Source of the DNA: a virus | Lineage: Duplodnaviria > Heunggongvirae > Uroviricota > Caudoviricetes | DNA: 20,988 nt | IMG/VR virus record: IMGVR_UViG_2778261588_000006 | Span: 1 to 20,988 of that record | Reading direction: 5' to 3' (one strand) | Shown here: piece by piece, positions 1 through 20,988 of the stretch | Position numbering within the stretch: the stretch's first letter is position 1 | Layout of the letters: the number at the start of each line of letters is the position of its first letter | Translations under genes and position numbers: made by a program | Notes under the pieces: generated by a model | What the model saw: the letters and a program-made list of their open reading frames with translations, nothing else | Told to the model about the DNA's origin: nothing | Database searches by the model: none

Positions 1-1248
1 ATGGCACTGAATATTCCATTCAGAAATGCGTACTATCGTTTTGCATCCAGTTACTCATTTCTCTTTTTTATTTCCTGGTCGCTGTGGTGGTCGTTATACG
101 CTATTTGGCTGAAAGGACATCTAGGGTTGACAGGGACGGAATTAGGTACACTTTATTCGGTCAACCAGTTTACCAGCATTCTATTTATGATGTTCTACGG
201 CATCGTTCAGGATAAACTCGGTCTGAAGAAACCGCTCATCTGGTGTATGAGTTTCATCCTGGTCTTGACCGGACCGTTTATGATTTACGTTTATGAACCG
301 TTACTGCAAAGCAATTTTTCTGTAGGTCTAATTCCGGGGGCGCTATTTTTTGGCTTGGGGTATCTGGCGGGATGCGGTTTGCTTGATAGCTTCACCGAAA
401 AAATGGCGCGAAATTTTCATTTCGAATATGGAACAGCGCGCGCCTGGGGATCTTTTGGCTATGCTATTGGCGCGTTCTTTGCCGGCATATTTTTTAGTAT
501 CAGTCCCCATATCAACTTCTGGTTGGTCTCGCTATTTGGCGCTGTATTTATGATGATCAACATGCGTTTTAAAGATAAGGATCACCAGTGCGTAGCGGCA
601 GATGCGGGAGGGGTAAAAAAAGAGGATTTTATCGCAGTTTTCAAGGATCGAAACTTCTGGGTTTTCGTCATATTTATTGTGGGGACGTGGTCTTTCTATA
701 ACATTTTTGATCAACAACTTTTTCCTGTCTTTTATGCAGGTTTATTCGAATCACACGATGTAGGAACGCGCCTGTATGGTTATCTCAACTCATTCCAGGT
801 GGTACTCGAAGCGCTGTGCATGGCGATTATTCCTTTCTTTGTGAATCGGGTAGGGCCAAAAAATGCATTACTTATCGGAGTTGTGATTATGGCGTTGCGT
901 ATCCTTTCCTGCGCGCTGTTCGTTAACCCCTGGATTATTTCATTAGTGAAGTTGTTACATGCCATTGAGGTTCCACTTTGTGTCATATCCGTCTTCAAAT
1001 ACAGCGTGGCAAACTTTGATAAGCGCCTGTCGTCGACGATCTTTCTGATTGGTTTTCAAATTGCCAGTTCGCTTGGGATTGTGCTGCTTTCAACGCCGAC
1101 TGGGATACTCTTTGACCACGCAGGCTACCAGACAGTTTTCTTCGCAATTTCGGGTATTGTCTGCCTGATGTTGCTATTTGGCATTTTCTTCTTGAGTAAA
1201 AAACGCGAGCAAATAGTTATGGAAACGCCTGTACCTTCAGCAATATAG
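1..1248 (+). CDS. cscB: MFS oligosaccharide:H+ symporter of the LacY family (sucrose permease-like), host gene
   Basis: 415-aa ORF starting at window base 1; 12-TM-like hydrophobic profile; LacY-family motifs (DKLGLKK, NFHFEYGTARAWG, FDQQLF, GPKNALL, FKY). Recognised from memory as CscB-like, not searched. Confidence 0.8.
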   Translation: MALNIPFRNAYYRFASSYSFLFFISWSLWWSLYAIWLKGHLGLTGTELGTLYSVNQFTSILFMMFYGIVQDKLGLKKPLIWCMSFILVLTGPFMIYVYEPLLQSNFSVGLIPGALFFGLGYLAGCGLLDSFTEKMARNFHFEYGTARAWGSFGYAIGAFFAGIFFSISPHINFWLVSLFGAVFMMINMRFKDKDHQCVAADAGGVKKEDFIAVFKDRNFWVFVIFIVGTWSFYNIFDQQLFPVFYAGLFESHDVGTRLYGYLNSFQVVLEALCMAIIPFFVNRVGPKNALLIGVVIMALRILSCALFVNPWIISLVKLLHAIEVPLCVISVFKYSVANFDKRLSSTIFLIGFQIASSLGIVLLSTPTGILFDHAGYQTVFFAISGIVCLMLLFGIFFLSKKREQIVMETPVPSAI

Positions 1249-1257
1249 ACGTAAACT

Positions 1258-1301
1258 TTTTCCGGTTGTTGTCGATAGCTCTATATCCCTCAACCGGAAA
1301 A
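1258..1301. other. 11-bp perfect inverted repeat (TTTTCCGGTTG / CAACCGGAAAA) with 22-nt loop, immediately 3' of the permease
   Basis: Read directly from sequence; possible terminator or protein-binding dyad, loop too long for a canonical intrinsic terminator. Confidence 0.35.
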
Positions 1302-1689
1302 TAATAATAGTAAAATGCTTAGCCCTGCTAATAATCGCCTAATCCAAACGCCTCATTCATGTTCTGGTACAGTCGCTCAAATGTACTTCAGATGCGCGGT
1401 TCGCTGATTTCCAGGACATTGTCGTCATTCAGTGACCTGTCCCGTGTATCACGGTCCTGCGAATTCATCAAGGAATGCATTGCGGAGTGAAGTATCGAGT
1501 CACGCCATATTTCGCTATCAGGATTCTGTGTGATGGTTACATCGCCCGGCTCAGGGCTGTTTAGTCATCAGCGCTTTCTGACAGTGCTGAGATTTCAACC
1601 TGTTGCAGTAAAAATGAGTAGATATAAGGCAAGTGTGCTGCCAAACCCATCTTTTACGGGGTGAAGGTAGATTTCGTTTGAAGGGTATC

Positions 1690-1704
1690 TGGTGTCCCCT
1701 GCAG
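1690..1704 (-). other. Putative prophage att core: partial tRNA-Arg 3' end (CTGCAGGGGACACCA on minus strand)
   Basis: Minus-strand 15-mer matches the acceptor-stem 3' half plus CCA of an argW-type tRNA-Arg as I recall it; no T-arm or remainder of the tRNA is present, as expected for the duplicated core at a prophage junction. Lies between the host permease and the excisionase. Confidence 0.5.
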
Positions 1705-1777
1705 ACATCTACTTGAAGCGGCAGGGGATTGATTGGAATGGTGTTTTTTAGGTGTGAGAAATATTTTACCCGCTATT

Positions 1778-1978
1778 TTACCCATTGGCGCGGCTTAAGA
1801 GCTTATTTTTGAATTCACAATGGTCACGATATAACCATCTTGCGCGTCCGTGGATAACTTTGGCTTTTGGCAGGTCGCCGGACTTAATCCGGTCATAGAT
1901 GAAGGTTTTACCGAAGCCAGTATCGGCCATGATGAATTTCAAATCAACCAGGGAATCAGGCTGTAGTTCGTGTTGCAT
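1778..1978 (-). CDS. torI: Excisionase / AlpA-family DNA-binding protein (TorI-like recombination directionality factor)
   Basis: 66-aa ORF with AlpA/Xis-like winged-helix pattern (TGFGKTFIYDRIKSGDLPKAKVI...GRARWLYRD); sits next to the att core; matches my recollection of KplE1 TorI in size and sequence, unverified. Confidence 0.6.
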   Translation of the reverse strand: MQHELQPDSLVDLKFIMADTGFGKTFIYDRIKSGDLPKAKVIHGRARWLYRDHCEFKNKLLSRANG

Positions 1979-2035
1979 GAGTGCTATCTCCGAATAGGGA
2001 ATCGAACCTGCAAATCAGGCAATAAAAAACCGCCA

Positions 2036-2203
2036 TCAGGCGTTTTTGTGTTCTTTCAGTTCTTCAATTCGAATATTGGTTACGTCTGCATGTGCTATCT
2101 GCGCCCATATCATCCAGTGGTTATAGCAGTCGTTGATGTCCTCTGCTTCGATAACTCTGTTGAATGGCTCTCCATTCCATTCACCTGTGACTCGGAAGTG
2201 CAT
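2036..2203 (-). CDS. Small hypothetical protein (55 aa)
   Basis: ATG preceded by GGAG SD at 7-nt spacing; co-oriented with neighbouring early-left genes; no recognisable domain. Confidence 0.35.
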   Translation of the reverse strand: MHFRVTGEWNGEPFNRVIEAEDINDCYNHWMIWAQIAHADVTNIRIEELKEHKNA

Positions 2204-2274
2204 TTATCATCTCCATAAAACAAAACTCGCCGTAGCGAGTTCAGATAAAAGAAATCCCCGCGAGTGCGAGGATG

Positions 2275-2559
2275 TTATTCATTGCCGATATTCACCTTTA
2301 TCGCGAACACCTTTACCGGTTTATCACCGAAGTGCGGATGTGTGATTGTCTTGATTTCATAGCCGCCATACGGAACGTCAATTCTGCGGCTGGAATCGTC
2401 ACGCTTCGGATATCCCTTTGTGATAATCAGGCGGTCATACTCCCGGAACATAATTCGCTTATTCCAATAGTCATTACACAGGCGATACTCTTCCGTTTTC
2501 TCTCCTCGAATCATGGCATCGAAGTATTCACCTTTGACGGCAAGTTGTAGGTTAGCCAC
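2275..2559 (-). CDS. Hypothetical phage protein (94 aa), possibly ASCH/PUA-like
   Basis: GTG start with AGGAGG SD 6 nt upstream; 8-nt overlap with upstream gene end; domain guess is weak. Confidence 0.5.
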   Translation of the reverse strand: MANLQLAVKGEYFDAMIRGEKTEEYRLCNDYWNKRIMFREYDRLIITKGYPKRDDSSRRIDVPYGGYEIKTITHPHFGDKPVKVFAIKVNIGNE

Positions 2560-2839
2560 GACCTTCCTCCTTTGGCTTGTGAATTTGTATCGTCATGCCG
2601 CTTTGAGTGGTGACTACAATGACAGAACCAGGCTGAAGGCTGTTAAGATTGAATGCTTCGTAAAACGAATCCAAGGCCAGCGCTTTTTTATTCTTTCGGT
2701 TCCACCAACGCCATCCCTTGCTACAGGCTACACTGACAATCCACTGTCCACTCCTGTAAGCCATATAAAACCAGATGAGCAAAACCTGAAGGAAGGCTAT
2801 CCAGTCAATAATCGTATATTTCGCGAAGGAGTCCATCAC
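2552..2839 (-). CDS. Hypothetical protein with N-terminal transmembrane helix (95 aa)
   Basis: ATG with AGGAGGTGA SD; hydrophobic segment IIDWIAFLQVLLIWFYMAY; 4-nt overlap with upstream gene. Confidence 0.5.
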   Translation of the reverse strand: MMDSFAKYTIIDWIAFLQVLLIWFYMAYRSGQWIVSVACSKGWRWWNRKNKKALALDSFYEAFNLNSLQPGSVIVVTTQSGMTIQIHKPKEEGRG

Positions 2840-3747
2840 TTCACCTCCTGCGGCGGTTCTGGTAGCGGCATCCAGTGTGTGACATTGCTAATCAGACCAT
2901 ATTCATTAGTTTGAGGATGGTTGCCGTTATCGTCTCCGTATTTAAGACTCTCCATAAAGCCATAATGCCTATCACCATTAACGCTCACAAAGCCGTAATA
3001 AGCAGGTATAACGCCGATCTCACACGTAACCAGTAAAGGAAAACTAGTTCTCCAATTTAGCTCGCCGATTACAGGCATTCGCTCACTACAGCTTATCCAG
3101 CCATCCGGAGTTACCGGATAGTTGCCCGATAGCGCATTACGCAATCGCTCCAGCTTCACGTATTCCTGAACCCTGTTTCCGTCGCATGCCTGAAGCCATT
3201 GCGCAGCCTTTTGCGCATCAGTGTGAAAGGCACAAGTGCGACCGTCATCAAATTGCATTTCGTAGAGGTCAGCAACTTGTTCAAACTGCGTATGTTGTGA
3301 CTTGTAAGTTTGGCTTACAGGTTCGGCACCATGAAGCATGGCGTCGCTCCGCTCTATGCCATCCAGCGCGATTCGCAGTGCCTGAATTGTGGTAGAGCTA
3401 TCGTTTGGGGCTATTCCATATCTCTCGAATACAGCTAAATGGTTGCGCATAATCTCAGGCGTAAGCTCTTTGTAAGCATAAGCAAGAGGCTCTGATGCAT
3501 TATCCGGCACAACCGACGCAGGCGCGGCAGCATAAACAGGAATAACGTCCGCTTGCTCTTTATTGCTTTCATCCGTTAAAGCCCAGAATAATTTCCCGGC
3601 CGGATGTTTGAAAATATAAGCAACTGGATCTGCTTCCAGCGATGCCAGCGCAATTCGTGCCAGTTCCATTTGTTCGCCACGGGTAAGCCCGTTTTCAAGC
3701 GTGGATTTAATGAACAATTCGATACGTTCTTTAGTGATAGCGCTCAT
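2836..3747 (-). CDS. DUF551-domain phage protein
   Basis: C-terminal WISCSERMP...THWMPLPEPP block typical of DUF551; start placed at MSAITK (3747) with AGGAG SD rather than the upstream in-frame ATG at 3789. Confidence 0.6.
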   Translation of the reverse strand: MSAITKERIELFIKSTLENGLTRGEQMELARIALASLEADPVAYIFKHPAGKLFWALTDESNKEQADVIPVYAAAPASVVPDNASEPLAYAYKELTPEIMRNHLAVFERYGIAPNDSSTTIQALRIALDGIERSDAMLHGAEPVSQTYKSQHTQFEQVADLYEMQFDDGRTCAFHTDAQKAAQWLQACDGNRVQEYVKLERLRNALSGNYPVTPDGWISCSERMPVIGELNWRTSFPLLVTCEIGVIPAYYGFVSVNGDRHYGFMESLKYGDDNGNHPQTNEYGLISNVTHWMPLPEPPQEVK

Positions 3748-3748
3748 A

Positions 3749-4249
3749 TCACTCTCCTTTGATGCGAATGCCAGTAGCGCGGATTGCATCGATGACTTCA
3801 GAAACTTTGTATGCCATTACCGTTTGGTAATCCTCGTGGAAATCTGTTCGATGAAGCATGCTGCTACGTTCTGGGAGCGATATTTCCCGTGCTTCCAGTT
3901 CTGCAATGCGCTTCTCTGCGGCTTCCAGCTCAACACGCAGTTTCCCTACCGTTAGCGCAATATCCTCGTTCTCCTGGTCGCGGGATTTGATGTATTGCTG
4001 GTTTCTTTCCCGTTCATCCAGCAGCGCCTGCACTACTTCAGGGTTGAAAGCTGCGATATAGCGAGCGTTGTTCTCTGCGTTTTTCTGTTCGTCGAATCCA
4101 GGCCAGTCGACAATATCTCCGTGATGATTATCTCCTGGCGTGTGCACGGCGTACGTGCCGTATTTGCCCGGCGAAATAAATGCGACCCATTCGCCTTGTG
4201 TTGCCTGTTTTGCTATCTCACGCAGTGCCTGATAGTTAATCTCGCTCAC
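3749..4249 (-). CDS. Hypothetical phage protein (166 aa), coiled-coil centre, Ea22-like region
   Basis: ORF with AGGAGG upstream; tight packing with neighbours; family assignment uncertain. Confidence 0.5.
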   Translation of the reverse strand: MSEINYQALREIAKQATQGEWVAFISPGKYGTYAVHTPGDNHHGDIVDWPGFDEQKNAENNARYIAAFNPEVVQALLDERERNQQYIKSRDQENEDIALTVGKLRVELEAAEKRIAELEAREISLPERSSMLHRTDFHEDYQTVMAYKVSEVIDAIRATGIRIKGE

Positions 4250-4761
4250 TGGTTGCCTCCTTTGCGAAGTTTCGCGGCAAAATCAGCCGCAACCTCTTTG
4301 ACCATATTGGAAAGCGGAGTGCCACCTCCGAATTTTTCTGAGAACATCTCCACGCCCTGTGCCCGCAGTTCCGACAGGAAAGAGTCGGTGGCTGGGGTTT
4401 CGATATCGTTAATTTCAGGAAGAATCTCTTCCCATGTGGCGATATCGCCATTCAAATGCCATCCGGCAATTCCACTGGAGTTATCCGCAACACTGCGAAC
4501 GGCTTCAATAGTTTCGAGCATTACCGCATTCTCCGCCGCAAGCGCCGAAAACTTCTCGTGTGCCAACTTAACAGCTGCATCAGCCTGCTTAATTGACTCA
4601 ATCGCTCTCTGCTGGTCTTCGGACAGAGCCGAAATCTTGGCCTCCGCTTCAGCAAATTTACGCACCAGATATTCAGCGTTTGTTTCGTTAACCTTTAAAT
4701 CTCGTGGGATGCATTTACCTTTCAGAAATCCATCCATCTCAATTAGTGACATTTGTTTCAT
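4246..4761 (-). CDS. Hypothetical phage protein (171 aa)
   Basis: Long ORF co-oriented in early-left operon with 4-nt overlaps at both ends. Confidence 0.5.
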
Positions 4762-4940
4762 TTCTTCCCACTCCGCAACATCGCATTCAGATATTTGTTT
4801 TGATTTACTGACGGAAAAGAATTTCTCTTAAGTAATTCCTCTCTCGATGGCATTGGCTTTACGCGTTGGCGAATAATCATTTCTGCCGGAAGAATGCCGG
4901 GATTGTATGCAAGTCCTCTCATGGTAAATTCCTCAGTCAT
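4758..4940 (-). CDS. Small hypothetical protein (start ambiguous: 4940 or 4922)
   Basis: Downstream part of the 4758-5072 ORF that does not overlap the better-supported 4933-5226 gene; ATG at 4940 overlaps the upstream stop, ATG at 4922 has a GAGG SD. Confidence 0.3.
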
Positions 4941-5226
4941 TACTGATAGCGCCATAGCGTGAGCGGTAATTACGCAGGCGCGGGTCAATTTCAGGGAAGT
5001 GGGTATATGTGGCTTTGCGGAATGGTCGGATTGATGTCTGGTAAATCCGCTCTCGTTCTTCTTTCTCTGCAAGCCATATACAGTGGCGAAATTCCTTTTC
5101 CTCTTGCGTTTCCTGCGGTAGCGACATTATCAGGTCGTAGTTTTTTCTGAATTTATCCAGCACCTCCGATACGGAATTGCCGGAACAGCGGCGCGCGTCG
5201 TCCGCACCATACAGAGGCGCTGGCAT
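4933..5226 (-). CDS. Hypothetical phage protein (97 aa)
   Basis: ATG with AGGAG SD 6 nt upstream, directly downstream of ssb. Confidence 0.5.
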
Positions 5227-5239
5227 GATTTTCTCCTGA

Positions 5240-5746
5240 TTAAATTGCGTGAATAGCGTGACGAGGGAAGGGGAGAGTTACTGGTGCAAAGGGTATATCG
5301 TCGTAAAAATCCATCGGAGGTTCGTTGTGTTGTGCAGGTGATGATTGCTGCTGTGGCTTCTGTGATTGCCTGCTGGCTGCTTGTTGTTTGCTGTCGCCAA
5401 TTCCGCCAAGCATTTGCATCACGCCATTAATTCCGACATGAACCTCGGTTGTGTAACGGTCTTGCCCTGACTGGTCTTTCCACTTTCTGGTTCTCAGCAT
5501 TCCCTCGAAATAAATCTGATCACCTTTTTTCACATACTGCCCCACAACCTCAGCCAGTTTCCCGGATACAGCAACACGATGCCATTCAGTCAATTCCTTT
5601 TGCTCGCCAGTATTTTTATCTCGCCATTGTTCTGACGTGGCTATTGTCAGGTTAGCGAACGCTGTACCTGATGGTGAGTATCGAACTTCCGGGTCTTGTC
5701 CTACCCGACCAAGGATAATCACCTTATTTATCCCGCGAGAACTCAT
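5240..5746 (-). CDS. ssb: Single-stranded DNA-binding protein (SSB) with C-terminal extension
   Basis: OB-fold SSB signature ([20 protein letters not shown]...TEWHRV), Gln/Pro-rich linker and acidic MDFYDDIPF tip; start at MSSRG (5746), overlapping the HNH stop as ATGA. Confidence 0.85.
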
Positions 5747-6210
5747 TTGCTCCACCTCTTGCCAGTTTTTATGTTGCTTATAATTGATTGAGATACACCC
5801 ATGTCTTTTGCTATCTTGTACTGACTCTCTTTTTCAGAGAGTCTTTTCCTAATTTCTATAACCTGCCACTCTGTTAATTTTGCACCATGATGAGCATGAC
5901 CTTTCTTGGCTCCACGATGCCTTCCTTTTGCTATCTTGTCGTCCATGTTTTCTTGCGCGCTACCTAAAAAGAGATGTTCAGGATTAACGCAGCATGGGTT
6001 ATCGCATTTGTGGCAAACCATCTTCCCAGATGGAATGGGGGAGTGATAAAGCTCAAAAGCAACCCGATGAGAAAGCATTGTTACGCCAAAGGCTACAAAT
6101 TTTGTGTATCCTCCTTTGTTTTTTGAATAGGTAGACTCCCAGCAACCTGTTGTTTCATTAACTTTGTAGCTGGACTCGAATCTTTTAATAATTCCGTCCA
6201 AGTGAGACAT
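5743..6210 (-). CDS. HNH endonuclease (HNH_3-type, homing-endonuclease-like) with C-terminal HTH
   Basis: [18 protein letters not shown] motif, His/Lys-rich segment, C-terminal helix-turn-helix-like tail. Confidence 0.8.
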
Positions 6211-6918
6211 TTATGCCGCCTGTTTTAGTTCGTTAACTCTGATGTTCATTACCTGAACGCATTTAGCCTGCGCCTCCTCGTTGCCAGCCATTAATTGCCA
6301 GTCACGCTGATAACGCTCGATGAGTTTTTTCTTGTCAGTTTCTGTTGATGCATAATCGCTGAAGTCTTTCAGGATTTGCTCGCAGTCAACCGATGGAGAT
6401 TTCTGGTTGGTATTTTCTGGTGATGGTTTGTTATCTGATGCTGGGATTGCCCAGCCTGGCAGCGATGGAGGGAGCCAGTAAAATCCTGTTCCATCCTTGA
6501 GTTTTGCCCTGTGCCATCCCTGCTTTTTGTCGAGAGATGTTTGTGCGAAACCTTCCTCAAGGTTATACAGATACCGACCGATTCCCCACTGAACGGCAGC
6601 GCGCTTCATTGCACCTGAACGACCACCTTTGACGGCTTCTACCTGCGTGTTTTCAGCAGCATCCCATTTGGTTACCCATTCGGAATCAATCTTTATTGAT
6701 ATGCCGCATTCAACGCCGCCGTTGTTGGGAATGTCGCGGTATTCATTGCGCCATCCTGCTTTGCCACAAACATCGTCCAGGCGTTTCATGATTGCCCGGT
6801 TCGTGACATAAGCCAGCACCATAGCCCACACCTTGCCATCGCGTGTTTTACCGCTTTGCTGTATTCGCCATTCGATATCTTCAGGGCTGAATGGCTCATC
6901 GAATTTGTTCAAATCCAT
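6211..6918 (-). CDS. Rad52-like single-strand annealing protein (Sak-type recombinase)
   Basis: Motifs AIMKRLDDVCGKAGW and KRAAVQWGIGRYLY resemble the Rad52/Sak SSAP fold; paired with ssb as in phage recombination modules. Confidence 0.7.
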   Translation of the reverse strand: MDLNKFDEPFSPEDIEWRIQQSGKTRDGKVWAMVLAYVTNRAIMKRLDDVCGKAGWRNEYRDIPNNGGVECGISIKIDSEWVTKWDAAENTQVEAVKGGRSGAMKRAAVQWGIGRYLYNLEEGFAQTSLDKKQGWHRAKLKDGTGFYWLPPSLPGWAIPASDNKPSPENTNQKSPSVDCEQILKDFSDYASTETDKKKLIERYQRDWQLMAGNEEAQAKCVQVMNIRVNELKQAA

Positions 6919-6926
6919 AATTCACC

Positions 6927-7097
6927 TCAGAATGGACACGGCCCAAGGAAATAACGCTGATTTAATACTTCGACTCGGGACAAATTAAGGCATACCCGCA
7001 TTCCTTCGCGGTCGCCATTATGGCGATACCAGAGAGCTTTCTGCGTGTACATGCGTCTCTGTAACTTGCTCTCCTTCACTGTGGTTGCAAGTGGCAT
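6927..7097 (-). CDS. Small hypothetical protein (56 aa)
   Basis: ATG with AAGGAG SD at 6-nt spacing; stop overlaps the SD of the annealase gene; not in ORF track because under 60 aa. Confidence 0.35.
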   Translation of the reverse strand: MPLATTVKESKLQRRMYTQKALWYRHNGDREGMRVCLNLSRVEVLNQRYFLGPCPF

Positions 7098-7232
7098 GAA
7101 TATCTCCTTCGTTACCGATTAATTCTTTCATCTGACGAATGAATTCTTTGTCTGACCATGTATCCGCAATGCTCATTGCTTAACGACCTTAATCAGTTCA
7201 GTTACCTCAATGATGTCCTCGCATAAATCCGA

Positions 7233-7337
7233 TTACTGAAATGGGCCGCAGTTGTGAGAGTTAGTGCGTCGGGCGAAAGCCATTTTTCTAAGCTCTTTCA
7301 GGGCTTCTTCCAGTTCCTCGTAAGTTGGTTTTTTCAT
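7233..7337 (-). CDS. Tiny hypothetical ORF (34 aa)
   Basis: ATGA overlap with upstream small ORF; AAAGG upstream; weak. Confidence 0.2.
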   Translation of the reverse strand: MKKPTYEELEEALKELRKMAFARRTNSHNCGPFQ

Positions 7338-7504
7338 GGCTGTACCTTTTGATTCAGAAACTCAACAAGACGATCCAGCAAGCTCTTAACGCGAGGTTGT
7401 TTAAAGTCTGCTCCGGTTAAAATGTTTTTTCGTGAATGCTGTACCGATAAAATCGGGTTGAAAGGGCGAACCGATGCCGCCCCTGCAATAGCGAACTGTT
7501 GCAT
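7334..7504 (-). CDS. CIII-like small regulatory protein (56 aa)
   Basis: AGGAG SD 6 nt upstream; N-terminus MQQFAIAG and SLLDRLVEFLNQ helix resemble lambda CIII (MQYAIAG...RLIDILNQ) as recalled. Confidence 0.4.
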   Translation of the reverse strand: MQQFAIAGAASVRPFNPILSVQHSRKNILTGADFKQPRVKSLLDRLVEFLNQKVQP

Positions 7505-7579
7505 AGGATGCTCCTTCTGTTTGATTGCATAACGAAAACGCCTCGAGTGAAGCGTTATTGGTATGCGGTAAAGCCGCGC

Positions 7580-7948
7580 TCAGGCGGCTTTGATAGTCAT
7601 ATCATCTGAATCAAATATTCCTGATGTATCGATATCGGTAATTCTTATTCCTTCGCTACCATCCATTGGAGGCCATCCTTCCTGACCATTTCCATCATTC
7701 CAGTCGAACTCACACACAACACCATATGCATTTAAGTCGCTTGAAATTGCTATAAGCAGAGCATGTTGCGCCAGCATGATTAATACAGCATTTAATACAG
7801 AGCCGTGTTTATTGAGTCGGTATTCAGAGTCTGACCAGAAATTATTAATCTGGTGAAGTTTTTCCTCTGTCATTACGTCATGGTCGATTTCAATTTCTAT
7901 TGATGCTTTCCAGTCGTAATCAATGATGTATTTTTTGATGTTTGACAT
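7580..7948 (-). CDS. Hypothetical phage protein (122 aa), acidic
   Basis: ORF with GAGGA SD; first gene downstream of an intrinsic terminator. Confidence 0.5.
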   Translation of the reverse strand: MSNIKKYIIDYDWKASIEIEIDHDVMTEEKLHQINNFWSDSEYRLNKHGSVLNAVLIMLAQHALLIAISSDLNAYGVVCEFDWNDGNGQEGWPPMDGSEGIRITDIDTSGIFDSDDMTIKAA

Positions 7949-7965
7949 CTGTTCATATCCTCATA

Positions 7966-7994
7966 GATAAAAAATCGCCCTCACATTGGAGGGC
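7966..7994 (-). terminator. Rho-independent terminator (minus strand): GCCCTC-CAATGT-GAGGGC then GATTTTTTAT
   Basis: 6-bp GC stem, 6-nt loop and U-run read on the minus strand, between two early-left genes. Confidence 0.5.
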
Positions 7995-8089
7995 AAAGAA
8001 GATTTCCAATAATCAGAACAAGTCGGCTCCTGTTTAGTTACGAGCGACATTGCTCCGTGTATTCACTCGTTGGAATGAATACACAGTGC

Positions 8090-8302
8090 TTATTCGCGAG
8101 CTTTGAGCATGGCATCAGCAATAAAGTAGGCATCATCTGCTAATTCTTTGTACTGTGGTGAATTCTGTCCACCACCAAAGGAATGTCCGTCCCATCTGCG
8201 CACTATTGCTGCCATAGCCTTAGCAGCGAAGTAATCACGTAATGTCGCATCACTTGCCATTTCTGGGCGTTTGATATCTGCTTCATAAAACTCGCACATC
8301 AT
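8090..8302 (-). CDS. Hypothetical phage protein (70 aa)
   Basis: ATGA overlap with upstream gene stop; GGAGGTGA SD. Confidence 0.5.
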   Translation of the reverse strand: MMCEFYEADIKRPEMASDATLRDYFAAKAMAAIVRRWDGHSFGGGQNSPQYKELADDAYFIADAMLKARE

Positions 8303-8595
8303 TCACCTCCCAGAGCCTTGCTGATTGCTGCAAGACCTTTATTAACAGCTCCATACCATTCTGGATATGTTGTCGTTGTTCTATTTTTGGATTGCTTAAG
8401 TAATAACTGAAGTGCTTCGAGAAGGTCAGGTGCTGCCGCTATTAAATTGGCATCTTCAATACATTGAACTTCCTCACAGATTGCAATATACGAACGCCAG
8501 CCTGCGCCATTTTCAAGTGAGTCTGCCTGGATTATTTTAATCTCATCGCCATCCATCATTATTTCCCACTTACCTTCAGTACCTTTAAATTCCAT
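8299..8595 (-). CDS. Hypothetical phage protein (98 aa from ATG at 8595)
   Basis: Track ORF begins at a TTG (8619); internal ATG MEFKGTEGKW with AGAGG SD 5 nt upstream is the better start. Confidence 0.45.
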   Translation of the reverse strand: MEFKGTEGKWEIMMDGDEIKIIQADSLENGAGWRSYIAICEEVQCIEDANLIAAAPDLLEALQLLLKQSKNRTTTTYPEWYGAVNKGLAAISKALGGE

Positions 8596-8642
8596 GTTAG
8601 CCTCTGTTGTTAGTGCCAAAAATAAAGGCCGACTATGCGGCC

Positions 8643-8825
8643 TCAGAATGGGTTGTATCCATGTTTAAAGGCGAAATCGTATGCCTCACCCTTAGTGCTG
8701 AAGTATTCATAATCAGCAAATCCATCACGATAAAACTTGCAGCACCAATGAGGCGGAATGCCATCCTCAGGGCCATAGTTTTGATGGAAAACATCCTCGA
8801 CGATTATATTTTCATCTTTTCCCAT
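8643..8825 (-). CDS. Hypothetical small protein (60 aa)
   Basis: ORF with GGGGTGA upstream; co-oriented. Confidence 0.4.
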   Translation of the reverse strand: MGKDENIIVEDVFHQNYGPEDGIPPHWCCKFYRDGFADYEYFSTKGEAYDFAFKHGYNPF

Positions 8826-8879
8826 ATCTCACCCCAAATAAGTGGTTTGCTGCGAAAGTAAATACGCTTAAGTTACCTG

Positions 8880-9017
8880 TTATTTATCCCACCAAGTTCC
8901 GTATCTATCTATCCAGTTACACCAATCATCGACACTCCATTTTGTTGTGTCGCATTTTGGCAACTGGCATGAATATCTACCTTCTTTGTAAAGTCGGCGT
9001 TTGACTTTCTTGAGCAT
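8880..9017 (-). CDS. Small Cys/Trp-rich protein (45 aa)
   Basis: ATG with GAGGTGA SD; begins 8 nt after the N-like gene; C-x4-C...C spacing suggests a metal-binding knuckle. Confidence 0.35.
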   Translation of the reverse strand: MLKKVKRRLYKEGRYSCQLPKCDTTKWSVDDWCNWIDRYGTWWDK

Positions 9018-9025
9018 GGCTCACC

Positions 9026-9331
9026 TCAATCGTAATAAGCTGGAATTGATTTTCCGCGTTGCTTCTGGCGGCCTGAGCAAGTCACACCCATTTCACTGCG
9101 TGGCTTGCGGTAGTAAATACGATTCTGTTTACTCTCGACTTCTTCTGCCTTCTTGCAGCGAAGGCTTCCGAGTGATGCTGCTTTATCTGCTCTGACGCAA
9201 CCAGAGAGCTTTAGCGCAATTTTTCGCGCCAGTCGCTGCTCTTGCATTGCCTGTTCACGTTGAGCCTGTCTGCGTGCTCTGCGGCGATTTCTGGCGTTAT
9301 CGTCAGCCAGATATGTAATGACTACTGTCAT
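9026..9331 (-). CDS. N: N-like transcription antiterminator with arginine-rich motif
   Basis: 101-aa basic protein with N-terminal ARM (NARNRRRARRQAQREQ) like lambda/P22 N; GGAGGT SD; located ~315 nt downstream of a boxA-boxB nutL. Confidence 0.6.
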   Translation of the reverse strand: MTVVITYLADDNARNRRRARRQAQREQAMQEQRLARKIALKLSGCVRADKAASLGSLRCKKAEEVESKQNRIYYRKPRSEMGVTCSGRQKQRGKSIPAYYD

Positions 9332-9645
9332 GTTGACCTCCGATGAAACAACTTTGGAATTTTTTTTATTACAAAGTGGTTTCCTTCCCCGCCAATTAGA
9401 CGGGGATGGAAGAGCATTTATGAGCCTTTATGGACTCTGCTCGATCAGTTCTATTTAATTAATCTCTCAATTGAATGTAAGTATTCACATAAATCCTCCT
9501 ACCTCTTGTGCAGCTTTCTTGAATATGGTGGCGGCTGCATAACGCCTATGGAATTGACTTTGGCGGTGACGCGCCGGGTGCTTATCTTCCGGTTGCCGTC
9601 GTGCAGCTGCACTTCACGTCACCCCAAAGCCAACTACTCTTTGGT

Positions 9646-9688
9646 TCCCGCATTTCGGCGGGACAATCCCATCAATGTTAAAGAGCCT
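9646..9688 (-). promoter_or_regulatory. nutL: boxA (GGCTCTTTAACA) + 12-nt spacer + boxB hairpin (TCCCGC-CGAAAT-GCGGGA)
   Basis: Minus-strand boxA matches the CGCTCTTTAACA consensus; boxB stem and loop are identical to the nutR copy at 11341-11362. Confidence 0.6.
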
Positions 9689-9734
9689 GCCAATCTGTTC
9701 CGTTTGGCTTCCAGCGTCCTGCTGATGGCTAAAG

Positions 9735-9772
9735 AATACTGTAGGTATTTTATTGTGTAAATACCCAAGGTA
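9735..9772. promoter_or_regulatory. OL operator region: two dyads ATACTGTAGGTAT (9735-9747) and ATACCCAAGGTAT (9760-9772)
   Basis: Same ATAC-N5-GTAT dyad as at OR, centres 25 bp apart, upstream of nutL and N (PL region). Confidence 0.5.
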
Positions 9773-9905
9773 TTTATTTTTGGTGAAATAATGATAAGCA
9801 AATGAATACAAAGGATATTTATTTTTTCGGTGTCTGCTTGTTCAGTGCTTTTTATGCGGGATATGTGAAGTGGATCCCGATAGCTATTGCTGCCGGGATT
9901 ATAGG

Positions 9906-10274
9906 TTAGTCAGCGAAGGTTAAGACGAGAATTACCTTAATGATGTCTGCTACAACAGACACGGCCATAGATAAACCAAAGACGATCCAAGCCACAGTGA
10001 TGTCTTCACTACCATCGTATAGAGTTCCGTAATCACTGGTGTAAGGCGTAAATGTCGCGCCTTGATACAATAGGTATAAGCTTGATCCATAGAGGATAAA
10101 TGCAGATATCCCTTGTATTGCTATGATCACCAGAATCATGAAACGAGCTGATCTATGCGCCCAAGCCTGGCTTATTTTTTCTGATAGAGATTTCGCAATA
10201 AAAGCATGCGCTAAGCCGTAAATTGTCGAGATTGCCAACATCCCAAAAAAGCTTGCTATAGCGGTTCCAACCAT
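9906..10274 (-). CDS. Small integral membrane protein (122 aa, ~3 TM) co-oriented with cI, in the rex/sie position
   Basis: ATG 18 bp after the cI stop with AAGGGG SD; three hydrophobic helices; no family recognised. Confidence 0.55.
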   Translation of the reverse strand: MVGTAIASFFGMLAISTIYGLAHAFIAKSLSEKISQAWAHRSARFMILVIIAIQGISAFILYGSSLYLLYQGATFTPYTSDYGTLYDGSEDITVAWIVFGLSMAVSVVADIIKVILVLTFAD

Positions 10275-10292
10275 AAGCGCCCCCTTGCGTGA

Positions 10293-11009
10293 TCAAACCA
10301 GTCTGAGTTTTGTCTCAATTGCAACGCCTATAATCTTGCAGTTTCCATTGATTGGCACGAGAGGCCATGCAGGATTAAGTCCCTTGAGGTATTTATTTCC
10401 GCCGTCGATTATCAGCTTCTTGAATGTTGCTTCGTTAGAGTCAGAAAGTTTTGCTATGACCAAGCTGCCGTTGATCGCCTCCCTTCCGGTATCGAAAAGA
10501 ACGAATGTTCCCTCTGGAATGCTTAACCCAACCGGTGCCGTCATTGAATCACCTTCCACTTTAAGCCAGAACGCATTACCTTGAATATGCGCGTCAGACT
10601 CAAGCCAAACATCTATGTCTTTAATGGTGTATGGTTCGCATGCTTCACACCACGAGCCAGCCTGGATACTGCTTAACACCGGATACCTCTTTCCTGCTCT
10701 GTATTCCCCTGCATACCTTACGTTGGCATCGCTCTTAAGGCTTTCTGCCTGTTCTGCAACCTTGGCAGCAATTGACTGGCTAAAATCAGCAATTGAGACT
10801 TGCAACAATCGTGCAAAACCAGATGCAACCTCAACGTTTAGCGCGTTTCTGCCATTAAGATAATGCCCTACCGCTCCTTGGGTGATACCCAGTTCATCAG
10901 CGATTGAGTATTGGGTTATTCCCAATTCTTTCTTTTTTGACTCATACAAAGCCTTAAGCCGCTTAGCGTCTTCGAGCTGTTCTGTCGTCAGTGATTTTTT
11001 ATTTTCCAT
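10293..11009 (-). CDS. cI: CI-type prophage repressor (HTH + S24 LexA-like peptidase domain)
   Basis: N-terminal HTH (LGITQYSIADELGITQGAVGHYLNG), EGDSM serine motif and downstream Lys; divergent from cro across operator dyads; no SD, consistent with leaderless PRM-type mRNA. Confidence 0.9.
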   Translation of the reverse strand: MENKKSLTTEQLEDAKRLKALYESKKKELGITQYSIADELGITQGAVGHYLNGRNALNVEVASGFARLLQVSIADFSQSIAAKVAEQAESLKSDANVRYAGEYRAGKRYPVLSSIQAGSWCEACEPYTIKDIDVWLESDAHIQGNAFWLKVEGDSMTAPVGLSIPEGTFVLFDTGREAINGSLVIAKLSDSNEATFKKLIIDGGNKYLKGLNPAWPLVPINGNCKIIGVAIETKLRLV

Positions 11010-11045
11010 AGCTTAATTCTAATAGCTAAGGTACTTAAACTAAAA

Positions 11046-11083
11046 ATACCCTGAGTATTGATTGCTTTGAATACCTGTAGTAT
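11046..11083. promoter_or_regulatory. OR operator region: two dyads ATACCCTGAGTAT (11046-11058) and ATACCTGTAGTAT (11071-11083); PR/PRM
   Basis: Dyad-symmetric 13-mers 25 bp apart between divergent cI and cro; same motif as at OL. Confidence 0.55.
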
Positions 11084-11115
11084 TCTTTGTTCATGGTTAA
11101 TAACGGAGAGTGCAT

Positions 11116-11310
11116 ATGATTCGAATGACACTTGCCGATTACGCCAAAATCCATGGACAGGCTAAAGCAGCCAGTGACTTTGGTGTAATCCAGTGCGCTA
11201 TCAGCAAGGCCATTCTGGCAGGCCGTAACATCATGGTTACGGTAAAGCCTGATGGCAGTGTGATTGGAGAGGAAGTTCGTCCTTTCCCAAGCAACAAGAA
11301 AAACAAATAG
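11116..11310 (+). CDS. cro: Cro repressor
   Basis: [15 protein letters not shown]...[24 protein letters not shown]...RPFPSNKK closely parallels lambda Cro; GGAGAG SD. Confidence 0.9.
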
Positions 11311-11316
11311 TAACAC

Positions 11317-11362
11317 CGCTCTTTAACAGTCATGGTCCTCATTCCCGCCGAAATGCGGGAAT
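11317..11362 (+). promoter_or_regulatory. nutR: boxA (CGCTCTTTAACA) + 12-nt spacer + boxB hairpin (ATTCCCGC-CGAAAT-GCGGGAAT)
   Basis: Consensus boxA 6 nt after the cro stop; 8-bp stem with GAAA-type loop. Confidence 0.65.
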
Positions 11363-11418
11363 ACAACGCGCATAAGTTGATGCGCATAACTTCTTATTTG
11401 TTAAGGAAATACTTACAT

Positions 11419-11697
11419 ATGGAACTTACAAGTACTCGCAAGAAAGCGAATGCAATTACAAGCAACATCCTGAATCGAATTGCTGTACGTGGTCAGCGAA
11501 AGGTTGCCGACGCGTTAGGGATTAATGAATCGCAAATTTCGCGATGGAAAGACAGCTTCATCCCAAAAATGGGAATGCTTCTGGCTGTTCTTGAATGGGG
11601 TGTTGAAGACGAGGAGTTGGCGGAACTGGCTAAGAAAGTAGCCAGAATGCTGACAAAAGAAAAAGCCCCGAAGAACGGCGAATTCTTCGAGGCCTGA
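11419..11697 (+). CDS. cII: CII transcriptional activator
   Basis: ESQISRWK...MLLAVLEWGV matches lambda CII core; lambda-like leader TAAGGAAATACTTACAT-ATG; the longer track ORF from 11332 would overlap nutR. Confidence 0.85.
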   Translation: MELTSTRKKANAITSNILNRIAVRGQRKVADALGINESQISRWKDSFIPKMGMLLAVLEWGVEDEELAELAKKVARMLTKEKAPKNGEFFEA

Positions 11698-11731
11698 TGT
11701 AGAAAGACTGGATCAATCCACAGGAGTAATT

Positions 11732-12376
11732 ATGACATACGAAAATGACAAATTCCAGGTTCTGAAGAGCATGAAGGTGCCAGATGATTTTAAATCAAAT
11801 GGCTTTGTTTATGTGCTTTCGAATGAGTGCATGCCAGGAATTTATAAGATTGGGATGACTAAGCATTCACCAGAAGTTAGGGCTAAAGAAATTTCAGCCT
11901 CTACTGGCGTTCCTAAGCCATTTAAGGTGATAGCAGCCTTTCATTCAAATAATCCCGCATCAGATGAAAAACTCATTCATAAAGCCTTTGCAAAAGAGAG
12001 GCTTAGTGATAATCGAGAGTTTTTCAAGCTTGAAGATAATGATCTTTCTGAATCTCTAAATGAAATAAGGGCGCTGGTTGGCCCTGAACGAAATGGCGAG
12101 ACGGCAGAATACGCAATTTACGACTCATTCATTTCTTTTCGCCATGAAAATGAGCTTGATCTTAATGAGGAGCTTATAGAGCAAGGTCTGGGTAGTGTAG
12201 TTGGTCATCTTCCTGCGGTGAAAAATTTCCTTATTCGCGCCGGAATTGATTACGCGAAGCAACTGATAAGCAAATATAACTCATCGATAGTTATTAATAC
12301 AGATGGCAGTGTGGTGATGGTTAAGTCTCTTGAAGCCCAATGCTTTGATGCGGAGGTTGGAAATGAGCCTTGCTGA
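11732..12376 (+). CDS. T5orf172 (GIY-YIG-like nuclease) domain protein, 214 aa
   Basis: N-terminal GFVYVLSNECMPGIYKIGMT...EVRAKE matches the T5orf172/GIY-YIG pattern; CAGGAG SD; stop overlaps the O start. Confidence 0.65.
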   Translation: MTYENDKFQVLKSMKVPDDFKSNGFVYVLSNECMPGIYKIGMTKHSPEVRAKEISASTGVPKPFKVIAAFHSNNPASDEKLIHKAFAKERLSDNREFFKLEDNDLSESLNEIRALVGPERNGETAEYAIYDSFISFRHENELDLNEELIEQGLGSVVGHLPAVKNFLIRAGIDYAKQLISKYNSSIVINTDGSVVMVKSLEAQCFDAEVGNEPC

Positions 12377-13157
12377 AGTATTTTACCTGCCGAAGAGTGA
12401 ACCTGTTGAACAGGAGCGAAGAGTGGCTGATATCGATGATGGTTACACCAGATTCGCTAACGAGCTGCTGGAAGCTATCGCAAGTGCCGATTTAACCGCT
12501 CGCCAGTTGAAAGTTATGCTGGCCTACGTCCGGAAAACATATGGATTCAATAAGAAAACAGATCGAATAGCCGATGAGCAAATTGCTCAGTTAACAGGAC
12601 TGTCAAGGCAGAATGTTAACAAGGCTAAAAAAGAACTGATTTCAATGAATTGCCTGTTTATGGATGGAAATCAAATCGGTGTAAATAGGGAGGTATCTGC
12701 GTGGCAATTCAGCAAGTGTCTCCAAGTTAGCAACTTTGTCTCGAAGTTAGAGACACACAAAAGACATTCTTTAAAGACAAAAGAAAATATTAATAAACCC
12801 CCTATATCCCCCAAAAAAGTTTCTCAGAAGTTCGACCCGCTAGAAACAGAGTTGCCTGATTGGTTATCAGCAGAAATATGGTTGTCGTGGGTTACCTATC
12901 GCAAGGAGATAGGTAAGTCGATCAAGTCTAAGCAAAGTGTCACTCAGGCTATCAACGTTCTAAGCAGAAGTCTGGAGAAGGGATATACACCTGAAGAAAT
13001 TATAAACCAGAGCATCGCCAGTGGTTGGCAGGGTATTTTTGAGCCCAAGACTCCAAAGGGGAAATCTCAACCGAGGCCGCAGCATCGAGCTATGCAGGAA
13101 AACTTTGCCACCAAAGATTACGGACAAACTGAAATGCCTTCATGGGCGCAGGAGTGA
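12363..13157 (+). CDS. O: Replication initiator O-like protein
   Basis: N-terminal domain (RRVADIDDGYTRFANELLEA...LKVMLAYVRKTYGFNK) parallels lambda O; GGAGG SD at 6 nt; iteron-like repeats inside the gene. Confidence 0.7.
   Translation: MSLAEVFYLPKSEPVEQERRVADIDDGYTRFANELLEAIASADLTARQLKVMLAYVRKTYGFNKKTDRIADEQIAQLTGLSRQNVNKAKKELISMNCLFMDGNQIGVNREVSAWQFSKCLQVSNFVSKLETHKRHSLKTKENINKPPISPKKVSQKFDPLETELPDWLSAEIWLSWVTYRKEIGKSIKSKQSVTQAINVLSRSLEKGYTPEEIINQSIASGWQGIFEPKTPKGKSQPRPQHRAMQENFATKDYGQTEMPSWAQE
12719..12800. other. Putative replication origin inside O: iteron-like repeats TGTCTC(C/G)AAGTTAG at 12719 and 12739, then A-rich ACACAAAAGACA...AAAGAAAATATTAATAAA
   Basis: Second repeat is a dyad (TGTCTC...GAGACA); adjacent A/T-rich block resembles the lambda ori arrangement. 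Confidence 0.45.
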
Positions 13158-13159
13158 AC

Positions 13160-14005
13160 ATGACGCTGGATGAAAAGATCTCCCAACTGGAGAAAAAACT
13201 TGCAGAATTGAGTTCTCCGCCAATTGCTATCGAGCATACAGCTGTAGAAATTGGCACTGGCATCTGTGAAAAACATGGTGAGTTTGAGCAGCGTAACCGT
13301 TACTCGACTGGGCCAATTAAGTTTGCCTCAAGACCTAGCGAATGCCCGGAATGCATGAGAGATGAGCTTATTCGGCTACAGGCAGAGAAGATTAAAATCG
13401 ACGAAGAATCACGTAAGCGCAATGTCGAGTTTCTGTTGAATAATCTTGATATTCCTGAACGATTCAAGGGTTGCACACTACAGAACTACGAGCCAGTCAA
13501 CGACGATGCAAAGAGAGTGCTCAGGGTGTGTCAGGCATACGCCAACAAATGGCCTGAGAGGTTACAGAAAGGCGGTGGGCTGGTTATGTGTGGAAAGCCT
13601 GGTACTGGAAAGAATCATCTTGCACTGGCTATCGCCCGGCACGCAATTACGGAACATCAAAGCTCAGCTATTTTCACAACGGCGCTGAAAATTGCCAGAG
13701 AATATAAATCAACATGGTCGAAAAACTCCACCCGCACAGAGGATGAAGTGATCCGACAGTTCACTAAACCTGACCTGCTAATTATCGATGAGGTTGGTGT
13801 GCAGTTCGGAAGCGAGGCGGAAAAGATGATCATGTTCGAAATCATCAACACCCGCTACGAGCGCATGAAGCCAACAATCCTGATTAGCAACCAGAGCAAA
13901 GATGAACTGTCTGCATTCATTGGTGAGCGTGTTATTGACAGGATGAATGATGGCGGCGGGTGCACTCTTGCGTTTACATGGGATAGTTACAGGAGCAGAT
14001 CGTGA
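13160..14005 (+). CDS. DnaC-like helicase loader (IstB-type AAA+ ATPase), lambda P functional analogue
   Basis: Walker A GKPGTGKNHLALAIA and Walker B LLIIDEVG; ATG at 13160 with GGAGTGA SD. Confidence 0.8.
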   Translation: MTLDEKISQLEKKLAELSSPPIAIEHTAVEIGTGICEKHGEFEQRNRYSTGPIKFASRPSECPECMRDELIRLQAEKIKIDEESRKRNVEFLLNNLDIPERFKGCTLQNYEPVNDDAKRVLRVCQAYANKWPERLQKGGGLVMCGKPGTGKNHLALAIARHAITEHQSSAIFTTALKIAREYKSTWSKNSTRTEDEVIRQFTKPDLLIIDEVGVQFGSEAEKMIMFEIINTRYERMKPTILISNQSKDELSAFIGERVIDRMNDGGGCTLAFTWDSYRSRS

Positions 14006-14292
14006 CTGGAAAAGAAATCATCCTGGAATATCTGAAAACTCATGAACAATTCTCCCCACATGAATTAGCACTGATCACCGGAATACCAAATAACAGAATC
14101 GCTCAAGCAGCAAGGCATATGGTGAAACAAGGACATTTGAGTGTTGTTGAGCGTAAGTGGAAGACGGTTATTTATGCAAAACGCAAAGTGAAGAAGGAGC
14201 CAATTAAAAGAAATCCAGATGGTACGGGGTGGGGATGTGCAAATCCAATGACGGCGTTTATTAATAGGGCGCTTATGGAGGTAAGGCAATGA
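14002..14292 (+). CDS. Hypothetical protein (96 aa), possible winged-helix, in ren position
   Basis: GTG start overlapping upstream stop (GTGA) with AGGAGC SD; followed by an intrinsic terminator. Confidence 0.45.
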   Translation: MTGKEIILEYLKTHEQFSPHELALITGIPNNRIAQAARHMVKQGHLSVVERKWKTVIYAKRKVKKEPIKRNPDGTGWGCANPMTAFINRALMEVRQ

Positions 14293-14319
14293 CCATCTAC
14301 ATCACTGAGCTAATAACAG

Positions 14320-14346
14320 GGGCTATTTACACAGTAGCCCTTTTTT
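14320..14346 (+). terminator. Rho-independent terminator (GGGCTA-TTTACACAG-TAGCCC-TTTTTT), tR2-like position
   Basis: 6-bp stem, 9-nt loop and T6 run on the plus strand between the replication and nin modules. Confidence 0.6.
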
Positions 14347-14373
14347 ATTGGATTAAGAACGAGGGGGATCCTG

Positions 14374-14586
14374 ATGGACACCGTTAACGGAATGTGTTCA
14401 GACGCACCGCGTGCCAAAAAATGTAAATGCGGAAAATTACCGACAATATTCGACATGGAGAACGGGTGCCAAATCTACTGCGCTAACCACGCCGCTGTGG
14501 CGGCCGCGAATTATCGCAGTGCGGTAACGGAGTGGAATAACCTGAAATCTGTTAGAGAGGGAAGTCATGAAAAAACTAACCTTTGA
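14374..14586 (+). CDS. Hypothetical Cys-rich small protein (70 aa)
   Basis: GAGGGGG SD 6 nt upstream; C-x-C...C...C pattern; overlaps ninB start. Confidence 0.4.
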   Translation: MDTVNGMCSDAPRAKKCKCGKLPTIFDMENGCQIYCANHAAVAAANYRSAVTEWNNLKSVREGSHEKTNL

Positions 14587-15007
14587 AATTCGATCTCCGG
14601 CACATCAGCAAAACGCTATTCACGCAGTACAGCAAATCCTTCCAGACCCAACCAAGCCAATCGTAGTGATCATTCAGGAGCGCAACCGCAGCTTAGACCA
14701 GAATCGGAAGCTTTGGGCTTGCCTTGGTGACGTCTCTCGTCAGGTTGAATGGCATGGGCGTTGGCTGGATGCAGAAAGCTGGAAGTGTGTGTTTACCGCA
14801 GCATTAAAGCAGCAGGATGTTGTTCCTAACCTTGCCGGGAATGGCTTTGTGGTAATAGGCCAGTCAACCAGCAGGATGCGTGTAAGCGAATTTGCGGAGC
14901 TATTAGAGCTTATACAGGCATTCGGTACAGAACGTGGCGTTAAGTGGTCAGACGAAGCGCGACTGGCTCTGGAGTGGAAATCGCGATGGGGAGACCGGGC
15001 AGCATGA
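14567..15007 (+). CDS. ninB: NinB (Orf) recombination protein
   Basis: Sequence is near-identical to lambda NinB as I recall it ([31 protein letters not shown]...). Confidence 0.9.
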
Positions 15008-15177
15008 TGCGATGTTATCGGTGCGGTGAATGCAAAGAAGATAACCGCTTCCGACCAAATCAACCTTACTGGAATCGATGGTGTCTCCGGTGTGAAAGAA
15101 CACCAACAGGGGTGTTACCACTACCGCAGGAAAAGGAGGACGTGTGGCGAGACAGCGACGAAGTATCACCGACATAA
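15004..15177 (+). CDS. ninD: NinD
   Basis: [34 protein letters not shown]... matches lambda NinD; ATGA overlap with ninB stop. Confidence 0.8.
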
Positions 15178-15320
15178 TCTGCGAAAACTGCAAATACCTT
15201 CCAACGAAACGCTCCAGAAATAAACGCAAGCCAATCCCGAAAGAATCTGACGTAAAAACCTTCAATTACACGGCTCACCTGTGGGATATCCGGTGGCTAA
15301 GACATCGTGCGAGGAAATGA
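15144..15320 (+). CDS. ninE: NinE (GTG start)
   Basis: Frame encodes [56 protein letters not shown], matching lambda NinE; GGAGGA upstream; overlaps ninD 3' end out of frame. Confidence 0.6.
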
Positions 15321-15724
15321 CAATGCTTTTAATTCAACCTGGATTTGGACTTAGCATCAAAAAAGGCCACATGTTTGGCGAGAAAGAGTCACAACGAAAA
15401 ATGGTGTCTATCCGGTTGCCATTTATCAGTATTTATTGGCTAAACAGGGAGGCAACAAATTATTGGTATACATGCGCCAGAGCAGCATTTAACGACCCTG
15501 ACTGGTTTGTGAAAAACCACCACGCAGTTCGTCAGGCAAAGAGAAAGGCCAACATGACATACATGAAGGCGTATCAAAAAGCATGGAAAGAACACCGCGA
15601 TCGATACCAGCAAGACATGGAAAAGCTTGAATCAGAAAACATGGAATTAAGACGAAAGCTTGGTGAAGCAAAACGAGACATTGATGCTTACAAGCGACTT
15701 TTTAATGGTGAAAGCCATGCTTAG
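15317..15724 (+). CDS. Hypothetical protein (about 135 aa) with C-terminal coiled coil, inserted between ninE and ninF
   Basis: ATG overlapping ninE stop (ATGA); no equivalent gene in lambda at this position; start uncertain. Confidence 0.45.
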
Positions 15725-15893
15725 TCCATCCCAATCTCTTCAATACCAGAAAGAAAGCGTCGAGCGGGCTTTAACGTGCGCTAACTGCGGTCAGAAGCTG
15801 CATGTGCTGGAAGTTCACGTGTGCTCCGATTGCTGCGCAGAACTGATGAGCGATCCGAATAGCTCAATGTACGAGGAAGAAGACGATGAATGA
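15717..15893 (+). CDS. ninF: NinF
   Basis: [36 protein letters not shown]... matches lambda NinF. Confidence 0.8.
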   Translation: MLSPSQSLQYQKESVERALTCANCGQKLHVLEVHVCSDCCAELMSDPNSSMYEEEDDE

Positions 15894-16608
15894 GTTAATA
15901 AATGGCAATGCCATCAAAATGACAAGCATTGAAATCGCTGAGTTGGTGGGTAAGCGTCATGACAATGTGAAACGTACCATCGAAACGCTGGCTAAAAATG
16001 GTGTTATCCGGCTTCCTCAAATTGAGGTTTCCGAAAGAATCAATAACTTAGGGTTCAATGTTCAGTACGAGCATTACGTCTTCGAAGGCGAACAAGGTAA
16101 GCGCGACAGCATTATTGTCGTTGCCCAGTTGTCGCCGGAATTCACCGCTCGTCTTGTTGACCGTTGGCGAGAGCTTGAAGAAACTGCGGTTAATATCCCC
16201 AAAACGCTACCAGAAGCGTTGCGCCTTGCTGCTGATCTTGCTGAGCAGAAAATGCAACTGGAAAACCAGCTCGCAATTGCCGCACCTAAAGTTGAGTTTG
16301 CCGATCGAGTTGGCGAAGCCAGCGGAATTTTGATTGGAAACTTTGCAAAGGTTGTTGGAATTGGTCCAAACAAACTGTTTGCGTGGATGCGCGATCACAA
16401 AATCCTTATTGCTTCAGGTTCCCGGCGCAATGTGCCAATGCAGGAATATATGGATCGCGGCTATTTCACAGTGAAAGAAACAGCGGTCAACACAAATCAC
16501 GGAATACAGATATCGTTCACCACAAAAATCACCGGTCGTGGTCAACAGTGGCTGACCAGAAAGCTGCTCGATAACGGAATGCTGAAAGTAACAGGGGAGG
16601 CTGCTTAA
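15886..16608 (+). CDS. Antirepressor (Rha-type N-terminal domain + ANT/KilAC C-terminal domain)
   Basis: N-terminal MTSIEIAELVGKRHDNVKRTIE (Rha-like) and C-terminal EFADRVGEASG...FAKVVGIGPNKLFAWMRDHKIL (Ant-like); ATGA overlap with ninF. Confidence 0.75.
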   Translation: MNELINGNAIKMTSIEIAELVGKRHDNVKRTIETLAKNGVIRLPQIEVSERINNLGFNVQYEHYVFEGEQGKRDSIIVVAQLSPEFTARLVDRWRELEETAVNIPKTLPEALRLAADLAEQKMQLENQLAIAAPKVEFADRVGEASGILIGNFAKVVGIGPNKLFAWMRDHKILIASGSRRNVPMQEYMDRGYFTVKETAVNTNHGIQISFTTKITGRGQQWLTRKLLDNGMLKVTGEAA

Positions 16609-16898
16609 TGGCTAACCTACGCAAAGAAGCGCGCGGCAGAGAATGTCAGGTACGTATTTACGGCGTATGCAATGGTAATCCTGAAACCACAGTTCTGGCA
16701 CATTACCGGATGGCTGGAATTTGCGGAACTGGAATGAAGCCTGACGACCTGATCGGCGCATGGGCTTGTAGCGCGTGTCACGATGAAATCGACCGACGCA
16801 CCCATAATCTCGACAACAAAGACGCCAGGCTTTACCACCTCGAAGGCGTGATCAGGACGCAGTCGATACTGCTGAAGGAGGGGAAGATTAAGTCATGA
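16608..16898 (+). CDS. DUF1364 / YbcO-like zinc-binding protein
   Basis: 96-aa Cys/His-rich protein directly upstream of rusA, as ybcO-rusA in DLP12; assignment from memory. Confidence 0.55.
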   Translation: MANLRKEARGRECQVRIYGVCNGNPETTVLAHYRMAGICGTGMKPDDLIGAWACSACHDEIDRRTHNLDNKDARLYHLEGVIRTQSILLKEGKIKS

Positions 16899-17257
16899 AC
16901 GAATATCAGTTTGTGCTTCCGTACCCGCCATCGGTGAATACCTACTGGCGAAGACGAGGAAGCCAATATTACATTAGCGATAAAGGCCAGAAATACAGAA
17001 AAGACGTTCAGCAAATCATCCGCCAACTTAAGTTAGACATTTTCACCAAATCACGACTCCGCATAAAAGTCATCGCAGACGTTACAGACTCCCGCCGCCG
17101 CGACCTCGATAACATCCTGAAAGGTTTACTCGACTCCCTTATCCACGCCGGATTTGCGGAAGACGACGAGCAATTCGATGACATTCGCGTAATTCGTGGT
17201 GTGAAAGTAGCAGGCGGACGGCTTGGAATAAAAATCACCGAACTGGAGAACGCATGA
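16895..17257 (+). CDS. rusA: RusA Holliday-junction resolvase
   Basis: Pattern LPYPPSVNTYW...RRRDLDNILKGLLDSL...GGRLGIKITE parallels E. coli RusA; occupies the ninG slot. Confidence 0.85.
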   Translation: MNEYQFVLPYPPSVNTYWRRRGSQYYISDKGQKYRKDVQQIIRQLKLDIFTKSRLRIKVIADVTDSRRRDLDNILKGLLDSLIHAGFAEDDEQFDDIRVIRGVKVAGGRLGIKITELENA

Positions 17258-17442
17258 ACGCCACAATTCAAACGATACCAGAGCTTCTTATCCAGACACG
17301 AGGCAATCAGACCGAAGTGGCGAGGATGCTTTCCTGCGCAAGAGGAACAGTGCTCAAGTACAACCGAGACAGCAAAGGCGAGCGTCATGTAATAGTTAAC
17401 GGCGTCCTGATGGTCAAACAAGGAAAGAGGGGAAGACGATGA
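17254..17442 (+). CDS. ninH: NinH-like protein
   Basis: IPELLIQTRGNQTEVARMLSCARGTVLKY...VNGVLMV parallels lambda NinH. Confidence 0.7.
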   Translation: MNATIQTIPELLIQTRGNQTEVARMLSCARGTVLKYNRDSKGERHVIVNGVLMVKQGKRGRR

Positions 17443-17957
17443 GCATAAGAGAACTAAACCTCACCAAAGAGCAGCACGAGTGGCTGAATGGCTGGCTTGA
17501 ACTGTGGGGCGCATGGGTTTATTCAGGTCGACTGGAAAAGCGCATGAGCAGCGTAATAGCGAAGTTCATGGAGAGCGTAGAGCCGGGAAGAGTTATGACA
17601 AGGCCAATGTGTAATGATGATGATGGAATGTTGATTTCTCAGGTCGTCGATTCCGTCATGTGCATTGACAAGAAAGCCTTTGGCATCCTCCTCAGCTACT
17701 ACGCTCATGGTTCATCTAAGCGAGCAATTGCATCCTACTATCACGCGACTGCAAAGCCACGCAAGATGTGTGGACGTGGTGGCGAGGGATGGAGAAAACC
17801 TTCACTGGCAACCTGTAGAAACGAAATTGACGACATCCTGAAAGCGTCATTATTTGTTTTATACCAGCCAATGCAAAATGCTTTCAAAATGCGTAAACGT
17901 GTTGAGAAAGTTAAGCATGTTGCTGTTAAAAGCCTTGACATGCAATTAGCCATTTAG
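17439..17957 (+). CDS. Q: Late-gene antiterminator Q (QuuD / non-lambda Q family)
   Basis: Positioned between ninH and the lysis cassette; WGAW and RPMCNDDD motifs resemble QuuD-type Q as recalled; unlike lambda Q. Confidence 0.6.
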   Translation: MSIRELNLTKEQHEWLNGWLELWGAWVYSGRLEKRMSSVIAKFMESVEPGRVMTRPMCNDDDGMLISQVVDSVMCIDKKAFGILLSYYAHGSSKRAIASYYHATAKPRKMCGRGGEGWRKPSLATCRNEIDDILKASLFVLYQPMQNAFKMRKRVEKVKHVAVKSLDMQLAI

Positions 17958-17964
17958 CCATAAT
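17935..17964 (+). promoter_or_regulatory. Candidate late promoter PR' (-35 TTGACA 17935-17940; -10 CATAAT 17959-17964, 18-bp spacer)
   Basis: Consensus -35 and near-consensus -10 straddling the Q stop codon, where lambdoid late promoters lie. Confidence 0.35.
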
Positions 17965-17973
17965 TAGAAGGTA

Positions 17974-18017
17974 AGCTGCCGTTAGTGACTCTTAAGTTGC
18001 AACGGTGGCTTTTTTTG
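17974..18017 (+). terminator. Candidate tR'-like intrinsic terminator (stem 17974-17983 / 18001-18010, then T7 run)
   Basis: About 10-bp stem (two G-U pairs) with large loop followed by TTTTTTTGTTTG; about 35 nt downstream of the candidate PR' start. Confidence 0.35.
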
Positions 18018-18040
18018 TTTGCACAACAGGTAAGAGCATT

Positions 18041-18090
18041 GCGCGCCTGACGAGTCCATGAGGGACGAAACGCATTAGCGTCGCGCGGAG
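18041..18090 (+). ncRNA. Hammerhead self-cleaving ribozyme motif (type I topology)
   Basis: Core CUGACGA 18047-18053; stem II GUCC 18054-57 / GGAC 18063-66 (loop AUGAG, G10.1-C11.1 pair); GAA 18067-69; stem III ACGC 18070-73 / GCGU 18078-81 (loop AUUA, A15.1-U16.1 pair); cleavage triplet GUC ending at C 18082; stem I CGCGC 18042-46 / GCGCG 18083-87. Every invariant core position is satisfied. Confidence 0.6.
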
Positions 18091-18532
18091 TATCCCCAGC
18101 CGGGGAATAACTGGATACCAGGGGAGACAACCCTAAGCGCATTTACGAGTGTGTTTAGGGCGTGGGTCGGCAATGACTCCCTGTGCAGCCGACATCTGGC
18201 CCGGCAACATACAGTGCTCTTTCCGTTGTGCTGAATTAAGCGAATACCGGAAGCAGAACCGGATCACCAAATGCGTACAGGCGTCATCGCCGCCCAGCAA
18301 CAGCACAACCCAAACTGAGCCGTAGCCACTGGCTATCCTGAATTCATCAGTGATAGTTATGCTGCGGCCTTCTACACATGACCTTCGTGAAAGCGGGTGG
18401 CAAGAAGTTGCGCTAACAACCTCCTGCCGTTTTGCCCGTGCATATCGGTCACGAACAAATCTGATTACTAAACACAGTAGCCTGGATTTGTTCTATCAGT
18501 AATCGACCTTATTCCTAATTAAATAGAGCAAA

Positions 18533-18548
18533 TCCCCTTATTGGGGGT
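18533..18548 (+). promoter_or_regulatory. sdi-like stem-loop (CCCC-TTATT-GGGGG) upstream of the S dual start
   Basis: Hairpin immediately 5' of ATG-AAG-ATG, as in lambda where it sets the S107/S105 ratio. Confidence 0.55.
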
Positions 18549-18553
18549 AAGAC

Positions 18554-18877
18554 ATGAAGATGCCAGAAAAACATGACCTGTTGGCCGCCATTCTCGCGGC
18601 AAAGGAACAAGGCATCGGGGCAATCCTTGCGTTTGCAATGGCGTACCTTCGCGGCAGATATAATGGCGGTGCGTTTACAAAAACAGTAATCGACGCAACG
18701 ATGTGCGCCATTATCGCCTGGTTCATTCGTGACCTTCTCGACTTCGCCGGACTAAGTAGCAATCTCGCTTATATAACGAGCGTGTTCATCGGCTACATCG
18801 GCACTGACTCGATTGGTTCGCTTATCAAACGCTTCGCTGCTAAAAAAGCCGGAGTAGAAGATGGTGGAAATCAATAA
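18554..18877 (+). CDS. S: Holin S (class I, dual-start S107/S105)
   Basis: [39 protein letters not shown]... is essentially lambda S as recalled; Met1-Lys2-Met3 dual start. Confidence 0.95.
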
Positions 18878-19337
18878 TCAACGTAAGGCGTTCCTCGATA
18901 TGCTGGCGTGGTCAGAGGGAACTGATAACGGACGGCAGAAAACCAGAAATCATGGTTATGACGTCATTGTAGGCGGAGAGCTATTCACTGATTACTCAGA
19001 TCACCCTCGCAAACTTGTCACGCTAAACCCAAAACTCAAATCAACAGCAGCCGGTCGCTATCAGCTTCTTTCCCGTTGGTGGGATGCCTACCGCAAGCAG
19101 CTTGGCCTGAAAGACTTCTCTCCGAAAAGCCAGGACGCTGTTGCACTGCAGCAGATTAAAGAGCGTGGCGCTTTACCGATGATTGATCGTGGCGATATCC
19201 GTCAGGCTATCGATCGTTGCAGCAATATCTGGGCTTCATTACCCGGTGCAGGTTACGGTCAGTATGAACATAAAATCGGTGACCTGATTGCCCGGTTTAA
19301 AGAGGCTGGCGGGGTGGTAAATGAAGCTGAGCTATAA
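18861..19337 (+). CDS. R: Endolysin R (lytic transglycosylase)
   Basis: [39 protein letters not shown]... matches lambda R over most of its length; the C-terminal ~20 aa differ. Confidence 0.95.
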
Positions 19338-19713
19338 GCTGGTTATCGCTGCTTTCTTCGTGACTGTCATCGGTTCTTTCACATGGTCTGCCAGCCACTA
19401 CTACAGCAAATATCAGCACGAAAAGAAACGTGCTAATGAGGCTGTACGAAATGCTGAATCAGCAACTGCCATTACCAATAACGTCCTGCAATCACTACAA
19501 ATCGTCAATACAGTTCTGGAGGCTAACCAGTATGCAAAACAGCAGATCGCACTGGAGTCACAGAGAACCCAGGAAGATATCAAAGGGGCTGTTGCGGATG
19601 ATGATTGTGCTGTACGTCCTGTGCCTGCTGCCGCTGCTGACAGGTTGCGGAAGTACGCGAACAGTTTACGTGCCGGTTCCGGCGGTACCGCTGCCAACAA
19701 GCCTGACCACTGA
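19321..19713 (+). CDS. Rz: Rz-like inner-membrane spanin (i-spanin)
   Basis: N-terminal TM (LVIAAFFVTVIGSF), coiled-coil body, directly after R with 17-nt overlap; not lambda Rz sequence. Confidence 0.6.
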   Translation: MKLSYKLVIAAFFVTVIGSFTWSASHYYSKYQHEKKRANEAVRNAESATAITNNVLQSLQIVNTVLEANQYAKQQIALESQRTQEDIKGAVADDDCAVRPVPAAAADRLRKYANSLRAGSGGTAANKPDH

Positions 19714-19855
19714 AACGCCCCAGCCAGTCATTCCCGACCCGCTGACCTATGGGGCCAGTCTGGATCTGAATGTGAGCCTGCTTTCGGCGCTGGGCCAGTG
19801 CAACATCGACAAGGCCAGTATCAGGAAGATAGAAACGTCACGCAACTCACAGTAG
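19598..19855 (+). CDS. Rz1: Rz1-like outer-membrane lipoprotein spanin (o-spanin), overlapped architecture
   Basis: +1-frame ORF inside Rz with lipobox LLTGC and Pro-rich mature region; extends 142 nt past the Rz stop. Confidence 0.6.
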   Translation: MMIVLYVLCLLPLLTGCGSTRTVYVPVPAVPLPTSLTTETPQPVIPDPLTYGASLDLNVSLLSALGQCNIDKASIRKIETSRNSQ

Positions 19856-20080
19856 CCATTACAAAGCTCATCTGCGGGTGGGCTTGATAATGAAACCGGA
19901 ATTTATTCTGGGCAACCAGTTACGGCAGTACCACGAAACAACCCAAGCCAGTAAGTGGGGAAATAACACTGGCAGCCACTGAAAGATGAACCTCCTGCCT
20001 TATGGCAAAAAAGATTCTTTGTGGTGGCGGACTGATGGAAAGACATCCTAATCAAGCAACCACTCTACAGGGTCATAATT

Positions 20081-20461
20081 ATGAACGACCAGCAAATCGA
20101 AAAAGAAATCGTTGAGAAAGGCAAAACTGCACCGCGAATCACCCCGCAGCACATCGAAGACGTGATTAAAAGCGAGCATTACTTTACTGCTTATGATGGA
20201 CGAAATGGTGCCATTTCCAGCAACGAATATTGTGGCAGGGAAAAACCAGAAGAAGGCGATCGTGATTTATCACCATTGAAGTTGCTCACTTTCTGCGTAC
20301 TGGTGCTGAAGAATGGCTTCACCGTCACCGGAGAGAGTGCCTGTGCAAGCCCGGAAAACTTTGATGTAGAAATTGGTCGGAAGATTGCCCGGCAGAATGC
20401 TGTAAACAAAATCTGGATGCTCGAAGGTTACTTGCTGAAGCAGAAGCTAAGCGAACAGTAG
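20081..20461 (+). CDS. Hypothetical phage protein (126 aa), possibly Gp49-like
   Basis: Isolated ORF after the lysis cassette, flanked on both sides by a repeated linker motif; family guess weak. Confidence 0.5.
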   Translation: MNDQQIEKEIVEKGKTAPRITPQHIEDVIKSEHYFTAYDGRNGAISSNEYCGREKPEEGDRDLSPLKLLTFCVLVLKNGFTVTGESACASPENFDVEIGRKIARQNAVNKIWMLEGYLLKQKLSEQ

Positions 20462-20564
20462 TTATTACAAAAGCCATTCCCTACAGAGTGGCTTTGATAA
20501 TGGCTTATACCCTACACGGGATAACTTAACTGATATCCCTTTTAACGGATAAACGGAGCCAACA

Positions 20565-20807
20565 ATGGCAGAGATTATTCCCATGACTGAAGAACAGAAA
20601 TTCAAGTTAGAAATTTACCGACTGCTATCTAAGAACAATTCAGCGGCAGAGGAAGCTTTTGCATTCATTGGTGCTGACCAACTGAAACTGGAATTGTTCA
20701 AGTTGCACTACAACGATGGCGGTGCAAATCCAGACTTCACATCTCGCACTATCGAAGCGGTGCGTAAATCGAAGGAAGCGTTAGACCTGTTCACTACCGG
20801 AGCATGA
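20565..20807 (+). CDS. Hypothetical small helical protein (80 aa)
   Basis: ORF with GGAG-containing leader; stop overlaps the next start. Confidence 0.45.
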   Translation: MAEIIPMTEEQKFKLEIYRLLSKNNSAAEEAFAFIGADQLKLELFKLHYNDGGANPDFTSRTIEAVRKSKEALDLFTTGA

Positions 20808-20808
20808 T

Positions 20809-20988
20809 GTGAGCCGCGTAATCAATTTGGGTAAGGAGAAGAAATTCCCAATTACTCAAGAGCTATACGAGCGGCTGGAAAGCGTCATCCATGATTACGA
20901 TGGCGAAATCAGTTTATGCGAGGCGATTGGCACACTCGAATTGCTGAAGCAGTCACTGATTGAAGGCGCGAAAGAGTCATCAACCTGA
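20809..20988 (+). CDS. Hypothetical small protein (59 aa, GTG start), ends at last base of window
   Basis: GTG 1 nt after the upstream TGA with GGAG 6 nt upstream; under the track length cutoff. Confidence 0.3.
   Translation: MSRVINLGKEKKFPITQELYERLESVIHDYDGEISLCEAIGTLELLKQSLIEGAKESST

Follow-up and report, generated by a model that had tools for sequence, protein, structure and literature searches.

The window analyzed here, by which we mean the whole 20,988-nt stretch of DNA, opens with a bacterial permease gene and continues as phage, and the question raised by this locus is how the two came to be joined. We conclude that positions 1690–1704 are almost certainly an attR core, that is, the junction at the torI end of a lambdoid, P22-like (Lederbergvirus-type) prophage that occupies the 3′ end of argW. 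This is a known kind of object, an argW IntS/TorI module equivalent to the pawZ-torI end in K-12, and by itself the attR finding has annotation value only: it fixes the left boundary of the prophage at window base 1704/1705 and shows that the 15 nt are no gene but a tRNA fragment of the pawZ kind. Because the module is among the best-characterized non-lambda recombination modules, the junction advances no open question. Three neighboring elements (a box at 1721–1728, a 6-7-6 core dyad, and a box upstream of torI) are mildly new and incremental, and could refine the published model of the intasome and its regulation if confirmed.

A Displaced argW End Beside torI

The 15-mer TGGTGTCCCCTGCAG occupies positions 1690–1704 of the plus strand and occurs once in the window even when two mismatches are allowed (0.03 occurrences expected). 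A sequence-only reading of this DNA had described a 15-nt minus-strand match to the 3′ end of an argW-type tRNA-Arg, and alignment agrees at 15 of 15 positions: the 15-mer is the exact reverse complement of nt 61–75 of the argW tRNA-Arg(CCU) gene (blastn-short, E = 0.001), which comprise the last T-stem bases, the 3′ acceptor strand, the discriminator, and CCA. The argW reference was taken from the closest annotated genome, that of E. coli A2 (L001), where ARAGORN calls a tRNA-Arg with anticodon CCT. The same program finds no tRNA in the window, and the parts of argW present there are nt 61–75 and a separate box resembling nt 46–61. Read on the minus strand as CTGCAGGGGACACCA, the displaced argW end is the equivalent of the K-12 pseudogene pawZ, a 15-nt pseudogene beside torI whose coordinates coincide with argW nt 61–75; the exact object of the present finding is therefore already annotated in the reference genome.

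The duplicated core of KplE1 has been published as CTGCAGGGGACACCAT (PMC2951348). Here the argW 3′ end, CTGCAGGGGACACCA(T), is matched at all 15 positions and the 16th base is not common to this host. At the position 3′ of CCA host and phage carry different bases, which shortens the repeat from the published 16 nt to 15, a trivial deviation that is harmless to the assignment.

On the host side of the core lies cscB (1–1248, plus strand), a sucrose/oligosaccharide MFS permease (NCBIfam TIGR00882, E = 1.4e-178) that is annotated as cscB or as an oligosaccharide MFS transporter in matching genomes. On the phage side, the ORF at 1778–1978 (minus strand) is torI, encoding a recombination directionality factor (RDF, or excisionase) identical at 66 of 66 residues to K-12 TorI and to the "Tor inhibition protein" of PDB 1Z4H, an NMR structure. 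The gene is annotated as torI in relatives, lies directly inside attR, and is transcribed toward the core. Scans of this and the neighboring small ORFs against Pfam and NCBIfam profiles returned no match for TorI, so its identification rests on identity to the characterized protein. Beyond torI follow small ea-type ORFs (ASCH and DUF4752 in relatives; DUF551 and Ead/Ea22). The earlier reading had placed the 15-mer between a host permease and a TorI-type excisionase and had seen no room for an integrase ORF in 1249–1777, and both statements hold: every ORF in that interval is 44 aa or shorter, and 1249–1689 is host DNA. The lambda-type arrangement, with the integrase beside the excisionase at the junction, is not found here.

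The KplE1 Module and Its Relatives

The attL/attR/intS/torI module of KplE1 is conserved in HK620, Sf6, CUS-3, and other prophages (PMC2951348). In Kapi1, Sf6, HK620, and KplE1 attP lies between int and xis (Kapi1 preprint), which places int and xis at opposite ends of the prophage once the phage has integrated. All free phages that we examined have the order int, attP, xis/torI, and in the HK620 record the attP core is annotated between int and hkaC/torI. The proposal that the present locus belongs to a KplE1-like module of this kind is supported by the identity of TorI, by a P arm 97–100% identical to those of K-12, HK620, Sf6, and HF4s, and by an exact match to a published attR primer.

KplE1 (CPS-53) of K-12 shares with the window the argW target, the core, an identical TorI, and a near-identical P arm that includes both arm-type boxes and the GCAGGGGA box described below. 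It differs in being a 10.2-kb remnant without an immunity region, whereas the window holds at least 19 kb with lambdoid early, immunity, and lysis genes; in its host flank, which is dsdC in K-12 and cscB here; and in its 16-nt rather than 15-nt repeat. HF4s is 100% identical over 1690–2260, and HK620, Sf6, and Kapi1 are about 98% identical over the core, P arm, and torI. The att sequence and the opposite-ends outcome given in the Kapi1 preprint are as found here. Unlike these four, in which the site is the attP of a free phage, the window holds an integrated attR, and the rest of it is a different mosaic in which only 2016–2260 and scattered segments are common to other lambdoids. With lambda the module shares the logic of a heterobivalent tyrosine integrase, namely core and arm-type sites, an RDF, and IHF. 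In lambda, however, int and xis are neighbors on the same side of attP and remain linked after integration, whereas here attP separates them; the TorI sites of this module are on attL, not attR; and intS has its own promoter, which overlaps attL.

The junction almost certainly formed as follows. The attP, which bears a copy of the last 15–16 nt of argW, sits between intS and torI, and IntS-mediated exchange within the identity rebuilds an intact argW at the intS end (attL), so that the original 15 nt, now displaced, come to lie at the torI end (attR) together with the DNA originally downstream of argW and cscB. Judging from published work on KplE1 and HK620, for which excision assays exist (PMC2951348, PMC3509656), excision would depend on IntS, on IHF acting at attR, and on TorI occupying GTTCG-type sites of attL, and IntS would form a bridge between the core and the arm-type sites (1762–1783). 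TorI sites have been defined by GTTCG, GATCG, and GTCCG; the repeated GTTCG/GTCCG/GATCG elements seen in relatives are the int-side TorI sites and are absent from the window.

The Far End of the Prophage

The cscB-attR-torI junction is present in 117 complete genomes. E. coli A2 is 98.5% identical over window positions 1–3000, and there the series cscB, 15-mer, torI opens a P22-like prophage of about 37 kb whose far end carries a tailspike gene, intS, an intact tRNA-Arg, and yfdC. Aligning both junctions of this relative, which had been put forward as the way to define the core, shows that attL and attR have exactly 15 nt in common and nothing on either side. ISHS7 has the same pattern (torI ... 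intS, tRNA-Arg, yfdC), and in K-12 the order argW, intS ... torI, pawZ, dsdC likewise puts intS and argW opposite the torI end. An InsQ/TnpB RNA-guided endonuclease gene was also observed in the early-left region of the argW prophage of A2 (L001, 10194–11285).

No complete genome contains this exact mosaic prophage, the best covering 62% of the window, so the presence and intactness of its intS/argW end are inferred from relatives. On that basis we predict that about 20 kb (18–22 kb) past base 20988 lie a tailspike gene (possibly with gtr), intS, GATAAATGGTGTCCCCTGCAGGAATCGAACC and its continuation, an intact tRNA-Arg(CCU), and yfdC. It is improbable that the junction, while a genuine attR, belongs to a decayed or stranded prophage whose far end lacks intS, the attL core, or the intact tRNA and whose module is nonfunctional. 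That reading draws on the location of the far end outside the window, on the lack of a complete genome with this exact prophage, and on the decay of related prophages: CPS-53 of K-12 is a 10-kb remnant, and in ISHS7 the neighborhood of intS holds an IS3 element and a truncated tailspike gene. Yet both of these decayed elements retain intS and argW, the 19 kb of prophage within the window carry intact-looking early, immunity, and recombination ORFs, and the free, viable phage HF4s carries an identical torI and P arm.

The Host Flank and the Unoccupied Site

The DNA at 1249–1689 forms the host arm of attR and has no annotated genes in matching genomes; its ORFs are 44 aa or shorter. A hypothetical attB was reconstructed by joining window positions 1000–1704 to the rest of argW and yfdC, and was found as a single, 100%-identical piece of 1339 bp in many complete E. 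coli genomes and at 80% coverage or more in 1411 genomes. The empty site is annotated cscB, tRNA-Arg, yfdC, with 441 bp between cscB and argW. This contiguity means that 1249–1689 is the DNA that normally follows argW directly at its 3′ side in unoccupied csc+ strains and that the phage begins at 1705. Comparison with an uninterrupted locus, to which the earlier reading had also pointed, thus reveals a precise insertion into an unoccupied attB with contiguous host flanks. That the 15-mer is a chance match and no prophage junction, a notion for which only the shortness of the match speaks, can be dismissed, since host DNA gives way to phage DNA exactly at the 15-mer, and genomes with the unoccupied site are known.

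The presence of csc in place of dsdCX beside the argW hotspot has already been described in the literature. We observed in addition that the host sequence departs from that of K-12 immediately after the CCA of the tRNA (window 1689/1690 leftward, compared with L002, 13600–13720). The csc segment abuts the very end of the argW copy, which fits an arrival of csc itself at the argW hotspot.

The P Arm

Positions 1705–1801 align with the attR of K-12 and with the attPs of HK620 and HF4s, and thus belong to the P arm. At 1782–1801 (minus strand) the window matches primer attR-IHF2 at 20 of 20 positions. This primer bounds, on the phage side, the attR fragment that undergoes recombination in vitro (PMC3509656), and its name implies that attR has IHF sites.

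A tandem pair of IntS arm-type-like sites lies at 1762–1783 on the minus strand (GGGTAAAA; TATTTTACCC twice on the plus strand), and the last of them overlaps the stop codon of torI. The arm-type motif, which contains TAAA (PMC2951348), is matched three times in the window, where 0.37 matches would be expected. The boxes keep fixed offsets of −81 and −69 from the core across nine attPs with RDFs 39–100% identical to TorI, and further copies occur on the int side at +129, +140, +152, and +167. In Emek, g341c, and phiEt88 all arm-type boxes switch together to GGGCATAA, along with a divergent integrase. Fixed offsets and a joint switch are the behavior expected of arm-type sites, and these boxes probably serve as such.

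A match to the IHF consensus with one mismatch (CAGGGGATTGATT against YAANNNNTTGATW) is located at 1722–1734 on the plus strand, overlapping the P-arm box at 1721–1728. One-mismatch matches are not enriched in the window (19 observed against 27.6 expected), and an IHF site at 1722–1734 is a possibility only. As an explanation of the P-arm box itself the IHF consensus is insufficient, because its ATCAA part varies while CCCCTGC is constant in divergent attPs; IHF binding next to the box is still conceivable.

Two further observations concern the arms of the attachment site. In the P′ arm, every attP examined shows a further conserved box, A(T/A)CCCC(T), whose position is fixed at +49/+50 nt from the core and hence outside the window. 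It lies between two blocks of TorI sites, has the orientation of the P-arm box, and reads AATCCCCTG in HK620 and HF4s; it was seen in L003 (HF4s), L004 (HK620), L005–L007, and L090–L092. Separately, a 43-codon ORF at 1654–1785 (minus strand) begins in the region of the torI stop codon, crosses the P arm and the core, and ends in host DNA. Its position corresponds to that of HK620 hkaB and Sf6 gene 17, which span attP, and it is probably no real gene because here it would be a hybrid of phage and host sequence.

A Candidate Core-Type Dyad

The overlap segment in which strands are exchanged must lie inside the 15-nt identity between attP and attB. Within the region 1691–1709 we identify a candidate IntS core-type dyad made up of the left arm GGTGTC, the segment CCCTGCA, and the right arm GACATC, in which 1697–1703 would be the 7-bp overlap. 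Strand exchange would accordingly be expected in CCCTGCA, between the inverted half-sites GGTGTC and GACATC.

The two arms are symmetric at five of six positions in the window and at six of six in Ehr49 and g341c. Over 31 distinct sequences, 86% of cells are complementary in this 6-7-6 register, against 17–61% in slid controls. One pair has undergone a double change from T:A to C:G, present in four sequences, and the covariation score is reached by one of 500 shuffles. Where the fourth position of the right half-site is G instead of A (L160–L164 and L165/L170/L172), the mirrored position is mostly C instead of T. The left flank of the dyad, in the xis sense, is conserved though it falls outside the tRNA identity. 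This candidate has the classical arrangement of a tyrosine-recombinase site and, as far as sequence comparison can tell, appears to fit the catalytic core dyad better than does the 8-bp inverted copy considered next.

A Conserved Inverted Box in the P Arm

Bases 1695–1702 of the core (TCCCCTGC) recur in inverted orientation at 1721–1728 (GCAGGGGA), forming an 8-bp inverted repeat that is 100% complementary, with 18 nt between the arms. Among 15-mers of the window, only 1.3% have a perfect 8-bp inverted copy of part of their own sequence within 60 nt. In Erwinia and Klebsiella phages with 75–80% DNA identity the core-proximal spacer diverges while GCAGGGG(A/G)TTG is kept, and the box persists in attPs down to 39% RDF identity, including those of Emek, g341c, and phiEt88. 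The spacer between box and core is 18 nt in most attPs and 24 nt in Emek and g341c. A perfect inverted copy of at least 7 bp is present in 38 of 46 distinct core-proximal sequences, which were gathered by a viral-contig scan ranked on a divergent RDF; a viral-contig scan with a TorI alignment had returned only loci with 100%-identical TorI, which were of no use for assessing conservation, and a protein-mode search of phage records also supplied divergent loci.

Pairing between box and core was counted over 31 distinct sequences after six spacer bases had been removed from the clade with the 24-nt spacer, in which MAFFT had misaligned the box. Complementary cells made up 92.7% of the total, against 40–61% in slid controls. 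In the clade L160–L164 the core reads GCAGGGAACGCCA and the box (G)TTCCCTGC or ATCCCTGC, a C:G to T:A double change. This double change concerns one pair and two cells only; the covariation is 0.090 against 0.076, a value reached by 11 of 500 shuffles. We conclude that the inverted box is real and under constraint, but that the covariation, which is thin, probably reflects one event.

In a clade of IMG/VR contigs (L165/L170/L172, at about 950–975) the core reads GCAGGGGACGCCA, the inverted box is absent, and a direct repeat, TTAGACG twice, abuts the core. The lack of the box in this clade indicates that P-arm architecture is not uniform in the family.

The sequence-only reading had suggested that the inverted copy might be a recombinase-binding dyad. 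The copy itself stands as real and conserved; its role as a catalytic, core-type dyad probably does not, given the 18–24-nt spacing. In such a dyad two protomers of the IntS catalytic domain would sit in inverted orientation on TCCCCTGC and GCAGGGGA. The rarity of such copies by chance (the 1.3% given above), the conservation of the box in divergent attPs despite a diverged spacer, and the way in which it tracks the core change in the GGGAAC clade are all in keeping with this arrangement. Core sites of tyrosine recombinases of the lambda Int type typically have 6–8 bp between their arms. The arms here are 18 nt apart, or 24 in the Emek/g341c clade, and one of them coincides with the putative overlap instead of flanking it. 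Moreover, a classical 6-7-6 dyad with matched changes of its own is available at 1691–1709, L165/L170/L172 keep the core and that dyad without having the box, and the covariation comes from two cells and probably one event. We consider a core dyad formed by 1695–1702 and 1721–1728 unlikely.

A second explanation places the function of the repeat in RNA. In a torI-sense transcript, UCCCCUGC, 18 intervening nucleotides, and GCAGGGGA, followed by CACCA, could fold into a hairpin resembling an acceptor-stem minihelix, which might mark, stabilize, or process the 3′ end of the torI mRNA, or might uncouple torI from intS expression in attP. The hairpin appears in both the predicted MFE and centroid structures, the pairing survives a C:G to U:A change, several variants would form U:G in this strand, and the box resembles a tRNA 5′ acceptor strand (TCCCCT, compared with TCCTCT in argW). 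The fold, however, has a z-score of only −1.79 and is equaled by 6 of 200 shuffles, the hairpin has neither a T-run nor a terminator call, and several natural variants carry plain mismatches, so that we regard a functional hairpin as quite unlikely. An intrinsic terminator, also considered for the inverted repeat, was rejected: no terminator is called and a T-run is absent.

What the conserved box might do instead can be put forward only tentatively. It may be an undescribed functional partner of the core, an inverted copy of the strand-exchange segment that co-evolves with the acceptor-stem sequence of the tRNA, acting either as an accessory DNA site for IntS or as a minihelix (ending in ACCA) in a torI read-through transcript; we hold this to be doubtful as a whole. 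The box may also be covered already by published footprints.

A T-Arm-Like Box Upstream of torI

About 20 nt upstream of the torI start codon, at 1998–2013 on the minus strand, lies a T-arm-like box, TTGCAGGTTCGATTCC, that equals argW nt 46–61 at 16 of 16 positions (E = 2.7e-4) and contains the TorI-site pentamer GTTCG. On the tRNA this segment abuts the region of the 15-mer; in the window the two are separated by the P arm and torI. Divergent RDF genes also have the conserved sequence (A/G)GTTCGATTCCC in their upstream regions, and in Erwinia phage Midgardsormr38 it is present in tandem. The torI promoter has been called non-characterized in the literature, and the HK620 record carries a putative cII-dependent integration promoter upstream of torI.

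A reasonable reading of the conserved GGTTCGATTCCC box upstream of torI is that it may be a TorI operator; if so, it would let the RDF regulate its own promoter. A different origin, in which the argW 46–61 match would be left over from a once longer att identity that torI interrupted when it inserted, is disfavored, because the GGTTCGATTCCC box is found again ahead of divergent RDF genes whatever their context, in some cases in tandem, a pattern more typical of a binding site.

Other Features of the Window

The box at 1998–2013 also stands at a mosaic boundary near position 2016. To the right of it, over about 2016–2260, the sequence is 95–97% common with lambda, P22, HK140, and many Stx phages; the recombination module to its left is not common to those lambdoids. 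The Sf6 record marks a "boundary sequence" at this same mosaic boundary. Two terminator-like hairpins follow on the minus strand, at 2273–2254 and 2242–2223. Deeper in the prophage, the recombination region contains a free-standing HNH endonuclease ORF (PF13392; 5743–6210, minus strand), whose neighbors are an SSB gene (5240–5755) and a Rad52/Rad22-type recombinase gene (6211–6918).

Follow-up and report, generated by a model that had tools for sequence, protein, structure and literature searches.

Host RNase III acts on hairpins of the lambda pL transcript at sib, in the retroregulation of int, and in the N leader, in the control of N translation. Both of these sites control an adjacent protein gene and release no sRNA, and they are compared here by description only. 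To our knowledge, decades of work on RNase III in lambda (N leader, sib) have reported no site at the locus described below, and a search of the open-access literature on lambda tL2a, tL1 and RNase III found no mapping of this region. In the early polycistronic mRNA of phage T7, RNase III recognizes the intercistronic hairpin R1.1, whose minimal form, uR1.1, is a 34-nt RNA with an 11-bp helix, the stated minimum, between the cut and the tetraloop (Pertzev and Nicholson 2006, PMC1540722). The canonical distal box of this substrate is a U-A pair followed by U.G, and the UG requirement is stringent, with a change to GU or AU costing 30-50-fold; the proximal box consists of pb1 G-C, pb2 A-U or U-A, pb3 A-U and pb4 A-U or U-A, does not accept a G/C pair at pb2, and weakens RNase III binding in vitro when substituted at pb1-3 (PMC1540722). 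In the published numbering, pb2 is pair 9:30 and the middle box comprises 12:27 and 13:26, and cleavage yields a 6-nt 5' product and a 28-nt stem-loop product (PMC1540722), which makes pairs 10 and 9, counted from the 5' cut, the distal box and puts the 3' cut 13 nt below the tetraloop. In the Qin prophage, RNase III excises the long form of the DicF sRNA from an operon transcript and RNase E the short form (Faubladier 1990; PMC10448788), and RNase III processing affects the upstream part of that transcript (PMC10448788).

LPR1/PreS is an Hfq-dependent sRNA encoded between ea10 and ral of lambda (Silverman et al. 2024, bioRxiv 10.1101/2024.10.31.621285). According to the accessible part of this preprint, the 3' end of PreS is formed by terminator tL2a, its expression is limited to the lytic cycle and absent in lysogens, and the sRNA up-regulates dnaN and supports phage DNA replication. 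Bands of ~88 and ~68 nt are described there, with no ~120-nt species reported in the same text. The +1 nucleotide (PreS begins GAGCAATGTCGC...) is that of the cloning, in vitro transcription and deletion primers; this 5' end rests on primer design and on the ~88-nt northern band, and the accessible text contains no 5' mapping at nucleotide resolution. PreS cloned from +1, without the hairpin described below, was fully active in reporter assays, and copies of the sRNA were reported at 92% identity or above only. The accessible part of the preprint names neither a promoter nor a nuclease for the 5' end, leaving the excision of PreS from the pL transcript unexplained; the present proposal is that host RNase III may accomplish it at an R1.1-like hairpin.

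The locus described here lies in a 20,988-nt stretch of viral DNA, referred to in its entirety as the window, which is the early region of a lambdoid phage. Read from right to left, its minus strand carries genes for a CI-like repressor and an N-like antiterminator, small ORFs, a 70-aa ORF, ea10, cIII and an Erf-type recombinase, and its plus strand carries O/P-like replication genes, ren, the nin region, Q and lysis genes (Table 1). The original prediction, which called attention to a 9-bp inverted repeat just 3' of an early-left gene, was correct about the gene, since the minus-strand gene order around the repeat and the surrounding layout are those of a lambdoid early region. The segment 7969-8089 is nearly identical to lambda 33,925-34,045, between ea10 and ral, and to phage Bas106, and both of its flanks differ among the three phages; the hairpin formed by the repeat, together with the following 88 nt, is almost identical to lambda 33,924-34,042. 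These 88 nt directly 3' of the hairpin differ from lambda PreS by a single mismatch, and with the N-like gene, cIII, ea10 and the CI-like repressor around them they identify the PreS locus of the window. PreS +1 corresponds to G8055, the last paired base of the hairpin. The hairpin itself lies outside the sRNA as its authors define it, remains in place in their full lpr1 deletion and is not discussed in the accessible part of their text. The terminator scan places an intrinsic terminator, stem 7996-7975, ~60 nt downstream of the hairpin. The terminator-to-hairpin block is present in 385 records of the phage collection; among the matches listed, its edges fall mostly at ~8089, and at ~7967-7969 where the downstream gene differs. 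Elsewhere on the minus strand, the N-like gene is immediately preceded by a very stable hairpin at 9373-9412 (CAUCCCCGUCUAAUUGGCGGGGAAGG), with UGCUCUU before it, which probably represents the phage's nutL boxA/boxB.

Table 1. Features of the PreS locus and its surroundings in the window, in minus-strand order
Feature	Position	Strand	Remarks
CI-like repressor	10293-11009	-	
N-like antiterminator	9026-9331	-	
70-aa ORF (PHROG 2201)	8090-8302	-	Unknown function; last codon and stop lie within the conserved boundary motif
Lower stem, 5' strand	8087-8097	-	Contains UAA 8092-8090; belongs to boundary motif CGAATAAGCAC
Full RNA hairpin on the leftward transcript	8055-8086	-	14 contiguous pairs; CAAC loop 8072-8069
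Perfect 9-bp inverted repeat	8057-8084	.	GTGTATTCA / TGAATACAC
Predicted 5'-arm partner cut, G8084 / U8083	8083-8084	-	Would excise a 28-nt stem-loop if cleavage is double
Hairpin apex, CAUUC-CAAC-GAGUG	8066-8075	-	RNase III distal-box match (UA, UG) at U8074-A8067 and U8075.G8066
Predicted RNase III 3'-arm cut, G8056 / G8055	8055-8056	-	13 nt 3' of the loop; predicted from R1.1 geometry
PreS/LPR1 sRNA, 88 nt	7968-8055	-	One base different from lambda, in the terminator loop
Lower stem, 3' strand	8044-8054	-	PreS nt 2-12 (AGCAAUGUCGC)
PreS seed region	8003-8020	-	UGUUCUGAUUAUUGGAAA; the 18 nt removed in the seed deletion of the preprint
Intrinsic terminator, tL2a equivalent	7969-7996	-	GC-rich stem 7996-7975, U-run 7974-7969; forms the PreS 3' end
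ea10 homologue, 122 aa	7580-7948	-	Next gene downstream of the terminator
cIII	7334-7504	-	

The arms of the repeat, at 8057-8065 and 8076-8084, are 10 nt apart in the window sequence. The repeat had been assigned to 8059-8086; it is present and perfect, and these coordinates were shifted by +2. It does lie right after the stop of the 8090-8302 gene, 5 nt beyond the TAA, and the remark that neither strand carries an adjacent U-run is borne out. As a bare repeat it is not beyond chance, since about 1.1 are expected per window: a first-order Markov null of the same length gave a mean of 1.14 perfect 9-bp repeats, with at least one in 60% of simulated windows, and the window holds two with a loop of 3-12 nt, at 8057-8084 and 12892-12916. 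The latter (TTACCTATC, 7-nt loop) lies within the O-like replication gene and may be iteron- or origin-related. On the leftward transcript the repeat becomes part of a longer helix that runs from the outermost pair C8086-G8055 to C8073-G8068 at the loop (5' arm 8086-8073, 3' arm 8068-8055) and includes two U.G pairs, U8085.G8056 and U8075.G8066. The 10-nt loop described previously is accurate as the spacing of the DNA arms but not as the RNA loop, which is 4 nt, the larger figure having come from counting Watson-Crick pairs alone. Every surrounding gene, and the early-left operon, has the minus strand as its sense strand; the RNA of this strand folds at -20.2 kcal/mol (z = -6.7, with none of 200 shuffles equally stable), against only -14.6 kcal/mol for the plus strand. 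Among 20,950 overlapping 40-nt segments of the window on both strands, the hairpin is the most stable, at -21.7 kcal/mol (mean -5.7, sd 3.2), so that the fold-energy check suggested along with the repeat gives a value beyond chance.

Below the 14-bp stem, a weaker lower stem can be drawn in which G8089/C8088 pair with C8052/G8053 and GCGA 8097-8094 pairs with UCGC 8047-8044. In both the window and lambda, the resulting helix begins with the 14-bp stem and an A/A mismatch; that of the window continues with 2 bp, a 4x4 internal loop and 4 bp, and that of lambda, in which the partner of these PreS nucleotides is a different upstream sequence, ACACUGC, continues with 3 bp, a 1x1 mismatch and 3 bp. 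Hairpin and lower stem would together amount to about two helical turns; an R1.1-type signal has a helix of about that length (~22 bp), in which irregularities are allowed. The lower stem is irregular, context-dependent and weakly conserved, and it competes with the fold of PreS itself: in the predicted folds of the mature sRNA, PreS nt 2-12 refold into the sRNA's own 5' helix. A G is present at PreS +8 in 99 of the 100 loci with lambda-type upstream context, a count that is confounded by relatedness, and this would be consistent with a C-G pair in the lower stem.

Conservation was assessed by scanning two collections with the first 19 nt of PreS (GAGCAATNTCGCTCGTAAC), a query that does not include the hairpin. 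A hairpin was found at this position in all 147 of the phage and prophage loci with enough flanking sequence (147/147), and eight chance matches in unrelated bacteria were without it. The scan of bacterial genome contigs returned mostly lambda contamination and random matches, which served as negative controls; L134, L141, L154 and other bacterial contig loci (Shewanella, Pseudomonas, Bacillus relatives) are on low-coverage contigs of ~48.5 kb or short contigs identical to lambda, which look like contamination of the assemblies with lambda DNA. The position is occupied by four unrelated hairpin sequence types: type A (CUGUGUAUUCAUUC-CAAC-GAGUGAAUACACG), found in this window and in lambda; type B (CUAUAGCAGAUU-UACG-AGUCUGCUAUGU), found in phage L and APC_JM3.2; type C (CUUAAUGCGGAUUCUGUGAUUCCGCAUUGC); and type D (CCUAAUGACCAUU-UUAAU-AGUGGUCAUUGU). 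The hairpin types are found in free combination with PreS bodies of the lambda type, of the P22 type and of intermediate form. MAFFT puts all four in register, and in that alignment 94.5% of the cells are paired, the figures being 69% for shuffled controls and 27-52% with a slid partner column, and 8 of the 14 pairs exhibit changes on both sides. The covariation score is 0.68 versus 0.22, a value reached by none of 500 shuffles, and RNAalifold independently arrives at the same helix. Every one of the 23 distinct variants folds better on the leftward-transcript strand, by a mean of 4.9 kcal/mol; the variants carry from zero to three U.G pairs in the sense strand, and only one has any G.U pair in its antisense fold. 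This strand asymmetry arises because U.G pairs become C/A mismatches on the other strand. Given the greater sense-strand stability of all variants and the one-strand U.G pairs, selection is on the RNA of the leftward transcript and not on a DNA dyad.

The hairpin is real and functional, a conserved, covarying RNA that delimits the 5' end of PreS. Absence of conservation and of nearby transcript ends had been named as the outcome that would speak against the original prediction, and it is contradicted on both counts, by conservation with covariation (147/147 loci, 8 of 14 pairs) and by a PreS 5' end at the hairpin base, as set by the preprint primers. The hairpin-plus-PreS unit occurs between at least 15 upstream and at least 12 downstream ORF families, and copies of hairpin A are followed by PreS-like sequence in 146 of 147 cases. 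At least seven unrelated families of upstream ORFs take both their final codon (Glu) and their stop from the boundary motif CGAAUAAGCAC, located immediately before the hairpin. The upstream stop codon always lies 3-5 nt before the stem, with the mosaic junction inside the end of the coding sequence. One viral contig (L164, at ~4272 on the minus strand) carries hairpin A and GGAGCAAU with cIII directly following in place of the remainder of PreS, a natural hairpin-only variant. P22-like Salmonella phages carry a diverged PreS-like RNA (GAGCAAUAUCGCUCGUAACCAAGCGAGGACGACGACUCGUUCUGGUUAAUCG ... terminator), found in phage L (L007) at ~745-870 and in L006, L012, L015, L055 and L111, in which the 5' 19 nt are shared, the middle stem covaries and the seed is altered; it lies upstream of a gene-17-like ORF in phage L and upstream of cIII in UPF_BP1.

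Several other candidates were considered for this locus and set aside. Rfam yielded no match at gathering score in the window and, near the site, chance-level matches only; the resemblance to RyhB and other Rfam-style matches is similarity to the terminator only. RalA of the Rac prophage lies on the opposite strand beside ralR, and KilS of the same prophage has no similarity to PreS, so that neither was retained as a homologue. KilS (7406-7503, minus strand, of L158, the E. coli K-12 Rac prophage) occupies an analogous place in the early-left operon, upstream of kilR, with no similarity to the hairpin either. The EHEC/EPEC sRNAs HnrS and Pas belong to other loci. A small ORF from the AUG at 8049 (29 aa, annotated as hypothetical in Bas106) was also rejected, its GGAG being 2 nt from the AUG and the P22-type copies having AUA. 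A promoter of PreS's own was likewise not supported: no sigma-70-like site was found upstream of 8055, the four hairpin types share no -10 element by eye, and the absence of PreS in lysogens was counted against such a promoter.

The determinants described for R1.1 were compared with the hairpin position by position. The T7 sequence gives the R1.1 apex as GGUCAUUC-GCAA-GAGUGGCC, and the five pairs nearest the loop (C-G, U-A, U.G, A-U and C-G) are identical to those of the window hairpin, UUCAUUC-CAAC-GAGUGAA, with UA/UG in the same register. The distal box is present in type A (Table 1), and type C has U/U in place of U.G. Across 13 aligned variants, the apex pairs are U-A in 13, U.G in 12 and A-U in 13, the U always being on the 5' arm, and these pairs are near-fixed while the mid-stem drifts. 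The UA/UG apex is not diagnostic alone, since it is shared by an ordinary terminator at 14318-14342; this plus-strand element (GGGGCUAUU-UACAC-AGUAGCCCC, then a U-run) is a tR2-like intrinsic terminator that follows the ren-like gene. Above the predicted 5' cut, type A has the 11 bp of the minimal substrate, from U8083-A8058 to C8073-G8068, as does type C, and types B and D have 10 pairs. The proximal box of type A reads A-U, U-A, G-C, U-A, of which two of four are canonical and pb2 and pb4 are acceptable, and by these in vitro rules type A is sub-optimal; type B has three canonical pairs of four, and types C and D have all four. Substrates cut in vivo have the two positions between the staggered cuts paired, usually as G-C or C-G. 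In type A both positions are paired (G8084-C8057 and U8085.G8056), in keeping with this rule, and types B-D have one of the two mismatched, as in internal-loop substrates that are cut once. PreS +1, as taken from primer design, falls at the predicted bond, 13 nt 3' of the loop in type A and 12 nt in types B and D, the range over the four types being 12-13 nt. Six T7 RNase III sites, at what we take to be their coordinates, lie 12-13 nt 3' of their apical loops, and this structurally consistent placement supports the coordinates used.

The hairpin thus resembles R1.1 in being an intercistronic structure in the early polycistronic mRNA of a phage, in its apex, in the 11 bp from cut to tetraloop, in the distance of 13 nt from the loop to the 3' cut (here an RNA end) and in its weaker, interrupted lower stem. 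It differs in that the proximal box of type A is half canonical, in that the downstream product is a trans-acting sRNA and not an mRNA, and in that E. coli RNA polymerase, subject to N antitermination, synthesises the transcript, with a presumed dependence on RNase III. By analogy with R1.1, the hairpin may be a processing signal for host RNase III in the pL transcript, a reading to which we assign a probability of about 0.55; that it is an RNA processing or stability element at the PreS boundary, by whatever enzyme, is highly likely. Because the hairpin ends where PreS begins and resembles an RNase III site, it is probably the signal that releases PreS from the long early mRNA, and the "RNA processing site" that had been offered as one alternative for the repeat is favoured by the conservation, the covariation and the PreS end at the hairpin base.

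Under the RNase III reading, the hairpin and the weaker lower stem, the latter pairing the end of the upstream ORF with PreS nt 1-12, would fold as the RNA emerges. RNase III would bind this helix of about two turns, read the UA/UG distal box at the apex and cleave the G8056/G8055 bond in the 3' arm, 13 nt below the loop, which is where U-A/U.G in the R1.1 register predicts the 3' cut and where PreS +1 lies. The cut would yield the 5'-monophosphate end of the 88-nt Hfq-dependent PreS, whose 3' end would be the tL2a-like terminator. The upstream mRNA would keep the hairpin as a 3' cap, or would lose the 28-nt stem-loop if the 5' arm were cut as well. A later cleavage, by analogy that of RNase E, would give the 68-nt form, PreS-S. 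We regard DicF, again by analogy, as a direct precedent for such processing: it is likewise an sRNA inside a prophage early operon without a promoter of its own, and its long and short forms resemble the 88- and 68-nt forms of PreS. The two RNAs have no sequence similarity, and the 3' end of DicF can also come from processing. A further elaboration, which we consider rather improbable, is that the hairpin could be a translation-gated switch for sRNA release and not a passive cut site. With the stop codon inside the lower stem, a terminating ribosome would melt the RNase III substrate, the release of PreS, and hence the boost to host DnaN, would be coupled to translation of the upstream early gene, and the four hairpin types, being interchangeable, would represent recombining versions of a single portable cassette for sRNA release. 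If this were true, PreS output would be tied to the level of upstream gene translation.

Because types A to D each deviate from the R1.1 determinants and because RNase III dependence is something that we infer, the main rival is one in which the same hairpin acts without RNase III. RNase E or another single-strand endonuclease would cut beside it, and the hairpin would block 3'-5' exonucleases, stabilise the upstream mRNA and set the PreS boundary passively. This account is the strongest of the competitors, if an unlikely one. It explains conservation, strand specificity and position equally well, and RNase E makes most operon-derived sRNAs of enterobacteria, which we count in its favour. The retention of the hairpin in L164 despite the deletion of PreS suggests a role tied to the upstream message. 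Upstream ORFs of many different kinds have their stops 3-5 nt before the stem. Intercistronic stabilising hairpins such as REP and that of malE-malF are similar stable stem-loops just after a stop, and the present hairpin could protect its upstream message from 3' exonucleases in the same manner. Those elements, however, lack both a conserved motif at the apex and a defined RNA 5' end at the base, and unlike them hairpin A travels with a downstream sRNA in nearly every case. The predicted folds leave no single-stranded linker for such an enzyme, with only 0-1 nt between the hairpin and the 5' helix of PreS. RNase E prefers A/U-rich sites, and the junction ACACG/GAGCAA is unlike these. Nor does a passive block explain why the apex pairs U-A, U.G and A-U stay fixed in a drifting stem. 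It is appreciably less likely that the hairpin modulates the sRNA as part of a longer precursor or isoform of PreS, in which it would cap the 5' end against decay or sequester PreS nt 1-12 until its removal, or that it couples events to translation termination in the upstream ORF. PreS nt 1-12 can indeed pair either upstream of the hairpin or with the PreS interior, and the stop codon is within the lower stem; against this, the accessible part of the preprint describes the ~88- and ~68-nt species only, and the hairpin-less PreS is fully active there (Silverman et al. 2024).

Functions at the level of DNA or of transcription are very improbable by comparison. In many phages the conservation of the block stops where the outer edge of the hairpin lies, and homology therefore breaks there, as might be expected of an operator-like dyad, a cruciform or a recombination hotspot at the mosaic junction. 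The pairing nevertheless needs U.G pairs that exist on one strand, compensatory changes preserve pairing and not sequence, and no promoter-like site is nearby. An operator would be expected to have both half-sites conserved in sequence and a symmetry as good on one strand as on the other. A sequence-specific DNA site is unlikely since four unrelated sequences occupy the position, and the protein-binding dyad suggested in the original prediction is disfavoured on the same grounds of strand-asymmetric pairing, unrelated sequences and compensatory change. A transcription signal, whether an intrinsic or Rho-dependent terminator, a pause hairpin or a nut-like site, has an equally small claim. The hairpin is stable and lies in a terminator-rich operon, but its stem is A/U-rich, it is followed by GGAGCAAUG, and none of the four types has a U-run, GAGCAAU always being next; the terminator scan finds no terminator at the hairpin, the real one being at 7996-7975, which agrees with the earlier opinion that the repeat looks unlike a terminator. 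PreS nt 10-18 (CGCUCGUAA) are one base from what we take to be lambda boxA, CGCUCUUAA, and such 9-mers with one mismatch occur at chance level (7 found versus 4.5 expected). A nut site consists of boxA followed by a short boxB hairpin with a purine-rich loop of 5-6 nt; here the order is reversed, and a 14-bp A/U-rich stem with a 4-nt loop is unlike boxB. A chance repeat without function can practically be dismissed: a perfect 9-bp repeat is expected about once per window, but the top-ranked fold, the presence in 147/147 loci and the covariation are not accounted for in this way.

The proposal of RNase III cleavage names an exact bond and exact nucleotides, and would give PreS biogenesis a precise and cheaply testable mechanism. 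The hairpin-plus-PreS unit behaves as an autonomous non-coding cassette of lambdoid phages, including Stx-converting phages, and the PreS family extends to the diverged P22-like versions that a search at 92% identity or above would miss. The hairpin also provides a simple rule for the annotation of sRNA boundaries in prophages.

A separate structured element was observed on the plus strand between the Q-like and holin genes. At 18042-18088 it contains a hammerhead-ribozyme-like sequence with a complete catalytic core (CUGACGAG ... CGAAAC ... GUC), scoring 24.7 bits against Rfam Hammerhead_1, below the gathering score of 34, with E = 0.0014 in a 701-nt search. Homologues are present at 95% identity in an Enterobacter T7-like phage and at 80% in phages of Pectobacterium and Dickeya; the core is kept in these, N7 varies and stem III covaries, and the homologue in Pectobacterium phage Pappous is closely followed by an annotated tRNA-Met gene. 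The same conserved element of ~170 nt includes a 13-bp hairpin at 18131-18160, plus strand (CCCUAAGCGCAUU-UACG-AGUGUGUUUAGGG), with three plus-strand G.U pairs, in which four pairs covary in the Pectobacterium homologues and the apex AUU-UACG-AGU is fixed. Because this apex is identical to that of the type B hairpin upstream of PreS, the 18131-18160 hairpin may be another RNase III-type site.

Follow-up and report, generated by a model that had tools for sequence, protein, structure and literature searches.

The hairpin H4, encoded on the minus strand upstream of the antiterminator gene N, belongs to the leader RNA of that gene and is conserved. It is the middle one of three adjacent hairpins (H3, H4 and H5); together they make up the 3' half of a cassette of 207 nt, which the pL transcript carries downstream of its long leader stem and upstream of the N ribosome-binding site. 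The cassette, of modest interest as a new structured variation on the lambdoid N leader, is described by no annotation, Rfam family or publication that our searches found. Tentatively, we regard H4 as part of a domain that acts in cis, a reading that is weighed below against several alternatives.

Phage context and feature map

The window (the whole 20,988-nt stretch analysed here) represents the early region of a phage or prophage that is lambdoid and similar to CUS-3 and HK620; its principal features are collected in Table 1. N is the master early regulator of lambdoid phages. The N-region DNA of the window is 98.9% identical to that of CUS-3, and N is annotated in HK620, CUS-3 and HK140; the protein itself scores only 16.9 bits against the Pfam N_peptide model, below the gathering threshold of 27.9, and its identification is therefore based on synteny together with these annotated near-identical homologues. 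The C-terminal two-thirds of the protein resemble phage 21 N, and the arginine-rich N-terminus is different. The leader from pL to N is ~400 nt long. A promoter and terminator scan found pL only, leaving the cassette without an internal promoter or terminator. The true nutL and nutR of the window have a perfect boxA (GCTCTTTAACA) and a common boxB, and the identical nutL sequence is annotated as such in HK620. Further along, at ~11657-11717 on the minus strand and antisense to the end of a cII-like gene, lies an OOP-RNA homologue (GAUUGAUCCAGUCUUUCUACAUCAGGCCUCGAAGAAUUCGCCGUUCUUCGGGGCUUUUUCUUUU), which in its 5' part agrees exactly with the published oop RNA of P22 and whose terminal hairpin is followed by a U tract.

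Table 1. Positions of the leader elements and neighbouring genes, numbered from the first letter of the window
Feature	Coordinates	Strand	Remarks
N antiterminator	9026-9331	-	101 aa; Shine-Dalgarno GGAGG at 9337-9341
H5	9345-9383	-	Long, imperfect: GAAAC-C-ACUUUG-U-AAU, A-rich loop, AUU-C-CAAAGU-U-GUUUC
Leader cassette	9346-9552	-	207 nt; limits set against HK620; holds H1, mini-ORF, UUAAUUAAAU, H3, H4 and H5
H4	9381-9411	-	Lower stem 9408-9411/9381-9384; upper stem 9399-9406/9386-9393; loop 9394-9398
boxA-like UGCUCUU	9410-9416	-	UGCUC is the 3' arm of H3; UU opens the H4 lower stem
H3	9412-9442	-	Outer GAGCA (9442-9438)/UGCUC (9416-9412); inner stem GAGUC/GGCUC
A/U-rich single-stranded UUAAUUAAAU	9453-9462	-	Invariant; between mini-ORF and H3
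Mini-ORF region	9459-9500	-	Conserved strong Shine-Dalgarno AGGAGG 9495-9500, then AUG-UGA 9485-9490
H1	9509-9539	-	UGCAGC/GCUGCA stem, variable C/A-rich loop
Long leader stem	9552-9635	-	21 bp, one bulge; homologue, by position and sequence, of the lambda GGCUUUGGGGUG.../...CACCACCAAAGC stem
True nutL	9646-9686	-	Perfect boxA GCUCUUUAACA 9676-9686; boxB UCCCGC-CGAAAU-GCGGGA 9646-9663
pL	-35 at 9761, -10 ending 9733	-	Promoter scan
cI	10293-11009	-	Peptidase_S24 and HTH domains
cro	11110-11310	+	Domain search
True nutR, after cro	11318-11360	+	boxA GCTCTTTAACA 11318-11328; boxB as in nutL, 11343-11360

Structure and stability of H4

A preliminary description of this DNA had reported a minus-strand stem of 8 bp (9399-9406/9386-9393, with one G-U pair and a UAAUU loop), and re-reading of the sequence confirmed it, together with the distance of 55 nt from the 3' end of the stem to the A of the N start codon (9331). 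The stem is preceded by TGCTCTTCC; the order along the minus strand is UGCUCUUCC (9416-9408), A, UCCCCGUC (9406-9399), UAAUU (9398-9394) and GGCGGGGA (9393-9386), and the single wobble of this upper stem is U9400.G9392. Four further pairs had been overlooked: beyond an A9407.A9385 mismatch, UUCC (9411-9408) pairs with GGAA (9384-9381). The complete H4 thus has 12 pairs in 31 nt and takes in the final two bases of TGCTCTT.

In a 51-nt context, H4 folds at -22.2 kcal/mol (z = -5.7), and none of 200 shuffles was as stable. With both strands scanned, no other 33-nt hairpin in the window reaches its -21.0; the best hairpins in five dinucleotide shuffles of the whole window reached -18.1 to -21.3, so stability alone is not decisive at that scale. 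The same scan returned further stable minus-strand hairpins at 18396-18428 and 8054-8086 (-20.5 and -18.8 kcal/mol, respectively). For the hexamer GCTCTT, 13.3 occurrences are expected in the window and 16 are found, which is no enrichment. With shuffled windows near -18 to -21 and no excess of the hexamer, the case for H4 rests on the comparative evidence, and it is conservation with compensatory change in the relatives that, on our alignment, sets H4 above chance.

The leader backbone and its lambda-like stem

Alignment of the window with lambda, phage 21, HK620 and the Cronobacter phage ENT47670 reveals a common leader backbone, which runs from the transcript start CAGCAGGACGC via boxA and boxB to GGCUUUGGGGUG..., and ends with ...CACC(A/G)CCAAAG directly 5' of the Shine-Dalgarno sequence. 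The long stem of this backbone folds at -41.3 kcal/mol (z = -3.3) in the window. Both the long N-leader stem of lambda and the hairpins of the cassette are stable helices between nutL and N, near the N ribosome site, and the preliminary description had likened H4 to the RNase III structure of lambda. The alignment does not support this likeness: the helix that corresponds to the lambda stem is, by position and sequence, the separate 21-bp one, whereas H4, with its 12 bp, lies in an insert that is absent from lambda, phage 21 and HK620. Shared with the lambda stem is the CCAAAG... sequence of its 3' base, a copy of which is built into H5.

A discrete 207-nt cassette

In HK620, ...GCCAAAGUCAAU is joined straight to CAUCGGAGGUCAACAUG, and the window has 207 extra bases at this point. 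A second pair differing by presence and absence is provided by the type C contigs and ENT47670, which is without the cassette; their flanks are 98.5% identical, and the type C cassette is flanked by a perfect 14-nt direct repeat, CAAAGCCATTTCAC. These comparisons define the cassette as a discrete insertion/deletion unit. It was found in 159 of 5426 complete E. coli genomes (2.9%), among them those with prophages of UTI89, 55989 and NRG 857C, and in 64 viral and 20 metagenome contigs (about 85); its allele groups are ~99%, 79% and 72% identical, the CUS-3 copy matching the window at 99.5% and that of HK140 at 72%. GTDB species-representative genomes gave only chance matches, in Firmicutes and other unrelated taxa, and the metagenome scan yielded no hairpin variants beyond those known. 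The pattern ATGCAGCCGCCA...GCTGCACA retrieved the same family along with unrelated coding matches; a looser one, TGCTCTT-N-AACCACTTTG, gave mostly chance matches in viral contigs and was dropped.

The cassette is always present in single copy, directly upstream of the first pL gene. A covariance model of its 3' domain hits each of 84 loci exactly once, and likewise the window, and has no match in HK620, phage 21, ENT47670, HK022 or the lambda leader. The cassette co-occurs with at least three nutL/N types: the HK620 type, a P22 type (boxB GCGCUGACAAAGCGC; N start MTVIQYGSS...) and a 933W/lambda-like type (boxB loop GAAAA; N start MTRRTAFTGSS...).

The 5' half is also conserved, and comprises the H1 stem, AGGAGGAUUUAUGUGAAU and UUAAUUAAAU. 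As the H1 stem is invariant, it gives no evidence of covariation. Across alleles that are otherwise 72-79% identical, an 18-nt block holding the Shine-Dalgarno sequence and AUG-UGA, and the 10-nt A/U block, do not vary. A GUG mini-ORF at 9459-9488 (VNTYIQLRD*) overlaps the AUG-UGA; it reads VNA* in types B and C, and the peptide is accordingly not conserved. Indeed, no ORF is conserved across the cassette alleles on either strand, and coding potential was rejected. This bears on the antisense 129-aa product WP_011478232.1 (PGAP, UTI89; 1020-1409 of locus L010), which is called across the N leader in UTI89-type prophages and is probably spurious: its frame is broken in the window by an A7/A8 difference, and the A tract concerned, in the H5 loop (9361-9368 in the window), has 7, 8 or 9 A. 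The 41-aa HK140_048 is not conserved either.

Inserts of this kind seem to accumulate in the N leader as at a hot spot, and the length of the leader ranges from ~150 to ~650 nt. In locus L041 (~3100-3340, minus strand), a 66-aa ORF (MSSRISNEQKDRLCRLL...) sits between cassette and N on the cassette-proximal ribosome site and looks like a moron within the N leader. In L061 (~2780-2830, minus strand), the cassette carries a remnant of an HK620-type N start (GGAGGTCAACATGACA), after which comes a 933W-like N served by a ribosome site of its own; the two are joined by recombination at the CCAAAG motif. An unrelated cassette of ~250 nt, with its own strong Shine-Dalgarno sequence and a 3-codon mini-ORF (ACAGGAGGTGCCGTAATGGTGCACTAA), directly follows the nutL boxB in E. 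coli DP051 (L009, ~1160-1410) and E. coli M9 (L006, ~1160-1410).

Over 18 nt, the 5' start of our cassette (CGAAATGCAGCCGCCAAA) matches the nutL boxB, in its 3' half and flank (CGAAATGCGGGAACCAAA), at 78% identity, a match seen between 743-760 and 856-873 of the HK140 locus L002 and placed at ~9524-9541 in the window. Together with the arrangement of a boxA-like motif and a hairpin, this match hints that the cassette may have originated by duplication and decay of the nutL-to-stem region.

Variation and covariation in H3, H4 and H5

All 29 distinct sequences of the 3' domain fold as adjacent H3, H4 and H5. H4 occurs in nine variants: in type A, represented by the window, it reads UUCC-A-UCCCCGUC / GGCGGGGA-A-GGAA, and in types B, C and D, UUCU-GCCCCUC / GAGGGGC-(C or U)-AGAA. 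The stem is kept throughout, and is maintained by compensatory changes, with seven different loops (UAAUU, AAUUC, AGUUC, AAGUC, AUGUC, UUAU and UAUAU). The earlier observation that the loop is unlike those of nut boxB elements stands; the cognate boxB loop, CGAAAU, is found elsewhere, at nutL and nutR.

Covariation was counted in a hand-made, N-padded structural alignment of 19 sequences, which was used because MAFFT misaligned the hairpin between alleles differing in stem length. Standard pairs occupy 88-89% of the alignment cells, compared with at most 49% when the partners are slid, in a data set that consists essentially of four alleles plus single-base variants and in a hand-fitted alignment that leans towards the structure. 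For H4, 97.4% of cells are paired, and two pairs change on both sides (U-A/C-G and G-C/U-A). In H3, the L061 lineage has A-U for G-C, its change of UGCUC to UGUUC being matched by that of GAGCA to GAACA. In H5, a C-G pair at the base becomes U-A in type C, and a C.U mismatch is replaced by A-U (in A and B backgrounds) or by G-C (in type C). The single-base polymorphisms mostly retain or gain pairs; for example, an A-to-U change closes the A.A mismatch, and a C-to-A change closes a mismatch in H5. The G-U pairs are compatible only with minus-strand, i.e. pL-sense, RNA. These patterns, drawn from few independent events and from an alignment fitted to the structure, indicate that the helices of H3, H4 and H5 are kept by selection on the pL-sense RNA.

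The domain ends close to the start of translation, with 3 nt between the end of H5 and the N Shine-Dalgarno sequence. The base of H5 overlaps the lower stem of H4 by 3 nt; the two conformers that share these three bases are predicted to lie 0.2-2.1 kcal/mol apart in the four alleles, and each of the alternative pairings has one compensatory change. H5 is built on a second copy of the CCAAAG... sequence that is normally found, as the 3' base of the long stem, beside the Shine-Dalgarno sequence, and its 5' arm complements this copy in a context-specific manner (GAAACCACUUUG in the window, GAGAUGACUCUG in type C). The predicted accessibility of the N Shine-Dalgarno sequence is 0.38 in the window versus 0.41 in HK620, and 0.26 in type C versus 0.24 in ENT47670. 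A closing helix sequestering the N Shine-Dalgarno sequence was predicted in types A, B and D; it is missing in type C and was not adopted.

Comparison with known RNA elements

The hairpin is followed by AACCACUUUGUAAUAAAAAAAA, with no U tract, and the scan finds no intrinsic terminator here on either strand. Rfam gave no match at gathering thresholds over the window and only chance-level hits within 9250-9850 (E above 2), and tRNA and tmRNA scans found none. The put RNAs of HK022, two adjacent stem-loops that act in cis on RNA polymerase, share with H3-H5 the character of nearly linker-free stem-loops in the leader of an early operon. However, a direct reading of the HK022 pL leader revealed no sequence resemblance, in line with the lack of a covariance-model match, and this identity was rejected; moreover, the cassette lies ~270-380 nt downstream of the pL start, has no pR copy, and is carried by phages with a full N/nut system. 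The possibility of an AgvB-like sponge of GcvB was likewise set aside, as AgvB maps downstream of pR', outside the N leader, and no CACAACA target motif is present. The Pas sRNA is not relevant.

Possible function of the domain

Based on the currently available comparisons, we tentatively favour the view that H4 is the central and most stable arm of a cis-acting H3-H4-H5 leader domain, which would keep the insert compact and rebuild a helix beside the N ribosome site. As a cis folding and stability module, the three hairpins would lock the inserted RNA into a compact local fold, sparing the upstream long stem and the N ribosome site from disturbance by the insert and leaving little unstructured RNA to Rho or RNase E. 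H5 would re-create, from the duplicated CCAAAG... copy, the helix that normally ends just 5' of the N Shine-Dalgarno sequence, and would therefore preserve or tune the control of N translation; the near-isoenergetic choice between the lower stem of H4 and the base of H5 may serve as a small switch beside the ribosome site. We prefer this reading because the Shine-Dalgarno accessibility is unchanged, because H5 is made from the duplicated copy and because the two conformers are nearly isoenergetic. A translational-control role for the hairpin, as the preliminary description had proposed, is plausible; the functions proposed here for the domain are all inferred. There are counterpoints: unchanged accessibility of the Shine-Dalgarno sequence would fit a harmless passenger of no use to N as well, and a purely structural role leaves the conserved 5' half, with its strong Shine-Dalgarno sequence and AUG-UGA, unexplained.

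For its part, the 5' half suggests ribosome loading on the start-stop mini-ORF, which would perhaps protect the long leader from Rho or RNase E. In this respect the cassette can be compared with REP-type hairpins and STAB-SD, which are mRNA-stabilizing elements: it has a G+C-rich hairpin with a loop free in sequence, and a strong Shine-Dalgarno sequence, without a meaningful protein, in a long untranslated leader. There is no sequence relationship with these elements, however, and a stabilizing effect would be attributed to the cassette only by analogy.

A bolder interpretation, which we put forward as a possibility but consider unlikely, would make the entire cassette a horizontally moving, self-contained riboregulatory module of lambdoid phages that is plugged in downstream of the long leader stem, ahead of the ribosome site of the first pL gene, whatever the N specificity, and that either toggles N translation or is released as a small RNA. 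Its parts would be the strong Shine-Dalgarno sequence with the start-stop mini-ORF, the A/U-rich linker and the three-hairpin domain with its two-state junction, and its release as a stable phage small RNA would proceed through the duplicated end-forming motif.

Alternative explanations

The release of an RNA can also be considered on its own: the cassette, or part of it, would be cut from the pL leader to act in trans, with H4 as its nuclease-resistant core or 3' end. Some support comes from P22B, a stable RNA of 96 nt from the leader of P22 N (gene 24), which ends in ...CCAAAGCCAUUUCA, 16 nt before gene 24 (PMC13397905). The motif that contains this 3' end, CAAAGCCAUUUCA, also flanks the type C cassette; since the same 14-nt motif is present at both ends of that cassette, the same end-forming event could release a unit of ~205 nt. 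The movement of the cassette as a self-contained unit between phages of different N types, its conserved single-stranded stretches (UUAAUUAAAU and the AGGAGG region) and its C/A-rich loops would also suit a small RNA. On the other hand, P22B equates to the 3' half of the long leader stem rather than to H3-H5, P22 is without the cassette, and the P22B ends derive from one small-RNA sequencing study. Furthermore, the cassette has no internal promoter, U-tailed terminator or Rfam match, its C/A-rich loop varies between alleles and is without the GcvB target CACAACA, and its restriction to the site directly upstream of the first pL gene suggests a role in cis. We judge a processed small RNA to be an unlikely explanation.

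It seems rather less likely still that the cassette has no present function and was inserted as a selfish element or hitch-hiker, perhaps a duplicate of the nutL-to-stem region that has since decayed, in which hairpins are kept only because misfolding would harm N expression. Such a passenger would account for the presence/absence polymorphism among otherwise near-identical phages, for the flanking direct repeats, for the resemblance of the 5' end to boxB (78% over 18 nt, to its 3' half and flank), for the likeness of the boxA-like motif and hairpin to a degenerate nut site, and for a Shine-Dalgarno accessibility that is predicted to be the same with and without the cassette. It fits poorly with the compensatory and pair-creating changes in three helices, with the persistence of invariant 18-nt and 10-nt blocks across alleles of 72-79% identity, and with the fact that 2.9% of the complete E. 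coli genomes, and phages of three N lineages, have retained the cassette.

Cleavage of H4 by RNase III, either alone or coaxially stacked on H3, would part the upstream leader from the N ribosome site. RNase III modulates the expression of lambda N, whose leader, with its RNase III-sensitive long stem, is a classic example of control exerted jointly through transcription, translation and RNase III. Typical substrates of the enzyme have two helical turns, a 34-nt hairpin being the minimal one, and stacked short helices can also serve. No base separates H3 from H4 in type A, and stacking of H4 on the outer helix of H3 would give ~18 pairs; by itself, H4 offers 12 bp and one mismatch in 31 nt, compared with the two turns of a typical substrate. 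In types B, C and D, moreover, an extra base or bulge interrupts the H3/H4 junction, and the upstream leader already presents the 21-bp lambda-homologous helix, which is the better candidate for RNase III. We rate the likelihood that H4 is a processing site as low, although stacking on H3 could lengthen the helix.

The preliminary description had read TGCTCTT as a boxA-like element, which raises the question of a second nut-like site, where the motif would recruit NusB/NusE and the hairpin would serve as a boxB for N or a Nun-like arginine-rich protein. As in lambdoid nut sites, a motif with GCUCUU precedes a G+C-rich hairpin of the pL leader; UGCUCUU(U) fits the first 6-7 bases of boxA. Compared with the gamma-proteobacterial consensus GYTCTTTAANA, GCTCTTCCATC of the window and G(C/T)TCTTTCTGC of types B to D agree at only those first 6-7 positions, and the AANA half is missing. 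In the predicted fold none of the 9 bases of the stretch is single-stranded, UGCUC being bound to GAGCA upstream and UUCC to GGAA, and in the one lineage with UGUUC the partner has changed too; there is no spacer between motif and hairpin. The loop is not specific to N, since AAUUC and AGUUC occur in phages with the identical N protein WP_000219337.1, three N types carry the cassette, and the cognate boxB is present at both nutL and nutR. Finally, unlike nut sites, the hairpin domain has one copy per phage, with no second copy in the pR operon (covariance model; window and 84 loci). The TGCTCTT is best described, from its pairing and covariation, as the H3/H4 helix junction and not a boxA; a nut-site identity is excluded as far as sequence goes, and a nut-like function is very improbable.

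We give the least credence of all, and next to none, to an element of the DNA itself, a palindrome bound by a protein or used in recombination: types B, C and D do have a stem whose arms are perfect inverted repeats, and the nearby TTAATTAA is palindromic, but the T.G pair of type A is an A.C mismatch on the opposite strand, the sequence of the arms changes while pairing persists, and H3 and H5 are RNA-like as well, G-U pairs included.

Implications for lambdoid phages

For annotation, the cassette is a caution that a boxA-like hexamer beside a hairpin need not be a nut site, and the protein-coding genes now called across this leader are probably spurious. If the cassette were indeed a riboregulatory module, it would represent a previously undescribed class of leader RNA element. 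Overall, the conservation of the cassette between the leader stem and the N ribosome site suggests an unrecognized control of N expression or a phage-derived RNA product.

Follow-up and report, generated by a model that had tools for sequence, protein, structure and literature searches.

The gene hkaS, which lies directly behind the cI repressor gene in a 20,988-nt stretch of Caudoviricetes DNA (IMG/VR record IMGVR_UViG_2778261588_000006, positions 1 to 20,988; hereafter the window), is a sequence-orphan accessory cargo gene of a lambdoid repressor operon that has already been catalogued, as HkaS of phage HK620 and as PHROG 6534. By analogy with known exclusion systems, we tentatively propose that HkaS may block the entry of phage genomes at the inner membrane in a manner similar to that of P22 SieA. 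Coordinates of the features discussed are given in Table 1.

An initial annotation of the window had described a 122-codon gene at 9906–10274 that starts 18 nt behind cI with its own Shine-Dalgarno sequence and belongs to no recognized family. The open reading frame (ORF) listing and the sequence itself bore out the coordinates, length, spacing and Shine-Dalgarno sequence, to which we add the minus strand, a point absent from that annotation. The statement on the family also stood, as no above-threshold match was obtained in Pfam, NCBIfam or PADLOC and the only profile matched was PHROG 6534, labeled 'unknown function' (E 2.4e-79, residues 1–122 on profile positions 1–122 of 122). It was missed, however, that the gene had already been annotated as hkaS in HK620. 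In the GenBank record of HK620, the ORF between cI and tIMM/OL3 is named hkaS with the product 'unknown', and its protein (AAK28867.1) has been annotated as such since 2001. The window protein was 99–100% identical to HkaS of HK620, mEpX2, HK140 and HK630. The surrounding 2-kb region was 99.2–99.6% identical to the immunity regions of HK620, mEpX2, HK630, HF4s, HZ41 and phi296/phi367 and 97.7% identical to that of HK140. The gene of the window and HK620 hkaS/PHROG 6534 are the same gene in the same position between cI and OL, with no material difference. The HK620 match supplies a name without a function, and no function for hkaS or for the gene of HK620, mEpX2 or HK140 was found in the open literature searched. 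A chance ORF is ruled out and 9906–10274 is a genuine gene, because the length of 122 aa is kept in nearly all homologs down to 50% identity, the dN/dS is low and the gene is intact in 80 of 80 IMG/VR loci.

Table 1. Coordinates of hkaS, of the predicted segments of its product and of neighboring features in the window.
Feature	Coordinates	Strand	Description and basis
hkaS coding sequence	9906..10274	minus	122 aa, ATG start, stop codon 9906-9908; ORF listing
Predicted TM1, residues 2-27	10194..10271	minus	N terminus predicted periplasmic; hydropathy, charge, AlphaFold2 helix 2-29
Predicted cytoplasmic loop, residues 28-44	10143..10193	minus	short amphipathic helix, 4 K/R, motif LS-KI-Q-W-H--ARF
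Predicted TM2, residues 45-70	10065..10142	minus	invariant Q54, S65, YLLY end
Predicted periplasmic loop, residues 71-93	9996..10064	minus	AlphaFold2 strands 78-79, 85-86
Predicted TM3 and C-terminal end, residues 94-122	9909..9995	minus	invariant intramembrane D110, K113; invariant ILVLTFAD end
cI repressor gene, 238 aa	10293..11009	minus	HTH_3 and Peptidase_S24 (Pfam); cI/LexA-type
cI-hkaS spacer, 18 nt	10275..10292	minus	Shine-Dalgarno AAGGGGG at 10280-10286
Stem-loop	9874..9899	minus	9 nt past hkaS stop; dG -14.1 kcal/mol, z -2.9
OL/PL region	9733..9820	minus	HK620 annotation transfer, promoter and operator scans, conservation across lineages
OL operators, consensus RAATAC-N7-GTATT	9734-9750, 9759-9775, 9804-9820		operator scan
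PL hexamers TTTACA-17-TATTCT	9761..9733		fires leftward, away from hkaS; promoter scan
OR3, OR2, OR1	11020-11036, 11044-11060, 11069-11085	plus	HK620 annotation transfer, operator scan
Phage_holin_3_1 gene	18554-18877		the window's own holin

The cI of the window was 99.6–100% identical to those of HK620 and mEpX2 and is presumably the first gene of an operon transcribed from PRM and PRE. On the coding strand, the spacer between cI and hkaS reads TCACGCAAGGGGGCGCTT, of which AAGGGGG stands 5 nt ahead of the ATG and the AAGG was kept in all diverged lineages. The gap of 18 nt is too short to house a terminator, and no terminator-like site was detected between cI and hkaS by scanning. The G-run of the Shine-Dalgarno sequence varied among 79 prophages (loci L018–L097), which had either AAGGGG or AAGGGGG and spacers of 17, 18 or 19 nt. 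The length of the G-run could tune the translation of hkaS relative to that of cI.

Downstream of hkaS, hairpins of unrelated sequence (dG -16 to -18.5) were found in loci L002, L006 and L008 at the place equivalent to the stem-loop of the window. A hairpin is thus present behind hkaS in four diverged lineages with a different sequence in each. Because same-place hairpins differ in sequence across lineages, they suggest a conserved end or stabilizer of the transcript. A scan for canonical intrinsic terminators 3′ of hkaS returned none, the hairpins there being without a U tract. The hairpin at 9874–9899 is likely the 3′ end or terminator of the cI-hkaS transcript.

The OR region carries PR and, by analogy with lambda, PRM, from which cI and hkaS are presumably transcribed in lysogens. 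PR fires rightward, away from hkaS, according to the HK620 annotation and the promoter scan. Because PL and PR both point away from it, hkaS would be readable only from PRM in the lysogen or from PRE during establishment, following the lambda paradigm. We infer that hkaS is expressed together with cI in lysogens, which is well supported by the architecture.

Scanning of the same region also yielded several minor observations. The site GAATACAAAGGATATTT (9804–9820) had 1 mismatch to the operator consensus and was conserved in diverged lineages. In the HK620 record, the label tIMM stands at this spot and OL3 at the poorly matching equivalent of 9781–9797. The true OL3 is probably 9804–9820, and the hairpin at 9874–9899 is probably a better terminator candidate than the tIMM spot of HK620. 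In addition, two 17-mers within hkaS (10063–10079 and 10104–10120) had 2 mismatches to the operator consensus. They probably occur by chance, as about 0.7 such sites were expected by estimate in the 1.6 kb scanned. A 35-aa hydrophobic ORF on the plus strand (9802–9909), convergent with hkaS and with a 4-nt overlap at the hkaS stop, was rejected as probably spurious, as it was not conserved in diverged lineages: it was missing in the Salmonella and K. aerogenes-type lineages, and an unrelated ORF was found there in the Hafnia-type lineage.

The family of HkaS was small. A word-indexed search of 5.8 billion proteins identified 12 clusters at 90% identity, all of the same family, and 1.84 billion representatives at 50% identity, searched exhaustively with a HMMER profile, yielded one cluster plus a 44-aa fragment. 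The hosts were E. coli, Salmonella, Enterobacter, Klebsiella aerogenes and Hafnia, and the members were labeled 'hypothetical'. No relatives of HkaS were found by a scan of the GTDB species representatives; the family resides in strain-variable prophages. On these searches, HkaS belongs to a very small sequence-orphan family found in Enterobacterales prophages throughout.

Comparisons with known domains and folds were negative as well. No domain in Pfam, the RexB family included, matched HkaS above threshold. The Pfam matches to Cation_ATPase_C (17.6 bits against a cut-off of 27.3) and TssN (sub-threshold) were rejected as noise from transmembrane (TM) composition. NCBIfam had no match, the defence models of PADLOC-DB v2 gave nothing at E <= 1, a sequence profile search of the PDB returned 0 matches at E <= 10, and no match below E 0.3 resulted when the HkaS model was compared by Foldseek with BFVD and PDB. 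The hhalign probabilities between HkaS and characterized proteins were all <1%, that is, 0.7% for lambda RexB, 0.3% for P22 SieA, 0.1% for P22/lambda SieB, 0.08% for 434 Hex and 0.16% for the window's own S-type holin, with HK97 gp15 also in this range.

The association of hkaS with cI was strict. In ~100 of ~100 loci, with HkaS identities down to 50%, the gene followed a cI of this family after 17–20 nt and preceded OL/PL. Among them were 11 loci from Salmonella, Enterobacter, K. aerogenes, Hafnia and metagenomes whose HkaS was 50–83% identical to that of the window. In all 11, hkaS was 17–20 nt behind a cI of 86–96% identity and upstream of OL/PL/N, and the replication, recombination and nin modules around the two genes varied. 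The same arrangement was found in all 79 IMG/VR loci with upstream sequence, and cI and hkaS occurred in the same 16 phage records. Among 5,426 complete E. coli genomes, each of the two genes was present in 146 genomes at 147 places (~2.7%), Stx-converting prophages included. No third gene was found in the cI-hkaS operon of any of the ~100 loci, cI alone being upstream. The dS between the window and the Hafnia-type lineage was 0.69 for hkaS and 0.74 for cI, and deeper pairs were saturated for both. Because synonymous divergence was equal in both genes, these comparisons indicate that cI and hkaS have long been inherited as a unit, and a recent insertion of hkaS is rejected. As a separate observation, the gap between hkaS and N was 656 nt in an Enterobacter/Salmonella lineage (L098, 2870–3524; lineage of P0013), compared to ~350–490 nt in other lineages, and may contain an extra small feature.

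The dN/dS values between lineages were 0.135–0.22 for hkaS and 0.032 for cI. Within the E. coli population (79 loci), they were 0.25 and 0.017, respectively, with 19 synonymous and 23 non-synonymous variants in hkaS and 37 and 5 in cI. The HkaS protein thus changed 4 to 15 times faster than cI. These values indicate that hkaS is kept by purifying selection that is weaker than that on cI. No stop or frameshift was found in hkaS of the 80 IMG/VR loci. The polymorphisms of hkaS in the 79 loci were mostly conservative and located in the TM helices and are therefore as expected from relaxed constraint and not from an arms race. Rare frameshifts within the first ~30 codons were observed in a few alleles of the large protein collection (P0006, P0007 and P0009), with 1–2 members each against roughly 600 intact ones. 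Their gene calls fuse an alternative frame started by TTG (10153–10296 in the window) to the rest of HkaS, by which TM1 is lost.

The initial annotation had also assigned about three TM helices to the protein, in which the hydropathy profile and the AlphaFold2 model concurred. Three Kyte-Doolittle peaks were found, with 19-residue means of 1.64, 2.24 and 2.28. By charge count, loop 28–44 contained 4 K/R (+4), and loop 71–93 contained 4 D/E and zero K/R. Because the charges of the loops follow the positive-inside rule, HkaS is predicted to have an N-out/C-in topology, which places the N terminus and loop 2 in the periplasm and loop 1 and the C terminus in the cytoplasm. The AlphaFold2 model, which was built on a 7-sequence alignment, had a pLDDT of 92 and a pTM of 0.79, with helices at residues 2–29, 31–38, 41–73 and 89–121 and a beta hairpin at 78–86. 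The short, amphipathic helix 31–38 is placed in the cytoplasmic loop. No soluble domain is present in the model, whose chain stops 3 residues past TM3. HkaS is therefore predicted by modeling to be an inner-membrane protein with three helices.

Conservation varied along the protein. Measured as mean pairwise identity across six lineages, it was highest for residues 110–122 (0.82), followed by loop 28–44 (0.71), and lowest for the hairpin tip at residues 80–93 (0.41). In the periplasmic loop, a conserved QGATFxPY precedes this variable acidic beta-hairpin tip. The invariant small or polar residues of TM1 were G3, A5, S8, G11, S16 and Y19.

Similar to rexA-rexB of lambda, where the order is cI, rexA-rexB, OL3 and PL, hkaS lies between cI and OL3 and is co-oriented with cI, which agrees with the rex/sie position originally assigned to it. 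The genes of RexAB, 933W Stk and 434 Hex share a PRM transcript with that of the repressor, and their products exclude other phages (PMC3564112); st313-td lies immediately behind cI in phage BTP1 (PMC5322425). Exclusion is the typical role of cargo transcribed from PRM (PMC3564112, PMC5322425). No gene is present behind cI in P22 or in Serratia phage OS31, whose cI is 71% identical to that of the window. The product of st313-td of BTP1 is the abortive-infection protein later described as BstA. Phage 434 has hex behind cI, and Erwinia phage 49 (cI 65% identical) has a gene for an unrelated soluble protein of 200 aa. The content of the slot behind cI is dispensable and replaceable between related phages. 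By the precedent of 434 Hex, the slot can also carry a lysogeny-stabilizing function.

From these precedents, a defence function of HkaS is plausible, and the reading that we tentatively favor is a block of phage genome entry. As the second and last gene of the HK620/mEpX2 repressor operon, hkaS would be transcribed from PRM in lysogens and from PRE at establishment, and HkaS would be produced continuously alongside cI in the lysogen. Located in the inner membrane, it would stop the genomes of certain heteroimmune phages from crossing, as P22 SieA, T4 Imm and HK97 gp15 do. Its target might be the conduit that the ejection proteins or tape measure of an infecting phage form, or a host factor of the inner membrane on which this conduit depends. 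The lysogen would thereby gain protection beyond repressor immunity. Expression in lysogens, localization and the mechanism of exclusion are here those that we infer from the operon and the predicted protein. An entry block would fit with HkaS having neither a soluble sensor domain nor a partner gene. Moreover, a variable periplasmic tip together with a constraint ~15 times below that of cI would fit an interface pressured by incoming phages. The best-conserved surfaces (residues 28–44 and 110–122) are, however, cytoplasmic and agree no less well with a conserved cytoplasmic partner than with an anti-phage interface in the periplasm. Its strict linkage to a single cI family could also point to a coupling of hkaS with the repressor circuit instead of defence.

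Among characterized proteins, one of the closest counterparts is P22 SieA, a lone three-TM inner-membrane protein that is enough to block DNA injection (PMC10883804). Similar to SieA, HkaS would be a small inner-membrane protein expressed from the prophage by a single gene, with three predicted TM helices and without a soluble domain. Different from HkaS, SieA has 162–164 aa and is encoded outside the repressor operon, with its own promoter, in the late/immI region beside gene 16. HK97 gp15, T4 Imm and Sie2009 are likewise small membrane proteins that block genome entry; among them, the sequence comparison covered gp15 only. HK97 gp15, a prophage-expressed moron (PMC10883804), differs from HkaS in having 62 aa and one TM helix and in its location in the tail gene cluster.

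Besides the entry block, a reading in which HkaS has two roles was considered, although we regard it as unlikely. In this case, HkaS would found a new single-protein inner-membrane family of exclusion or abortive type that is hard-wired to one repressor lineage and also tunes lysogeny. Loop 28–44 and the C-terminal end with D110, K113 and ILVLTFAD would link HkaS with either a host protease or the cI circuit. One protein would thus protect the membrane and at the same time tune lysogeny, which has been proposed for 434 Hex and RexB.

That HkaS acts on the repressor switch and not on other phages is a rather improbable reading. It might dampen the RecA-stimulated cleavage of cI, as 434 Hex does, or modulate a protease of the membrane or cytoplasm (FtsH/HflKC, ClpXP) by which CII, CIII or O is controlled, with positive feedback upon expression from PRE. 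434 Hex, whose gene has the corresponding place on the PRM transcript, reduces spontaneous induction by way of RecA (PMC3564112). Similar to hex, hkaS is a single accessory gene directly behind cI, presumably on that transcript, and Hex both excludes heterologous phages and stabilizes lysogeny (PMC3564112). A role in the circuit would also agree with the cytoplasmic location of the most conserved surfaces of HkaS and with the finding that HkaS is never apart from one cI family, with which it has co-diverged. This linkage, however, would also follow from simple physical closeness of two genes that are exchanged together in one immunity cassette, and close relatives of this cI (62–71% identity) are without any such gene. 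HkaS has no similarity to Hex, which differs in type: it has a signal-like segment at the N terminus and an otherwise hydrophilic body, compared to the three TM helices of HkaS.

Little probability is likewise given to an abortive-infection effector, in which oligomers of HkaS would form a latent RexB-like channel without RexA whose infection-triggered depolarization halts both phage and cell. Similar to rexB, hkaS is the last gene of a cI operon just ahead of OL3, and its product would be a small polytopic inner-membrane protein made in the lysogen. The shared slot, the small, all-helical and polytopic HkaS with invariant Q54, D110 and K113 within the membrane, and the helix faces rich in small residues that would suit oligomerization are all consistent with a channel. 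Moreover, the predicted three-TM, N-out/C-in topology matches that of class I holins of the lambda S type. RexB, which has 144 aa and four TM helices, requires RexA, however, and RexA is missing from the hkaS operon. Neither a gene for a partner sensor in the operon nor a soluble infection-sensing domain in HkaS was found; a channel needs a trigger, and HkaS, being so small, seems poorly equipped to sense one. HkaS also lacks similarity to RexB or holin S, a PADLOC match and the charged cytoplasmic C-terminal tail of class I holins, and hkaS is not part of a late lysis cassette as holin genes are.

A host-fitness factor, acting for instance on envelope permeability or on resistance to colicins, bile or antimicrobial peptides, or a nearly neutral passenger is similarly doubtful: the pagP annotated beside the repressor of phage Huey is a precedent for envelope-modifying cargo near cI, st313-td was initially described as a virulence gene (PMC5322425) and the constraint on hkaS is weak relative to cI, but such cargo is usually found on many phage backbones and is often chromosomal, whereas HkaS occurs in one slot only with no homologs elsewhere among the 1.84 billion representatives, and a neutral passenger would not be retained over saturated synonymous divergence with a dN/dS of 0.13–0.25 and 0 pseudogenes in 80 loci.

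If HkaS excludes phages by the favored entry block or otherwise, it would represent a new, mechanistically uncharacterized, sequence-orphan and single-gene membrane defence, and it would strengthen the position behind cI as a general slot for defence cargo in lambdoid phages. Should HkaS act on the switch instead, it would provide a second case, after Hex, of a PRM-encoded lysogeny stabilizer. Either way the advance is incremental, as both this slot and such cargo are already well known. Given that hkaS is carried by the model phages HK620, mEpX2, HK140 and HK630, it is simple to test.

Some other features of the window were also recorded. A 214-aa protein is encoded on the plus strand (11732–12376) between a cII-like gene (11332–11697) and the replication gene O (12330–13157). 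Pfam assigned it a T5orf172/MUG113 domain (E 2e-15 and 4e-16), and among the candidate defence models of PADLOC it matched PDC-S57 (E 6e-29) and, over the C-terminal part of that model, PD-Lambda-1 (E 1e-11). Located in the PR operon, its gene is a second defence-like cargo gene of the prophage and a better-supported one than hkaS. At the left end, positions 1–1248 (plus strand) encode a complete LacY-family sugar symporter (Pfam E 3e-193), which is annotated as 'sucrose transport protein' in the phage record vB_EcoP-611R6. The following ~1.6 kb (1249–2835), ahead of the early-left genes of the prophage, is without a large ORF and without an integrase. The symporter stretch is either the host flank at the prophage end or phage-carried cargo. 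Finally, a gene on the minus strand (5743–6210) between a Rad52-type recombinase (6211–6918) and an SSB (5240–5755) encodes an HNH endonuclease (HNH_3, E 1e-13) and resembles a homing-endonuclease gene inserted into the recombination module.

Follow-up and report, generated by a model that had tools for sequence, protein, structure and literature searches.

The segment around ninF probably belongs to the nin region of an E. coli prophage of the lambdoid type (P22/HK022-like) and has the mosaic make-up that is ordinary there, with two independent accessory modules flanking ninF. One module carries a gene for an uncharacterised phage protein, which we call ORF133/135 after the lengths given by its two possible starts, and the other is roi. 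Neither gene is new, and the whole block is already annotated in VT1-Sakai, H-19B, mEpX2, HK629, Gally, and E212. The ninE-orf-ninF-roi block is present in 171 of 5,426 complete E. coli genomes (about 3%). We worked with a window of 20,988 nucleotides, the whole stretch of DNA analyzed, and all of the biochemical activities that we ascribe to Roi and ORF133/135 are ones that we infer.

The genes of the segment lie on the plus strand. The gene ninE (58 aa; 15144-15320; Pfam NinE, E=3.3e-45) is followed by ORF133/135 (15323-15724), then by ninF, encoding a zinc-ribbon-like protein of 58 aa (15717-15893; Pfam NinF, E=8e-14), by roi (240 aa; 15886-16608), and by ybcO, a DUF1364 putative nuclease gene that adjoins roi downstream (16608-16898; Pfam YbcO, E=2.2e-44). 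The order ninF-roi-ybcO-rusA-ninH-Q of HK022 is the order found in the window. An earlier note on this DNA had stated that lambda carries ninE-ninF-ninG without either extra gene, and comparison with lambda confirmed this. The window does have an open reading frame between ninE and ninF, with 133 aa when read from 15323 and 135 aa from the in-frame ATG at 15317. The comparative alignment of nin regions that the note proposed upheld both genes as extra relative to lambda, but it also placed roi in the identical slot in HK022 and mEpX2.

When the DNA of the window was aligned jointly with that of HK022 and mEpX2, an insertion or replacement module of ~426 bp relative to HK022 could be delimited (15318-15743, plus strand). 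The module holds ORF133/135 together with the first 9 codons of ninF and replaces ~27 bp of HK022; on the ninE side, homology between the window and HK022 extends to position 15317. The proposal that both extra genes are translationally coupled to their neighbors agrees well with the junctions, all of which overlap or nearly abut. The ATG at 15317 overlaps the ninE stop codon as ATGA, the stop of ORF133/135 and the start of ninF share 8 nt, as do the stop of ninF and the start of roi, and the roi stop and the ybcO start have a single nucleotide in common (TAATG).

A signal search gave promoter and terminator matches at or below the number expected from shuffles, with none at 15180-16250 on the plus strand. 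No LexA box was found anywhere in the 20,988-nt window, and an Rfam scan across the whole window detected no RNA families. The segment is transcribed within the PR delayed-early operon, under CI and N control. Both genes had been described as cargo, but in the sense of morons this reading fails because neither has transcription signals of its own, whether promoter or terminator; in addition, their starts and stops overlap those of the neighboring genes.

The surroundings of ORF133/135 in other phages were examined in IMG/VR. Wherever downstream sequence was present, ninF lay directly 3′ of the close relatives of ORF133/135, and across 80 close loci ninF was the sole constant partner. Because roi followed ninF in only about 35 of the 80, we consider ORF133/135 and roi to be independent modules. 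The neighbors of distant relatives were unannotated small early genes, sometimes with DUF1367, YbcO, RdgC, or methylases, and no gene association in these distant contexts was informative on the function of ORF133/135. In PY54, a relative is present without an adjoining ninF. The slot between ninE and ninF is occupied by NinX in P22 and by Ant plus an ORF133/135 gene in Stx phages; this junction is a recurrent site for unrelated accessory genes.

Sequence comparison identifies the 240-aa protein as Roi, orthologous to the HK022 protein of that name (Clerget & Boccard 1996). The two proteins aligned over their full length with 213 of 241 residues identical (88%; BLASTP, E=1e-158), and the window protein matched phrog_63 (E=1e-99). 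From residue 64 to the end there was a single substitution, T100A, and the differences were concentrated at residues 22-63. Two domains were recognized, a Rha-type domain at aa 12-99 (15919-16182, plus strand; Pfam PF09669, E=3.5e-9, above the gathering score) and an ANT/KilAC domain at aa 126-228 (16261-16569, plus strand; Pfam PF03374, E=7.7e-33); a PDB sequence search found no related solved structure at E up to 1. HK022 Roi has the same pair of domains, the same slot between ninF and ybcO-rusA-ninH-Q, and an IHF consensus at the same nucleotide of the gene, 152; the difference is that the window carries another allele of aa 22-63, only 38% identical to HK022 there.

The same-slot gene is annotated as roi in mEpX2, HK629, and H-19B, as well as in HK022 and many Stx phages, and its position in the P-Q interval, between ninF on one side and ybcO/rusA or ninG on the other, is shared by HK022, mEpX2, and 35 IMG/VR loci. 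Annotations of roi occur in HK97-type phages, mEpX2, HK629, H-19B, CUS-3, and Stx phages, and in Stx prophages the gene is sometimes disrupted by IS629. The larger gene can thus not be kept as unexplained cargo: it is roi, which is named, has been studied experimentally, and sits in the same slot in HK022, mEpX2, HK629, and H-19B. Profile searches, which had been suggested for both proteins, gave a divided answer, in that the small protein belongs to a family without an assigned function (phrog_1511), while the large one is a named nin-region gene.

The reported binding site of HK022 Roi lies in roi itself, with an IHF site alongside. Secondary citations implicate Roi in lytic growth and IHF dependence and describe it as a DNA-binding protein, and the Rha family is described as detrimental to lytic growth without IHF. 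Given the orthology with HK022 Roi, the window protein would most likely recognize DNA within roi, adjoining an IHF site. Its action would depend on host IHF, and in a host without IHF Roi would be expected to block lytic growth. Specificity for DNA would reside in the cassette at aa 22-63, and the near-invariant KilAC half would serve to contact another protein, perhaps one of the SOS/RecA system by analogy with AriS of Listeria.

This hypervariable cassette (15949-16074, plus strand) was delimited from per-segment identities and DNA alignment. Among 26 distinct Roi proteins, it occurred as at least 5 alleles in genes that were otherwise 95-100% identical, and the allele of the window is also found in H-19B and in many E. 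coli prophages. If the cassette sets DNA specificity, the target sequence of this Roi may differ from that of HK022. Within roi, a pattern search located a predicted IHF consensus, AATCAATAACTTA, at 16038-16050 on the plus strand. AATCAATAACTTA was the only exact match to WATCAANNNNTTR in the 21-kb window, but a mean of 1.19 such matches is expected by chance in 21 kb. In each of the five cassette alleles, that of HK022 among them, the predicted site lies at the same nucleotide of the gene; only the position and the conservation of the motif are suggestive. Even the conservation could reflect protein constraint, since the motif overlaps the conserved peptide I-N-x-L-G. We found no convincing dyad or direct repeat that might serve as a Roi operator in the variable cassette of the five alleles. 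If the operator of Roi lay in this stretch, the ~126-bp patch around the invariant IHF site would encode both the part of Roi that reads DNA and the target of that part, and Roi would thereby define phage-specific “Roi types”, a reading that we regard as improbable.

We considered two other accounts of Roi. In the first, Roi would be a dual regulator resembling AriS, with the Rha half tuning genes of its own phage and the KilAC half dampening host SOS/RecA. In AriS of Listeria, the ANT/KilAC domain does not inactivate a repressor but dampens the SOS response (PMC9043618). The two-part architecture of AriS-like proteins includes a variant with pRha at the N-terminus (PMC9043618), and Roi shares this architecture through its pRha domain at aa 12-99 and its ANT domain at aa 126-228. 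Phage “antirepressors” of Listeria, Staphylococcus, and Streptococcus aligned to Roi aa 99-235 with 35-39% identity, and a near-invariant KilAC half next to a varying N-terminal cassette is what would be expected for a conserved host target. AriS itself, however, has an AntA/B N-terminus and is distant from Roi, the KilAC part of Roi being about 35-39% identical to its Gram-positive phage homologues. The activity is moreover known just from Listeria, on overexpression, and deletion mutants had wild-type SOS transcription (PMC9043618). We think this account unlikely; it is nevertheless compatible with the orthology-based explanation and may be a part of it.

In the second account, which we rate lower and regard as improbable, Roi would be a true antirepressor whose ANT/KilAC half binds and inactivates a CI-type repressor, either that of its own prophage, encoded at 10293-11009 in the window, or that of a heteroimmune co-resident one. 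With PR open, it would reinforce the commitment to lysis or cross-induce neighboring prophages. The earlier note had read the gene after ninF as a two-domain antirepressor. The Rha plus ANT architecture stands, but an antirepressor activity would follow from a Pfam or PHROG name only: Roi has a Pfam ANT domain and matches phrog_63, “anti-repressor Ant”, and its PGAP name is “phage antirepressor KilAC domain-containing protein”. Ant1/2 of P1 and P7 do carry these domains (PMC9043618), and antirepressors that act in trans and coordinate prophages are known in Salmonella (PMC3121763). The location of roi argues against this role. The gene lies inside the early operon controlled by the repressor and N and has neither a promoter nor a terminator nor a LexA box to itself; it therefore cannot start the induction of its own prophage. 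The P22 ant gene, unlike roi, has dedicated control elements, namely its own promoter, Arc and Mnt operators, the sar antisense RNA, and a terminator.

The proteins differ as well. Roi is unrelated to Ant of the P22/Phi24B type; P22 Ant and the nin-region Ant of Phi24B and P27 combine ORF6N with P22_AR_C, whereas Roi combines Rha with KilAC and in Pfam matched Phage_pRha and ANT only, with no P22_AR domains. What Roi has in common with the P22, Phi24B, and P27 proteins is the functional word in their annotation, and, in Stx phages, the operon that contains roi also encodes Ant, two genes further upstream. Even for that Ant, a deletion in Phi24B, where it lies in the nin region, left superinfection immunity unchanged. 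The HK022 orthologue has been described as binding DNA and as having a phenotype linked to IHF, and the only KilAC activity that has been tested is SOS inhibition (PMC9043618). An effect of Roi on co-resident prophages is possible.

Turning to the smaller protein, the ATG at 15323, giving 133 aa, is more likely than that at 15317 to be the conserved start, judging from the sequence upstream and from homologues. A GAGG lies 8 nt upstream of 15323 and just 2 nt upstream of 15317, and distant homologues, along with most database entries, begin at the equivalent Met. ORF133/135 is a real gene under purifying selection, because its homologues remain full-length down to about 20-25% identity and pN is well below pS, both against mEpX2 (0.019 versus 0.078) and against Tbat2_3 (0.23 versus 0.78). 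VT1-Sakai H0039 has exactly the same sequence (100% identity), as do proteins of Stx1 phage and ECP1. In the PHROGs collection it matched phrog_1511 over positions 1-133 of 133 (E=1.6e-86) and phrog_8749 with E=1.3e-6, and among its diverse relatives 38 of 38 matched the former and 33 of 38 the latter. ORF133/135 is thus a plain member, with no difference from H0039 or from these families of unknown function. The family is confined to phages, ranging over temperate enterobacterial phages and their relatives. No family was assigned by Pfam, NCBIfam, or PADLOC, in which there was just sub-threshold coiled-coil noise. Its absence from lambda, HK022, and P22 shows that the gene is dispensable.

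AF2 models of ORF133/135 reached a pLDDT of 76 and then 91. The protein consists of a basic N-terminal beta/alpha domain, a conserved junction (DPxW-x2-N-x3-VRxAKxKA), and a C-terminal coiled coil, and has a pI of 9.8. The description of the protein as a coiled coil was supported: residues 67-127 form a helix in the AF2 model (mean pLDDT 91), and the residues in heptad positions a and d are M/M/W/Y/M/L/N/L/L/A/I/Y/F. A Foldseek search of PDB with the predicted fold gave no match with E<1, and in BFVD the fold matched just itself and unnamed small proteins. Most likely, ORF133/135 would be a dimeric accessory factor that binds nucleic acid or protein in early lytic development, built from a small beta/alpha head, a conserved basic helix, and a coiled coil of ~50 residues. 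Binding to nucleic acid would be our guess from its charge and architecture.

Another possibility, which we consider unlikely, is that ORF133/135 is a host-takeover, anti-defence, or exclusion factor whose coiled coil binds a protein of the host or of a competitor phage. Its variable slot, which holds unrelated accessory genes in other phages, would suit such a factor, as would its dispensability and its range among temperate enterobacterial phages and their relatives. Against this, the PADLOC matches were coiled-coil noise alone, the gene lacks the promoter of its own that is typical of exclusion genes expressed in the lysogen, and the distant gene contexts described above were uninformative.

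There is still less reason to regard ORF133/135 as a bZIP-like transcription factor, with the basic helix on DNA and the C-terminal zipper as a dimerization element, and we find this improbable in spite of several suggestive matches. Some database entries in its 90% cluster bear the automatic name “bZIP”, and profile searches matched C/EBP chains in PDB with E values of 0.4-2. We ran hhalign with eight bZIP sequences, controls, and heptad-preserving shuffles. The comparison with C/EBP-beta gave a probability of 67% and a score of 31, while the shuffles scored 13 ± 2.7 and 0 of 150 reached the real score. C/EBP-type proteins resemble ORF133/135 in having a basic helix that leads into a leucine-zipper-like coiled coil, with the shared patterns NxxAVRxxK/R and EN..L..K....R.....L.., and N65, V/I69, R70, and K/R73 are kept across distant relatives of ORF133/135. 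The alignment with C/EBP, however, requires a gap of 12 residues, an insertion that breaks the fixed spacing between basic region and zipper, and the basic motif is therefore 2 residues out of register with the heptads. ORF133/135 also has an extra N-terminal beta/alpha domain.

The spacing rule for bZIP proteins, an invariant Asn 18 residues before the first Leu at a d position, does not hold in ORF133/135, and N65 falls at heptad position b instead of g. Compared with the bZIP signature N-x2-A-A-x2-[CS]-R, the family has a conserved K/R but no conserved Ala at N+3. Scores against GCN4, Jun, Fos, CREB, and ATF4 were no higher than those against tropomyosin or Lpp, so that the likeness to other bZIP subfamilies is no greater than coiled-coil background; only C/EBP rose above the coiled-coil controls, with most of the score coming from the zipper part alone. 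Pfam bZIP models matched none of 23 family members at E up to 10. We rejected membership in the bZIP family on the basis of the broken register, the restriction of the signal to C/EBP, and the lack of Pfam matches. P22 NinX, whose gene likewise lies between ninE and ninF, was also rejected as the identity of ORF133/135, as its sequence is unrelated (hhalign probability 0.3%) and belongs to its own Pfam family, PF10765, which ORF133/135 did not match.

For the annotation of lambdoid phages, the segment calls for caution, in that “antirepressor” should not be read from the name of an ANT/KilAC domain when the gene is roi. It also raises the question of what role the phrog_1511 protein plays, given that its fold is predicted with confidence and has no known relatives. 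A further question, with a bearing on Stx prophages, is why aa 22-63 of Roi vary around a fixed IHF motif. If the patch does encode both the DNA-reading part of Roi and its target, Roi types would give lambdoid phages a second specificity system akin to immunity and might serve discrimination between self and non-self among co-infecting or co-resident phages.

The window is the early region of an E. coli prophage, a mosaic lambdoid of the P22/HK022-like kind. On the plus strand it carries O (12330-13157), a DnaC-like P (13142-14005), ninB (14567-15007), ninD (15007-15177), ninE (15144-15320), a small ORF ending at 15724, ninF (15717-15893), a 240-aa ORF (15886-16608), ybcO (16608-16898), rusA (16895-17257), ninH (17254-17442) and Q (17439-17957), with holin and endolysin genes downstream. 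The order in lambda is ninD-ninE-ninF-ninG-ninH, so the small ORF and the 240-aa ORF are both extra relative to lambda, as an earlier note on this DNA had claimed. The sequence also bore out its account of the junctions: the ninE stop overlaps an ATG at 15317 (ATGA), the small ORF overlaps ninF by 8 nt, ninF overlaps the 240-aa ORF by 8 nt, and the latter shares one base with ybcO. Between cII and O lies a 214-aa ORF with a T5orf172/MUG113 (GIY-YIG-like) domain (11732-12376, plus strand), where lambda has no gene, and the early-left operon holds an HNH endonuclease gene (HNH_3; 5743-6210, minus strand) between an SSB gene and a Rad52/Erf-type annealing gene. The window starts with a complete, CscB-like LacY-family sugar symporter of 415 aa (1-1248), and an AlpA/Xis-like ORF (1778-1978, minus strand) follows about 530 bp beyond it. 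No integrase or tRNA was found between these two in positions 1-1978, and it seems that int is missing from the left end of the prophage, or that this end was remodelled beside a sugar-uptake gene.

Pfam placed Phage_pRha at residues 12-99 and ANT/KilAC at residues 126-228 of the 240-aa protein, in agreement with its earlier description as "Rha-Ant". A megablast search of phage genomes matched the 1.8-kb stretch to E212, Gally, mEpX2 and HK629 at 93-97% identity, and gave a shorter match, extending to the end of the 240-aa gene, to H-19B and many Stx phages at 95-98%. These genomes label the gene Roi or "DNA-binding protein Roi". Its product is 88% identical over its full length to the Roi protein taken from the HK022 genome, where roi has the same neighbours in the same order (ninF-roi-ybcO-rusA-ninH-Q). 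By sequence comparison we identify it as Roi, the orthologue of HK022 Roi. The ninE-orf-ninF-roi segment is an already-known, common arrangement of roi and a conserved orphan gene; of 5,426 complete E. coli genomes, 171 contained the complete block and 2,309 had parts of it.

A pattern scan of positions 14300-18600 found no promoter-like or terminator-like sites above shuffle expectation, and the sole promoter or terminator match on the coding strand within the segment was a weak promoter (9/12, at 15149). The lack of signals of their own argues that the small gene and roi are part of the PR delayed-early transcript and are not autonomously transcribed morons. The strongest promoter match in the scanned region (TTGACA-18-CATAAT, 11/12; 17935-17964, plus strand) lies across the end of Q and probably represents PR'. 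At 14318-14342 (plus strand), upstream of the nin genes, a 10-bp stem is followed by a T-run in the position of a tR2-like terminator.

The small protein was 100% identical to hypothetical proteins of VT1-Sakai (H0039), an Stx1 phage and ECP1, 82-87% identical to those of Salmonella P22-like phages, 69% to that of a bat-gut siphovirus and 46% to that of Yersinia PY54. These homologues, with pN far below pS in every comparison, show that the small ORF is a real gene. It had been put at roughly 135 aa; the ORF stands, and a length of 133 aa from ATG 15323 is more likely, since GAGG lies 8 nt upstream of 15323 and merely 2 nt upstream of the alternative at 15317. The distant homologues and most database entries start at the equivalent methionine. 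In the H-19B record (AF034975.3; 1670-2068) the gene is unannotated, and its tblastn match is split in two, suggestive of either a frameshift or a mistake in early sequencing.

We aligned the region with that of HK022, a comparison that the earlier note had proposed, and found that positions 15318-15743 (about 426 bp; the small gene and the first nine ninF codons) cleanly replace about 27 bp of HK022. The ninE/ninF junction holds nothing in lambda or HK022, the unrelated ninX (PF10765; nin-region locus 1998-2336) in P22 and the phrog_1511 gene in the window; the use of the slot by ninX marks it as a recurrent insertion point. P27 carries, as Stx phages do, an ORF6N/P22_AR_C Ant and a phrog_1511 gene at this junction (nin-region locus 1945-3095). 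Among 80 IMG/VR loci with a 97-100% identical small gene, ninF was directly downstream, and ninE (or Ant in Stx phages) upstream, wherever that sequence was present. Roi followed ninF in only about 35 of the 80, with ybcO or ninG there otherwise; the small gene and roi are therefore independent modules that here happen to flank ninF. In temperate phages and phage-plasmids, distant relatives of the small gene occupy early accessory regions like this one, among uninformative neighbours.

Profile searches, also proposed earlier for both proteins, gave named domains for Roi but only uncharacterised families for the small protein: it belongs to phrog_1511, to which phrog_8749 is distantly related, neither family having an assigned function, and no family in Pfam, NCBIfam or PADLOC fitted it. 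Only 58 related clusters emerged when 1.8 billion representative proteins were searched exhaustively by profile, and full-length members (about 125-140 aa) share a common layout. AlphaFold2, run on a 38-sequence alignment, gave a confident model (mean pLDDT 91) with a predicted four-stranded sheet (2-40), a helix (42-57), a short helix (59-65) and a long helix (67-127). Conservation peaks at the junction (G19, W61, N65 and the motif DPxW-x2-N-x3-VRxAKxKA), the pI is 9.8, and heptads run along the long helix between about residues 80 and 129. As a guess from this architecture, the most likely role is that of a basic accessory factor that acts as a dimer and binds either nucleic acid or other proteins.

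In its 90% cluster, the automatic names of some UniProt and NCBI entries read 'bZIP domain-containing protein' or 'bZIP transcription factor'. C/EBP bZIP chains came up as weak matches in a profile search of the PDB (E 0.4-2), and hhalign against C/EBP-beta gave a probability of 67% and a score of 31, above all of 150 heptad-preserving shuffles (13 ± 2.7). Most of that score came from the zipper half, the alignment needs a 12-residue gap that shifts the basic motif by two residues from the bZIP-defining register, Pfam bZIP models gave no match, and GCN4, Jun, Fos, CREB and ATF4 scored no better than tropomyosin or Lpp. We rejected bZIP membership on these grounds, and the automatic label is unsupported; a loosely bZIP-like working (basic helix and dimerising coil) is a low-probability possibility.

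The earlier note had also suggested that the Rha-Ant protein acts as an antirepressor, a role that we consider improbable. The domain name alone speaks for it. P22 ant is served by a promoter and a terminator of its own, by Arc and Mnt operators and by the sar antisense RNA, whereas roi has none of these, and its start codon lies inside ninF; no LexA box was found anywhere in the window. A gene transcribed only once repressor has left PR cannot start induction of its own prophage. After induction, Roi might conceivably act in trans on other prophages. Roi is unrelated to P22-type Ant, and the Stx-phage Ant two genes upstream of roi differs from it in domains (ORF6N and P22_AR_C); in Phi24B, deletion of this Ant left superinfection immunity unchanged (PMC3064807). 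The only ANT/KilAC domain with tested activity, that of Listeria AriS, lowers the SOS response, probably via RecA, and the variable N-terminal domain of AriS-like proteins (AntA/B, Bro-N or pRha) controls genes of the phage itself (PMC9043618). Roi has exactly this two-part architecture. Overall, the observation of two extra genes was confirmed and its interpretation partly upheld, with the antirepressor reading, and cargo in the sense of a moron, left unsupported.

The differences between the window and HK022 Roi proteins were clustered: residues 1-21 and 64-240 are essentially identical, while residues 22-63 are only 38% identical. This cassette (15949-16074), which we infer to begin where the Rha-type domain is predicted to recognise its target, has at least 5 alleles across 35 roi-bearing loci, with the rest of the gene 95-100% identical; among 26 distinct Roi proteins, its alleles were 36-100% identical to that of the window and the other residues 95-100%. 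The KilAC half is nearly invariant, and such a pairing with a variable cassette would suit a protein with two targets, one conserved in the host and the other a DNA site specific to the phage.

Across the 21-kb window, the IHF consensus WATCAANNNNTTR is matched exactly just once, within roi (16038-16050), a count that is uninformative against a chance expectation of 1.19. The motif stands at nucleotide 152 of roi in all five cassette alleles, HK022 included, with AATCAAT...TTAGG kept; the same Ile, Asn and Leu codons recur there while codons beside them vary. Since it overlaps a conserved I-N-x-L-G peptide, protein constraint may be an alternative cause of its conservation. The conserved position and codons are consistent with binding by Roi near an IHF site: Clerget and Boccard reportedly described, in 1996, a Roi site within its own gene near an IHF site, with IHF stabilising the binding. 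[quoted passage not shown] By analogy with its HK022 orthologue, Roi would most likely act through IHF-modulated DNA binding inside its own gene, perhaps with a KilAC-mediated host contact added. Neither the hypervariable cassette around a fixed IHF site nor the small protein's confident fold, which has no known relative, makes the finding surprising, but each might repay a small experiment.

Follow-up and report, generated by a model that had tools for sequence, protein, structure and literature searches.

A probable phage 21-type late antitermination cassette upstream of a hammerhead-like motif in a lambdoid prophage

The closest described relative of the locus reported here is the late region of phage 21, whose primary description is reportedly that of Guo, Kainz and Roberts from 1991. 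We took the features of that region from the annotation of GenBank record OL657228 and from later papers. The record annotates, in order, a -35 hexamer, a Q-binding element (QBE; ATTGAGCA, AATGAGCA), a -10 hexamer, the transcription start, a pause element dependent on sigma (SDPE), a terminator, tRNA-Asn and tRNA-Thr. After initiation in phage 21, the initial transcribed region offers a -10-like element that sigma region 2 binds again, and polymerase pauses 18 bp downstream of the start (PMC9191641). The phage 21 Q protein (structures 6P18, 6P19 and 6JNX) belongs to PF06530, the Q21 family (PMC9388147). Two protomers occupy the direct-repeat subsites of the QBE, whose C:G pairs lie at -21 and -13; the upstream one forms a ring in the RNA-exit channel, and passage of the short nascent RNA through this ring keeps the hairpin from forming (PMC6606751; bioRxiv 10.1101/651190), and a 21PR'-21tR' template gives Q-dependent readthrough in vitro (PMC6606751).

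Two other systems are useful for comparison. Lambda shares the overall arrangement of the present locus, with a constitutive promoter, a QBE between the -35 and -10 hexamers, a sigma-dependent pause close to the promoter and an intrinsic terminator, followed by the lysis genes. However, the lambda Q protein is a member of the unrelated family PF03589, binds as a monomer to a non-repeat site and needs NusA (PMC9388147). StxS is an sRNA of Shiga-toxin phages, whose Q is a different one. It originates in a PR'-tR' interval of 258 nt, RNase E trims it to 74 nt, and its seed is defined (PMC7547250).

We analyzed 20,988 nt of viral DNA (IMG/VR record IMGVR_UViG_2778261588_000006, positions 1 to 20,988; hereafter the window). 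The initial annotation had proposed that a PR'/tR'-like pair for a non-lambda Q lies at the end of the Q gene. This proposal is borne out by the assignment of Q to PF06530 and by element-by-element alignment with the annotated phage 21 region. The components found are those of a Q21-type cassette, namely a PF06530 Q gene upstream, a promoter overlapping its 3' end, tandem repeats, a pause element and a terminator (Table 1). We consider it very probable that the locus is the late-gene antitermination cassette of a lambdoid E. coli prophage of the phage 21 family (Q21, PF06530), in the allelic form carried by Sf6, HK75 and L.

Table 1. Elements of the late control region and its surroundings, with positions in the window.
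Feature	Position	Strand	Basis
Q antiterminator gene, 172 aa, Q21 family	17439..17957	+	ORF list, PF06530
PR' -35 hexamer TTGACA	17935..17940	+	Consensus scan; aligned with annotated phage 21 -35
Putative upstream Q-binding subsite QBEu AATTAGCC	17944..17951	+	Aligns with phage 21 QBEu ATTGAGCA
Putative downstream Q-binding subsite QBEd ATTTAGCC	17952..17959	+	In register with phage 21 AATGAGCA
PR' -10 hexamer CATAAT	17959..17964	+	Consensus scan; aligned with phage 21 -10 AACACT
Predicted late transcription start G	17971	+	7 nt past -10; aligns with phage 21 +1 A
Sigma-dependent pause element (SDPE) TAAGCTG	17972..17978	+	Identical to SDPE annotated in phage 21
tR' intrinsic terminator, hairpin 17973-18011 into T7 18010-18016	17973..18016	+	Fold, phage 21 identity
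Predicted sigma-dependent pause, +18	17988	+	Transferred from phage 21; +2 to +46 identical
Mosaic junction, 22-mer TGCACAACAGGTAAGAGCATTG	18020..18041	+	Exact-word match to lambda 44785
Type I hammerhead-like motif, first element past readthrough	18042..18088	+	Rfam RF00163 sub-threshold match
Lambda-type holin S, first late gene served	18554..18877	+	Pfam PF05106

Promoter, pause element and terminator

A consensus -35 and a near-consensus -10 had been described as straddling the Q stop codon, and this is what we found. The two hexamers agree with the sigma-70 consensus at 11 of 12 positions across an 18-nt spacer, and the TAG of the Q ORF (17955-57) falls between them. This was the sole match of at least 11/12 on both strands of the 21-kb window, and the consensus scan found no second promoter-like site on the + strand between Q and the holin gene. 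Taken alone, the hexamer match is only suggestive, because dinucleotide shuffles of the window averaged 0.37 such matches each, with at least one in 30% of shuffles. The pair is raised above chance because positions 17972-18016 are identical to the pause element and tR' of phage 21.

These figures bear on a reading in which the hexamers are a chance match and the hairpin is just the terminator of the early rightward (nin-Q) operon and plays no part in controlling the late genes. About 30% of shuffled windows hold a match as good as this one, and the hairpin does lie directly after the last early gene, as such a reading would have it. However, the Q-holin interval has no other + strand promoter-like site, and the element has the same sequence as its phage 21 counterpart, where measurements have shown readthrough to depend on Q. 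In addition, the -35, repeats, -10, pause element and terminator are conserved together in 46 loci from at least 10 genera, and the repeats covary with Q residues (see below). We regard this reading as very unlikely, and what follows treats the hexamers as the late promoter.

From the T after the start to the end of the T-run, the window is identical to phage 21 (TAAGCTGCCGTTAGTGACTCTTAAGTTGCAACGGTGGCTTTTTTT). The -35 is also the same in both, and both have two tandem 8-bp repeats between -35 and -10. They differ in the -10 itself (AACACT in phage 21, CATAAT in the window) and in the spacer, which is 17 nt in phage 21 and 18 nt in the window, where one more base separates the -35 from the first repeat. 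The Q ORF of the window is 10 codons longer than that of phage 21 and reaches into the promoter; its final 10 codons share sequence with the -35 and with the Q-binding repeats. Alignment to the phage 21 annotation suggests a late start at approximately G17971; as a cross-check on the phage 21 start numbering, we used the positions published for the C:G pairs of the QBE, -21 and -13 (PMC6606751).

The SDPE (TAAGCTGCCGTTAGTGAC in both the window and phage 21) contains the -10-like hexamer TAAGCT at 17972-77, corresponding to +2 to +7, with the element itself spanning +2 to +7 or +8. By homology with phage 21, polymerase would be expected to pause at about 17988 (+18). Comparison with both Q21 and Q82 had been suggested, and in its pause region the window matches phage 21 exactly and does not match phage 82. 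Both the SDPE and the pause site lie inside the 5' arm of the tR' hairpin. The leader can be this short, and the pause region can double as the terminator 5' arm, because loading of a Q21-type protein needs only upstream DNA and less than 20 nt of RNA.

In the RNA fold of 17971-18020, the tR' hairpin has 17 bp with a bulge and a free energy of -20.2 kcal/mol (z = -4.3 to -4.4 relative to shuffles). The T7 tract at 18010-18016 is one of just two runs of at least seven T on the + strand of the window. An automatic terminator scan, whose model is one uninterrupted stem with a 3-8 nt loop, made no call at tR', presumably because the bulged hairpin does not fit this simple stem-loop model.

Measured from the predicted start at G17971 to the last T of the run, the leader comes to about 46-47 nt, so the hairpin and T7 run do sit close behind the start, as the initial annotation had it. 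Its figure of about 190 nt for the lambda PR'-tR' distance was likewise accurate; we measured approximately 193 nt from the lambda PR' start to the T-run. The description of the leader as very compact is right with regard to length (~47 nt) but does not set this locus apart. Since the phage 21 leader is equally ~47 nt, compactness is a family trait. The idea that both the Q-utilisation and pause sequences are compressed into the leader held for the pause element and pause site, but not for the Q-binding element, which sits between the -35 and -10.

Among 20 sequence variants of the leader, a count that includes loci from our IMG/VR scan, the 5' arm was unchanged in 19, and the remaining one (locus L097) had a single G-to-A change. 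All other changes were in the 3' arm, where about 7 of 11 at paired positions keep the pairing. The SE1 variant is predicted to fold more stably, at -26 kcal/mol.

A short RNA ending at tR' could also be the main product of the locus, acting in trans as a prophage sRNA in the manner of StxS, with antitermination as an additional function. StxS is likewise a short RNA from a late promoter that is constitutively active and constitutively terminated in the lysogen. In lysogens, PR' promoters fire constitutively; in Stx phages, the PR'-tR' RNA is an sRNA that binds Hfq, and short RNAs have been reported from the late promoters of phages 21, phi80, 82 and P22 (PMC7547250). A strong hairpin with a U-tract at the RNA end, as predicted here, is also the usual Hfq-binding module. 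However, the window RNA differs from StxS in being 47 nt long and nearly all stem in the predicted fold. About 7 nt are left unpaired, namely two at the 5' end, a single bulged A and the four of the loop, and because the RNA is almost fully paired, it has no obvious seed. The pause function also limits how far its 5' half can vary, and this half hardly changes, showing a single substitution among 20 variants. An sRNA as the main product is therefore improbable in our view, and we continue to read the short RNA as the terminated late leader.

Q protein and covariation with its putative binding repeats

The Q protein of the window matches Pfam PF06530 with an E-value of 1.3e-25 (90.1 bits, cutoff 26) and phage 21 Q in PDB entries 6JNX/6P18 with 1.5e-90. 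Overall identity to phage 21 Q is 85%. Residues 1-102 are nearly identical, and the DNA-contacting C-terminal part is divergent. Two of the eight contact residues listed in PMC6606751 are changed relative to Q21, with H95 and R128 of phage 21 replaced by R95 and N128. The repeats differ as well, being ATTGAGCA/AATGAGCA in phage 21 and AATTAGCC/ATTTAGCC in the window. We infer that the DNA specificity of the window Q is changed from that of phage 21. The downstream repeat of the window includes the Q stop codon, and its final base is the first base of the -10.

The nearest published comparison is phage L, whose gp23 is 98% identical to the Q of the window. In the L genome paper, AATTATCC/ATTTAGCC was proposed as the QBE and called "quite likely", and three of six contact residues of gp23 were reported to differ from phage 21 (PMC8022706). 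We also considered P22 gp23 as a Q21-type protein and rejected it, because the P22 gp23 is lambda-type and the phage L gp23 is 21-type (PMC8022706).

Two other cassette types were considered and rejected for the window. A lambda-type cassette has a PF03589 Q, a 6S RNA and a leader of ~190 nt; the window gave no PF03589 match, and its leader is ~47 nt. A Q82-type cassette has a PF06323 Q and a pause at +25; the window gave no PF06323 match, and its pause region is that of phage 21, not phage 82.

We surveyed 44 loci from one-genome-per-species bacterial assemblies, plus phage records. Of the 46 loci with a readable Q ORF, 34 have a TAnGyTGy pause element whose offset from the -35, from a pair of 8-bp direct repeats and from the -10 is always the same. 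The remaining 12 mostly show this order in the printed sequence, with a looser pause element, TAnRnT. The surveyed loci span at least 10 genera, including Escherichia, Salmonella, Pantoea, Yersinia, Providencia, Morganella and Edwardsiella. Extraction of the QBE by its repeats took in 12 loci with TAAGAT, TAAGGT or TAGAGT as the pause element; an Arsenophonus locus (L126) was out of register and degenerate even after this step. An IMG/VR scan with Q alignment returned near-identical Q21 copies only and was uninformative on the diversity of Q/QBE classes. IMG/VR loci make up most of the phage 21 class in the covariation set, and the species-representative scan supplied the diversity.

Covariation was counted over 30 distinct combinations of Q residues and repeats. 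Asn at residue 128 accompanied T at repeat position 4 in 8/8 combinations and Arg accompanied G in 20/21, the exception being the degenerate Arsenophonus locus; the single combination with Lys had T. At repeat position 8, C was found with Arg at residue 95 in 11 of 12 combinations, and A with His, Tyr, Leu or Ile in 17 of 18. Arg at residue 124 accompanies a GGAC or GACC core (positions 5-7) instead of GAGC. Positions 4 and 8 assort independently, as TGAGCA, TTAGCC, TGAGCC and TTAGCA all occur.

This correlation supports AATTAGCC/ATTTAGCC as the putative QBE of the window allele, and it is from covariation that we draw support for binding of these repeats by the window Q. On a residue-to-base correlation across the family, our literature search turned up only the observation, made for phage L, that its QBE and three contact residues are different. 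We lean, if only slightly, towards the view that the Q21 family is divided into several specificity classes that are mutually orthogonal and follow a simple readable code, the Q/PR' pair of the window being one of them. If so, co-resident prophages could carry near-identical Q, pause and terminator modules without cross-activating one another's late genes. As a natural specificity variant of Q21, with identical pause and terminator sequences and co-changed residues and repeats, the window allele offers a clean system for tests of DNA reading and could serve in the building of orthogonal antitermination switches.

Distribution of the allele and proposed function

A megablast of 17880-18110 against phage genomes returned 98-100% identity in HK75 (HM173637), Sf6 (AF547987), CUS-3 (CP000711), BTP1 (LT714109), L-like phages (L, MW013502) and many more. 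The Q proteins of HK75, Sf6 and L are 98-99% identical to that of the window. In HK75, the same DNA is annotated with promoter pR' and terminator Tr'. The Sf6 record annotates P R' as "nearly identical to phage 21 late promoter", with a qut site, and t R' as "similar to phage 21 late terminator", and the QBE and start site of phage L were predicted in its genome paper (PMC8022706). The upstream repeat is AATTATCC in HK75 and L but AATTAGCC in the window and Sf6. Past the terminator, Sf6, L and BTP1 have tRNA genes, and HK75 and CUS-3 have a lambda-like leader. The PR'-tR' module is present in 747 of 5426 complete E. coli genomes.

The promoter-terminator pair is thus a known cassette, annotated in GenBank on identical DNA and structurally solved for the phage 21 allele. 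As first written, the PR'/tR' finding matters little, being the correct re-identification of a textbook regulatory cassette.

Our analysis supplies the anatomy, homology, conservation and covariation of the cassette; pausing, Q binding, the nozzle and readthrough come from the phage 21 literature. By homology, we expect the start, pausing, termination efficiency and Q dependence of the window allele to resemble those of phage 21. In this scheme, sigma-70 RNA polymerase would initiate constitutively at PR' (~G17971), sigma region 2 would re-bind TAAGCT (+2 to +7), and polymerase would pause at around +18. Without Q, the result would be an RNA of ~47 nt, almost wholly the tR' hairpin, ending at the T7 tract. 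Once Q has accumulated, two protomers would occupy the tandem 8-bp repeats AATTAGCC and ATTTAGCC between the -35 and -10. In the paused polymerase, the RNA-exit channel would receive the ring ("nozzle") of the upstream protomer, with the short nascent RNA threading through that ring. Formation of the tR' hairpin would then be blocked, and transcription would continue past tR' and across the hammerhead cassette and lambda-type leader to reach S, R and Rz as well as the structural genes.

The changes in Q and in the repeats could also be signs of decay, with the altered Q blind to the altered repeats and the late genes silent or driven in some other way. H95R and R128N affect residues reported as base contacts in Q21, and three substitutions weaken the second hairpin downstream, that of the lambda-type leader. 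However, the viable, plaque-forming phages Sf6, HK75, L, BTP1 and CUS-3 carry the same Q/repeat pair, and a module at least 95% identical occurs in approximately 426 complete E. coli genome records. Across independent lineages, moreover, changes in the protein go with changes in the DNA, which is the signature of a maintained interaction. We give a decayed remnant almost no weight and retain the reading of a working Q21-family cassette.

Mosaic junction and hammerhead-like motif downstream

The same 22-mer, TGCACAACAGGTAAGAGCATTG, begins 5 nt after the T-run of lambda tR' and 3 nt after the T-run in the window. Because it follows both T-runs, the window terminator occupies the position of lambda tR', and we treat this point, placed by exact-word matching, as a mosaic junction. 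The 22-mer is common to HK75 and CUS-3. An annotated "boundary sequence" in CUS-3 (locus 1279-1342, equivalent to 17958-18020 of the window) ends one base into it. Upstream of S, the window and lambda agree at 351 of 360 nt of the late leader (97.5%), but 37 nt of the lambda leader are swapped for a 170-nt insert (18042-18211) in the window. The region downstream of the terminator also differs from that of phage 21, which has tRNA-Asn and tRNA-Thr where the window has the lambda-type leader and the hammerhead cassette. ARAGORN found no tRNA genes in the window; in phage 21, Sf6 and L, tRNA-Asn and tRNA-Thr follow tR'.

The insert consists of a hammerhead-like motif followed by a domain of ~120 nt. 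Rfam at gathering thresholds gave no match anywhere in the window, and a permissive scan of 711 nt matched RF00163 at 24.7 bits (E = 0.0015), below the threshold of 34. The motif has a complete catalytic core, with predicted cleavage after C18082, and its stems II and III covary in relatives. The initial annotation had Q-mediated readthrough delivering polymerase straight into the hammerhead; geometrically this is so, with 18042 lying 25 nt past the T-run, for a motif that is sub-threshold in Rfam. The ~120-nt domain had no Rfam match, either in the window or in divergent copies.

It is this hammerhead-plus-structured-RNA cassette, not the promoter-terminator pair, that is the unusual feature of the interval. 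The PR'-tR' module here feeds a rare, unannotated hammerhead cassette, whereas in relatives it is followed by tRNA genes or, as in HK75 and CUS-3, by a plain leader without the cassette.

The hammerhead cassette was found in just 15 of 5426 complete E. coli genomes, annotated in none of them, and in 19 IMG/VR contigs. Unrelated phages carry it too: in a T7-like phage of Enterobacter it sits between the genes for capsid and tail tube, and in Pectobacterium and Dickeya phages just upstream of a tRNA-Met. RNAalifold, applied to 12 distinct copies of the cassette, returned a fold of 43 pairs, and at 14 of these both bases change in a compensatory way. A tRNA begins within a few nt of the 3' end in two copies, and in tRNA-adjoining copies, hammerhead cleavage together with RNase P would be predicted to free an RNA of ~125 nt.

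A candidate processed RNA in the late leader

Between tR' and the holin gene S, 37 nt of lambda late leader have given way to a 170-nt cassette. This cassette comprises a type I hammerhead joined to a structured domain of approximately 120 nt, and that domain yielded no match in Rfam. When 12 distinct copies were compared, compensatory changes were found in 14 of the 43 predicted pairs, including those of a long-range helix in which GCCGGG pairs with CCCGGC and of a pseudoknot-like GGGGAG/CUCCCU pairing that was spotted by eye. Unrelated phages also have the cassette, namely a T7-like Enterobacter phage, Pectobacterium and Dickeya phages and 19 IMG/VR contigs; just 15 of the 5426 complete E. 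coli genomes carry it, and no occurrence is annotated. We consider it a candidate for a new processed phage RNA.

In two divergent copies of the cassette (locus L137, 2501–2746; locus L144, 1354–1726), a tRNA gene begins no more than a few nucleotides from the cassette 3' end. The adjoining gene in phage Pappous is tRNA-Met; an IMG/VR contig has two tRNAs there. In phages 21, Sf6 and L, the slot that is filled by the cassette in the window holds tRNA-Asn and tRNA-Thr or tRNA-Leu. Taken together, these tRNA positions suggest excision of the cassette as an RNA, with the hammerhead making the 5' cut and RNase P the 3' cut.

A long inverted repeat belonging to the lambda late leader (TGCACAACAGGTAAGAGCATTG ... 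CAGTGCTCTTTCCGTTGTGCTG) carries the cassette at its tip. Since the T7-like phage SDFMU_EhYP has the inverted-repeat flanks along with the cassette, the closing helix seems to move as part of the unit. Further along, the second lambda late leader hairpin (GGCAGGAGGTC...CCTCCTGCC followed by TTTT) has three substitutions in its 5' arm, and its predicted stability is weaker in the window (−19.2 kcal/mol) than in lambda (−28.2 kcal/mol).

Features of the Q gene and the late leader (window positions)
Feature	Position	Strand	Remark
-10-like TAGGAT	17732–17737	minus	within Q
CII-type site TTGC-N6-TTGC	17751–17764	minus	within Q
Q tail VKSLDMQLAI	17928–17957		stop codon within downstream repeat
Inverted repeat, arms	18020–18041 with 18212–18233		cassette at tip
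Cassette	18042–18211		170 nt
Type I hammerhead	18042–18088		predicted cleavage 3' of C18082
Second leader hairpin	18399–18433

Predicted promoter elements overlapping Q

The window Q is 10 residues longer than that of phage 21, and its coding sequence therefore crosses the -35 hexamer and the upstream repeat, whereas the phage 21 Q gene stops 6 nt upstream of the -35. Within Q, the CII-type site and TAGGAT lie at offsets that exactly match the antisense promoter paQ and CII binding site annotated in the phage 21 record (OL657228). From this match in position, the anti-Q promoter appears to have been kept although the C-terminal Q coding sequence has diverged.

An exception at residue 95 and unexpected genome labels

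A single clear exception was found to the pairing of Q residue 95 with repeat position 8. At loci L096 (Shimwellia pseudoproteus) and L084, Q is 98% identical to Q21 and has Arg95, yet the repeats are of the phage 21 type with a final A. Two genome contigs (L094 and L098) carry near-identical enterobacterial Q21-type loci in assemblies labelled as Segatella copri and Cellvibrionaceae MAGs, where these loci are probably the result of binning contamination.

Follow-up and report, generated by a model that had tools for sequence, protein, structure and literature searches.

Does the leader of the late transcript of this lambdoid phage carry a functional ribozyme, and what would such an element do there? 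The question was raised by a sequence-only reading of the window, the whole stretch of 20,988 nucleotides analysed here (IMG/VR record IMGVR_UViG_2778261588_000006, positions 1 to 20,988), in which a complete hammerhead motif was noticed between Q and holin S. We consider it probable, at roughly 80%, that the locus holds a functional type I hammerhead within a conserved cassette, where it would make the 5′ end of a structured phage RNA.

A type I hammerhead in the late-operon leader

All invariant bases of the hammerhead core and three stems in type I order are present at 18042–18087 on the plus strand (Table 1). Stems II and III are closed by loops and the chain ends exit via stem I, which is formed by the flanks. 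The A15.1-U16.1 pair corresponds to A18070-U18081, and C18082 is the cleavage-site nucleotide. The core and the topology are thus as first read, while the extent had to be corrected: the 50-nt segment 18041–18090 contains a paired motif of 18042–18087, and stem I has 5 bp, not 6, because G18041 and G18088 do not pair with each other.

The placement within the late transcript is likewise as first described. On the strand of the Q-dependent late transcript, the motif falls between tR′ and S, 25 nt past the tR′ hairpin and T-run, and the predicted cut site is 471 nt before the S ATG, in agreement with the earlier estimate of about 470 nt. The pR′ promoter and Tr′ terminator annotated in phage HK75 occupy homologous places, and tR′ folds as an independent hairpin within the leader. 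Q-modified polymerase reads through tR′, and S is the first gene downstream on the same transcript.

Table 1 Features of the late-operon leader and its hammerhead cassette.
Feature	Position	Strand	Remarks
pR′-like late promoter (TTGACA, 18 nt spacer, CATAAT)	17935–17964	+	11/12 consensus; overlaps Q end
tR′ terminator hairpin and T-run	17974–18017	+	annotated Tr′ at homologous HK75 position
Outer closing helix, 5′ arm GCACAACAGGUAAGAGCAUUG	18020–18041	+	duplex with 18212–18232
Hammerhead stem I, 5′ strand CGCGC	18042–18046	+	pairs with 18083–18087; compensatory changes in 2/5 pairs
Hammerhead core C3-U4-G5-A6-N7-G8-A9, CUGACGA	18047–18053	+	invariant in 26/26 distinct members except N7 (C/A/U)
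Stem II GUCC/GGAC (18054–18057/18063–18066), loop II AUGAG	18054–18066	+	covariation in 3/4 pairs
Core G12-A13-A14 (GAA)	18067–18069	+	invariant across family
Stem III A15.1-CGC/GCG-U16.1 (18070–18073/18078–18081), loop AUUA	18070–18081	+	A15.1-U16.1 invariant
Predicted scissile bond, C17 (18082)/G1.1 (18083)	18082–18083	+	chemistry predicted from the family
Stem I, 3′ strand GCGCG, and GA	18083–18089	+	5′ end of the predicted 3′ product; nearly invariant
PA hairpin GUAUCC (18090–18095)/GGAUAC (18113–18118)	18090–18118	+	never varies in family
PA loop: PB 5′ strand GCCGGG and invariant GAAUAACU	18099–18104; 18105–18112	+	
PE 5′ strand GGGAGAC	18122–18128	+	pseudoknot with 18175–18181 in PD loop
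PC hairpin, 10 bp, loop AUUUACGAGU	18131–18160	+	6/10 pairs covary; opened in permuted form
Invariant CGUGG, then PD hairpin GUCGGC/GCCGAC	18161–18193	+	4/6 PD pairs covary
PD loop: PE 3′ strand GACUCCC, and UGUGCA	18175–18181 (PE 3′ strand)	+	
AUCUGG, PB 3′ strand CCCGGC (18200–18205), AACAUA	18194–18211	+	PB pseudoknot with 18099–18104
Outer closing helix, 3′ arm CAGUGCUCUUUCCGUUGUGC	18212–18232	+	duplex with 18020–18041
Lambda-type holin S	18554–18877	+	from the list of open reading frames; followed by R and Rz

A descriptor comprising the core, at least 4 pairs in stem I, at least 3 in stem II, at least 3 in stem III and the A-U pair matches the window once, at this site. Dinucleotide-preserving shuffles match it in 1 of 2000 cases at relaxed stringency and in 0 of 2000 at the observed stringency. 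Neither the descriptor scan nor the covariance model indicates a second hammerhead or further cassette copies in the window. The three-way junction appears in both the MFE and the centroid folds of the isolated 60-mer, the 213-nt unit described below and the 300-nt leader. Fold z-scores are −4.5 for the 213-nt unit and −4.2 for the 300-nt leader; the stability of the isolated 60-mer is ordinary (z = −0.47).

A search of the window against Rfam returns no match at gathering thresholds, which are the score cut-offs set by the curators for each model and not a biochemical property. In the covariance-model scan that the sequence-only reading had proposed, Hammerhead_1 (RF00163) is matched with E = 6e-4 (301 nt scanned), at 24.7 bits against a gathering threshold of 34. 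The hammerheads of the relatives score 23–32 bits against Rfam gathering thresholds of 48.5–52, and every member is sub-threshold. The lack of a significant covariance-model hit, named beforehand as a result that would speak against the ribozyme, is therefore too weak a test here, as its outcome would have been borderline or negative, and standard Rfam annotation overlooks a well-supported hammerhead family.

The hammerhead is part of a larger, doubly pseudoknotted RNA

The 50-mer does not stand alone: it forms the catalytic module of an RNA of about 170 nt, or 213 nt with the closing helix (18020–18232), in which the hammerhead is fused to a domain of about 125 nt that is at least as conserved as the hammerhead itself. 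Beyond the hammerhead we found five more helices, two of them pseudoknots, and an outer helix that closes the unit here. This outer helix has 21–22 bp and a stability of −28.3 kcal/mol, which is equalled by 0 of 200 shuffles. Closing helices of other lineages span 13–22 bp; in one locus, L087, outer arms of other sequence still pair (−27.3 kcal/mol), and in EhYP a U.G pair of the helix is replaced by C-G.

No Rfam family reaches E ≤ 10 on 18083–18250, and none reaches E ≤ 0.1 for the domain on eight member loci. Covariance models of twister, pistol, hatchet, HDV, glmS and other ribozymes or riboswitches do not match the accessory domain, and ARAGORN calls no tRNA or tmRNA in the window. A tRNA-like element or a known RNA family was rejected as the identity of the domain, which is uncalled by ARAGORN and Rfam in every member, whereas the neighbouring tRNAs are called.

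Covariation across the family

The comparison rests on 26 distinct sequences, most of which were found with one 18-mer, so that their diversity is limited. In an alignment that we segmented on conserved anchors, and that leans towards the structure for this reason, 98.1% of the pair cells are paired against 34–46% in slid controls, and 25 of 48 pairs show changes on both sides; 0 of 500 shuffles reach any of these measures. Covariation is seen in seven of the eight internal helices and in the outer helix. PA is uninformative in this respect because it never varies. All seven pairs of PE covary, with at least eight different complementary sequence pairs, and PB shows CC/GG, GC/GC, AA/UU and UA/UA combinations. 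Two loci, L123 and L124, were found by an independent search that did not require the PA-loop block. They retain this block intact, and their PB reads GCCAGA/UCUGGC, in which the formerly invariant GGG/CCC part has become AGA/UCU.

Within the hammerhead, 95–100% of the cells of stems I–III are paired. Compensatory changes affect one of the four pairs of stem III (Table 1 for stems I and II), where G-C is exchanged for A-U or C-G in 5 members. Position 17 is C in 20 members and A in 6, both within the allowed H and never G. The exceptions are a U.U at 10.1-11.1 in L018 and a 2-bp stem II in L079. The stem I 3′ strand with its GA, GCGCGGAG, is kept even where its 5′ partner drifts. Stem II length and loop II vary freely across the family, and for this reason the usual tertiary contact between loop II and stem I, which gives hammerheads fast cleavage at physiological Mg2+, is not identifiable. 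Loop II does not covary with the invariant domain, and the PA/PB pseudoknot lies where a stem I contact element would be expected.

The core is invariant and the stems covary among relatives of about 70–100% identity in unrelated phages. These comparative data make function appear far more likely than a single sequence could indicate. Judged from the conserved sequence, self-cleavage after C18082 is very likely.

Distribution and genomic neighbours

The cassette had been taken for an insertion specific to this phage, a view that its distribution contradicts. Among 5426 complete E. coli genomes, 15 carry an identical unit in single copy (100% identity in the prophage of E. coli LSC52, for example), which follows at least four different Q/terminator modules. 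Relatives occur in a T7-like Enterobacter phage (95.7% identity), in Pectobacterium/Dickeya phages (about 80% identity; three Pectobacterium phages carry the cassette) and on about 20 metagenomic phage contigs from IMG/VR and metagenomes. A scan of species-representative genomes gave seven matches, all seven by chance, so that the cassette was found in none of these genomes. The looser DNA pattern GGATACCAG-N30-55-GCGTGGGT yielded only chance matches in viral contigs beyond the known members. A synthetic or planted sequence, as the textbook-like minimal hammerhead might suggest, was rejected, since the element occurs, and varies naturally, among isolates collected on several continents as well as in metagenomes.

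Several cassettes lie inside tRNA arrays, always co-oriented with them, and in three lineages the cassette 3′ end is 3–11 nt from the next tRNA. BTP1-like phages have a tRNA-Asn in the Q–S slot that holds the cassette here. Filled and empty alleles exist for both of the topologies described below, which is the behaviour of a cassette. Only a 9-mer (GCGCGCCTG) is shared by the cassette and the 37-nt “empty” loop of lambda type.

Natural circular permutation of the unit

The whole hammerhead-plus-domain unit occurs in a natural circular permutation in which the order of the hammerhead core is unchanged. The ends of the unit lie either at the linker between the PB 3′ strand and stem I or in the PC loop. 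In the latter arrangement (topology B) the flanks form a helix equivalent to PC, and the chain ends exit through PC, beyond stem I but still on its side. As the permutation preserves long-range pairs across the hammerhead, hammerhead and domain constitute one fold. The two permutations share a constant cut site, an argument for the nick itself being what selection maintains. In permuted members cleavage would divide the domain into two strands; this fits the simple 5′-end maturation of a stand-alone RNA poorly and points to the nick, or the ends it leaves, as the conserved output.

Tandem copies and the generation of circular RNA were considered and rejected: the seeming repeats of L018 and L079 are a permuted single unit, and the covariance model gives 1 copy per locus. 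Two hammerhead sites, which in viroid-like RNAs and retrozymes release a unit-length RNA for circularisation, were not found at these single-copy loci.

Proposed mechanism and alternative roles

The motif, its conservation and covariation, the genomic contexts and the strand are established; from these we infer the following course of cleavage, what becomes of the products and what the cassette does. The cassette would be transcribed only when Q lets RNA polymerase pass tR′. The emerging hammerhead would fold stems I–III and cut between C18082 and G18083, leaving a 2′,3′-cyclic phosphate on the pR′ leader fragment and a 5′-OH on an RNA that starts with GCGCGGAGUAUCCC and is expected to fold as the double-pseudoknot domain (PA/PB, PD/PE and hairpin PC). 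Because the outer helix and stem I hold both products paired, the immediate result would be a fixed nick and not the release of the leader. Processing of the 5′ leader by self-cleavage, as originally envisaged, is thus retained as the expected chemistry after C18082 but not as simple leader removal. The 3′ side of the RNA would be set by the following tRNA through RNase P, or by the long helix; the closing helix is about as long as RNase III substrates are usually said to be.

We picture the cassette as an accessory “RNA moron” in the Q–S slot that is used by tRNA genes in other lambdoid phages, and within tRNA arrays in large phages, with the hammerhead serving as a built-in 5′-end maker of a discrete, structured, 5′-OH-terminated phage RNA. 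From its genomic context, our best guess for the role is the maturation of such an RNA in the phage “tRNA slot”, and the downstream function probably touches tRNA or RNA-repair biology. Only tentatively do we suggest that the domain is more than a scaffold, namely a new RNA class that needs the hammerhead nick or its ends (as a clamped RtcB substrate, a sensor or a decoy in conflicts over tRNA cleavage and repair), or that the hammerhead is allosteric and controlled by a ligand or protein. If true, either would for the first time define what a hammerhead of bacteria or phages does biologically, and in an E. coli lambdoid phage amenable to genetics.

One alternative is processing in cis, in which the variable pR′/tR′ leader is cut off, the structured 5′-OH end stabilises or standardises the late mRNA or tRNA precursor, and the domain acts as a scaffold or end protector. 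The cassette does lie in 5′ leaders and intergenic regions on the sense strand, frequently right behind terminators, and a standard 5′ end would be useful behind the different Q/terminator modules that precede it. Moreover, 5′-OH ends are poor substrates for the 5′-monophosphate-dependent RNase E pathway. RiboJ-type insulators work in this manner: a synthetic hammerhead plus hairpin in the 5′ leader takes off the variable RNA upstream, so that a structured 5′-OH end remains. The cassette, however, is natural, and its accessory structure of 125 nt is conserved and pseudoknotted; phages with widely differing hosts share about 50 invariant unpaired nucleotides, a number well beyond what the protection of an end would call for. 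The products would stay joined by pairing in the outer helix, PB and PE, so that the leader would not be set free. The next start codon is about 15 to about 470 nt away, with a tRNA often following instead, and tRNA arrays offer no mRNA to insulate. We regard insulation as unlikely.

It is distinctly unlikely that the domain binds a metabolite, ion or protein as an aptamer and in this way switches cleavage, tuning the expression of late genes or tRNAs. Its conservation is riboswitch-like, with invariant junction nucleotides framed by covarying helices and pseudoknots, and both topologies join it to stem I with a fixed register. The folds, on the other hand, show no competing pairing that would exclude stem I or the core, Rfam gives no riboswitch match, and the classes of downstream genes are inconsistent, none of them pointing to a ligand.

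The clamped nick with its 2′,3′-cyclic phosphate and 5′-OH could also be an RNA-repair device, namely an RtcB substrate that serves as sensor, decoy, inducer of host RtcR/rtcBA or religatable joint. In two cases an RtcB gene lies immediately next to a cassette, once upstream and once downstream; the two genes are divergent (42% identity), and cassettes are found in tRNA/RNA-repair islands. Both topologies hold the ends together by at least 25 bp, as in tRNA-splicing substrates, and it is the nick, not the chain ends, that permutation conserves. Yet 23 other phage RtcB loci, including some with 90–98% identical RtcB, are without the cassette, and most cassette-bearing phages, Pappous among them, have no RNA-repair gene nearby; shared islands of accessory genes could explain both RtcB cases. 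A general linkage to RtcB was rejected on these 23 loci and is kept as a lead only, and we judge a dedicated repair device improbable.

That the motif resembles a hammerhead by chance, or is a catalytically dead relic, is very improbable. The Rfam score under the gathering threshold and the ordinary stability of the isolated 60-mer would agree with such a reading, but none of the 2000 shuffles equals the motif, and the core is invariant and the stems covary in unrelated phages; the comparative data contradict this reading. Finally, conservation owing to a small antisense protein gene (17954–18142, 62 aa, peptide LVSSYSPxxDTPR) has a negligible probability and was rejected: an open frame covers the motif and similar peptides occur in other members, but the invariant block is free of stops in each of the three antisense frames, a consistent start is missing (the frame 1 ATG is present in 7 of 16 members and in none of the tRNA-array members), open lengths range from 27 to 148 codons, and the variation is compensatory base-pair change, not synonymous.

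Relation to known ribozymes and phage RNAs

Maturation of a structured RNA by its own hammerhead, the role we prefer, can be set against known systems. With type I hammerheads (RF00163, clan CL00010; Schistosoma and satellite-DNA examples) the motif shares the catalytic core, the three-helix junction and the predicted cut on the 3′ side of H17. Capped stems II and III and an open stem I are common to both, and stems II and III deviate little from the RF00163 consensus. In contrast to RF00163, stem I here has 5 bp and runs straight into the double-pseudoknot domain of about 125 nt without an internal loop contacting loop II, which is itself free to vary; the 3′ strand of stem I is nearly invariant, and the score falls under the curated threshold.

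Conserved, highly structured non-coding RNAs beside phage tRNA genes include the T4 species 1/2 RNAs, ROOL and GOLLD. The cassette has no sequence or Rfam relationship to them and differs in carrying its own self-cleaving ribozyme; it is also much smaller than ROOL or GOLLD.

Most prophage-associated bacterial hammerheads belong to type II and have a loop–loop pseudoknot, and a gene is often flanked by several of them (Perreault et al. 2011, PMC3088659; PMC6155905). They resemble the cassette in being intergenic phage or prophage elements on the sense strand of polycistronic transcripts, whereas the cassette is of type I, present in one copy per genome, provided with a large fixed accessory domain and located in tRNA slots. 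Neither paper mentions E. coli or lambdoid hammerheads or such a domain. Full-text literature searches turned up neither a hammerhead described from lambdoid late leaders nor a hammerhead-domain composite, and a mention in Jimenez et al. 2011 (JBC) is possible. The hammerhead class is known; the knotted cassette of about 170 nt in late-gene leaders and tRNA clusters appears to be previously undescribed. Lambda-like E. coli prophages are arguably unmatched as a genetic system, and a covariation-supported hammerhead in their late-operon leader offers a rare chance to test what bacterial hammerheads do. The ribozyme is joined to a large, strongly conserved, doubly pseudoknotted domain without known relative, and its recurring neighbours, tRNA arrays and two RtcB ligase genes, point to RNA processing and repair, an active area of phage-defence research.

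Hammerhead permutations (types I, II and III and the non-circular types of Eckert & Weinberg 2023, PMC10085705) likewise represent one fold with differing chain ends; in the present family the whole hammerhead-plus-domain unit is permuted and the core order is kept. Theta ribozymes, minimal HDV-like ribozymes that cut within ±5 nt of the 3′ end of phage tRNAs (Kienbeck et al. 2024, PMC10879173), are also small self-cleaving elements embedded in phage tRNA clusters and co-transcribed with them, although they belong to another ribozyme class. The cassette would be cut about 50 nt past the upstream tRNA and about 130 nt before the next one, and so, unlike theta, would mature the accessory domain and not a tRNA.

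The hammerhead motif in the late leader

The segment 18041-18090 reads GCGCGC-CUGACGA-GUCC-AUGAG-GGAC-GAA-ACGC-AUUA-GCGU-C-GCGCGGAG and has all invariant hammerhead positions in register, as the sequence-only reading had stated. The type I topology assigned there also stands, with stems II and III capped and stem I open, but the 50-nt extent does not, as the paired motif is 18042-18087 and G18041 and G18088 are unpaired with each other. A hammerhead descriptor search found this single site in the window; among 2000 dinucleotide shuffles it gave no match at equal stringency and one at relaxed stringency. Rfam gave no match at gathering thresholds; with permissive filters, Hammerhead_1 aligned over its full length at 24.7 bits, below the gathering score of 34. 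The sequence and secondary-structure features that define the family are present at a score under the Rfam threshold, and the standard annotation test is equivocal.

The predicted cut site (18082|18083) is 471 nt upstream of S, which agrees with the earlier estimate of ~470 nt. Transcription of the cassette should be limited to Q-modified polymerase. The late leader has another hairpin of terminator type, followed by a short T-run (GGCAAGAAGTTGCGCTAACAACCTCCTGCC-GTTTTGCC), ~115 nt upstream of S; a simple terminator scan did not report it.

Coordinates of the cassette, its late-operon setting and features of compared loci (L-numbers)
Feature	Sequence	Position	Strand	Remark
Q	window	17439-17957	+	
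pR'-like promoter	window	17935-17964	+	11/12 match
62-aa ORF	window	17954-18142	-	
tR' hairpin and T-run	window	17974-18017	+	
Cassette	window	18020-18232	+	
Core C3-A9	window	18047-53	+	sequence, in register
Core G12-A14	window	18067-69	+	sequence, in register
A15.1-U16.1 pair	window	18070/18081	+	sequence, in register
C17, cleavage-site nucleotide	window	18082	+	sequence, in register
Second terminator-like hairpin	window	18395-18440	+	
S	window	18554-18877	+	
R	window	18861-19337	+	
Rz	window	19321-19713	+	
Leader arms	L003 (E. coli A30)	~1122-1200		
Leader arms	L004 (phage HK75)	~1622-1700		
tRNA/tmRNA-like remnant	L004 (phage HK75)	~1767-1950		
HNH-type gene	L006 (E. coli SBF22)	984-1496		between Q and tR'
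HNH-type gene	L123	1802-2356		after RtcB
HNH-AP2 gene	L124	2990-3517		
RtcB gene	L102	828-1985	-	
RtcB gene	L123	618-1775	+	
RprA-like match	L103	608-701		
Additional segment	L017	1049-1380		
Additional segment	L097	1243-1900		
Structured-looking sequence	L129	2233-2470		

A discrete cassette at an exchangeable site

The sequence is natural: E. coli LSC52 carries the region at 100% identity in its chromosome, with an "antiterminator Q family protein" gene on one side and the lysis genes on the other. The flanking late-leader DNA is present in ~1100 of 5426 complete E. coli genomes; only 15 of the 5426 carry 18042-18209, each as one unannotated chromosomal copy. Comparison of filled and empty alleles showed that the inserted unit is ~170 nt, not 50, and is flanked by complementary arms (18020-41 and 18212-32). 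As the arms also enclose unrelated 37-38-nt loops in lambda-type and HK75-type leaders, the hairpin is a conserved feature of the lambdoid Q-S leader whose apical insert can be exchanged. The A30 loop and the 5' end of the cassette have no more than a 9-mer (GCGCGCCTG) in common. Downstream of the HK75 leader hairpin we noted a tRNA/tmRNA-like remnant (…GGTTCGATTCCGGCCGCCA), for which ARAGORN made no call and Rfam tmRNA scored 20.2 bits, below gathering.

Specificity of the insertion to this phage, as first supposed, was not borne out by its further occurrences. A T7-like Enterobacter phage carries the same 207 nt, arms included, at 95.7% identity between its capsid and tail-tubular genes, and three Pectobacterium/Dickeya phages carry the inner 168 nt at ~80% identity, starting exactly at the hammerhead and 5 nt upstream of tRNA-Met. 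Exact-pattern scans added 12 viral and ~18 metagenomic contigs. Since scanning a single genome for each bacterial species gave chance matches only, the cassette looks phage-borne and rare. HNH homing-endonuclease-type genes recurrently adjoin the cassette or its neighbours, consistent with hot spots for mobile inserts.

A composite RNA with two natural permutations

Downstream of the cut site the order is PA, PB, PE, PC, PD. PA is a hairpin (GUAUCC/GGAUAC) in whose loop nnnGGG pairs with CCCnnn ~100 nt downstream, forming the first pseudoknot, PB. The second, PE, pairs a 7-nt strand that comes after PA with the loop of the 6-bp hairpin PD; PC is a 10-bp hairpin. The segments joining the helices are invariant (GCGCGGAG, GAAUAACU, CCAG, CGUGG, YRYGCA and CAUCUNG).

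Eight contigs with seven distinct sequences (L018/L082/L101, L079, L099, L093, L098 and L102), and the later-found L123 and L124, have a circularly permuted order: CGUGGG - PD(PE3') - PB3' - linker - hammerhead - GCGCGGAG - PA(PB5') - PE5'. The permuted members have an opened PC loop, and most of them replace PC by pairing of the flanks. The complementarity of PB and PE is kept across the hammerhead, therefore hammerhead and domain form one fold. The 50-nt motif of the sequence-only reading is real, but gives way to a larger unit, more interesting than a stray motif. The predicted cut site keeps its position, and the chain ends lie at either of two places.

We built an alignment of 26 distinct sequences in one frame, with permuted members rotated in silico and variable loops N-padded; MAFFT left all 181 columns unchanged. 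Pairs were counted over eight helices, pseudoknots included. In this alignment, which was segmented by the author on conserved anchors and hence is biased towards structure, and most members of which were retrieved by one 18-mer, 98.1% of 1184 cells are paired, versus 83.5 +/- 0.6% in shuffles (0 of 500 reach the observed value) and 34-46% in slid controls. The covariation score is 0.367 versus 0.104 for shuffles, and 25 of 48 pairs change on both sides: 7/7 in PE, 6/10 in PC, 4/6 in PD, 3/4 in stem II, 2/5 in stem I, 2/6 in PB, 1/4 in stem III and 0/6 in PA, which is invariant and hence uninformative.

Against circularity, a search with the hammerhead 3' half plus GCGCGGAGUAUCC found the known members again and added L123 and L124. 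In these two, PB is GCCAGA/UCUGGC, so the formerly invariant GGG/CCC covaries; PE is UCGGCUC/GAGCCGA, and GAAUAACUGGAUACC is intact though absent from the search requirement. The outer helix also covaries, as the arms of L087 differ in sequence yet pair just as well, at -27.3 versus -28.3 kcal/mol (0 of 200 shuffles). The hammerhead core varies only at N7 (C/A/U), and position 17 is C or A across members. The predicted fold of the unit has z = -4.5, with the three-way junction in both MFE and centroid structures, native leader included.

The 62-aa antisense ORF spans tR' and the hammerhead, and similar peptides occur in relatives. All three antisense frames lack stops through the invariant block; in relatives none of them retains a start codon or a fixed length, and an ATG is missing altogether from the tRNA-array members. 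We therefore rejected an antisense protein gene: the ORF is an artefact, produced by a conserved block without stops, and it is the RNA that is conserved.

The data show a conserved hammerhead with an intact core that is part of a conserved double-pseudoknot fold, has the sense orientation in phage transcripts and behaves as a discrete cassette. We put at about 0.8 the probability that this is a genuine hammerhead cassette under selection and that it cuts the late leader. The cassette joins a type I hammerhead to a novel conserved domain and occurs in two natural permutations. Prophage hammerheads have been described (PMC3088659); what they do is acknowledged to be an open question (PMC6155905). 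In the literature covered, which excludes one relevant 2011 paper, we found no account of a hammerhead in lambdoid late leaders, nor of the accessory domain or unit-level permutation.

Proposed role of the cassette

From established hammerhead-family chemistry, the RNA would cleave itself co-transcriptionally after C18082, so that the leader fragment ends in a 2',3'-cyclic phosphate and the RNA beginning with GCGCGGAG has a 5'-OH. At least 25 bp would hold the products, contributed by stem I and the outer helix here or by PB, PE and the closing helix in the permuted form, so the products should stay together. The conserved output would therefore be either a nick held in place or a defined 5'-OH terminus, and not release of the leader.

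We tentatively favour, at somewhat under even odds, a role in which the built-in hammerhead generates the 5' end of a discrete structured RNA occupying the phage "tRNA slot". The 3' side of this RNA would be set by RNase P at a following tRNA, or by a helix about as long as is usually cited for RNase III substrates. Seven large-phage contigs (up to 148 kb) have the cassette within a co-oriented tRNA array, always between tRNA-Thr and tRNA-Gly, and wherever downstream sequence is available only 3-4 nt separate its 3' end from tRNA-Gly. The distance is 5-6 nt to tRNA-Met in the cassette-bearing phage Pappous and about 11 nt to tRNA-Ser in L103. In L021 the cassette is followed by tRNA-Met and a lambda-S-like holin; L087 and L094 have tRNA arrays ~1 kb upstream. 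tRNA genes, such as tRNA-Asn, occupy the same Q-S slot in other lambdoid and P22-like phages. Most members not abutting a tRNA are closed by a long helix (13-22 bp). Theta ribozymes are likewise at home in tRNA clusters, but they are of a different class and their cuts fall at tRNA 3' ends.

Directly after the tRNA-Ser of L103, a phage contig, lies an RprA-like sRNA match (63.9 bits, gathering 70, E 1.6e-6); the phage may carry it as a mimic of a host sRNA. L017 and L097 have an additional 330-680 nt between tRNA-Thr and the hammerhead, absent in sister contigs and without an Rfam match; the L097 segment contains a second tRNA 3' half, which suggests a split or intron-interrupted tRNA gene.

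A cis insulator or stabiliser of the RiboJ kind, with the ribozyme serving the transcript in which it lies, is unlikely, and a ribozyme controlled by a ligand or protein seems quite improbable. Roughly 50 unpaired nucleotides are invariant across phages of very different hosts, which speaks for a conserved partner or for a tertiary role within the RNA itself.

We give little credence to a nick linked to RtcB and RNA repair. RtcB ligates exactly the end types that hammerhead cleavage produces, and the gene adjoins the cassette in L102 (RtcB - cassette - tRNA-Pro) and L123 (cassette - RtcB), the two proteins matching PF01139 at E <= 1e-113 with a mutual identity of 42%. Another 23 phage RtcB loci lack the cassette, some of them with 90-98% identical RtcB and a clean empty site, and it is absent from the close RtcB relatives L113, L128 and L129. 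The association is a lead, not a rule. In the cassette-free allele of L129, ~230 nt of unassigned, structured-looking sequence, without an Rfam match, lies between a tRNA and the RtcB start.

Follow-up and report, generated by a model that had tools for sequence, protein, structure and literature searches.

Positions 18083–18206 of the window (that is, the whole 20,988-nt stretch of phage DNA analysed here) are predicted, from conservation and covariation, to form the body of a conserved RNA of ~120 nt that contains two pseudoknots and is fused to a hammerhead ribozyme at 18041–18082. As our searches suggest, this RNA matches no catalogued family and its class is new. We lean, if only slightly, towards reading it as a previously uncatalogued class of phage non-coding RNA, a stable RNA that would be released from late or tRNA transcripts and act in trans.

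The element occupies the late leader between the Q gene and the lysis gene S, at a site where phage lambda has a hairpin of ~19 bp just downstream of tR'. Pairwise comparison places 170 nt of the window (18042–18211) against the 37-nt hairpin loop of lambda (44807–44843), with lambda-like sequence on either side, so that in this prophage the cassette fills the loop; the earlier note, working from the letters alone, had estimated ~175 bp without a lambda counterpart, which is off by a few bases. The resemblance that it saw between 18021–18040 and the lambda sequence past tR' extends to 18041 (21/21 nt identical), and its lambda-like S leader is confirmed by megablast (query 17958–18553), in which lambda similarity begins at 18212 (lambda 44844–45185, 97.4% identity), with none before, and runs from the 3' arm of the hairpin up to the S start at 18554. 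The segment that it singled out (18091–18215) lies within the insertion, and rather than being present unchanged in lambda, the element has no covariance-model match in lambda, CUS-3, HK75 or Sf6. The features of the locus are as follows.

17439–17957: Q gene.
17935–17964, plus strand: late promoter pR' (TTGACA-18-CATAAT), overlapping the end of the Q gene; 11/12 consensus.
17974–18016, plus strand: tR'-type leader terminator (hairpin and U-run), aligning with the annotated Tr' of HK75 (L005, 317–358) and Sf6.
18021–18041, plus strand: 5' arm of the enclosing hairpin (~19 bp), identical to lambda 44786–44806; minimum-free-energy (MFE) partner 18212–18231.
18041–18082, plus strand: type I hammerhead, predicted to cut between C18082 and G18083.
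18042–18066, plus strand: hammerhead stem I 5' strand (18042–18046), core CUGACGA (18047–18053) and stem II (18054–18057 with 18063–18066).
18067–18082, plus strand: hammerhead GAAA (18067–18070), stem III (18070–18073 with 18078–18081), pair A18070–U18081 and C17 (18082).
18083–18089, plus strand: head A (GCGCGGA), nearly invariant; completes stem I of the hammerhead as its 3' strand (helix P0) and is the predicted 5'-OH end of the body.
18090–18118, plus strand: hairpin Pa (18090–18095 with 18113–18118); compensatory change in 5/6 pairs, 97.7% of cells paired.
18096–18097, plus strand: CC beside PK1, covarying with GG at 18198–18199; candidate junction or triplex-type contact.
18099–18104, plus strand: 5' strand of pseudoknot PK1 (GCCGGG), partner 18200–18205; 5/6 pairs compensatory, 99.6% paired.
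18120–18128, plus strand: 5' strand of pseudoknot Pb, partner 18175–18182 inside the Pd loop; 8/9 modelled pairs compensatory, with 4–6 pair types each.
18131–18160, plus strand: Pc, an optional closing hairpin (18131–18140 with 18151–18160); compensatory pairs in standard-order copies.
18160–18166, plus strand: head B (GCGUGGG); invariant columns.
18166–18193, plus strand: hairpin Pd (18166–18171 with 18188–18193); 5/6 pairs compensatory, 99.6% paired.
18194–18206, plus strand: linker AUCU(GG), PK1 3' strand CCCGGC (18200–18205) and A18206; 3' end of the conserved body.
18212–18231, plus strand: 3' arm of the enclosing hairpin, equivalent to lambda 44844–44863; MFE partner of the 5' arm.

The pR' of the window lines up position by position with the pR' annotated in HK75 and Sf6; the terminator hairpin at 17974–18016 was not picked up by a simple terminator scan. 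The enclosing arms also flank the element in the T7-like phage EhYP and at two further loci (L008 and L046), and the predicted fold of 18021–18231, at –90.2 kcal/mol (z = –4.5), contains both arms and stems I–III of the hammerhead.

The hammerhead has every element of a type I core at 18041–18082 (C3-U4-G5-A6-N7-G8-A9, G12-A13-A14, A15.1–U16.1 and an H17 other than G), and in the MFE fold stem I is open while stems II and III are closed, the latter two with compensatory pairs across copies. Rfam RF00163 scores it at 24.7 bits (E = 0.0014), where 34 bits would be needed to reach the gathering threshold; the flanks of stem I are short and consist of G and C only, and we regard the shortfall as a matter of model score rather than of the core. 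Across copies, the core is canonical in 72/74, position H17 being C in 47, A in 22 and U in 5 but never G, and pairing is kept through 49 distinct stem II and 56 distinct stem III sequences. On the basis of these canonical cores and of stems that vary yet stay paired, the hammerhead is predicted to be active. Its stem I comprises only 4–5 bp and continues directly into the RNA body, and in permuted copies the loop II sequence AGUAACGC is conserved over differing stem II sequences.

The fold of the body is drawn from alignment A3, of which the window is row 1 and in which the window forms all modelled pairs but one (an A–A mismatch in Pb). The covariance model R1, built from 11 non-enterobacterial copies, matches 18042–18206 of the window at 164.6 bits (E ~3e-44) over all 169 positions and ends at 18206; the conserved blocks GCGCGGA, GGAAUAAC, GCGUGGG, UGCAG and CAUCU stand in register, together with helices Pa, PK1, Pb and Pd. 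Covariance analysis across copies, which the earlier note had proposed, supports the helices, with compensatory change in 25/29 modelled pairs, 96.6% of cells paired (68.9% in shuffles) and a covariation score of 0.685, compared with 0.144 when shuffled and at most 0.094 when partners are slid. The column pairs of highest mutual information are exactly the modelled helices, and RNAalifold recovers the hammerhead stems, Pb, Pc and, independently, PK1. Beside PK1, alignment pair 14–98 is C–G in 74 copies and A–U in 12 without exception, and pair 15–97 is Watson–Crick in 76%; we infer the geometry of this contact from the pairing pattern.

The architecture that emerges is pseudo-two-fold. Of the two hairpins, Pa and Pd, each pairs through its loop with the tail at the far end of the opposite half (PK1 and Pb, respectively), and ~25 invariant unpaired bases are surrounded by the two pseudoknots. 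The Pa loop holds the PK1 5' strand and the invariant GGAAUAAC (18104–18111), and the 16-nt Pd loop holds the Pb 3' strand and a conserved UGCA. In alignment A3, head A is invariant at columns G1 and G3–A7, although all copies were found through anchors inside conserved blocks and the invariance of GCGCGGA, GGAAUAAC and GCGUGGG is therefore partly a matter of ascertainment; an Arthrobacter copy has CCGCGGA in place of GCGCGGA. An internal duplication behind the pseudo-symmetry was considered and rejected, as the halves are not significantly similar (346/2,000 shuffles score as well).

Long-range pseudoknots supplant some of the local hairpins that had been read from the sequence earlier. The hairpin GTCGGC/GCCGAC is upheld by covariation at 18166–18171/18188–18193, whereas the bases of the proposed CCCC-AGCC-GGGG hairpin pair elsewhere (GCCGGG at 18099–18104 with CCCGGC at 18200–18205, and CC at 18094–18095 within Pa), and the 'AGGG...CCCT' pairing survives only when read as GGGAG (18122–18126) with CUCCC (18177–18181). 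The earlier judgement that the segment holds no plausible ORF is sound: overlapping ORFs are short (32–62 aa) and unconserved, and substitutions follow the pattern of paired RNA columns. The 'proteins' on the opposite strand that form clusters across loci arise as artefacts of RNA conservation, and several 'hypothetical protein' calls placed on top of the element in phage genomes are probably wrong.

Pattern scans turned up 128 copies in phages, prophages and metagenomes, of which 99 are distinct; both halves were required for a copy to count as genuine, and loci L009–L017, L051–L053 and many metagenome loci were dropped as chance matches. The named hosts include Proteobacteria, Bacillota and Actinobacteria (Enterobacteria, Betaproteobacteria, Bacillota metagenome-assembled genomes and Arthrobacter), and the carriers are temperate and lytic phages, including lambdoid prophages of Escherichia coli, in which the element is present in 15/5,426 complete genomes. 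A T7-like Enterobacter phage carries hammerhead and segment with 95% identity, Pectobacterium/Dickeya phages carry them with 80%, and the two move as one between unrelated phages. About three-quarters of the copies are circularly permuted (3' half, hammerhead, 5' half). The 3' half thus lies upstream and the 5' half downstream of the hammerhead, which marks hammerhead and segment as a single unit and favours the earlier suggestion that the segment is the rest of a larger ribozyme-containing RNA. The RNA of permuted copies ends at Pc, where flanking sequence or GUG/CAC pairs instead (at least 3 bp in 63/72). There are only two opening points, each at a helix end, which points to one closed architecture. 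The hammerhead is absent from 23 of the 99 distinct copies (about one-third of the permuted ones), in which head A forms a small hairpin (UCCGC-AGGC-GCGGA) instead; the ribozyme is thus not essential to the role of the body.

A tRNA gene lies on the same strand within 1.5 kb of 32/99 distinct copies (23/99 within 30 nt), and none lies on the opposite strand. A layout in which the element directly abuts one tRNA gene and is followed by another after 2–7 nt recurs, and in permuted copies head B is often the first base past the upstream tRNA, with a gap of 0 nt in 10/16 cases as against 8/57 gaps between tRNA genes (p = 0.0003). An intrinsic terminator follows within 100 nt in ~17 copies, one element (L083) has its own promoter, and ~15 copies lie 20–100 nt upstream of an ORF; by class, 26 copies are adjacent to tRNA genes, 17 have a downstream terminator, 15 a downstream ORF and 41 another context. 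In an all-against-all BLAST of ORFs within 3 kb of the 99 copies, no protein family recurred as a partner, and the neighbouring ORFs that are shared are lambdoid lysis genes among close relatives only. The placement of many copies between tRNA genes or ahead of their own terminator favours the small RNA that the earlier note had offered as an alternative.

Database searches place the body in no described family. At gathering thresholds, none of the 4,227 models of Rfam 15, which include twister, twister-sister, pistol, hatchet, HDV-like, all riboswitch classes, drum, ROOL, tmRNA and Y-RNA-like, matches the body or the permuted copies, and at E up to 10 both orders gave noise only (at most 15 bits); a known family in another permutation is rejected by these scans of permuted copies. 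A tRNA or degenerate tRNA in the tRNA slot was likewise discarded (ARAGORN finds none in the window, and there is no Rfam tRNA match on the element). By hand comparison, HDV-like, twister and group I-like folds offer merely partial topological echoes. The helix order of the element is Pd(5')-Pb(3')-Pd(3')-PK1(3')-P0-Pa(5')-PK1(5')-Pa(3')-Pb(5'); it contains neither the nested P1(5')-P2(5')-P3 hairpin-P1(3')-P4-P2(3') topology, in which the cut lies 5' of G1 of P1, nor a P3/L3 equivalent, and head B, unlike an HDV-like P1, is not the first strand of any crossing helix. A riboswitch or cis-regulatory leader is disfavoured by mixed contexts and by the lack of a recurrent gene family among the 99 copies. 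Full-text searches of papers open without subscription found no description of this RNA.

For the window, we suggest the following sequence of events. Late transcription from pR', antiterminated by Q, would read through the tR'-type terminator and pass through the cassette; the hammerhead would then cut between C18082 and G18083, leaving an exact 5'-OH end on the body, and host nucleases would free the 3' side, either by an RNase III-type cut in the arm helix or by trimming back to PK1. For the RNase III cut in the arm helix, we draw on what Daniels et al. reportedly described in 1988. The product would be a discrete, compact and stable RNA rather than a regulator of S, and its likeness to the tRNAs that fill the same slot in phages of the 21/Sf6 type, together with the copies in tRNA arrays, suggests that it would act in trans. 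So many invariant bases at the junction, together with a triplex-like pseudoknot, suggest that the RNA has a specific binding pocket or active site whose target is conserved across bacterial phyla, most likely a nucleotide-type ligand or some component of translation or of tRNA metabolism. In permuted copies, the predicted hammerhead cut is an internal nick and not end trimming, so 5'-end formation by the hammerhead explains only the standard order, as in the window; the ~15 copies shortly before an ORF would fit a role in cis too.

It is conceivable, though we think it unlikely, that the body is no passive structure but a functional RNA machine of a new kind. It might make the hammerhead the first natural one to be gated by a ligand or a tRNA, it might represent a new class of ribozymes that work on transcripts of phage tRNA arrays, or the built-in ribozyme might create a nicked helix (with 2',3'-cyclic-phosphate and 5'-OH ends) that mimics nuclease-damaged tRNA. 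Such a mimic could decoy tRNA-targeting defence nucleases or trigger host RtcR/RtcB repair; nicked tRNAs are the proposed signal for RtcR (PMC7790460, PMC10159003).

The more specific proposal that the body is itself catalytic is quite unlikely in our view. It would be either a new self-cleaving class that cuts at G1 of GCGUGGG and trims the 3' trailer of the upstream tRNA, as proposed for theta (HDV-like) ribozymes, or another ribozyme acting on tRNA-array transcripts. The excess of 0-nt gaps between tRNA 3' ends and head B is what such trimming would leave, and 77% of theta ribozymes lie within 1 nt of a tRNA end (PMC10879173); the same spacing could equally mark an RNase Z-type cut. Pseudoknots and many invariant bases match the usual heuristics for ribozymes, and the clustering of bacterial self-cleaving ribozymes near one another and in phages (PMC10085705) is in keeping with a second ribozyme here. 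However, by hand comparison the helix order departs from the HDV-like topology and lacks both P3/L3 and a P1 that begins where the cut would fall, cmscan at E up to 10 returned no HDV-like, twister, twister-sister, pistol or hatchet match, and the body (~115 nt) is larger than typical small self-cleavers. In standard-order copies, moreover, G1 of head B is buried at the base of Pc, where cutting would split the RNA.

We find it distinctly unlikely that the hammerhead is gated by a ligand or partner, that is, that an aptamer body governs cleavage through the shared P0/stem I in a riboswitch-like cis element and so decides whether the RNA downstream (in the window, the S-R-Rz late mRNA) stays intact, how stable it is or how well it is translated. 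A stem I of just 4–5 bp that leads straight into the body would suit such control, as would the conserved loop II AGUAACGC of permuted copies as a tertiary docking contact; invariant unpaired bases with a triplex-like H-type pseudoknot are typical of aptamers, some of which, for symmetric ligands, may share the pseudo-two-fold architecture, and ~15 copies closely precede an ORF. Against this, the downstream gene family is not consistent, no expression platform is evident, 23 copies lack the hammerhead to be gated, and one-third of copies near tRNA genes and ~17 with a terminator directly after are unlike riboswitches. We know of no natural allosteric hammerhead.

Another reading, which we hold to be improbable, is that the element merely punctuates transcripts: the hammerhead would sever the late or tRNA transcript, and the body would shield the new 5'-OH end that the downstream RNA acquires and, where the copy is permuted, the 3' end left on the upstream RNA as well, without a function in trans. 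A structured 5'-OH end is a poor substrate for the 5'-end-dependent decay pathways of E. coli, and resistance of this kind would serve such a role. In the window, EhYP and Pappous, the element heads or separates highly expressed late gene blocks directly past read-through terminators, which accords with the proposal of Perreault et al. that prophage hammerheads cut long transcripts into shorter mRNAs (PMC3088659). A simple hairpin would suffice for protection, however, leaving ~25 invariant unpaired bases and two pseudoknots that covary across phyla unexplained, along with the copies that lack a hammerhead, lie between tRNAs or are followed at once by a terminator. A selfish, viroid-like element (a circular hammerhead RNA recopied into DNA at arbitrary openings, with no benefit to the phage) would account for the circular permutation and for identities of up to 95% between unrelated phages, and hammerheads do occur in retrozymes and viroid-like RNAs (PMC4918200, PMC7761336), but it is highly improbable given two opening points at helix ends (a structural constraint and not random linearization), a single copy per locus and per E. 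coli genome, one hammerhead per copy (making unit-length excision by ribozyme cuts alone impossible), neither a reverse transcriptase among neighbouring ORFs nor a recurrent neighbour gene, and purifying selection on ~30 bases across phyla, which argues for function.

Returning to the trans-acting RNA that we favour, its nearest functional analogue, by analogy of setting, would be the species 1 and 2 RNAs of phage T4 (rnaC and rnaD), which are likewise small stable non-tRNA RNAs adjacent to and co-transcribed with phage tRNA genes. To our knowledge, no function has yet been assigned to them. Neither contains a ribozyme, permuted forms are not known, and homology was rejected, as the conserved blocks of the new family are absent from their sequence and model R1 has no match in the T4 tRNA region. 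Theta ribozymes (Kienbeck et al. 2024, PMC10879173) are also small pseudoknotted RNAs that abut tRNA 3' ends in phage tRNA clusters; unlike them, the element has no HDV-like P1/P2/P3 nesting and no covariance-model match, is about twice the size and occurs outside tRNA clusters too (for example, in the lambda-type late leader), and its sole recognized ribozyme is the hammerhead, which would cut 45–100 nt from the tRNA end.

With described type I hammerheads of phages and prophages (RF00163; PMC3088659), the unit at 18041–18082 shares the full core (CUGANGA...GAAA) with GUC at the cut, a three-stem layout in which stem I is open, and a place between genes of a prophage. Here, however, stem I serves as the entry helix to a second conserved domain of ~120 nt, two circular permutations exist and 23 copies keep the domain without the hammerhead. 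Described prophage hammerheads flank genes, and none is reported inside a larger conserved RNA, as far as full-text searches and general knowledge extend. Folds with ends at differing helix termini are known from two-piece tmRNA, hammerhead types I/II/III and twister P1/P3/P5 (PMC10085705). Like two-piece tmRNA, permuted copies with a hammerhead would mature into a base-paired two-piece RNA, but there is no tRNA-like domain or tag reading frame here, and the break would be made by an embedded ribozyme and not by host processing. The orphan RNAs drum, DUF3800-I, skipping-rope, ROOL and GOLLD (Weinberg et al. 2017, PMC5737381) resemble the element in that they are highly conserved, contain pseudoknots or multistem junctions, often have a terminator on the 3' side, occur in phages or prophages and have no known function. 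The fused hammerhead and the permutation are unique to the RNA described here, which shows no covariance-model similarity to them and, unlike drum and DUF3800, no associated protein family; drum, which its source paper ties to a protein family and terminators rather than hammerheads, was rejected as an identity on these grounds.

If the family is as new as our searches suggest, it adds an RNA class with a complex fold to phage biology, spread over at least three bacterial phyla. We know of no precedent for a pseudo-two-fold, circularly permuted RNA with a ribozyme in one of two equivalent helix ends. The role of bacterial and phage hammerheads has been an open question since 2011, and if our reading is true, those of prophages would gain a concrete job, that is, shaping the ends of a specific partner RNA. 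The lambdoid background of E. coli makes the element genetically tractable, with a 170-nt cassette set against the 37-nt loop of lambda. After theta ribozymes, it would be the second natural case of a small RNA inside phage tRNA arrays, which suggests that these arrays carry more than tRNAs.

The window comes from an E. coli lambdoid prophage, of which it covers the late-control and lysis region; the prophage of E. coli strain CFSAN061763 is 100% identical to it over the tested stretch. RefSeq leaves the interval from the Q antiterminator to the holin of that prophage empty; in the window the region is laid out as follows.

17439-17957: Q
17935-17964: pR'-type promoter (TTGACA-18-CATAAT)
Between pR' and the element region: leader terminator, matched in alignment by the Tr' annotated in HK75 and Sf6
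3' of the leader terminator and 5' of S: the region in question, then the lambda-type S leader
18554-18877: S

Q in the window is of the phage 21 type rather than lambda Q (Sf6 is near-identical here and its annotation calls the region phage-21-like), whereas the S leader is lambda-like, which makes this a mosaic junction. RefSeq also annotates a GIY-YIG nuclease family gene 3' of the lysis cassette in the identical prophage (window ~19970-20461).

The earlier note had described lambda-like sequence on both sides of a GC-rich segment (18091-18215) that it took to be absent from lambda, and alignment bears this out. Window 18021-18041 (21 nt), past tR', is identical to lambda 44786-44806, and a megablast match to lambda 44844-45185 (97.4%), including the S leader, starts at window 18212. 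These flanks supply the arms (18021-18041 and 18212-18231; lambda 44786-44806 and 44844-44863) of a ~19-bp hairpin just 3' of tR', the loop of which measures 37 nt in lambda, 38 nt of different sequence in CUS-3 and HK75, and 170 nt in the window; the insertion is real, with exact bounds of 18042-18211 between lambda-identical arms. Related phages carry differing inserts in this region (for example, tRNA-Asn and tRNA-Thr in Sf6). Further variable inserts lie 3' of the hairpin in the Q-S intergenic region (window 18232-18553 compared with loci L004, L005 (HK75) and L006; columns ~300-520 of alignment A1), that is, ~150 nt in CUS-3, ~60 nt in HK75 and the tRNA pair in Sf6, and their conserved flanks are annotated as 'boundary sequences' in CUS-3. 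Where the element has moved to unrelated phages (T7-like EhYP, L008 and L046), the arms have gone with it. The ~19-bp hairpin of lambda-type late leaders resembles a processing stem of the RNase III type that also serves as a landing pad for inserts. RNase III sites were reportedly mapped in the lambda late leader by Daniels et al. (1988).

Window 18030-18225 recurs at 95% identity, lambda-like arms included, in the capsid/tail-tube gene interval of the T7-like Enterobacter phage SDFMU_EhYP, and Pectobacterium/Dickeya phages have the core (18042-18209), at 80% identity, immediately 5' of tRNA-Met. Judged by these comparisons, the hammerhead and the segment move as a single unit. Collections of viruses, genomes and metagenomes were scanned for exact patterns anchored in conserved blocks; with matches kept only if both halves of the element were present, this gave 128 copies (99 distinct). 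Among the carriers are Enterobacteria, Arthrobacter phages, gut Bacillota MAGs, Betaproteobacteria-type contigs and one Bordetella genome. Of the distinct copies, 27 place the hammerhead first, as the window does; the other 72 of 99 are circularly permuted ([GCGUGGG...CCCGGCA], linker, [GCGCGGAG...]), with the 3' half of the segment upstream, the 5' half downstream, and a linker that holds a hammerhead (49 copies) or a small hairpin in its place (23 copies). The sole standard-order copy lacking a hammerhead (L158, minus strand) has 5' of it a fragment (…UAUCUUGCCCUCAC) similar to the 3' tail of another copy, which may be the leftover of a tandem duplication by which permutation could arise. 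Hypothetical proteins annotated over the conserved RNA in Pectobacterium phage Pappous (CDS0014; L001 3035-3151) and Arthrobacter phage Constance (gp68; L250 830-940) are probably spurious gene calls.

At 18041-18082 the Rfam Hammerhead_1 model scores 24.7 bits (E=0.0014), for which the gathering score of 34 is higher; despite this, the stretch holds the whole catalytic core and three stems, with cleavage predicted between C18082 and G18083. Canonical cores occur in 72 of 74 copies, the cut-site base varies among C, A and U but is never G, pairing is kept over 49 distinct stem II and 56 distinct stem III sequences, and stem I of the Arthrobacter copy (GCGG/CCGC) shows a compensatory change. 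On this sequence evidence the hammerhead is under purifying selection. Loop II is AGUAACGC in most permuted hammerheads independently of stem II sequence (for example, L057, L060, L083, L105, L120, L143, L204 and L205), which suggests a conserved tertiary contact; the window's own loop, AUGAG, lacks this motif. Core variants (CCGAUGA or CCGAGGA replacing CUGAUGA) or clearly degenerate remnants in L115, L122, L125 and L244, and also L055 and L104, may be stages of ribozyme loss.

The conserved body 3' of the hammerhead (18083-18206) folds into three hairpins (Pa, Pc and Pd) and two pseudoknots (PK1 and Pb), assigned to the plus strand because of their G-U pairs.

18090-95 with 18113-18, plus strand: hairpin Pa
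18099-104 (inside the Pa loop) with 18200-05, plus strand: pseudoknot PK1
18120 and 18122-28 with 18175-82 (inside the Pd loop), plus strand: pseudoknot Pb
18131-40 with 18151-60, plus strand: hairpin Pc
18166-71 with 18188-93, plus strand: hairpin Pd

An unbiased mutual-information scan of 86 distinct aligned cores (alignment A3, two halves concatenated) returned as its top column pairs exactly those of four helices, each 93-100% Watson-Crick or wobble with 4 to 6 pair types. On the explicit structure, 96.6% of cells are paired, compared with 68.9% after shuffling and <=41% with slid partners, and the covariation score is 0.685 (0.144 shuffled). Compensatory change is seen in 25 of 29 modelled pairs. 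RNAalifold independently recovered hammerhead stems I-III, PK1, Pb and Pc from 15 standard-order copies. An extra pair (18096/18199) is A-U instead of C-G in 12 copies, with no exceptions, and is probably stacked where Pa meets PK1. Some 25 unpaired bases, including GCGCGGA, GGAAUAAC, CAG, GCGUGGG, UGCAG and CAUCU, are nearly invariant, partly since they served as search anchors. The layout is pseudo-two-fold, in that both halves are made up of head (GCGYGG), hairpin and tail, with the hairpin loop of either half pairing with the tail of the other; the two natural opening points, Pc and P0 (the helix shared with hammerhead stem I), are the two equivalent helix ends. Sequence likeness between the halves is not significant.

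A covariance model (R1) built on 11 standard-order copies, none from Enterobacteria (alignment A5), matched window 18042-18206 end to end (164.6 bits, E ~3e-44) and found no match in lambda, CUS-3, HK75, Sf6 or the T4 tRNA region; the segment is not present unchanged in lambda. Rfam 15, searched with both permutations at gathering thresholds and at E up to 10, gave no family match. A tRNA search of the window ruled out a tRNA, ORF and protein analysis ruled out a coding segment, the conserved blocks are in neither T4 rnaC nor rnaD, and the helix order, compared by hand, does not match that of an HDV-like ribozyme. No published description of this RNA was found in the literature searched.

Same-strand tRNA genes lie within 1.5 kb of 32 of the 99 distinct copies (opposite-strand, 0) and within 30 nt of 23; a frequent layout of permuted copies is tRNA<0>element<2-7>tRNA, in arrays that reach 27 tRNA genes. 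An intrinsic terminator follows within 100 nt 3' in ~17 copies, one Bacillota copy having its own consensus promoter as well, and an ORF lies downstream in ~15. No recurrent protein family was found near the copies. On one viral contig, the Rfam 'Betaproteobacteria-1' sRNA (L059 5089-5209, minus strand, 102.7 bits) lies ~2 kb from the element.

On balance, we favour a body that acts in trans as a discrete, compact phage RNA, released by the hammerhead together with the arm helix or trimming, or by tRNA-processing cuts. The element would be transcribed within the Q-dependent late RNA of the prophage; the hammerhead would define the 5' end of the body at G18083, as a 5'-OH, and the other end would be set either by the arm helix around the cassette or by trimming from the 3' side. 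In permuted copies, hammerhead cleavage would leave a two-piece RNA joined by PK1, Pb and the closing helix. In tRNA arrays, cuts that process adjacent tRNAs would replace the hammerhead, which would be more often dispensable there because those cuts would do the same job; hammerhead-less copies are enriched beside tRNA genes (11/23 compared with 10/49; p ~0.03, computed with 11/24). The RNA is conserved across phyla and has no partner gene, which suggests a universal target; our best guess, held with low confidence, is either translation or tRNA metabolism, or else a ligand of the nucleotide kind.

No nucleotide separates the end of the upstream tRNA from the first G of GCGUGGG in 10 of 16 cases, compared with 8 of 57 tRNA-tRNA gaps (p=0.0003), and such exact juxtaposition would suit a body that is itself a ribozyme, for example in tRNA 3' processing as with theta ribozymes; we consider this unlikely, as neither topology nor models support it and the window's standard order is awkward for it. 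The short shared stem I and aptamer-like conservation would fit a ligand-gated hammerhead or cis element, yet the tRNA-array and terminator contexts and the hammerhead-less copies do not, making this distinctly unlikely. Transcript punctuation with end protection, in keeping with late-operon positions, would leave the elaborate conserved fold unexplained and is very unlikely. A selfish RNA-mobile element is hardly credible: copies are single (one in each of 15 carriers among 5426 complete E. coli genomes), each has one ribozyme, and the RNA opens at two points only.

The earlier reading of the segment as the rest of a larger ribozyme-containing RNA, or a small RNA, was essentially right. The element seems to represent a new and widespread family of phage RNAs, hammerhead-fused, circularly permuted and tRNA-array-associated. 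It is an object of more interest than a local 'structured segment', and it occurs in a lambda-type prophage that is amenable to genetics.

What the first reader, a model, noticed from the sequence alone, without database searches (positions are those of the whole stretch)
19850..20503. Repeated linker motif flanking the gene inserted after Rz1
The sequences just after the Rz1 stop (19850-19892) and just after the 126-aa gene stop (20456-20503) share CAGTAG, ATTACAAA(A)G and GGCTT(T)GATAATG blocks separated by a hairpin-capable spacer. Repeated boundary sequences on both sides of one gene suggest cassette acquisition by recombination at conserved linkers, or a shared regulatory element.
Basis: seen in the sequence. 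Interest (0 to 1): 0.4.

Follow-up and report, generated by a model that had tools for sequence, protein, structure and literature searches.

The report
RNase III-type hairpins bounding phage genes
The two look-alike stretches are copies of a roughly 40-base RNA hairpin that sits just after genes between the lysis and DNA-packaging genes of many enterobacterial phages. It closely resembles the sites where the host enzyme RNase III cuts phage T7 messages, and it also marks joints where these phages have exchanged genes.

Summary
Window 19857-19892 and 20460-20505 are two copies of one structured element: a lower stem (C)ATTA/TAAT(G), a CA/GA internal loop, a 9-10 bp upper stem and a 4-6 nt loop.

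I found 145 instances (91 distinct sequences) in viral contigs and named phages, including Sf6, HK620, P22, N7, phi80, phiP27, ST64B and ZF40. Compensatory changes are abundant. G.U outnumbers A.C 128 to 8, so the structure forms in the sense strand. Of the 145 instances, 139 are co-oriented with the neighbouring genes. Most start about 2 nt after a stop codon. In the complete genomes scanned, every hit lies between the lysis and terminase genes. The element is unannotated and absent from Rfam.

A covariance model built only from these elements returned five phage T7 RNase III processing hairpins as its top five hits in T7. The reciprocal T7-built model picked the two window copies as its best hits on the coding strand of the window. 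They carry the canonical RNase III distal box.

Best reading: intercistronic RNase III processing/stabiliser hairpins, inferred rather than shown. Near-identical hairpins lie between unrelated flanks, so they also act as mosaic joints.

The parts
19598..19855 (+). Rz1-like o-spanin gene; its stop codon TAG is at 19853-19855, 1-2 nt before the hairpin
   Evidence: Pfam LysC/Rz1-like PF23793, E 1.9e-18; sequence
19857..19892 (+). Hairpin copy 1. Lower stem 19857-19861 (CATTA) with 19888-19892 (TAATG). Internal loop CA 19862-19863 / GA 19886-19887. Upper stem 19864-19872 with 19877-19885 (9 bp, two U.G pairs). Loop TGCG 19873-19876. By analogy with T7 R1 the predicted RNase III cut is near 19888/19889 (inferred).
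   Evidence: RNAfold -17.6 kcal/mol, z -3.8. Family model R1 52.5 bits. T7-site model R2 18.9 bits, best hit in the window. 14-nt core TCATCTGCGGGTGG identical to T7 R1.
19893..20045 (+). Conserved segment without a convincing gene (30-aa and 37-aa ORFs). From about 19932 it is homologous to the body of the small RNA P22G reported in P22. In N7 and HK620 it is bounded by a hairpin on each side.
   Evidence: Sequence comparison with P22, N7 and HK620. P22G sequence in PMC13397905. No Pfam hit for the 30-aa ORF.
20081..20461 (+). 126-aa gene of the N4 Gp49 / Sf6 gene 66 family; stop codon TAG at 20459-20461 overlaps the foot of hairpin copy 2
   Evidence: Pfam PF13876, E 1.8e-34. 93.5% identical DNA in Sf6 genes 66-68.
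20460..20505 (+). Hairpin copy 2. Extended lower stem 20460-20467 with 20498-20505 (core ATTA 20464-20467 / TAAT 20498-20501). Internal loop CA 20468-20469 / GA 20496-20497. Upper stem 20470-20479 with 20486-20495 (10 bp, A-U then U.G at pairs 7-8 from the base). Loop CCTACA 20480-20485. By analogy with T7 R1.1 the predicted cut is near 20498/20499 (inferred).
   Evidence: RNAfold -20.6 kcal/mol, z -5.5. R1 54.1 bits. R2 17.9 bits. Inverted repeat I4.
20506..20564 (+). Conserved leader of the DUF2560 gene, with two further small hairpins. Together with copy 2 (20464-20553) it is 96-99% identical in many E. coli prophages that have different neighbouring genes.
   Evidence: Megablast hits H68-H78; L002 4001-4090; fold
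20565..20807 (+). DUF2560 gene (P22 orf80 / Sf6 gene 67 / HK620 hkbM), the first gene downstream of copy 2
   Evidence: Pfam PF10834, E 5.5e-37

Best explanation
Each copy is an intercistronic RNA hairpin in the phage late transcript, of the same kind as the RNase III processing signals of the phage T7 early region.

**Proposed mechanism (inferred).**
- Late transcription from the Q-antiterminated promoter reads through the lysis genes and the accessory genes behind them.
- The hairpin forms 1-2 nt after the stop codon of the upstream gene.
- Host RNase III binds the 9-10 bp upper stem, which carries the canonical A-U / U.G distal box.
- Because of the CA/GA internal loop, RNase III cuts only the 3' side, near GAU|AAUG.
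- The upstream message then ends in a protective 3' hairpin, and the downstream message starts a few bases before its ribosome-binding site.
- Each accessory gene therefore becomes its own mRNA unit: gene plus 3' hairpin.

**Evolutionary consequence.** The same 35-45 nt hairpin is shared by otherwise unrelated phages. It also acts as a short island of homology at which genes in the lysis-to-terminase interval are swapped, gained and lost.

**Shown here:** the structure, its strand, its position, its spread, its place at mosaic joints, and its resemblance to T7 sites.

**Inferred:** cleavage by RNase III, the cut position, the effect on mRNA stability, and recombination at the hairpin as a mechanism.
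For: **Structure**
- On 90 distinct copies, 96.6% of cells pair.
- 12 of 16 pairs change on both sides (250 cells), and 0 of 500 shuffles reach this.
- The slid controls give 35-47% pairing.
- Copies found by the model alone add lower-stem covariation: ATTA/TAAT to ATCA/TGAT and ATTG/CAAT.

**Sense-strand RNA**
- Under a strand-symmetric filter, G.T outnumbers A.C 128 to 8.
- The antisense strand scores and folds far worse.
- 139 of 145 copies are co-oriented with the neighbouring genes.

**Position**
- About half of the copies start within 8 nt of the stop codon of an upstream ORF; the most common distance is 2 nt.
- Others start just after a canonical terminator.
- A ribosome-binding site often follows within 10-25 nt.

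**Location in the genome**
- In the window, the complete Sf6, phi80 and ST64B genomes, and partial N7, HK620 and P22 loci, every strong hit lies between the spanin genes and the terminase genes. Lambda has none.
- Downstream genes are often small terminase subunits (10 PHROG families) or HNH endonucleases.

**Link to T7**
- Model R1 was built only from the temperate-phage copies.
- Over all of T7 with filters off, its top five hits are 5861-5884, 3115-3134, 866-887, 1441-1465 and 36830-36853.
- These are the intergenic hairpins before genes 1.1, 1, 0.3, 0.5 and 18.5.
- The R1.3 hairpin also scores in the early-region run.
- Model R2, built only from six T7 sites, gives the two window copies as the two best hits on the coding strand of the window.
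- The sequences align end to end with gaps only in the loop.

**RNase III rules (PMC1540722)**
- At least 11 bp are needed between the cut and the loop.
- The distal box UA/UG needs a stringent U.G pair.
- An internal loop limits cutting to one strand and leaves a protective 3' hairpin.
- In the family the equivalent pairs are A-U in 57 of 90 copies and U.G in 66 of 90.
- Both window copies have A-U pairs at the proximal-box positions.

**T7 background**

**Experimental hint**
- In P22 the reported 204-nt small RNA P22G ends inside the homologous hairpin, at ...GGUUAUUGCAGAGGCCAU (PMC13397905; P22 sequence).

**Host range**
- A 25-base pattern hit 16 of 185,579 species genomes; 15 are Enterobacterales.
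Against: - No cleavage data exist for any copy.
- The T7 hits score only 9.4-14 bits, no higher than random hits in lambda (top 11.3 bits). The argument rests on where the hits fall, not on their scores.
- The T7-built model also picks terminator-like hairpins: Sf6 24783-24825 and a terminator annotated in phi80. It is therefore not specific.
- The whole helix is about 15-19 pairs including the internal loop, short of the two turns typical of RNase III substrates.
- 25 of 90 family members, including the phi80 copy, have G-C or C-G at the position equivalent to proximal-box position 2. That substitution inhibits binding in the minimal substrate.
- The near-invariant lower stem and CA/GA loop are more conserved than RNase III is known to need. 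Part of this comes from my search patterns, but it could point to another factor.
- The called 3' end of P22G lies in the 5' arm of the hairpin, not at the predicted cut.
- The T7 site names and cut coordinates were recalled from Dunn and Studier (1983).
Confidence: 0.6

Rival explanations
1. A structured RNA hairpin that works without RNase III. It could be a passive 3' stabiliser or translational insulator between cistrons, like REP sequences. Or it could be the binding site of another host or phage factor that reads the conserved lower stem and CA/GA loop.
For: All the structural, strand and position evidence fits equally well. The CA/GA loop and the ATTA/TAAT stem are nearly invariant even in copies found by the model alone, which is more than RNase III is known to require. 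28% of copies carry a proximal-box antideterminant. The P22G RNA ends at the hairpin, which a stabiliser would also produce.
Against: It does not explain why a model of the family picks out the T7 RNase III sites specifically. It also does not explain why the canonical U.G distal-box pair is kept in 66 of 90 copies. No candidate protein is shared by the very different phages that carry the element.
Confidence: 0.2
2. Weak or conditional intrinsic transcription terminators that bracket accessory genes. The Q-modified polymerase reads through them during lytic growth, and they stop stray transcription in the lysogen.
For: The stem is G+C-rich. Copies of the ATTACAAA type are followed by TTTGATAAT or TTGATAAT. 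Copy-1-type hairpins resemble a canonical terminator found next to the element in O157 prophages. The T7-site model also hits annotated terminators. P22G ends at the hairpin.
Against: No T-run follows the stem, and the terminator scan flags neither copy. The commoner ATTACAG...CGATAATG type has no U directly after the stem. In about ten contexts a canonical terminator lies 3-8 nt upstream of the element, which would make a second terminator redundant. The similar T7 hairpins are read through by E. coli polymerase, since the 7-kb early precursor spans all five.
Confidence: 0.08
3. A DNA-level element: a recombination site or a miniature mobile palindrome that inserts after genes, with no role in RNA.
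For: Near-identical hairpins sit between unrelated flanks, and homology ends at the hairpin edges. The element is confined to a hyper-variable genome interval.
Against: G.T pairs outnumber A.C 16 to 1, so only one strand folds well. That argues against a cruciform or a symmetric duplex site. Stems vary widely through compensatory change, unlike recently spread mobile copies. A search with 120 joined left-plus-right flanks found no precise empty site in 3 Mb of related loci. No transposase or dedicated recombinase co-occurs.
Confidence: 0.07
4. Chance similarity between two intergenic stretches.
For: Raw pairwise similarity is modest: score 30 against a best unrelated score of 25 in the window.
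Against: 0 of 5000 shuffles reach the observed score. The model gives E about 1e-11 for both copies. There are 145 further instances with covariation.
Confidence: 0.01

Closest known systems
RNase III processing signals of phage T7 (R0.3, R0.5, R1, R1.1, R1.3, R18.5)
   Same: - Intercistronic position, in the sense orientation, starting at or a few bases after the upstream stop codon.
- The same layout: a 9-10 bp upper stem, a small internal loop, an A/U-rich lower stem and a 3-6 nt loop.
- The same CAUUC/GAGUG or CAUC/GGUG top of the stem, with U.G wobbles (the canonical distal box).
- Copy 1 shares 14 consecutive bases with R1.
- Models built from either set find the other.
   Different: - Host genome: temperate P22-like, lambda-like, HK97-like and Mu-like-tailed phages rather than T7.
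- Operon: the late operon (lysis to terminase interval) rather than the early operon.
- A different and much more uniform lower stem and internal loop: (C)AUUA-CA / GA-UAAU(G) against T7's variable ACUC-A / UAUGA.
- A shorter lower stem.
- A large subfamily with G-C/C-G at a proximal-box position where T7 sites have A-U.
- Cleavage is untested.
PeSL (promoter-early stem-loop) cassettes of T4-like phages (PMC2839356, PMC4122927)
   Same: A short conserved motif containing a stem-loop, repeated between small accessory genes in hyper-variable genome regions. It is found at insertion/deletion/replacement joints and is thought to mediate modular shuffling.
   Different: PeSLs are composite promoter plus terminator units with TTGACA-N17-TATAAT-like hexamers. 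The element here has no such promoter, lacks a terminator tail, and is read as an RNA processing hairpin.
Boundary sequences (bsq) of lambdoid phages, as annotated in the Sf6 record after the HK620 study
   Same: Short conserved sequences at module borders in mosaic lambdoid genomes, proposed as sites of recombination.
   Different: None of the bsq2-bsq7 features annotated in Sf6 lies at the two hairpins (37836-37870 and 38500-38538); bsq7 is inside the Rz gene. The bsq are not described as covarying hairpins. The original paper was not available to read.
REP/BIME extragenic palindromes of enterobacteria
   Same: Roughly 35-nt imperfect palindromes after genes in operons that can protect upstream mRNA from 3' exonucleases (from general knowledge).
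   Different: No sequence similarity. The GTAG seen before both window copies is the stop codon, not a conserved tetranucleotide. The element is phage-restricted and confined to one genome interval.

Membership tests
T7-type RNase III processing signal | Hairpin with an upper stem of about one helical turn, an internal loop at its base and a lower stem | tested here: met
   9-10 bp upper stem, 2x2 CA/GA loop, 4-8 bp lower stem. The T7 sites folded the same way.
T7-type RNase III processing signal | Detectable sequence-plus-structure similarity to the T7 sites | tested here: met
   The top five R1 hits in T7 are five of the RNase III hairpins. The two best R2 hits on the coding strand of the window are the two copies. 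Individual scores are weak (9-19 bits) and R2 also hits terminators.
T7-type RNase III processing signal | Canonical distal box (U-A/A-U pair next to a 5'U.G3' wobble) at pairs 8-9 from the cut (PMC1540722) | tested here: met
   Copy 2 has A-U then U.G at the equivalent pairs. Copy 1 has the T7 R1 arrangement. In the family, A-U occurs in 57 of 90 copies and U.G in 66 of 90.
T7-type RNase III processing signal | No G-C/C-G at proximal-box position 2 (PMC1540722) | tested here: met
   Both window copies have A-U there. Across the family 25 of 90 copies have G-C/C-G, so for that subfamily the feature is not met.
T7-type RNase III processing signal | About two helical turns of (quasi-)continuous helix | tested here: inconclusive
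   15-19 pairs counting the internal loop and the extended lower stem. The minimal substrate needs 11 bp between the cut and the loop, and that is met.
T7-type RNase III processing signal | Site-specific cleavage by RNase III in vitro and rnc-dependent ends in vivo | not testable with these tools
   Indirect only: the P22G small RNA ends inside the P22 copy (PMC13397905).
T7-type RNase III processing signal | Lies between cistrons of a polycistronic phage transcript, in the sense orientation | tested here: met
   139 of 145 copies are co-oriented with the neighbouring genes; stop-codon and RBS distances are.
Intrinsic (Rho-independent) terminator | G+C-rich hairpin followed directly by a T/U-run | tested here: not met
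   The scan of 17400-20988 lists six terminator-like sites, none at either copy. The tails are GATAATG.
PeSL of T4-like phages | Sigma-70-like promoter (two hexamers, about 17-nt spacer) joined to a terminator stem-loop | tested here: not met
   No promoter-like site at either copy. ATTACA and GATAAT are 22-26 nt apart.
PeSL of T4-like phages | Located at indel/replacement joints among accessory genes | tested here: met
   and the comparisons.
Lambdoid boundary sequences (bsq) | Coincides with one of the boundary sequences annotated in Sf6/HK620 | tested here: not met
   The Sf6 record lists bsq2-bsq7 and none lies at 37836-37870 or 38500-38538.
REP / RAYT-associated palindromes | Conserved GTAG tetranucleotide at the foot of the palindrome | tested here: not met
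   The bases before ATTACA vary (GCC, GGC, GTC, GAC...). GTAG appears only where a TAG stop codon happens to follow a G.
Any Rfam family | Match to a curated covariance model | tested here: not met
   cmscan of 19600-20988 at E up to 10 gave only a sub-threshold Proteo-phage-1 hit at 19942-19977, outside both copies.

The most novel reading that the evidence does not exclude
The hairpin is a portable 'gene tag' shared by unrelated temperate phages of Enterobacterales. A gene plus its 3' RNase III hairpin forms a self-contained expression cassette. The hairpin frees the cassette from its neighbours at the RNA level. At the DNA level it supplies the short homology at which phage single-strand-annealing recombinases swap cassettes. 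The lysis-to-terminase interval would then work as a cassette array, loosely comparable to T4 PeSLs or integron attC sites. The same hairpins would also release small RNAs such as P22G from the late transcript.
Probability: 0.3. Interest if true: 0.75.

Novelty: new member of a known kind. Interest (0 to 1): 0.6.

Why it matters
- **A testable function for unannotated sequence.** The element gives a concrete, testable function to a conserved stretch present in classic phages (P22, Sf6, HK620, phi80) and in many prophages of Escherichia, Salmonella, Klebsiella, Serratia, Citrobacter and Yersinia.
- **A new place for RNase III in phage biology.** If RNase III cuts here, late-operon messages of temperate phages are processed into gene-sized units as T7 early messages are. 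That would affect how lysis genes, accessory ('moron') genes and terminase genes are expressed relative to one another.
- **An origin for phage small RNAs.** The processing could explain how small RNAs such as P22G arise.
- **A physical basis for mosaicism.** The sharing of one hairpin by unrelated phages offers a basis for the sharp mosaic joints in this interval.
- **An evolutionary link.** It suggests a sequence relationship between virulent T7-like phages and temperate phages.
- **A candidate new RNA family.** There are 91 distinct members with strong covariation.

Tried and rejected
- **Promoter and terminator readings.** The consensus scan found nothing at either copy.
- **Rfam.** No family matched.
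- **Clark/Casjens boundary sequences.** Not at this spot in the Sf6 record.
- **REP-like GTAG foot.** It is only the stop codon.
- **Translational bypass, readthrough or coupling through the ATG of GATAATG.** The ORFs opened by that ATG are short and unrelated (30 aa and 9 aa in the window). The distance and frame from the upstream stop codon vary.
- **IHF site, nut/put sites, integron attC, IS200/IS605-type ends.** These were considered from memory only. No matching core sequences or partner enzymes were seen.
- **CRISPR-repeat mimicry.** Only a GATAA resemblance; not pursued.
- **Independent mobility of the hairpin.** Joined flanks of 120 contexts found no precise empty site.
- **K-12 prophages DLP12 and Qin, and lambda.** No copy was found, so K-12 data sets cannot be used.
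- **Prophage small RNAs AgvB, AsxR and Pas.** They lie elsewhere, near Q and the holin gene, and are unrelated.
- **The P22 pid locus paper.** It maps a promoter and terminator on the opposite strand and says nothing about the hairpin.
- **Literature searches for the motif or for RNase III sites in P22-like late operons.** Nothing was found.
- **T7 RNase III sites in the records.** Neither T7 record shown by the tool annotates them. A paper listing them was not found.
Full report
**What is in the window**

The 3' part of the window is the late region of a P22-like (Sf6/HK620-like) phage. The genes are:
- holin (18554-18877)
- lysozyme (18861-19337)
- Rz (19321-19713)
- Rz1 (19598-19855)
- a 126-aa gene of the N4 Gp49 / Sf6 gene 66 family (20081-20461)
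- a DUF2560 gene (20565-20807)
- the start of an Sf6 gene 68 homologue

These assignments rest, and on similarity to Sf6, HK620, P22 and others.

They share ACAGTAG..ATTACAAA (88%) and GTGG(G)CTT(T)GATAATG (87%) around a spacer that can form a hairpin.

**Is it more than chance?**

- The local alignment score is 30 against 11 +/- 2.1 for shuffles (0 of 5000 reach it).
- Copy 2 is the best match to copy 1 in the whole window, although only just: 30 against 25.
- Both copies fold as sense-strand RNA hairpins: -17.6 and -20.6 kcal/mol, z -3.8 and -5.5.
- The antisense strand folds much less well.
- The decisive evidence comes from other genomes.

**Recurrence**

Megablast of 19320-20988 showed homology breakpoints clustering at the start of copy 1 and at copy 2. 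It also showed the 41 nt of copy 1, or copy 2 plus 50 nt, occurring alone at 96-99% identity in E. coli prophages with different neighbouring genes.

Three such loci showed the same architecture with different stem sequences that still pair. The loci were phage N7, an O157:H7 prophage and a clinical isolate. One example is ATTGCAGAGGCCATTC-AAT-GAGTGGTCTCGACAATG.

Three pattern scans of IMG/VR followed by a stem filter gave 145 instances, 91 distinct sequences and about 127 distinct contexts. All have the same layout: lower stem (C)ATTA/TAAT(G), internal loop CA/GA, a 9-10 bp upper stem and a 3-6 nt loop. Pattern matches split cleanly into chance matches (0-5 Watson-Crick pairs of 9) and real ones (7-9 pairs).

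BLAST of one variant found the element in phi80, mEp390, cdtI, phiP27, ST64B, Fels-1, ZF40, Klebsiella prophages and an Edwardsiella phage. It falls in an unannotated gap in nearly all of these records. A 25-base version of the motif occurs in 16 of 185,579 species genomes, 15 of them Enterobacterales.

**Structure and strand**

- On 90 distinct copies, 96.6% of cells pair.
- 12 of 16 pairs show changes on both sides (250 cells).
- No shuffle reaches this, and sliding the partner by 1-3 columns drops pairing to 35-47%.
- One pair outside my filter (columns 3-45) is paired in 73% of copies, with six pair types.
- Copies found only by the covariance model show lower-stem covariation (ATTA/TAAT to ATCA/TGAT or ATTG/CAAT), while the CA/GA loop stays.
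- With a filter that treats both strands alike, G.T outnumbers A.C 128 to 8.
- 139 of 145 copies point the same way as the surrounding genes.

The selected structure is therefore in the sense single strand, that is, the mRNA.

**Position**

About half of the copies start within 8 nt of the stop codon of an upstream ORF, most often 2 nt. Others follow a canonical terminator by a few bases. A ribosome-binding site often follows within 10-25 nt.

The upstream genes fall into 61 unrelated clusters: spanins, Rha, KilA-like, gp49 and many unknowns. The downstream genes fall into 56 clusters. Many of the downstream genes are small terminase subunits (10 PHROG families) or HNH endonucleases.

In the window, the complete Sf6, phi80 and ST64B genomes, and partial N7, HK620 and P22 loci, every strong model hit lies between the spanin genes and the terminase genes. 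There are one or two per genome. Lambda and the K-12 prophages DLP12 and Qin have none.

**What it is not**

- It matches no Rfam family.
- It is not flagged as a promoter or terminator.
- ATTACA and GATAAT are 22-26 nt apart, and no T-run follows the stem.
- It is not one of the boundary sequences annotated in Sf6.

**The T7 connection**

Folding the intergenic regions of the T7 early operon showed hairpins of the same design and partly the same sequence.
- Before gene 1: CTTACAGGTCATCTGCGGGTGGCCTGAATAGG. Copy 1: ATTACAAAGCTCATCTGCGGGTGGGCTTGATAATG. The two share a 14-nt identical core.
- Before gene 1.1: AAGGTCATTC-GCAA-GAGTGGCCTTTATGAT. Family consensus: GAAGCCATTC-nnn-GAGTGGCTTCGATAATG.

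Model R1 was built only from temperate-phage copies and run without filters over all 39,937 bp of T7. Its top five hits were 5861-5884, 3115-3134, 866-887, 1441-1465 and 36830-36853. These are the hairpins before genes 1.1, 1, 0.3, 0.5 and 18.5. The hairpin before gene 1.3 also scored in the early-region run. They correspond to RNase III sites R1.1, R1, R0.3, R0.5, R18.5 and R1.3. I recalled the names and cut coordinates from Dunn and Studier (1983). The gene positions come from the record.

The scores (9.4-14 bits) are no better than random hits in lambda, whose top hit is 11.3 bits. The weight lies in five of five top hits falling on about 0.4% of the search space.

The reciprocal model R2 was built from the six T7 hairpins. 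Its two best hits on the coding strand of the window are copy 1 (18.9 bits) and copy 2 (17.9 bits). It also finds the Sf6, N7 and other copies, and it picks up some terminator-like hairpins. T7 sites and temperate-phage copies align over their full length, with gaps only in the loop.

**RNase III rules**

T7 early RNA is a ~7000-nt precursor cut by host RNase III at five sites (PMC4858673, PMC3867540). According to Pertzev and Nicholson (PMC1540722):
- At least 11 bp are needed between the cut and the loop.
- The distal box is optimally a U-A pair next to a U.G pair, and the U.G requirement is stringent.
- G-C/C-G at proximal-box position 2 blocks binding.
- Internal loops restrict cutting to one strand, leaving a 3' hairpin that protects against exonucleases.

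Mapping the R1.1 numbering onto the family gives these results:
- The distal-box pairs are A-U in 57 of 90 copies and U.G in 66 of 90.
- Both window copies have A-U at the proximal-box positions.
- A subfamily of 25 of 90 copies, including phi80, has G-C/C-G at position 2, which counts against efficient cleavage of those members.

By analogy with R1 and R1.1, the cuts would fall three bases past the upper stem, near 19888/19889 and 20498/20499. This is inference.

**An experimental hint**

A 2026 survey of P22 small RNAs lists a 204-nt species, P22G, whose sequence ends ...GACAUCGGUUAUUGCAGAGGCCAU (PMC13397905). That end lies inside the 5' arm of the P22 copy of the hairpin. Its body is homologous to window ~19932-20045.

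So a stable RNA ending at this hairpin accumulates in infected cells. This fits a 3'-end-forming or protecting hairpin. It does not distinguish processing from termination, and the called end is not at the predicted cut.

**Mosaic joints**

Among 923 pairs of distinct contexts with hairpins at least 90% alike:
- 738 share neither flank.
- 114 share only the right flank.
- 36 share only the left flank.
- 35 share both.

Homology usually stops 0-5 nt from the hairpin.

When only the left flank is shared, the hairpin is also conserved in 36 of 47 pairs. When only the right flank is shared, it is conserved in 114 of 252 pairs. The hairpin therefore travels somewhat more with the upstream gene, as a 3' tag.

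For the window itself, the comparison is as follows:
- N7, HK620 and P22 have ...GAAAGACATC-GGTT-[ATTGCAGAGGCC hairpin]-GCTTATACCC.
- The window and Sf6 have ...GAAAGACATC-[gp49 gene]-CAGTAGTT-[ATTACAAAAGCC hairpin]-GCTTATACCC.
- Some contigs join a copy-1-type hairpin directly to GCTTATACCC.

So the right joint of the gp49 insertion is at the hairpin. The left joint is not at copy 1. Loss or gain of everything between the two hairpins has also occurred. I found no precise hairpin-only empty site.

**Verdict**

The most likely function is a T7-type RNase III processing/stabiliser hairpin in the late mRNA (confidence about 0.6). It doubles as a short conserved linker at which accessory genes are exchanged.

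The rivals are:
- an RNase III-independent stabiliser or factor-binding hairpin (0.2)
- a weak terminator (0.08)
- a purely DNA-level site (0.07)

It is a new member of a known kind: phage intercistronic RNase III signals. What is new is the setting (temperate-phage late operons), the scale and conservation of the family, the association with mosaic joints, and the lack of any prior annotation.

Noticed in passing
window 20464-20553 (also L002 4001-4090): Copy 2 plus the next 50 nt (GCTTATACCCTACACGGGATAACTTAACTGATATCCCTTTTAACGGATAAA) is 96-99% identical in many E. coli prophages that share neither neighbouring gene, and it is unannotated there. The segments TTATACCC / GGGATAA / TATCCC / GGATAA can pair in alternative ways, and a 9-codon ORF (20501-20530) overlaps the first two, which is reminiscent of a leader or attenuator.
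   Followed up: partly
window 19893-20045; P22 locus L006 about 2510-2632: A conserved stretch without a convincing gene (30-aa and 37-aa ORFs) is shared with P22, N7 and HK620. It corresponds to the body of the small RNA P22G reported in PMC13397905. In N7 and HK620 it is bounded by a hairpin on each side, so it could be released as a roughly 190-nt RNA. A weak sub-threshold Rfam hit (Proteo-phage-1, 16.8 bits against a threshold of 42) lies at 19942-19977.
   Followed up: partly
many IMG/VR loci, e.g. L120 about 584-610, L311 about 3348-3375, L303, L338: A second hairpin type follows the element directly in many phages: GTTATCCCC-nnnn-GGGGATAA(A). Its 3' half resembles the 3' part of the type I-E CRISPR repeat as I recall it (GGGGATAAACCG). 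This is an unverified lead only.
   Followed up: no
L002 3968-3998; L282, L076, L327: In O157:H7 and related prophages a canonical terminator (AGCCTCGCATTCGCGGGGCTTTTTTATTG) lies 3-5 nt upstream of the element. It is itself similar in sequence to copy-1-type hairpins, which hints that the hairpins and terminators may be evolutionarily related.
   Followed up: no
L004 (Sf6) 24783-24825, minus strand: The best hit of the T7-site model in Sf6 is a hairpin followed by UUUAUUUUUG, between gene 35 (ral) and gene 34 in the early-left operon. It is either a terminator or another RNase III-type site.
   Followed up: no
L350 (T7) 3113 and 36836: The T7 record places the minor E. coli promoters C and E within or next to the hairpins before genes 1 and 18.5 that the family model hits.
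   Followed up: no
L366 2848-2883: The only non-Enterobacterales genome with the 25-base motif is a contig labelled Sphingomonas sp. This could be contamination or a real transfer; I did not examine it.
   Followed up: no
L006 (P22) 2650-2727: The annotated P22 orf25 starts at an ATG inside the loop of the hairpin (2633-2668), so it may not be a real gene.
   Followed up: no
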